A stretch of DNA of 1,745 nt from Naegleria gruberi (taxonomy: Eukaryota). Under the pieces are notes generated by a model, which was not told the DNA's origin, did not search any database, and worked only from the letters and a program-made list of their open reading frames with translations. This document shows, in pieces, positions 1 through 1,745 of this stretch. The position numbers were made by a program, and so were the translations under genes. The stretch lies in assembly GCA_000004985.1 (NCBI GenBank), contig GG739333.1; one strand, given 5' to 3'. How positions within the stretch are numbered: the stretch's first letter is position 1; the number at the start of each line of letters is the position of its first letter.

Positions 1-2
1 AC

Positions 3-266
3 TCCATCTGCACAAGGTAGAACAAAAGATTCACCCTTCCAGAAACCTTTCTTGTTATCTGCATAACAAGTACATTGTTCAAGCTCATTACAATAACCAT
101 TTCCACTACAAGTAGTTGAGGCATTACATTTAACCAAACTATTACACATAGCTCCTAAATAAGGAGAAACACATGCTGAACAATCTGCACCAGTCCAATA
201 ACCTTTGCCAGCTATGTTATCACAGACACAAATATTCAAATCTGTACATTGACCATGTCCAGAACA
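3..266 (-). other. Divergent cysteine-rich modules on the C-terminal side of the regular array: 8-Cys EGF-like units resembling laminin-type EGF
   Basis: Translation (minus, 266 down to 3): CSGHGQCTDLNICVCDNIAGKGYWTGADCSACVSPYLGAMCNSLVKCNASTTCSGNGYCNELEQCTCYADNKKGFWKGESFVLPCADG. The unit is 156 bp rather than 117. The 'C-x-C-x6-G-Y-W-x-G-x-x-C-x-x-C' pattern, with an extra C-x-x-C after the G..G..C, is the laminin-EGF hallmark rather than the tenascin one. The 117-bp periodicity is lost here. Confidence 0.55.
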
Positions 267-1745
267 AACAGATGAAGCATTGGAAGAAATGCCACCACAA
301 GTGAATTGAGCACAATGACTTCCGTAATATCCAGATTGACAAGAACAATGATCGAAAAAATCACATCTACCTTTTCCAGAACAAGCTGATGCATTTGTTG
401 AGACAATTCCAAAACAATTAAACTGGCTACAATCATATCCATTATATCCAGCTGAACAGGAGCAATTATTTGGGGAGATGCAACCACCATGTCCATAACA
501 TGCTGACGCATTTGTTGAGGCAGTTCCATAACAATCAAATTGACTACAATCATTCCCGTAGTATCCATCTAAACAGGAGCAATTATTTGGTGAGATGCAA
601 CCACCATGTCCATAACATGCTGAACCACTTGTTGAGGCAGTTCCATAACAATCAAATTGACTACAATCATTTCCGTAGTATCCATCTAAACAAGAACAAT
701 TATTTGGTGAGATGCAACCACCATGTCCAGAACATGCTGATGCATTTGTGGAGGCAGTTTCGTAACAATCAAATTCACTACAATCATTTCCATAATATCC
801 AGCTAAGCATGAACAGTTATTTGGTGAGACACAACGACCATAACTAGAACAAACTGAACCACTTGTTGAGGCAGCTCCAAAACAATCAAACTCAGCACAG
901 TCATTTCCGTAATGTTCGTTAGAGCATGAGCAATTATTTGGTGAGATGCAATCACCATGTCCAAAACAAACTGAACCACTTGTTGAGGCAGTTCCAAAAC
1001 AATCAAACTCAGCACATTCATTTCCATAGTATCCAGAGGTGCATGAACAATTATTTGGTGCAATACAATAGCCATTTCCAGAGCAAACTGATGAATTACT
1101 TGGTGAAATATCAAAACATTGGAAAGAACTGCAATCTGATCCACTATATCCAGCTAAGCATGAGCAGTTATTTGGTGAGAGACAGGTACCGTGTCCAGAA
1201 CATACTGAACCATTTGTTGAGGCAATTCCATAACAATCAAATTGACTACAATCATTACCATAGTGTTCATTAGAGCATGAGCAATTATTTGGTGAGATAC
1301 ATCTTCCTTGACCAGAGCAAACTGATGAAGAAGTAAATAATGTACCAAAACATTCGTATTCACTACAATTACTACCATAGTATCCATAGGTGCATGAACA
1401 ATTATTTGGAGCAATGCAATTACCATTTCCAGAGCAAACTGATGAATTACTTGGTGAAATATCAAAACATTGGAAAGAACTGCAATCTGATCCACTATAT
1501 CCAGCTAAGCATGAGCAGTTATTTGGTAAGAGACAGGTACCGTGTCCAGAACATACTGAACCATTTGTTGAGGCAATTCCAAAACAATCAAATTGACTAC
1601 AATCATTACCATAGTGTTCATTAGAGCATGAGCAATTATTTGGTGAGATACATCTTCCTTGACCAGAGCAAACTGATGAAGAAGTAAATAATGTACCAAA
1701 ACATTCGTATTCACTGCAATCATTTCCATAATATCCATCTAAACA
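3..1745 (-). CDS. Internal fragment (5' and 3' ends both outside the window) of a large secreted or surface protein made of tandem tenascin-type EGF-like repeats (581 codons, no stop)
   Basis: Seen in sequence: manual translation of the reverse complement with codons on plus triplets starting at positions divisible by 3 gives an uninterrupted frame across the window; no in-frame plus 'tta', 'cta' or 'tca'. Example stretch (minus, from ~734 down): CSGHGGCISPNNCSCLDGYYGNDCSQFDCYGTASTSGSACYGHGGCISPNNCSCLDGYYGNDCSQFDCYGTASTNASACYGHGGC... The 6-Cys spacing C-x5-C-x5-C-x-C-x8-C-x4-C with 'CxCxxG[YF]xGxDC' is the tenascin/EGF_2 signature. Cys codons are held in every unit while several third positions differ (e.g. 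573-581 'acaggagca' vs 690-698 'acaagaaca', both encoding C-S-C), which points to purifying selection on the protein. Confidence 0.85.
267..1670 (-). repeat. Tandem array of 117-bp (39-codon) coding repeats, 12 complete regular units, each one EGF-like module plus linker
   Basis: The first Cys codon of each 'CSGxGxC' sits at plus 1668-1670, 1551-1553, 1434-1436, 1317-1319, 1200-1202, 1083-1085, 966-968, 849-851, 732-734, 615-617, 498-500, 381-383 and 264-266, exactly 117 bp apart. Adjacent units 480-596 and 597-713 differ at about 7 of 117 nt (~94% identity). A partial unit occupies 1671..1745 at the window edge. Confidence 0.9.
1083..1433 (-). repeat. Higher-order 351-bp (3 x 117) repeat, copy 1
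   Basis: Encodes three unit types in order: 'CSGQGRCISPNNCSCSNEHYGNDCSQFDCYGIASTNGSV', 'CSGHGTCLSPNNCSCLAGYSGSDCSSFQCFDISPSNSSV' and 'CSGNGYCIAPNNCSCTSGYYGNECAEFDC...'. Nearly identical to 1434..1745. The 351-bp spacing also shows in the ORF track: minus out-of-frame ORFs 803..1144, 1154..1495 and 1505..1738 have stops 351 bp apart. Confidence 0.85.
1434..1745 (-). repeat. Higher-order 351-bp repeat, copy 2 (cut by the window edge)
   Basis: Aligns base-for-base with 1083..1394 apart from a few substitutions (e.g. 1179 'gagagac' vs 1527 'aagagac'; 1230 'ccataacaatc' vs 1581 'ccaaaacaatc'). The two copies diverge in the last ~35 bp (1365-1394 vs 1716-1745). There copy 2 resembles the 'CLDGYYGNDC' unit type seen at 663-692. 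Confidence 0.85.

Follow-up and report, generated by a model that had tools for sequence, protein, structure and literature searches.

A Naegleria-Type EGF-Stalk Gene Fragment, Probably Capped by Two Modules of an Eight-Cysteine Class

The first-pass annotation of the window (the whole 1,745-nt stretch of DNA analyzed here) had proposed that a long array of six-cysteine, tenascin-type EGF repeats gives way at its low-coordinate end to eight-cysteine modules of laminin type. This raises two questions: whether the module class of the encoded protein really changes there, and whether the new modules are laminin domains. We consider it about 75% probable that the window holds part of a Naegleria-type EGF-stalk gene in which two modules of a discrete eight-Cys class cap the stalk at its C-terminal end. 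Placing an anonymous 1.7-kb fragment in an EGF-repeat surface-protein gene of this type has small practical value and opens no long-standing question; the six-Cys stalk with an eight-Cys ending is real but ordinary, since the same arrangement is already present in uncharacterized public Naegleria proteins.

Reading Frame and Relatives

The minus strand carries a single open frame of 581 codons, free of stops and with a GC3 of 17%; the other five frames contain 9–73 stops. All three peptide strings quoted in the first-pass annotation were recovered from this frame, one of which (CSGKGRCDFFDH...) begins at aa 455 (window 383), while another (CSGNGYC...CADG) corresponds to aa 546–581 (window 3–110). 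The top relatives in a homologue search with the full-length query came from Naegleria gruberi, N. lovaniensis, N. fowleri, Acrasis, and Willaertia, and 53 aa were identical, without mismatch, to N. gruberi XP_002670926. Searching with the last 166 aa alone returned two weak matches, so that the full-length query combined with module alignment was needed. An exact 26-mer (window 75–100) had no match in metagenome, viral, or prokaryote genome collections, and the 79 pattern matches from a protein-guided scan of metagenome contigs included 0 relatives. The window would represent an internal piece, on the minus strand, of the gene for an EGF-repeat glycoprotein, presumably extracellular, of a Naegleria gruberi-like amoeboflagellate (Heterolobosea). 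Our literature search found no paper on these Naegleria modules and no experimental data on any member; the predicted N. fowleri secretome includes “Tenascin family” proteins, whose role is given as unknown (PMC6831594).

The Six-Cysteine Stalk and the Position of the Switch

The stalk (window 417–1745, minus strand) consists of one partial and 11 complete six-Cys EGF units of 39 aa (117 bp), with the pattern C-x10-C-x5-C-x5-C-x-C-x8-C-x4 and an I/V-S/A-P-N-N motif in each; N-x-S/T sequons occur in most of the C1–C2 loops. Tandem Repeats Finder reported a period of 117 bp, 11.6 copies, and an array end at window 375. In Pfam, the stalk matched EGF_2 in 14 stretches (E = 2e-63), as well as EGF_TEN and EGF_Teneurin. 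Its units share with tenascin/teneurin-type six-Cys EGF (PF07974 EGF_2, PF23106 EGF_Teneurin, PF25024 EGF_TEN) the core C-x5-C-x5-C-x-C-x8-C and a G-Y/F-x-G, and the EGF_2 cutoff is exceeded by the stalk units as well as by the following unit 13 over C1–C6. The window differs from that type in its longer C1–C2 loop (10 residues), which produces the 39-aa period, and in the extra C7–C8 loop and longer c-loop of the module pattern that we assign to units 13 and 14, the latter being cut by the window end. A stalk of this kind, with at least 12 six-Cys EGF units of 39 aa each, would be disulfide-stiffened.

Unit 12 (window 300–416, minus strand; aa 444–482) is the last of the twelve 39-aa six-Cys units that precede the eight-Cys unit in the frame, and is best described as a transition unit. 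In length (39 aa) and Cys spacing (10,5,5,1,8,4) it matches the stalk units, and DFFDH stands in place of ISPNN, in agreement with the earlier description of a unit lacking I-S-P-N-N. Unit 12 scored 27.9 bits against EGF_Teneurin and 25.4 bits against EGF_2, and is of EGF_2/teneurin-tenascin type when this is defined by an EGF_2 score of at least 22.1 bits and C5-x8-C6, as is a stalk unit (28.4 bits). Its nucleotide identity to the 117-bp consensus is 73%, compared with 77–89% for the stalk units.

The first-pass annotation had also placed a break in the 117-bp period at about position 383. Sequence divergence does start there, but the Cys spacing changes only at window 299: because the unit at window 300–416 retains 39 aa and the stalk Cys spacing, the switch in spacing belongs at 299 rather than 383, which fixes the true point at which the stalk changes module class.

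We then compared the units with two reciprocal HMMs, one built from stalk units 1–11 and the other from 51 eight-Cys modules of other proteins (query excluded). Scores against the stalk HMM were 84, 77, 52, 25 (24.6), and 10 bits for units 10, 11, 12, 13, and 14, respectively. Against the eight-Cys HMM, unit 13 scored 55.3 bits and unit 14 scored 34.6 bits, vs. 18.8–22.3 bits for the stalk units. The module class does switch at the low-coordinate (C-terminal) end, as proposed: the two HMMs separate units 13 and 14 from the stalk, and the change from the stalk to the eight-Cys class is far beyond chance.

The Complete Eight-Cysteine Module

Unit 13 (window 144–299, minus strand; aa 483–534) is a complete eight-Cys module of 52 aa from C1 to C8, with the spacing C-x10-C-x5-C-x5-C-x-C-x13-C-x2-C-x8-C. 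It is the 52-aa unit for which an additional C-x-x-C had been noted, and the sequence in question, C-S-A-C (window 171–182, minus strand; aa 522–525), forms C6-x2-C7 and is the single occurrence of C-x-x-C; C8 is encoded at window 144–146 (minus strand; aa 534). The C5–C6 loop exceeds that of the stalk units by 5 residues and contains GYWTG (window 189–203, minus strand; aa 515–519), one of two copies of the G-[YF]-W-x-G motif named in the first-pass annotation, the other being GFWKG (window 33–47) in unit 14. Modules of this class are EGF modules with a C5–C6 hairpin extended by 5 residues (G-[YFH]-W-x-G) and a fourth loop at the C-terminal end, C6-x2-C7-x8-C8.

The sole above-threshold Pfam match of unit 13 was EGF_2 (25.3 bits, C1–C6 only), and no Pfam model attains its gathering cutoff across the full C1–C8. 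Unit 13 is of EGF_2 type only in part, because its C5–C6 loop has 13 residues. Assignment by HMM scoring to the same EGF family as the other units, together with extra cysteines that do not pair, had been named in advance as evidence against the laminin reading; the first half of this holds, in that the family found above threshold for unit 13 is EGF_2, that of the stalk.

The AlphaFold pLDDT of a three-unit model was 87.9, and unit 13 reached values above 90 within this model and 85.7 when modeled alone. In the single-module model, a strand at residues 33–36 covers aa 515–518 (GYWTG), and a small hairpin forms inside the C7–C8 loop. The eight-Cys region has a confident EGF-like predicted fold. 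C7 and C8 probably pair, as suggested indirectly by this hairpin and by how nearly always the two cysteines occur together in relatives (x8 in 765 of 862).

Comparison With Laminin-Type and Integrin-Type EGF

A reading of units 13 and 14 as genuine laminin-type EGF (LE) domains, members by homology of the LE family of laminin, netrin, and perlecan, is in our view unlikely, although they resemble such domains in several respects. Both designs have an EGF core, about 50 aa, eight cysteines, an extra C-terminal C7–C8 loop, G-x2-C6-x2-C7 with an aromatic residue 4 positions past C7, and an arrangement in tandem rod-like arrays. Unit 13 places eight cysteines in 52 aa, where the LE criterion is approximately 50–60 residues, and its second half (C-x-C...G-x2-C-x2-C-x3-Y-x4-C) fits the LE signature of PROSITE PS01248, C-x(1,2)-C-x(5)-G-x(2)-C-x(2)-C-x(3,4)-[FYW]-x(3,15)-C, once its x(5) is widened to x(10). 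In strict form, however, this signature has no match in unit 13 and matches 5 of 52 class members (50 of 52 when relaxed). In Pfam, EGF_LMN_ATRN (PF24973) aligns with unit 13 from C2 to C8, but its 13.9 bits fall far short of the 27-bit cutoff, and EGF_laminin (PF00053, cutoff 21 bits) gave no match at E ≤ 10 with unit 13, with the final 146 aa, or with the full-length protein. Across the class, 14 of the 52 members matched EGF_LMN_ATRN and 11 matched EGF_laminin at E ≤ 0.01.

The two designs also differ in construction. The C5–C6 loop has 8 residues in LE domains and 13 in unit 13, owing to a 5-residue insertion that carries G-[YFH]-W. The module start is not LE-like either, since LE domains begin with C-x-C whereas unit 13 has a stalk-like C1-x10-C2 and unit 14 has C1-x5-C2. 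Disulfides in LE domains connect cysteines 1–3, 2–4, 5–6, and 7–8. Sequence comparison with the laminin structure 1tle in the PDB reached E = 0.58 at best, and fold searches recovered the generic EGF fold only, with laminin-type and other EGF folds not separated. The term “laminin-type” survives as a description of resemblance (eight cysteines and an extra loop) and is not supported by the Pfam scores or the N-terminal half. The eight-Cys module shares a design principle with laminin-type EGF but has a stalk-like N-terminal half, and we interpret its laminin-like look as that of an eight-Cys EGF variant that recurs in protists, and not as that of a genuine laminin module.

Integrin-beta I-EGF modules likewise contain eight cysteines, with a C1–C5 bridge. 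An assignment of units 13 and 14 to this type is barely credible, as Pfam EGF_integrin gave 7.2 bits (E = 6.8) against a cutoff of 27, its profile was touched by only three of the 52 class members, and the I-EGF Cys spacing differs, with the first six cysteines of the window module aligning fully to EGF_2. Weak partial-module matches to the Cys-rich EGF-like subdomain of human TYRP1 (PDB 9ey8, 5m8l) and to EGF modules of stramenopile tubular mastigoneme proteins (PDB 9ufe) reflect the common EGF superfamily fold only; neither has architecture or biology in common with the window.

Unit 14 and the Stalk Terminus in Close Relatives

A 5-residue linker, NSLVK (window 129–143, minus strand), joins the two eight-Cys modules in the alignments. 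The conforming part of unit 14 (window 27–128, minus strand; aa 540–573) makes up the N-terminal two thirds of the second module, with the pattern C-x5-C-x5-C-x5-C-x-C followed by the loop that contains GFWKG. Unit 14 fits the class spacing as far as C5 and then departs from it (x17). The eight-Cys HMM alignment reaches S573, just short of the expected C6, and the remaining residues, an anomalous FVLPCADG tail (window 3–26, minus strand; aa 574–581), lie outside it, with pLDDT down to 67. F574 (TTT) occupies the site of the expected C6 (TGT), and C-x2-C is absent, with the window end 8 residues further on. The earlier description of this third unit as eight-Cys type is therefore right for C1–C5 and GFWKG and goes too far beyond them; because the expected C6 is missing, unit 14 may be degenerate, interrupted, or mis-read. 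A candidate 27-nt GT...AG intron (window 34 down to 8), once removed, would leave a 13-residue loop, but it would change the conserved Gly of G-F-W-x-G to Asp and is far shorter than the introns of approximately 70 nt in a related gene. A frameshift into the +1 frame yields C-x3-C instead of C-x2-C, and a single TGT>TTT change accounts for the lost C6 but not for the additional residue. None of these three accounts of the tail is convincing.

The best-aligned relative, N. gruberi XP_002679910 (D2V8E7; P0026), is colinear with units 12–14 (P0026 residues 311–438; 407–438 for the conforming part of unit 14) and shares 37% identity with the window over 128 aa. Identity of only about 37–40% makes this a paralogue-level relative, encoded by a different gene. 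P0026 and its heterolobosean kin (P0045, P0047, P0226, and P0028) have a stalk of approximately 39-aa six-Cys units (C-F/Y-G...V-C-S-G-x-G-x-C...N-C-x-C), then an atypical six-Cys unit, the counterpart of unit 12 in P0026, followed by a pair of eight-Cys modules of identical spacing, joined by a 5-residue linker (TVIEK in P0026). The difference lies in the second module, which is complete in P0026 (GYWNGTNCNTCNDGFYGEDC) where the window has GFWKGESFVLPCADG.

These relatives also bear on whether the switch is architectural at all. It could instead reflect edge decay, with the last tandem copies drifting after escape from homogenization, perhaps in a pseudogene. Nucleotide identity to the repeat consensus drops stepwise toward the array end (0.85, 0.73, 0.52, 0.38), recent duplications are confined to the array interior (units 1–3 vs. 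4–6), unit 12 is merely a diverged six-Cys copy, and unit 14 lacks one expected cysteine. We nevertheless regard edge decay as very improbable: unit 13 fits the conserved eight-Cys class residue by residue (55 bits against an HMM that excluded it), the two-module ending is also kept in P0026, and the frame is open along its whole length.

What follows the modules is visible in the relatives. The P0026 stalk closes with the same two modules and passes straight into a non-EGF region, which is homologous to the post-EGF region of P0047 (E = 2e-12), where a REJ domain (slightly below the Pfam cutoff) and a K319L-like PKD domain were found; downstream of the modules in P0045 are a linker and a hydrophobic helix. 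The domain boundary proposed at the stalk end is consistent with the same module order in P0026, P0047, P0045, P0226, and P0028, but the “distinct C-terminal cysteine-rich region” is in the closest relatives merely 1–7 modules long. Going by these proteins, the two eight-Cys modules would cap the stalk on its C-terminal side, leading into a region that takes the form of a REJ/PKD-like domain in some relatives and of a Ser/Thr-rich linker with a transmembrane helix in others. This cap role is drawn from relatives of only about 37–40% identity, since the protein end lies outside the window. The modules most likely serve as a rigid structural adaptor where the stalk ends and not as a separate functional “region.”

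The Eight-Cysteine Class Across Protists

The spacing of the class is C-x(4-11)-C-x5-C-x(5,6)-C-x-C-x13-C-x2-C-x8-C, to which unit 13 conforms; its own spacing (10,5,5,1,13,2,8) is among the common ones in 522 modules, in which n,5,5-6,1,13,2,8, also the pattern of unit 13, dominates. An alignment of 52 modules showed G33 of the G-[YFH]-W-x-G motif to be invariant and G37 to be conserved in at least 90%. Among 272 relatives, C5–C6 loops of 13 residues were accompanied by C-x-x-C in 556 of 569 cases, loops of 8 residues were without it in 2997 of 3135, and the next cysteine followed C-x2-C after 8 residues in 765 of 862. The class is present in Heterolobosea, Entosiphon (Euglenozoa), and Papus (Cercozoa). 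Our tentative view, which we would put somewhat short of even odds, is that the eight-Cys module is a discrete and ancient protist EGF subclass, intermediate between teneurin-type and laminin-type EGF. If so, it would warrant its own family model and bear on the origin of laminin-type modules from ordinary EGF.

The two-state statistics (x8 without C-x-x-C vs. x13 with C-x-x-C-x8-C) are clean and favor building a dedicated profile, which could mark the ends of stalks in the numerous large protist surface proteins that lack annotation. The modules tend toward the terminal position but are not bound to it, since in 17 of 40 comparable relatives (at least four six-Cys and 1–4 eight-Cys modules) the eight-Cys modules were interspersed, compared with 21 in which they were restricted to the C-terminal end and two to the N-terminal end. 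Up to 22 copies of the module occur per protein, in giant proteins of up to ∼7,000 aa.

Reading Frame and Repeat Array

The minus strand carries a single 581-codon ORF with no stops, open at both window ends, and the other five frames contain 9–73 stops each. Because coding is on the minus strand, the low-coordinate end of the window lies in the C-terminal direction, as the first-pass annotation had assumed. Window GC content is ∼38% and GC3 is 17%. Within the window, Tandem Repeats Finder (TRF) placed 11.6 copies of a 117-bp repeat at 375–1737, with a super-period of 351 bp. Off-frame or opposite-strand ORFs of 110–125 aa (e.g., 470–847 plus strand, 803–1144 minus strand, 926–1273 plus strand) were rejected as genes, being periodic artefacts of this array. 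A three-unit block of 351 bp has been recently duplicated across units 1–6 (window 1002–1703, minus strand), with DNA identities of 100% (unit 1 vs. 4), 98.3% (2 vs. 5), and 87.2% (3 vs. 6), compared with 71–83% for the remaining pairs of units three positions apart. These near-identical repeats could also be a product or a cause of assembly collapse.

Transition From Six- to Eight-Cysteine Modules

Unit anatomy was read from the gaps between the 88 cysteines of the 581-aa frame. A partial unit is followed by twelve complete 39-aa units, all spaced C-x10-C-x5-C-x5-C-x-C-x8-C-x4, the last finishing at aa 482 (window 300). That last six-Cys unit, unit 12 (window 300–416, minus strand), keeps the stalk spacing and has D-F-F-D-H instead of I-S-P-N-N. 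Unit 13 (aa 483–534, window 144–299, minus strand) packs eight cysteines into 52 aa as C-x10-C-x5-C-x5-C-x-C-x13-C-x2-C-x8-C, with GYWTG inside the longer C5–C6 loop. The five-residue linker NSLVK follows directly on the same strand and leads into unit 14 (aa 540–581, window 3–128, minus strand), which reads C-x5-C-x5-C-x5-C-x-C, GFWKG, and then ESFVLPCADG to the window end. Nucleotide identity to the 117-bp consensus is 0.77–0.89 across units 1–11 and drops to 0.73, 0.52, and 0.38 in units 12, 13, and 14, respectively. The peptides quoted in the first-pass annotation were all found where it had placed them; of the period break it had put at ∼383, the sequence divergence does begin there (375 by TRF), but the 117-bp spacing persists to 300.

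The frame contains 21 N-x-S/T sequons. NAS, NGS, or NSS lies within the C1–C2 loop of nine units, both eight-Cys units included (e.g., at aa 61, 100, 334, 412, 451, 489, and 541), and an N-C-S sequon also occurs within the P-N-N-C-S-C motif. Such sequon content would fit an extracellular stalk that is heavily N-glycosylated.

Two HMMs were built, one from stalk units 1–11 and one from 51 eight-Cys modules of other proteins, with the window excluded. Stalk HMM scores fell from 84 bits (unit 10) and 77 (unit 11) to 52 (unit 12), 25 (unit 13), and 10 (unit 14), whereas the eight-Cys HMM gave 19.9, 18.8, 22.3, 55, and 35 bits for the same units. Given these opposite scores, units 13 and 14 do not belong to the stalk module class, and the proposed switch of module class at the stalk end is borne out. 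Among 272 related proteins, C-x2-C follows a 13-residue C5–C6 loop in 556/569 cases and is absent after an 8-residue loop in 2997/3135; the next cysteine lies exactly 8 residues past C-x2-C in 765/862. The commonest spacings among the relatives' modules take the form n,5,5–6,1,13,2,8, as in unit 13. The eight-Cys module is thus a class discrete from the six-Cys one.

Anomalous Tail of Unit 14

The eight-Cys HMM alignment of unit 14 terminates at S573, directly before the expected C6. The region at window 3–34 (aa 571–581, minus strand) departs from the module pattern, its tail FVLPCADG occupying window 3–26 on the minus strand. Past GFWKG, C-x2-C is absent, TTT (Phe) stands at the expected C6 (TGT), and there is one surplus residue before the next Cys. 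The segment GTGAATCTTTTGTTCTACCTTGTGCAG (window 34 down to 8) is 27 nt long and GT...AG-like, with a pyrimidine tract. A TGT>TTT change, a 27-nt GT...AG segment (window 8–34), and a frameshift were each considered as the cause of the tail and found unconvincing. In L001, a related EGF-repeat gene (Logan SRR22388313 contig, 1744 bp), two GT...AG introns of about 65–75 nt lie within EGF units (1440–1516 and 1633–1696), one in a C5–C6 loop and the other in a C3–C4 loop; its automatic gene call, P0002, was translated through both.

Relationship to Laminin-Type Domains

Pfam reported EGF_2, EGF_TEN, EGF_PEAR1L, and EGF_Teneurin for the whole protein and its last 146 aa, with no EGF_laminin match in either even at E ≤ 10. 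Unit 13 scored 25.3 bits against EGF_2 (cutoff 22.1) in an alignment limited to C1–C6, and 13.9 bits against EGF_LMN_ATRN, under the cutoff of 27, in an alignment covering C2–C8. Among 52 modules of the class, matches at E ≤ 0.01 numbered 43 for EGF_2, 32 for EGF_Teneurin, 14 for EGF_LMN_ATRN, and 11 for EGF_laminin. The PROSITE signature for laminin-type EGF-like (LE) domains is unmatched by unit 13 in its strict form and fits with x(5) relaxed to x(10), equivalent to a five-residue insertion bearing G-[YFH]-W; 5/52 modules match the strict form and 50/52 the relaxed one. Laminin modules start C-x-C, whereas the N-terminal half of unit 13 is C1-x10-C2, like the stalk. The PDB sequences closest to the module profile are stramenopile mastigoneme proteins (9ufe, E = 5e-4), with laminin 1tle at E = 0.58.

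AlphaFold2 gave confident models: units 12–14 had a mean pLDDT of 87.9 (>90 across units 12–13, dropping to 67 at the anomalous tail), and unit 13 alone, from a 52-sequence alignment, reached 85.7. They show EGF hairpins, an extended C5–C6 hairpin, and a small hairpin within the C7–C8 loop; the near-obligate co-occurrence of both cysteines points indirectly to C7–C8 pairing. Foldseek ranked integrin beta, Jagged, and Notch arrays highest for the three-unit model, with no match at E ≤ 1e-3, and for unit 13 gave a top match of E = 0.08 and laminin 1klo at E = 2.2. Such searches do not discriminate among EGF-type folds: the predicted shape is compatible with an LE-like one and establishes an EGF-superfamily fold only.

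The evidence on LE membership is mixed. Because the HMM score was below threshold, the strict signature was unmatched, and the N-terminal C-x-C was absent, we do not place these modules in the LE family. The laminin-type likeness is one of functional analogy (tandem EGF cores with a fourth disulfide loop). The first-pass observation that the stalk ends and an eight-Cys, laminin-like type begins was confirmed, and its interpretation supported in part only.

Relatives and Distribution of the Module

Full-length query matches came from Naegleria gruberi, N. lovaniensis, N. fowleri, Acrasis kona, Willaertia magna, and metagenome proteins; none in the searched database was identical to the window protein. 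The N. gruberi protein XP_002670926 is 78% identical over 156 aa and matches exactly along 53 of its residues in a row. Its 448-aa public gene model looks chimeric, with ∼155 aa of near-identical EGF stalk between methyltransferase-like segments (Pfam PF01170, PF08241, precomputed list). On these matches, the window derives from N. gruberi or a closely related organism. A second N. gruberi protein, XP_002679910 (P0026), is colinear with units 12–14 (37% identity over 128 aa). As in the window, an atypical six-Cys unit precedes two identically spaced eight-Cys modules joined by five residues (TVIEK, against NSLVK in the window); in P0026 a non-EGF region comes next. A stalk ending in eight-Cys modules is ordinary and already represented in heterolobosean EGF-repeat proteins.

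Four other relatives carry one to seven such modules. P0045 has one, then a Ser/Thr-rich linker, hydrophobic helix, and short tail; P0047 has three, then a REJ match of 24.6 bits (cutoff 25) and an above-threshold K319L-like PKD domain; P0226 has five, and its next region resembles by eye that of P0026; P0028 has seven. The regions that follow the EGF modules in P0026 and P0047 are mutually homologous (E = 2e-12). In 21 of the relatives that combine four or more six-Cys with 1–4 eight-Cys modules, the eight-Cys modules are confined to the C-terminal end; in 17 they are interspersed, and in 2 they are confined to the N-terminal end. On these counts, terminal capping is common, and true of the closest relatives, but not universal.

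Searched against 1.84 billion proteins, a profile of the two-module region matched 1,143 representatives at E ≤ 1e-3. The 150 matches listed included 145 newly found proteins (P0128–P0272), 87 of them with the motif; some are 2–7 kaa long with up to 22 eight-Cys modules each. Named sources include Entosiphon sulcatum (Euglenozoa; a 6,064-aa protein) and Papus ankaliazontas (Cercozoa), and all class proteins from named sources are unannotated or "hypothetical." Single modules hit the generic EGF_2 and EGF_Teneurin families best, Pfam having no dedicated model. Our literature search on these proteins found only "Tenascin family" proteins with no assigned function in the predicted N. fowleri secretome (PMC6831594).

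The role of the module is most likely structural. By analogy with relatives, it would probably serve as a rigid adaptor closing the glycosylated EGF stalk ahead of a REJ/PKD-like domain or membrane anchor.

Past its EGF stalk (residues ∼650–820), P0026 has a sub-threshold match to an adenylate/guanylate cyclase catalytic domain (20.0 bits, cutoff 21.9), a hint that some EGF-stalk proteins of this kind may be receptor-type cyclases. Kinase, NHL, RCC1, or Kelch domains are present in other relatives.

What the first reader, a model, noticed from the sequence alone, without database searches (positions are those of the whole stretch)
267..1670. 117-bp tenascin-type EGF repeats with a 7-aa glycosylation-linker insertion
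In tenascin the spacing is C6-x4-C1-x3-C2, giving 31-aa units. Here each unit has C6-x4-C1-x10-C2: an extra Ser/Thr/Asn-rich stretch (YGTASTNASA, FGIASTNGSV, FDISPSNSSV) inserted between the first two cysteines of the next module, giving a 39-aa unit. Almost every linker carries an N-x-S/T sequon (NAS, NGS, NSS), and several have a second one (SPNNCSC is a sequon only where x is not Pro: NCS). These conserved N-glycosylation sites and the Ser/Thr runs point to a heavily glycosylated extracellular stalk or coat protein of a eukaryote or eukaryotic virus, not a bacterial protein.
Basis: partly seen in the sequence, partly recalled or inferred. Interest (0 to 1): 0.5.

Follow-up and report, generated by a model that had tools for sequence, protein, structure and literature searches.

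The report
Amoeba surface-protein EGF repeat array
The window is a piece of one long gene, almost certainly from a Naegleria-type amoeba, that encodes at least 13 head-to-tail copies of a 39-residue EGF module of a surface or secreted glycoprotein; this is an ordinary kind of gene.

Summary
The minus strand is one open frame of 581 codons that runs off both ends of the window. It encodes 13 tandem 39-aa (117-nt) EGF modules with spacing C1-x10-C2-x5-C3-x5-C4-x-C5-x8-C6-x4, followed by two irregular Cys-rich modules.

The closest named relatives are Naegleria gruberi, N. lovaniensis, N. fowleri and Acrasis kona. One N. gruberi protein is 78% identical over 156 aa. No close relative was found in the prokaryotic or viral collections, so the eukaryotic origin holds.

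The "7-aa glycosylation linker" reading needs correcting:
- The 10-residue stretch is the C1-C2 loop inside each EGF module, not a linker between modules.
- Its length is fixed at 10 in 78% of 669 homologous units.
- It has conserved hydrophobic positions, C-[FY]-G-[IV]-...-V-C.
- AlphaFold predicts it ordered (pLDDT 93-97).
- It also occurs in homologues on prokaryote-type contigs.

N-x-S/T sequons are enriched in the eukaryotic loops: 53-60% carry one, against 22-29% expected from shuffles. In the prokaryote-context copies the figure is 4%. In the window, 8 of 13 loops carry one, not "almost every".

Verdict: a new member of a known kind, most likely a rigid N-glycosylated EGF stalk. Interest is low.

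The parts
3..1745 (-). Single open reading frame of 581 codons, with no start or stop inside the window. It is an internal fragment of a larger gene.
   Evidence: 0 stops in minus frame 0, against 9-73 in the other frames. GC3 17%, GC2 59%; dN/dS about 0.3 between repeat blocks.
225..1745 (-). 13 tandem 117-nt units, each one 39-aa EGF module (C1-x10-C2-x5-C3-x5-C4-x-C5-x8-C6-x4). The array is cut by the window end on its N-terminal side.
   Evidence: All 78 Cys are in register. Pfam EGF_2 scores 210.9 bits against a cut-off of 22.1.
1044..1745 (-). Two copies of a 351-nt higher-order block of three units (1745-1395 and 1394-1044), 95% identical. This is a recent tandem duplication.
   Evidence: 351-nt period. 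(block identity 0.954; units 1/4 91%, 2/5 98%, 3/6 97%). (dS 0.11).
459..692 (-). Units 10 and 11, 96% identical at the DNA level. This is a second recent duplication, of a single unit.
1557..1565 (-). N-G-S sequon in the C1-C2 loop of unit 2. Equivalent loop sequons lie at 1440-1448 (NSS), 1206-1214 (NGS), 1089-1097 (NSS), 738-746 (NAS), 504-512 (NAS), 387-395 (NAS) and 273-281 (NAS).
   Evidence: sequons start at aa 61, 100, 178, 217, 334, 412, 451 and 489. I converted these to window coordinates and checked one against the sequence.
3..224 (-). Two irregular Cys-rich EGF/laminin-EGF-like modules that follow the regular array (CDNIAGKGYWTGADC..., ...CSGNGYCNELEQCTCYADNKKGFWKGESFVLPCADG). They carry one more NAS sequon (aa 541).
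   Evidence: Best match is 39% identity over all 113 aa to N. gruberi P0024. No closer protein is in the database.

Best explanation
The window is an internal, intron-free piece of a gene from a heterolobosean amoeba, either Naegleria gruberi or a very close relative. It encodes the extracellular part of a secreted or type-I membrane glycoprotein.

Shown:
- It encodes at least 13 tandem EGF modules of a 39-residue subtype, then two irregular Cys-rich modules.
- The subtype is defined by a fixed 10-residue C1-C2 loop, C-[FY]-G-[IV]-x-[SA]-[TN]-x-x-x-[VA]-C-S-G-x-G-x-C.
- The repeats are under purifying selection.
- The array has grown recently by tandem duplication of a three-unit 351-nt block and of a single unit.

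Predicted:
- Each module folds as a disulfide-knotted EGF.
- The long loop is ordered.
- Consecutive modules have a defined relative orientation, giving a stiff rod.

Inferred:
- The array acts as a rigid spacer or stalk that holds a ligand-binding head away from the membrane. In homologues the head is an NHL propeller, bulb lectin, Kelch or RCC1 domain. Alternatively the array is itself an adhesive surface.
- N-glycans are added in the ER at the exposed tip of the C1-C2 loop in about 60% of modules. They would aid solubility, protease resistance and shielding.
- The sequons are a eukaryote-specific overlay on a loop that exists for structural reasons.
For: - Coding and repeat anatomy: (dN/dS 0.27-0.37; 78/78 Cys kept).
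- EGF identity: EGF_2 2e-63; WIF-1 EGFs 1.7e-7, with 7-aa gaps exactly in the C1-C2 loop; Foldseek hits to Jagged2/Jagged1/DLL4 EGFs at 1e-6, and to integrin beta I-EGFs.
- Lineage. The named top hits are all Heterolobosea. N. gruberi P0012 is 78% identical over 156 aa, with an identical 47-aa stretch. GC3 is 17%.
- No close relatives in prokaryote or viral collections.
- Subtype definition. 524/669 units have x10, and 109/120 hits have at least 2 such units. V is 86% at the last loop position and G 68% at the second.
- Ordered loop and rod. Mean pLDDT 95, pTM 0.75 for three modules, no segment below 50, and loop-containing blocks at 93-97.
- Glycosylation. Sequons are in 53% of 453 loops against 22% and 29% in the nulls, in 60% of named Naegleria/Acrasis loops, and in 4% of prokaryote-context loops. 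N. gruberi has the ALG/OST pathway (PMC4973528).
- Extracellular topology in homologues. There is an N-terminal signal-like segment, the EGF span, then a single hydrophobic span, followed in P0002 by a kinase domain.
- An EGF-like-domain protein appears among N. fowleri excretion/secretion products (PMC12089049).
Against: - The source genome was not found. An exact 40-mer is absent from three collections, and the protein is absent from the protein database. The species assignment therefore rests on similarity.
- The window holds no signal peptide, membrane span or head domain, so topology and stalk function are borrowed from paralogues that are 35-45% identical.
- Glycan occupancy is not shown. 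5 of 13 loops in the window lack a sequon.
- Units within a protein are not independent, so the shuffle z-scores are inflated.
- The AlphaFold confidence comes from an alignment of gapless repeat units and is a prediction only. I could not inspect coordinates for interdomain contacts or for exposure of the Asn.
Confidence: 0.8

Rival explanations
1. One reading: the extra stretch is a flexible, heavily N- and O-glycosylated mucin-like linker inserted between tenascin-type EGF modules.
For: The loops are rich in Ser, Thr and Asn. Sequons are enriched.
Against: - The stretch lies between C1 and C2 of one module. The true inter-module linker is C6-x4-C1.
- Its length is exactly 10 in 78% of 669 homologous units.
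- F/Y, G, I/V and V are conserved.
- It is predicted ordered, with pLDDT 93-97.
- The same loop occurs with D-P and no sequons in prokaryote-context homologues.
Confidence: 0.08
2. The window comes from a prokaryote that encodes EGF arrays of this subtype, like P0051 and P0104.
For: P0051 and P0104 carry 6-7 x10-loop EGF units. They sit next to an IS110 transposase, a PhdYeFM antitoxin, HpaB, and AAA_14/DUF4143 genes.
Against: - Those proteins are only about 33% identical to the window.
- They have 0.28 sequons per 100 aa, against 2.1 in the Naegleria/Acrasis proteins. The window has 21 in 581 aa, or 3.6 per 100 aa.
- The window lacks their D-P loop motif.
- The best match is N. gruberi at 78%.
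- The scan of 185,579 prokaryotic species genomes found no relative of the window.
Confidence: 0.03
3. The gene belongs to a giant virus of amoebae that captured a host EGF-array gene.
For: The composition is AT-rich (37% GC). Host-derived repeat proteins are common in giant viruses (my own knowledge).
Against: No exact match and no relative in IMG/VR. The nearest sequences are cellular Naegleria proteins on contigs of 240-700 kb.
Confidence: 0.04
4. The window is a decaying pseudogene or a non-coding satellite that happens to be open.
For: The closest N. gruberi relative, P0012, is an odd gene model with an EGF fragment fused to a methyltransferase. The window's protein is absent from protein databases.
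Against: There are 581 codons without a stop in 37%-GC DNA. All 78 Cys are kept. dN/dS is about 0.3 in every block comparison, including the youngest.
Confidence: 0.05

Closest known systems
Naegleria gruberi predicted protein P0012, and other Naegleria/Acrasis 'EGF-like domain-containing' proteins (P0004, P0008, P0024, P0005)
   Same: They share the 39-aa unit, the C1-x10-C2 loop and the SPNNCSC / GYYGxDC motifs. P0012 is 78% identical over 156 aa and has an identical 47-aa stretch. Loop sequons are frequent, at 60%.
   Different: None is the same gene. The C-terminal 113 aa of the window have no close match. P0012 is fused to a methyltransferase domain in its gene model.
Tenascin EGF-like repeats (vertebrate tenascin-C/X)
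   Same: Contiguous six-Cys EGF modules with no calcium-binding consensus. They share C2-x5-C3, C4-x-C5, C5-x8-C6, C6-x4-C1 and the G-aromatic-x-G motif.
   Different: Tenascin units are 31 aa, with C1-x3-C2 and C3-x4-C4 (my own knowledge). The sponge 'tenascin-X-like' hit P0081 has x3/x5 loops only. Here the units are 39 aa with x10 and x5. The window shows no FN3 or fibrinogen domains, and the lineage is not metazoan.
WIF-1 EGF repeats (PDB 2ygq)
   Same: This is the best solved-structure sequence match (1.7e-7). The spacing is identical except for the C1-C2 loop.
   Different: WIF-1 has C1-x3-C2. The alignment needs a 7-residue gap in every module.
Jagged/Delta-like and integrin beta I-EGF arrays (PDB 5mwf, 4cc0, 4g1m)
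   Same: These are the best fold matches to the predicted three-module rod (Foldseek E 1e-6 to 1e-5).
   Different: TM-scores are only 0.45-0.48 over 103 columns at 24-29% identity. The loop lengths and biological context differ.
Teneurin EGF region (Pfam PF25024 EGF_TEN, PF23106)
   Same: The window scores above the gathering cut-offs: 157 bits against 65, and 95.6 against 24.3. Some homologues also carry NHL repeats.
   Different: The match reflects generic tandem EGFs. No teneurin-specific parts (YD shell, Tox-GHH, intracellular domain) are seen.
MopE/TSP3-type Cys-rich proteins with EGF arrays on prokaryote-type contigs (P0051, P0104)
   Same: They carry the same x10-loop EGF subtype, 6-7 units each.
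   Different: They are about 33% identical to the window. The loop motif is D-P-x-V, with sequons in 1/23 loops. The N-terminal region and the gene neighbourhood differ.

Membership tests
EGF-like domain (Pfam clan EGF; EGF_2 PF07974) | Profile score above the curated cut-off | tested here: met
   210.9 bits against 22.1, 14 stretches, E 2e-63.
EGF-like domain (Pfam clan EGF; EGF_2 PF07974) | Six Cys per module with C4-x-C5 and C5-x8-C6 spacing, and the G-aromatic-x-G motif | tested here: met
   all 13 units. 12 of 13 units have G-[YH]-x-G or an equivalent.
EGF-like domain (Pfam clan EGF; EGF_2 PF07974) | EGF fold with two small beta-hairpins | tested here: met
   (AlphaFold pLDDT 95, hairpins at 20-24/27-30 and so on). 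(Foldseek to solved EGF arrays, E 1e-6). This is a prediction, not an experiment.
EGF-like domain (Pfam clan EGF; EGF_2 PF07974) | Disulfide pattern C1-C3, C2-C4, C5-C6 | not testable with these tools
   The model coordinates could not be inspected. This needs mass spectrometry or a solved structure.
Tenascin | 31-aa EGF units with C1-x3-C2 | tested here: not met
   39-aa units with C1-x10-C2 in all 13 units.
Tenascin | FN3 repeats, a C-terminal fibrinogen globe and an N-terminal assembly domain | not testable with these tools
   The window is an internal fragment. None of the 120 homologues lists a fibrinogen domain, and two list PF00041.
Tenascin | Chordate/metazoan distribution | tested here: not met
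   the nearest named relatives are Naegleria, Acrasis and Willaertia.
Teneurin | EGF_TEN profile above the cut-off | tested here: met
   157.2 bits against 65. The profile is a run of generic EGFs.
Teneurin | YD-repeat shell, Tox-GHH and an N-terminal intracellular domain (type II topology) | not testable with these tools
   These are not in the window. The listed homologues show no such Pfam families and have type I-like topology.
Heterolobosean 39-aa EGF arrays (unnamed subtype) | C1-x10-C2 loop with [FY]-G-[IV] at its start and V/A before C2, followed by S-G-x-G-x-C | tested here: met
   the window consensus CfG.asTn.SvCSGhG.C matches the family columns.
Heterolobosean 39-aa EGF arrays (unnamed subtype) | N-x-S/T in the distal half of the loop in a majority of units | tested here: met
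   window 8/13; named Naegleria/Acrasis proteins 56/94.
Mucin-like disordered glycosylated linker | Variable length, no conserved hydrophobic positions, predicted disorder | tested here: not met
N-glycoprotein | The host has an oligosaccharyltransferase pathway | tested here: met
   PMC4973528 table, read, for N. gruberi. This is conditional on the lineage assignment.
N-glycoprotein | Sequons actually occupied by glycan | not testable with these tools
   Needs glycoproteomics or a PNGase F shift.

The most novel reading that the evidence does not exclude
The 39-residue module could be a distinct, so far unnamed EGF subfamily. It would be defined by an ordered 10-residue C1-C2 loop and shared between Heterolobosea, other uncultured protists and some prokaryotes, which implies inter-domain transfer. 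In the eukaryotic branch an N-glycan at the loop tip would have replaced the D-P turn seen in the prokaryotic branch. That would be a site-specific structural N-glycan on EGF modules, analogous to the O-glucose that Notch-type EGFs carry on the same loop.
Probability: 0.3. Interest if true: 0.4.

Novelty: new member of a known kind. Interest (0 to 1): 0.2.

Why it matters
This is an unannotated paralogue in a large family of EGF-array surface proteins in Naegleria-type amoebae, so its value is modest.

- It documents a well-defined 39-aa EGF subtype whose long C1-C2 loop is structural, fixed in length and preferentially N-glycosylatable.
- It offers a natural control: the same loop without sequons in prokaryote-context genes. 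This shows how glycosylation sites get layered onto an existing fold.
- For Naegleria biology, which includes the pathogen N. fowleri, such arrays are candidate surface, adhesion or receptor stalks and possible glycan-shielded antigens.
- The 95%-identical three-unit blocks show the array is still expanding. They also explain why such genes are missed or broken in assemblies and annotation.

Tried and rejected
- Locating the source. An exact 40-mer of window 1-40 was absent from genome contigs, viral contigs and metagenome contigs.
- Protein-guided scans. These found nothing in viral or prokaryotic genomes and only one 39%-identical metagenome fragment, L001.
- Exact-product look-ups for N. 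gruberi P0012, P0004 and P0008 returned nothing. I therefore could not compare DNA or codon usage with a Naegleria locus.
- A second protein search with the non-repeat C-terminal 113 aa found only one weak hit. No full-length orthologue or architecture was recovered.
- The search for related loci with the 3-unit alignment failed because no conserved 7-10 column stretch exists.
- Cluster look-ups did not reveal the species of the EukProt/MMETSP hits.
- Rfam found nothing on either strand.
- Plus-strand ORFs of 94-125 aa were rejected as antisense by-products of the periodic repeat. They are interrupted, whereas the minus frame is open throughout.
- Literature searches found no description of this EGF subtype in Naegleria or Acrasis.
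- Rejected readings: tenascin or teneurin membership, a disordered mucin-like linker, and bacterial, viral or pseudogene origin. The reasons are given under the rival explanations and the membership tests.
Full report
**What is in the window**

The 1745-nt window is 37% GC. It has exactly one long open frame, minus-strand frame 0, with 581 codons and no stop. It runs off both ends. The other five frames carry 9-73 stops.

Tandem Repeats Finder reports a 117-nt period with 11.6 copies at 375-1737, and a higher-order 351-nt period at 83% match.

Cut every 39 residues, the translation gives 13 regular units from window 1745 down to 225. All six cysteines are in register, with spacing C1-x10-C2-x5-C3-x5-C4-x-C5-x8-C6-x4. 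The window consensus is C..GYYGnDCS.FdCfG.asTn.SvCSGhG.CisPNNCS. Two irregular Cys-rich modules follow at window 224-3.

Codon-position GC is 37/59/17%. dN/dS between three-unit blocks is 0.27-0.37. This is a coding sequence under purifying selection, not a satellite.

Units 1-3 and 4-6 form two 351-nt blocks that are 95% identical, with dS 0.11. Units 10 and 11 are 96% identical. The array is therefore still growing by unequal exchange.

Rfam finds nothing on either strand. The 94-125-aa plus-strand ORFs are antisense by-products of the periodicity.

The 117-nt/39-aa unit, the C6-x4-C1-x10-C2 spacing and the three quoted loops are all present. Four details need correcting.

- The array spans 225-1745 and is cut by the window end. 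It is not limited to 267-1670.
- 8 of 13 loops carry N-x-S/T, not almost all.
- 31 + 7 is 38. The eighth extra residue relative to tenascin is in the C3-C4 loop. The tenascin spacing is from my own knowledge, and the sponge tenascin-X-like hit P0081 shows only x3/x5 loops.
- The spacing is exactly the 32-aa WIF-1 type plus seven. HMMER places a 7-residue gap in every C1-C2 loop of WIF-1.

N-C-S at C4 occurs in 11 units, plus one SNCSE.

**What it is**

Pfam gives EGF_2 at 2e-63 over 14 stretches. EGF_TEN, EGF_PEAR1L, EGF_Teneurin and JAG1-like EGF2 also score above their cut-offs.

Of 252 database relatives, the best named ones are all Heterolobosea: Naegleria gruberi, N. lovaniensis, N. fowleri, Acrasis kona and Willaertia magna.

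N. gruberi P0012 is 78% identical over 156 aa and shares an identical 47-aa stretch. Units inside the window differ from one another more than that. This points to N. gruberi itself or a very close relative.

The exact gene is not in the protein database. A search with the non-repeat C-terminal 113 aa gave one weak hit. An exact 40-mer is absent from the three DNA collections. Protein-guided scans found no relative in 185,579 prokaryotic species genomes or in IMG/VR.

**The long loop is a structural feature, not a linker**

- Among 669 EGF units in the 120 best hits, 524 (78%) have exactly ten residues between C1 and C2. 109 of the 120 proteins have at least two such units.
- The column profile over 453 unique units is C-[F39/Y29]-[G68]-[I37/V18/L11]-x-[S/A]-[N/T/S]-[D/N/S]-[S/P]-[S/N]-[V86]-C-S82-G71-x-G99-x-C.
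- A fixed length, with an aromatic, a glycine, an aliphatic residue and a valine conserved, is not what a spacer looks like.
- AlphaFold2 on three window units (aa 50-171), with an alignment of 51 three-unit segments (A1), gives mean pLDDT 95 and pTM 0.75. No segment falls below 50. The 10-residue blocks that contain the loops score 93-97. There is a small bridge at the I/V position and a helical turn at V-C-S-G.
- Foldseek places the model with solved EGF arrays: Jagged2, Jagged1, DLL4, integrin beta I-EGFs and HHIP.
- A pTM of 0.75 for three tiny modules suggests a defined inter-module geometry, that is, a rod. I could not inspect coordinates, so the packing role of the loop is an inference.

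**Glycosylation**

Across the 453 unique x10 loops, 242 (53%) contain N-x-S/T.

| Comparison | Loops with the motif |
|---|---|
| Observed, all 453 unique loops | 242 (53%) |
| Null: residues shuffled within each loop | 101.5 ± 8.0 (22%) |
| Null: columns shuffled | 130.5 ± 7.6 (29%) |
| Reversed motif [ST]-x-N | 93 (20.5%) |

The sequon starts at unit positions 5, 7 or 8, which is the distal half of the loop.

In named Naegleria/Acrasis proteins the fraction is 56/94, or 60%.

A natural control turned up in passing. P0051 and P0104 carry 6-7 of the same x10 units behind a MopE/TSP3-type Cys/Asp-rich region. They sit on metagenome contigs with prokaryote-type neighbours: an IS110 transposase, a PhdYeFM antitoxin, a transglutaminase-core protein, a metallo-beta-lactamase, HpaB, AhpC-TSA and AAA_14/DUF4143.

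In the four MopE/TSP3-bearing hits grouped with them (P0051, P0055, P0104, P0120), the loops read x-x-[IVL]-x-x-x-D-P-x-V and hold a sequon in 1 of 23 cases. Whole-protein sequon density is 0.28 per 100 aa there, against 2.1 in the heterolobosean proteins.

N. gruberi has a complete ALG/OST pathway (PMC4973528). So the sequon enrichment is real and specific to the eukaryotic copies. It overlies a loop that exists independently of glycosylation. Occupancy has not been shown.

**Likely function**

The window has no signal peptide, head domain or anchor, so function is inferred from homologues.

- In homologues the EGF span lies between an N-terminal signal-like hydrophobic segment and a single hydrophobic span near the C-terminus. 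Examples are P0006, P0008, P0037, P0001, P0003 and P0009.
- P0002 has a kinase domain after the membrane span.
- Head domains include NHL repeats (P0004), a bulb-lectin-like region (P0008, P0068), Kelch, RCC1 and GPS.
- An EGF-like-domain protein is among N. fowleri excretion/secretion products (PMC12089049). EGF plus GPS receptors are drawn for N. fowleri in PMC9283941.

The best-supported reading is a rigid, N-glycosylated extracellular stalk or adhesive array of a surface receptor or secreted protein.

**Comparison and novelty**

It works like the contiguous EGF arrays of tenascin, teneurin, WIF-1 and Delta/Jagged. It is not a member of those families. The tenascin unit definition is not met, the lineage is wrong, and no family-specific domains are seen.

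It is a new, unannotated paralogue of the heterolobosean EGF-array proteins, which is a known kind. I found no paper describing the 39-aa subtype, so the subtype definition and the sequon overlay are small additions rather than surprises.

**Scores**

Interest is 0.2. Novelty is a new member of a known kind. The most novel reading not excluded is that the subtype is a distinct inter-domain-shared EGF subfamily with a structural N-glycan replacing a D-P turn (probability about 0.3, interest if true about 0.4).

Noticed in passing
L002 5036-7345 (P0051); L005 8001-10193 (P0104): These proteins carry the same C1-x10-C2 EGF units, 6-7 each, behind a MopE/TSP3-type Cys/Asp-rich region. They are encoded on metagenome contigs with prokaryote-type neighbours: IS110 transposase, PhdYeFM antitoxin, HpaB, AAA_14/DUF4143. 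Their loops use a D-P turn and almost never a sequon (1/23). This suggests inter-domain sharing of this EGF subtype.
   Followed up: partly
P0012 (N. gruberi, 448 aa): The closest relative is an odd gene model. About 155 aa of EGF units are embedded between an unrelated N-terminus and a methyltransferase domain (PF01170/PF08241). It is probably a mis-merged or fragmentary annotation of a repeat-rich locus.
   Followed up: no
window 1044-1745 and 459-692: There are very recent duplications inside the array. Two three-unit 351-nt blocks are 95% identical, and units 10/11 are 96% identical. Such repeats are prone to collapse or expansion in assemblies, so the copy number in the window may not be exact.
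   Followed up: partly
window aa 65-71 and 182-188 (CSGHGTC); aa 79-88 and 196-205 (CLAGYSGSDC): Units 2 and 5 match the metazoan O-fucose consensus C2-x4-[ST]-C3. Units 3 and 6 match the EOGT O-GlcNAc consensus C5-x-x-G-x-[ST]-G-x-x-C6. Both consensus patterns are from my own knowledge. In the family, 28% of units have S/T before C3. Whether Naegleria has the transferases was not checked.
   Followed up: no
window 3-224 (-): After the regular array come two irregular Cys-rich modules, with GYWTGADC and GFWKGESF motifs and a further NAS sequon. They have only about 39% identity to N. gruberi P0024 and no close database match. They may mark the transition to the next domain of the protein.
   Followed up: partly
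P0002, P0017, P0025, P0041, P0118: Several homologues combine the x10-loop EGF array with a membrane span and a C-terminal protein kinase domain (PF07714/PF00069). They look like receptor kinases with an EGF stalk in protists. One is a Naegleria lovaniensis protein, and the rest are from metagenomes.
   Followed up: no
P0099 (Willaertia magna): The EGF units of this heterolobosean relative have C1-x11-C2 in all three detected units. The loop length is lineage-tuned rather than universally 10.
   Followed up: no
window 470-847, 926-1273, 1340-1624 (+): Plus-strand ORFs of 94-125 aa, rich in His, Asn and Gln, recur with the repeat period. They are antisense artefacts of the 117-nt periodicity, not genes.
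   Followed up: yes

What the first reader, a model, noticed from the sequence alone, without database searches (positions are those of the whole stretch)
1083..1745. ~99% identical 351-bp higher-order repeat with mosaic ends, suggesting recent unequal exchange or gene conversion
Single 117-bp units are 85-95% identical to their neighbours. The 3-unit block 1083-1433 is repeated at 1434-1745 with only 2-3 substitutions over ~280 bp. The two copies then diverge abruptly in the last ~35 bp, where copy 2 switches to a sequence type found at 663-692. Such a sharp switch marks a recombination breakpoint among repeats, which implies concerted evolution and probable copy-number variation. Short-read assemblies of this locus are therefore prone to collapse or expansion errors.
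Basis: seen in the sequence. Interest (0 to 1): 0.55.

Follow-up and report, generated by a model that had tools for sequence, protein, structure and literature searches.

The report
Recently duplicated EGF-domain triplet in amoeba gene
The repeat is the coding sequence, read on the opposite strand, for a string of EGF-like protein domains from a Naegleria-like amoeba, in which a three-domain block was recently copied or homogenised; this is an ordinary way for such proteins to evolve.

Summary
The core observation holds. Window 1072-1364 and 1423-1715 are 293 bp with 2 mismatches at a 351-bp offset. Copy 2 then diverges in its last 30 bp (10/30 mismatches). That end is 27/30 identical to 663-692, and equally to 780-809. 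One claim is wrong: adjacent 117-bp units in 1083-1745 are 62-70% identical, not 85-95%.

The minus strand is one open frame across all 1745 bases (581 codons, no stop). Each 117-bp unit encodes a 39-residue, six-cysteine EGF-like domain (Pfam EGF_2 E=2e-63; AlphaFold pLDDT 93.8). The 351-bp repeat is a three-domain block, A-B-C, present three times.

The closest proteins are Heterolobosean. The best is a Naegleria gruberi predicted protein that shares a 62-residue stretch at 61/62 identity. Diverged units give Ka/Ks of about 0.3, whereas the near-identical tract has Ks = 0. The identity therefore reflects recent common ancestry: intragenic gene conversion or unequal crossing-over.

The window ends inside the array, and the mosaic end sits in its last 30 bases. 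An assembly artefact cannot be excluded.

This is a new member of a known kind and of low interest.

The parts
1..1745 (-). Partial open reading frame of 581 codons, open at both ends. It encodes a cysteine-rich extracellular-type protein segment and is read from 1745 down to 1.
   Evidence: The minus strand frame has 0 stops, whereas the other five frames have 9-73 stops. Pfam EGF_2 gives E=2e-63 with 14 matched stretches, and EGF_TEN gives E=6.5e-46.
342..1745 (-). Twelve tandem 117-bp units, each encoding a 39-residue six-cysteine EGF-like module. In coding order they are A1, B1, C1, A2, B2, C2, A3, B3, C3, D1, D2, E.
   Evidence: Tandem Repeats Finder period 117. Unit table and identity matrix. 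Differences among units by codon position are 542/588/968.
1395..1745 (-). Three-domain block copy 1 (A1-B1-C1), the copy nearest the N-terminal side. The window ends here, so what precedes it is unknown.
1044..1394 (-). Three-domain block copy 2 (A2-B2-C2).
   Evidence: Unit identities to copy 1 are A 91%, B 98%, C 97%.
693..1043 (-). Three-domain block copy 3 (A3-B3-C3), an older copy.
   Evidence: 72/80/71% unit identity to copy 2. Ks 0.76, Ka 0.23.
1423..1715 (-). Near-identical tract, first member (in block copy 1).
   Evidence: 293 bp with 2 mismatches against 1072-1364. Exact runs are 133, 53 and 105 bp.
1072..1364 (-). Near-identical tract, second member (in block copy 2). The two differences, at 1177 and 1231, are both nonsynonymous (S/L and Y/F).
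1716..1745 (-). Mosaic end, encoding CLDGYYGNDC. This is the D/C3-type start of a unit rather than the A-type start (CTYGYYGSNC) found at 1365-1394.
   Evidence: 10/30 mismatches to 1365-1394. 27/30 identity to 663-692 and to 780-809. The A2 start is closest to the A3 start at 25/30.
459..692 (-). Two adjacent single units (D1, D2) that are 96% identical. This is a second recent duplication or conversion, at the one-unit period.
   Evidence: Ks 0.135, Ka 0.022.
1..341 (-). Tail on the C-terminal side of the array. It holds one diverged EGF-like unit (F, 225-341) followed by a different cysteine-rich module.
   Evidence: Pfam EGF_2 E=1.4e-06 and EGF_Teneurin 24.6 bits. The last 87 residues (window 1-261) are 36% identical to N. 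gruberi P0024 residues 362-447 (87 aligned positions, ungapped-statistics run), where the same arrangement follows an EGF array.

Best explanation
The window is part of a single-exon protein-coding gene on the minus strand. It comes from a heterolobosean amoeba, either Naegleria gruberi or a close relative.

The gene encodes the extracellular stalk of a surface or secreted protein built from tandem 39-residue EGF-like domains. The array has a three-domain periodicity (A-B-C, 351 bp).

The two block copies nearest the N-terminal side share a 293-bp tract that is 99.3% identical. The cause is a recent recombination event inside the gene. The simplest event is a non-allelic gene-conversion tract of about 300 bp between block copies that had already diverged. 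The alternative is an unequal crossing-over that duplicated one 351-bp period, followed by a small second exchange at the unit start.

Shown: the open frame, the EGF identity and fold, the amoebal affinity, the tract and its abrupt ends, Ks = 0 inside the tract against Ks of about 0.8 outside it, and purifying selection on the domains.

Inferred: the recombination mechanism, the extracellular role (from the architecture of relatives), and the assumption that the assembled order is the true genomic order.
For: - Open frame: 581 codons without a stop on the minus strand only.
- Domain identity: Pfam EGF_2 at 210.9 bits against a cut-off of 22.1, with 14 stretches.
- Conserved residues: six cysteines per domain invariant, except one (fifth cysteine of the third domain) conserved in at least 90% of the 43 aligned three-domain segments.
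- Fold: the AlphaFold2 model of one three-domain block has mean pLDDT 93.8. Its best PDB fold matches are tandem EGF modules of integrin beta, Jagged/Delta-like and WIF-1. WIF-1 and fibrillin-1 also match by sequence.
- Relatives: Naegleria gruberi, N. lovaniensis, N. fowleri, Acrasis kona and Willaertia magna. N. gruberi XP_002670926.1 is 78% identical over 156 residues, with 61/62 identity over units C3-D1.
- Architecture of relatives: full-length sequences show a signal-peptide-like N-terminal hydrophobic segment, an EGF array and a C-terminal hydrophobic segment, some with kinase or NHL domains.
- Tract geometry and statistics.
- Selection: Ka/Ks is 0.16-0.36 for most diverged unit pairs, with pooled pS 0.50 and pN 0.21. 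Inside the tract there are 0 synonymous differences in 62 synonymous sites.
- Family pattern: near-identical internal multi-EGF repeats occur in several relatives (P0066, P0026, P0002, P0021), so this mode of evolution is typical of the family.
- Literature: duplication of several domains at a time within one exon is a documented pattern (PMC1553488).
Against: - No reads and no second assembly of this locus could be obtained. The tandem order and the mosaic end therefore rest on one assembled sequence, which stops inside the array.
- No ortholog was found for the C-terminal 152 residues. The gene's full architecture and its source species are therefore inferred, not shown.
- The data cannot separate conversion from unequal crossing-over.
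- The two differences inside the tract are both nonsynonymous, but two events are too few to interpret.
Confidence: 0.8

Rival explanations
1. Assembly artefact. The genome has fewer copies of the three-domain block, or a different order. The second near-identical copy or the last 30 bases were produced by the assembler, either by traversing a repeat loop twice or by joining reads from different units or alleles at a contig end.
For: - The frame is open at both ends and the array runs to base 1745, so the sequence stops inside the repeat.
- The 'switch' occupies exactly the terminal 30 bases.
- Exact repeats of 133, 105 and 53 bp are long enough to confuse short-read assemblers.
- The two differences between copies could be allelic variants.
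Against: - The terminal 30 bases are not a copy of any other place in the window; the best match has 3 mismatches.
- They keep the reading frame and encode a normal unit start, CLDGYYGNDC, identical in protein to D1 and D2.
- The junction C1-A2 differs from C2-A3, so both junctions must exist in the reads.
- Mosaic arrangements of the same unit types appear independently in an N. gruberi protein model.
- Near-identical multi-EGF repeats appear in several relatives from other assemblies.
Confidence: 0.12
2. Non-coding satellite or minisatellite DNA with a higher-order repeat. This is the reader's implicit view: the open frame is incidental and the array evolves by concerted evolution without any protein function.
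For: - Regular 117/351-bp periodicity.
- No identical protein is on record.
Against: - 581 codons are open in one frame only.
- The EGF_2 match is very strong and the fold prediction is confident.
- There is an excess of third-position differences and Ka/Ks of about 0.3.
- The frame stays open through the non-repetitive tail 1-341, which matches a module found after EGF arrays in N. gruberi P0024.
Confidence: 0.03
3. The near-identity is maintained by selection on the protein sequence, or on codon usage, rather than by recent recombination.
For: Some short motifs, such as the PNNCSC core CCAAATAATTGCTCATGC, are conserved across ten units even at synonymous sites.
Against: - Selection on the protein does not preserve synonymous sites. 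The tract has 0 of about 62 synonymous sites changed, whereas the same positions in block copy 3 have Ks of about 0.76-0.83.
- Variable loop regions such as GTLFTSSSV are also identical between the two copies at the DNA level.
- The tract has sharp edges.
Confidence: 0.05

Closest known systems
Tandem EGF-like domain arrays of heterolobosean surface proteins (Naegleria gruberi, N. fowleri, N. lovaniensis, Acrasis kona 'tenascin'/'EGF-like domain-containing' predicted proteins; Pfam EGF_2 / EGF_TEN / EGF_Teneurin)
   Same: - The same unit of about 39 residues and six cysteines. Lag 39 is the commonest internal period among the 120 relatives.
- The same Pfam families.
- 33-49% identity to most of the best-scoring relatives (as low as 27% further down the list) and 78% to XP_002670926.1.
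- Several relatives also contain near-identical multi-domain internal repeats.
   Different: - No listed protein matches the window along its length.
- The C-terminal 152 residues found no homolog in the word-indexed search.
- The window has the most nearly identical internal repeat of the set, 97-98% over 107 residues at lag 117.
Expansion of protein domain repeats by duplication of several domains at a time (Bjorklund, Ekman and Elofsson 2006, PMC1553488), e.g. the seven-domain nebulin super-repeat
   Same: A block of several domains, here three, is the unit of duplication inside a repeat region that lies within one exon.
   Different: That survey, mostly of animal proteomes, found that EGF domains mostly resemble their immediate neighbour and expand one domain at a time. 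It linked this to introns at domain borders. Here an intron-free EGF array shows a three-domain period.
Higher-order repeats of satellite DNA (e.g. primate alpha satellite) and concerted evolution by unequal crossing-over or gene conversion (my own knowledge, not tested here)
   Same: Monomers are about 62-70% identical to their neighbours, whereas multimers are about 99% identical. Conversion-like tracts have sharp edges.
   Different: This array is protein-coding and under purifying selection. It has only three block copies in view and is not known to be centromeric or non-coding.
Intragenic tandem repeats in cell-surface genes that vary in copy number by recombination (yeast FLO/ALS adhesins, mucins; my own knowledge)
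   Same: An in-frame repeat inside a probable surface protein, with near-identical copies that are substrates for recombination.
   Different: - Copy-number variation was not observed here.
- The repeat units are folded, disulfide-bonded domains, not low-complexity Ser/Thr-rich segments.

Membership tests
EGF-like domain (Pfam EGF_2, PF07974; clan EGF) | Sequence match above the curated Pfam gathering score | tested here: met
   The whole window protein scores 210.9 bits against a cut-off of 22.1, with 14 stretches. One three-domain block scores 71.9 bits with 3 stretches.
EGF-like domain (Pfam EGF_2, PF07974; clan EGF) | Six conserved cysteines per domain of about 30-40 residues, with C-x-C and G-x-x-C spacing near the end | tested here: met
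   Every unit A1-E has cysteines at unit positions 1, 10, 15, 26, 32 and 38. In the alignment of 43 segments, 17 of the 18 cysteine columns are invariant and one (C106) is conserved in at least 90% of rows.
EGF-like domain (Pfam EGF_2, PF07974; clan EGF) | EGF fold: small two-stranded beta-sheets, with modules arranged in tandem | tested here: met
   The AlphaFold2 model has pLDDT 93.8 and paired short strands in each module. Foldseek matches to integrin beta I-EGF, Jagged-1/2, DLL1/4 and WIF-1 EGF modules have probabilities of 0.96-1.00 among the best 14 (E at or below 0.001). Disulfide connectivity was not inspected.
Calcium-binding EGF (cbEGF) | N-terminal D/N-x-D/N-E/Q-C calcium-binding consensus; Pfam EGF_CA match | tested here: not met
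   No EGF_CA family appears among the Pfam matches at E up to 1. The segments between domains read S-E-Y-E-C or S-Q-F-D-C.
Teneurin / tenascin proteins (animal) | EGF array combined with the family's other domains (teneurin: intracellular domain, YD shell, Tox-GHH; tenascin: FN3 repeats and fibrinogen globe) | tested here: not met
   Only the EGF-type models match. The window holds nothing but EGF-like modules, and the relatives are heterolobosean proteins with other partners such as NHL, kinase and RCC1 domains. The resemblance is at domain level only.
Higher-order tandem repeat produced by recent duplication or conversion | Multimer-to-multimer identity far above monomer-to-monomer identity | tested here: met
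   Identities at a three-unit offset are 91/98/97%, against 62-70% for adjacent units.
Higher-order tandem repeat produced by recent duplication or conversion | Identity not explained by selection (synonymous sites also identical) and bounded by abrupt edges | tested here: met
   Ks = 0 in the tract against 0.76-0.83 for older block copies. The permutation test gave 0 of 200,000.
Higher-order tandem repeat produced by recent duplication or conversion | Arrangement verified in the genome (reads or independent assembly); copy number varies between individuals | not testable with these tools
   No reads were available. No identical gene or contig is on record. One distant metagenome locus was the only hit.
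Naegleria (Heterolobosea) origin | Closest homologs, and near-identical segments, in Naegleria genomes | tested here: inconclusive
   The best named hits are N. gruberi, Acrasis and Willaertia. There is a 61/62 residue identity to N. gruberi XP_002670926.1. No full-length match exists, however, and no DNA comparison was possible.

The most novel reading that the evidence does not exclude
The array could belong to a fast-diversifying Naegleria surface receptor or adhesin. Under this reading, segmental gene conversion among EGF cassettes, within the gene and with paralogous arrays such as the one in XP_002670926.1, continually reshuffles loop sequences and generates variants. That would make it a cassette-exchange diversity system in a free-living amoeba.

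Three hints point this way: both differences inside the young tract are nonsynonymous, unit starts are swapped between unit types, and the same unit types occur in a different order in another N. gruberi protein.
Probability: 0.1. Interest if true: 0.5.

Novelty: new member of a known kind. Interest (0 to 1): 0.15.

Why it matters
It matters little beyond annotation. The window should be annotated as a partial, intron-free gene for an EGF-repeat protein. Its repeat is a textbook case of multi-domain duplication or conversion inside a coding array.

Two practical points follow:
- The locus is unresolved at its 1745 end, and the true number of EGF domains is unknown. Gene models here are likely to be truncated or chimeric. 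The odd N. gruberi model XP_002670926.1 may be an example.
- An intron-free EGF array that expands in three-domain steps departs slightly from the one-domain, intron-linked expansion reported for animal EGF repeats (PMC1553488).

Tried and rejected
- Look-up of the window protein and of P0012 in the gene-position index found nothing on record, so no flanking DNA or second assembly was obtained.
- The metagenome scan with the protein found one distant locus (L001, 39% identity), which is of no use for testing the unit order.
- The viral-contig scan found no relative. blastn against phage records found no match. A viral origin is not supported.
- A homology search with the C-terminal 152 residues alone found no hit, so no ortholog and no full-length architecture were obtained.
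- A plus-strand gene was rejected. All three plus frames have 11-57 stops under the standard code. The frame with only one stop under the ciliate code is the low-complexity antisense of the Cys/Asn/Gly-rich frame.
- The ciliate genetic code is not needed, because the minus frame has no TAA or TAG.
- Calcium-binding EGF and membership of animal teneurin or tenascin were rejected.
- A literature search for Naegleria EGF-like proteins found nothing that describes this family.

Full report
**1. The observation**

Tandem Repeats Finder reports one array under two periods. Period 117 covers 375-1737 (11.6 copies, 74% matches). Period 351 covers 430-1738 (3.7 copies, 83% matches).

Direct comparison of 1083-1394 with 1434-1745 gives 12 mismatches in 312 positions. 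Two are in the first 282 (1177 G/A, 1231 T/A). Ten are in the last 30, that is 1365-1394 against 1716-1745.

Scanning the 351-bp offset further left shows that the near-identical tract really starts at 1072. So 1072-1364 equals 1423-1715, 293 bp with 2 mismatches. The tract is flanked by 4 mismatches in 28 bp on one side and 10 in 30 bp on the other. When the 16 mismatches of the period were placed at random 200,000 times, none gave a stretch this long with 2 or fewer mismatches.

The last 30 bases match 663-692 at 27/30. They match 780-809 equally well.

Adjacent units in 1044-1745 are 62-70% identical. Only the units at 459-809 reach 88-96%.

**2. What it is**

The minus strand, read from base 1745 to base 1, is open for all 581 codons. 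The other five frames carry 9 to 73 stops.

The translation is a string of 39-residue units, each with six cysteines at fixed positions. Several results identify these units as EGF-like domains:
- Pfam matches EGF_2 at 210.9 bits (cut-off 22.1) in 14 stretches. The teneurin-type EGF models also match.
- An alignment of one three-domain block with 42 homologous segments keeps every cysteine; one of the 18 cysteine columns is conserved in 90% or more of rows rather than all.
- The AlphaFold2 model from that alignment has mean pLDDT 93.8.
- Its closest solved folds are tandem EGF modules of integrin beta subunits, Jagged/Delta-like ligands and WIF-1.
- WIF-1 and fibrillin-1 are also the only PDB matches by sequence.

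So 117 bp is one EGF-like domain, and the 351-bp 'higher-order repeat' is a three-domain block, A-B-C. The block is present three times:
- copy 1: 1745-1395
- copy 2: 1394-1044
- copy 3: 1043-693

After copy 3 come two nearly identical D units (692-459), two diverged units (458-225) and a different cysteine-rich tail (224-1).

**3. Whose gene**

The 120 best of 252 significant database matches (E at or below 0.001) are EGF-array proteins. The named ones are mostly from Heterolobosea: Naegleria gruberi, N. lovaniensis, N. fowleri, Acrasis kona and Willaertia magna.

The closest is N. gruberi XP_002670926.1 (NAEGRDRAFT_74071). It is 78% identical over 156 residues. It contains unit C3 exactly (39/39), the first 22 residues of D1 (21/22) and the last 20 residues of B2.

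No protein matches the window along its length, and the tail alone finds no homolog by word search. A local comparison shows that the last 87 residues (window 1-261) resemble the module that follows the EGF array in N. gruberi P0024, at 36% identity.

No copy of the locus could be retrieved from the gene index, metagenome contigs, viral contigs or phage records.

G+C is 37.5%.

The source is therefore most likely N. gruberi or a close relative. The gene is either unannotated or sits on an unplaced piece of an assembly. This is an inference.

Full-length relatives have an N-terminal signal-like segment, an EGF array and a C-terminal hydrophobic segment, sometimes with NHL or kinase domains. The window most likely encodes part of the extracellular stalk of a surface protein. 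This too is an inference.

**4. How the near-identity arose**

Diverged units are under purifying selection:
- Differences among units fall 542/588/968 on codon positions 1/2/3.
- Ka/Ks is about 0.16-0.36 for most pairs.
- Pooled pS is 0.50 against pN 0.21.

Block copies 2 and 3 differ with Ks 0.76. Inside the 293-bp tract, none of about 62 synonymous sites differs. Even the variable loop codons are identical. Selection on the protein cannot explain this. The tract is young.

The tract is shorter than one period. Its flanks are about as diverged as older block copies. One gene-conversion tract of about 300 bp between already diverged copies is therefore the simplest account. An unequal crossing-over that duplicated one period, followed by a second small exchange at the unit start, is also possible. 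The data do not separate the two.

The start of unit A1 (1745-1716, CLDGYYGNDC) is of the type that begins units C3, D1 and D2. The starts of A2 and A3 resemble each other at 25/30. The end is therefore a real mosaic in the sequence as given.

Two further signs of exchange appear in the window. D1 and D2 are 96% identical at the one-unit period. An 18-base core is shared by ten units with at most two mismatches.

**5. Is it unusual?**

A self-comparison of the 120 relatives shows a period of about 39 residues in most of them. Near-identical internal repeats (93% or more over 60 residues) occur in several: P0066, P0026 and P0002 at multi-domain offsets, and P0021 at the single-domain offset. 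N. gruberi P0008 has a 117-residue period at 73%. The window is the most extreme case in this set but not different in kind.

Expansion of domain repeats by several domains at a time is well described (PMC1553488). That paper found EGF arrays, mostly animal ones, to expand one domain at a time, and it linked this to introns at domain borders. An intron-free array with a three-domain step is a mild departure that fits the authors' own suggestion about repeats within one exon.

**6. Caveat**

The frame is open at both ends, and the array runs to the last base of the window. The mosaic segment is the terminal 30 bases. Exact repeats of 133, 105 and 53 bp can mislead assemblers.

Against an artefact:
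- The terminal segment is in frame.
- It encodes a normal unit start.
- It is not a copy of any other place in the window.

Without reads, I put an assembly artefact at about 0.12.

**7. Verdict**

The core observation is real. The interpretation as recent exchange among repeats is reasonable, but it misses the main point: this is the coding sequence of tandem EGF-like domains. It is a new member of a known kind and of low general interest.

Noticed in passing
P0012 (N. gruberi XP_002670926.1 / NAEGRDRAFT_74071), residues 58-213: This gene model places about four EGF units between a 57-residue N-terminus and a methyltransferase-like C-terminal part (Pfam PF01170/PF08241). It looks like a chimeric or mis-spliced model. 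Its EGF units are a different mosaic of the window's unit types: the end of B2, the whole of C3 and the start of D1.
   Followed up: partly
window 459-692 (minus strand): Two adjacent single units (D1, D2) differ at only 5 of 117 bases. This is a second recent duplication or conversion, at the one-unit period, separate from the 351-bp event.
   Followed up: partly
window 456-1643 (minus strand), ten sites: The 18-base core CCAAATAATTGCTCATGC, encoding P-N-N-C-S-C, recurs in ten units with at most two mismatches, synonymous positions included. This reflects either strong codon preference or repeated short homogenisation. It could also serve as microhomology for misaligned pairing.
   Followed up: no
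window 1-261 (minus strand): The array ends in a different cysteine-rich module containing C-x-x-C. It is 36% identical to the segment that follows the EGF array in N. gruberi P0024 (residues 362-447 over 87 aligned positions; 362-438 in the 77-position composition-adjusted alignment). A word-indexed search with the last 152 residues found no homolog.
   Followed up: partly
window 1177 and 1231: The only two differences inside the 293-bp near-identical tract are both nonsynonymous (Ser/Leu and Tyr/Phe). Two events are too few for a test.
   Followed up: partly
window 1-1745, plus strand frame 2: Under the ciliate code this antisense frame has only one stop. This is a by-product of the skewed composition of the Cys/Asn/Gly-rich sense frame and is not evidence of a second gene.
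   Followed up: yes
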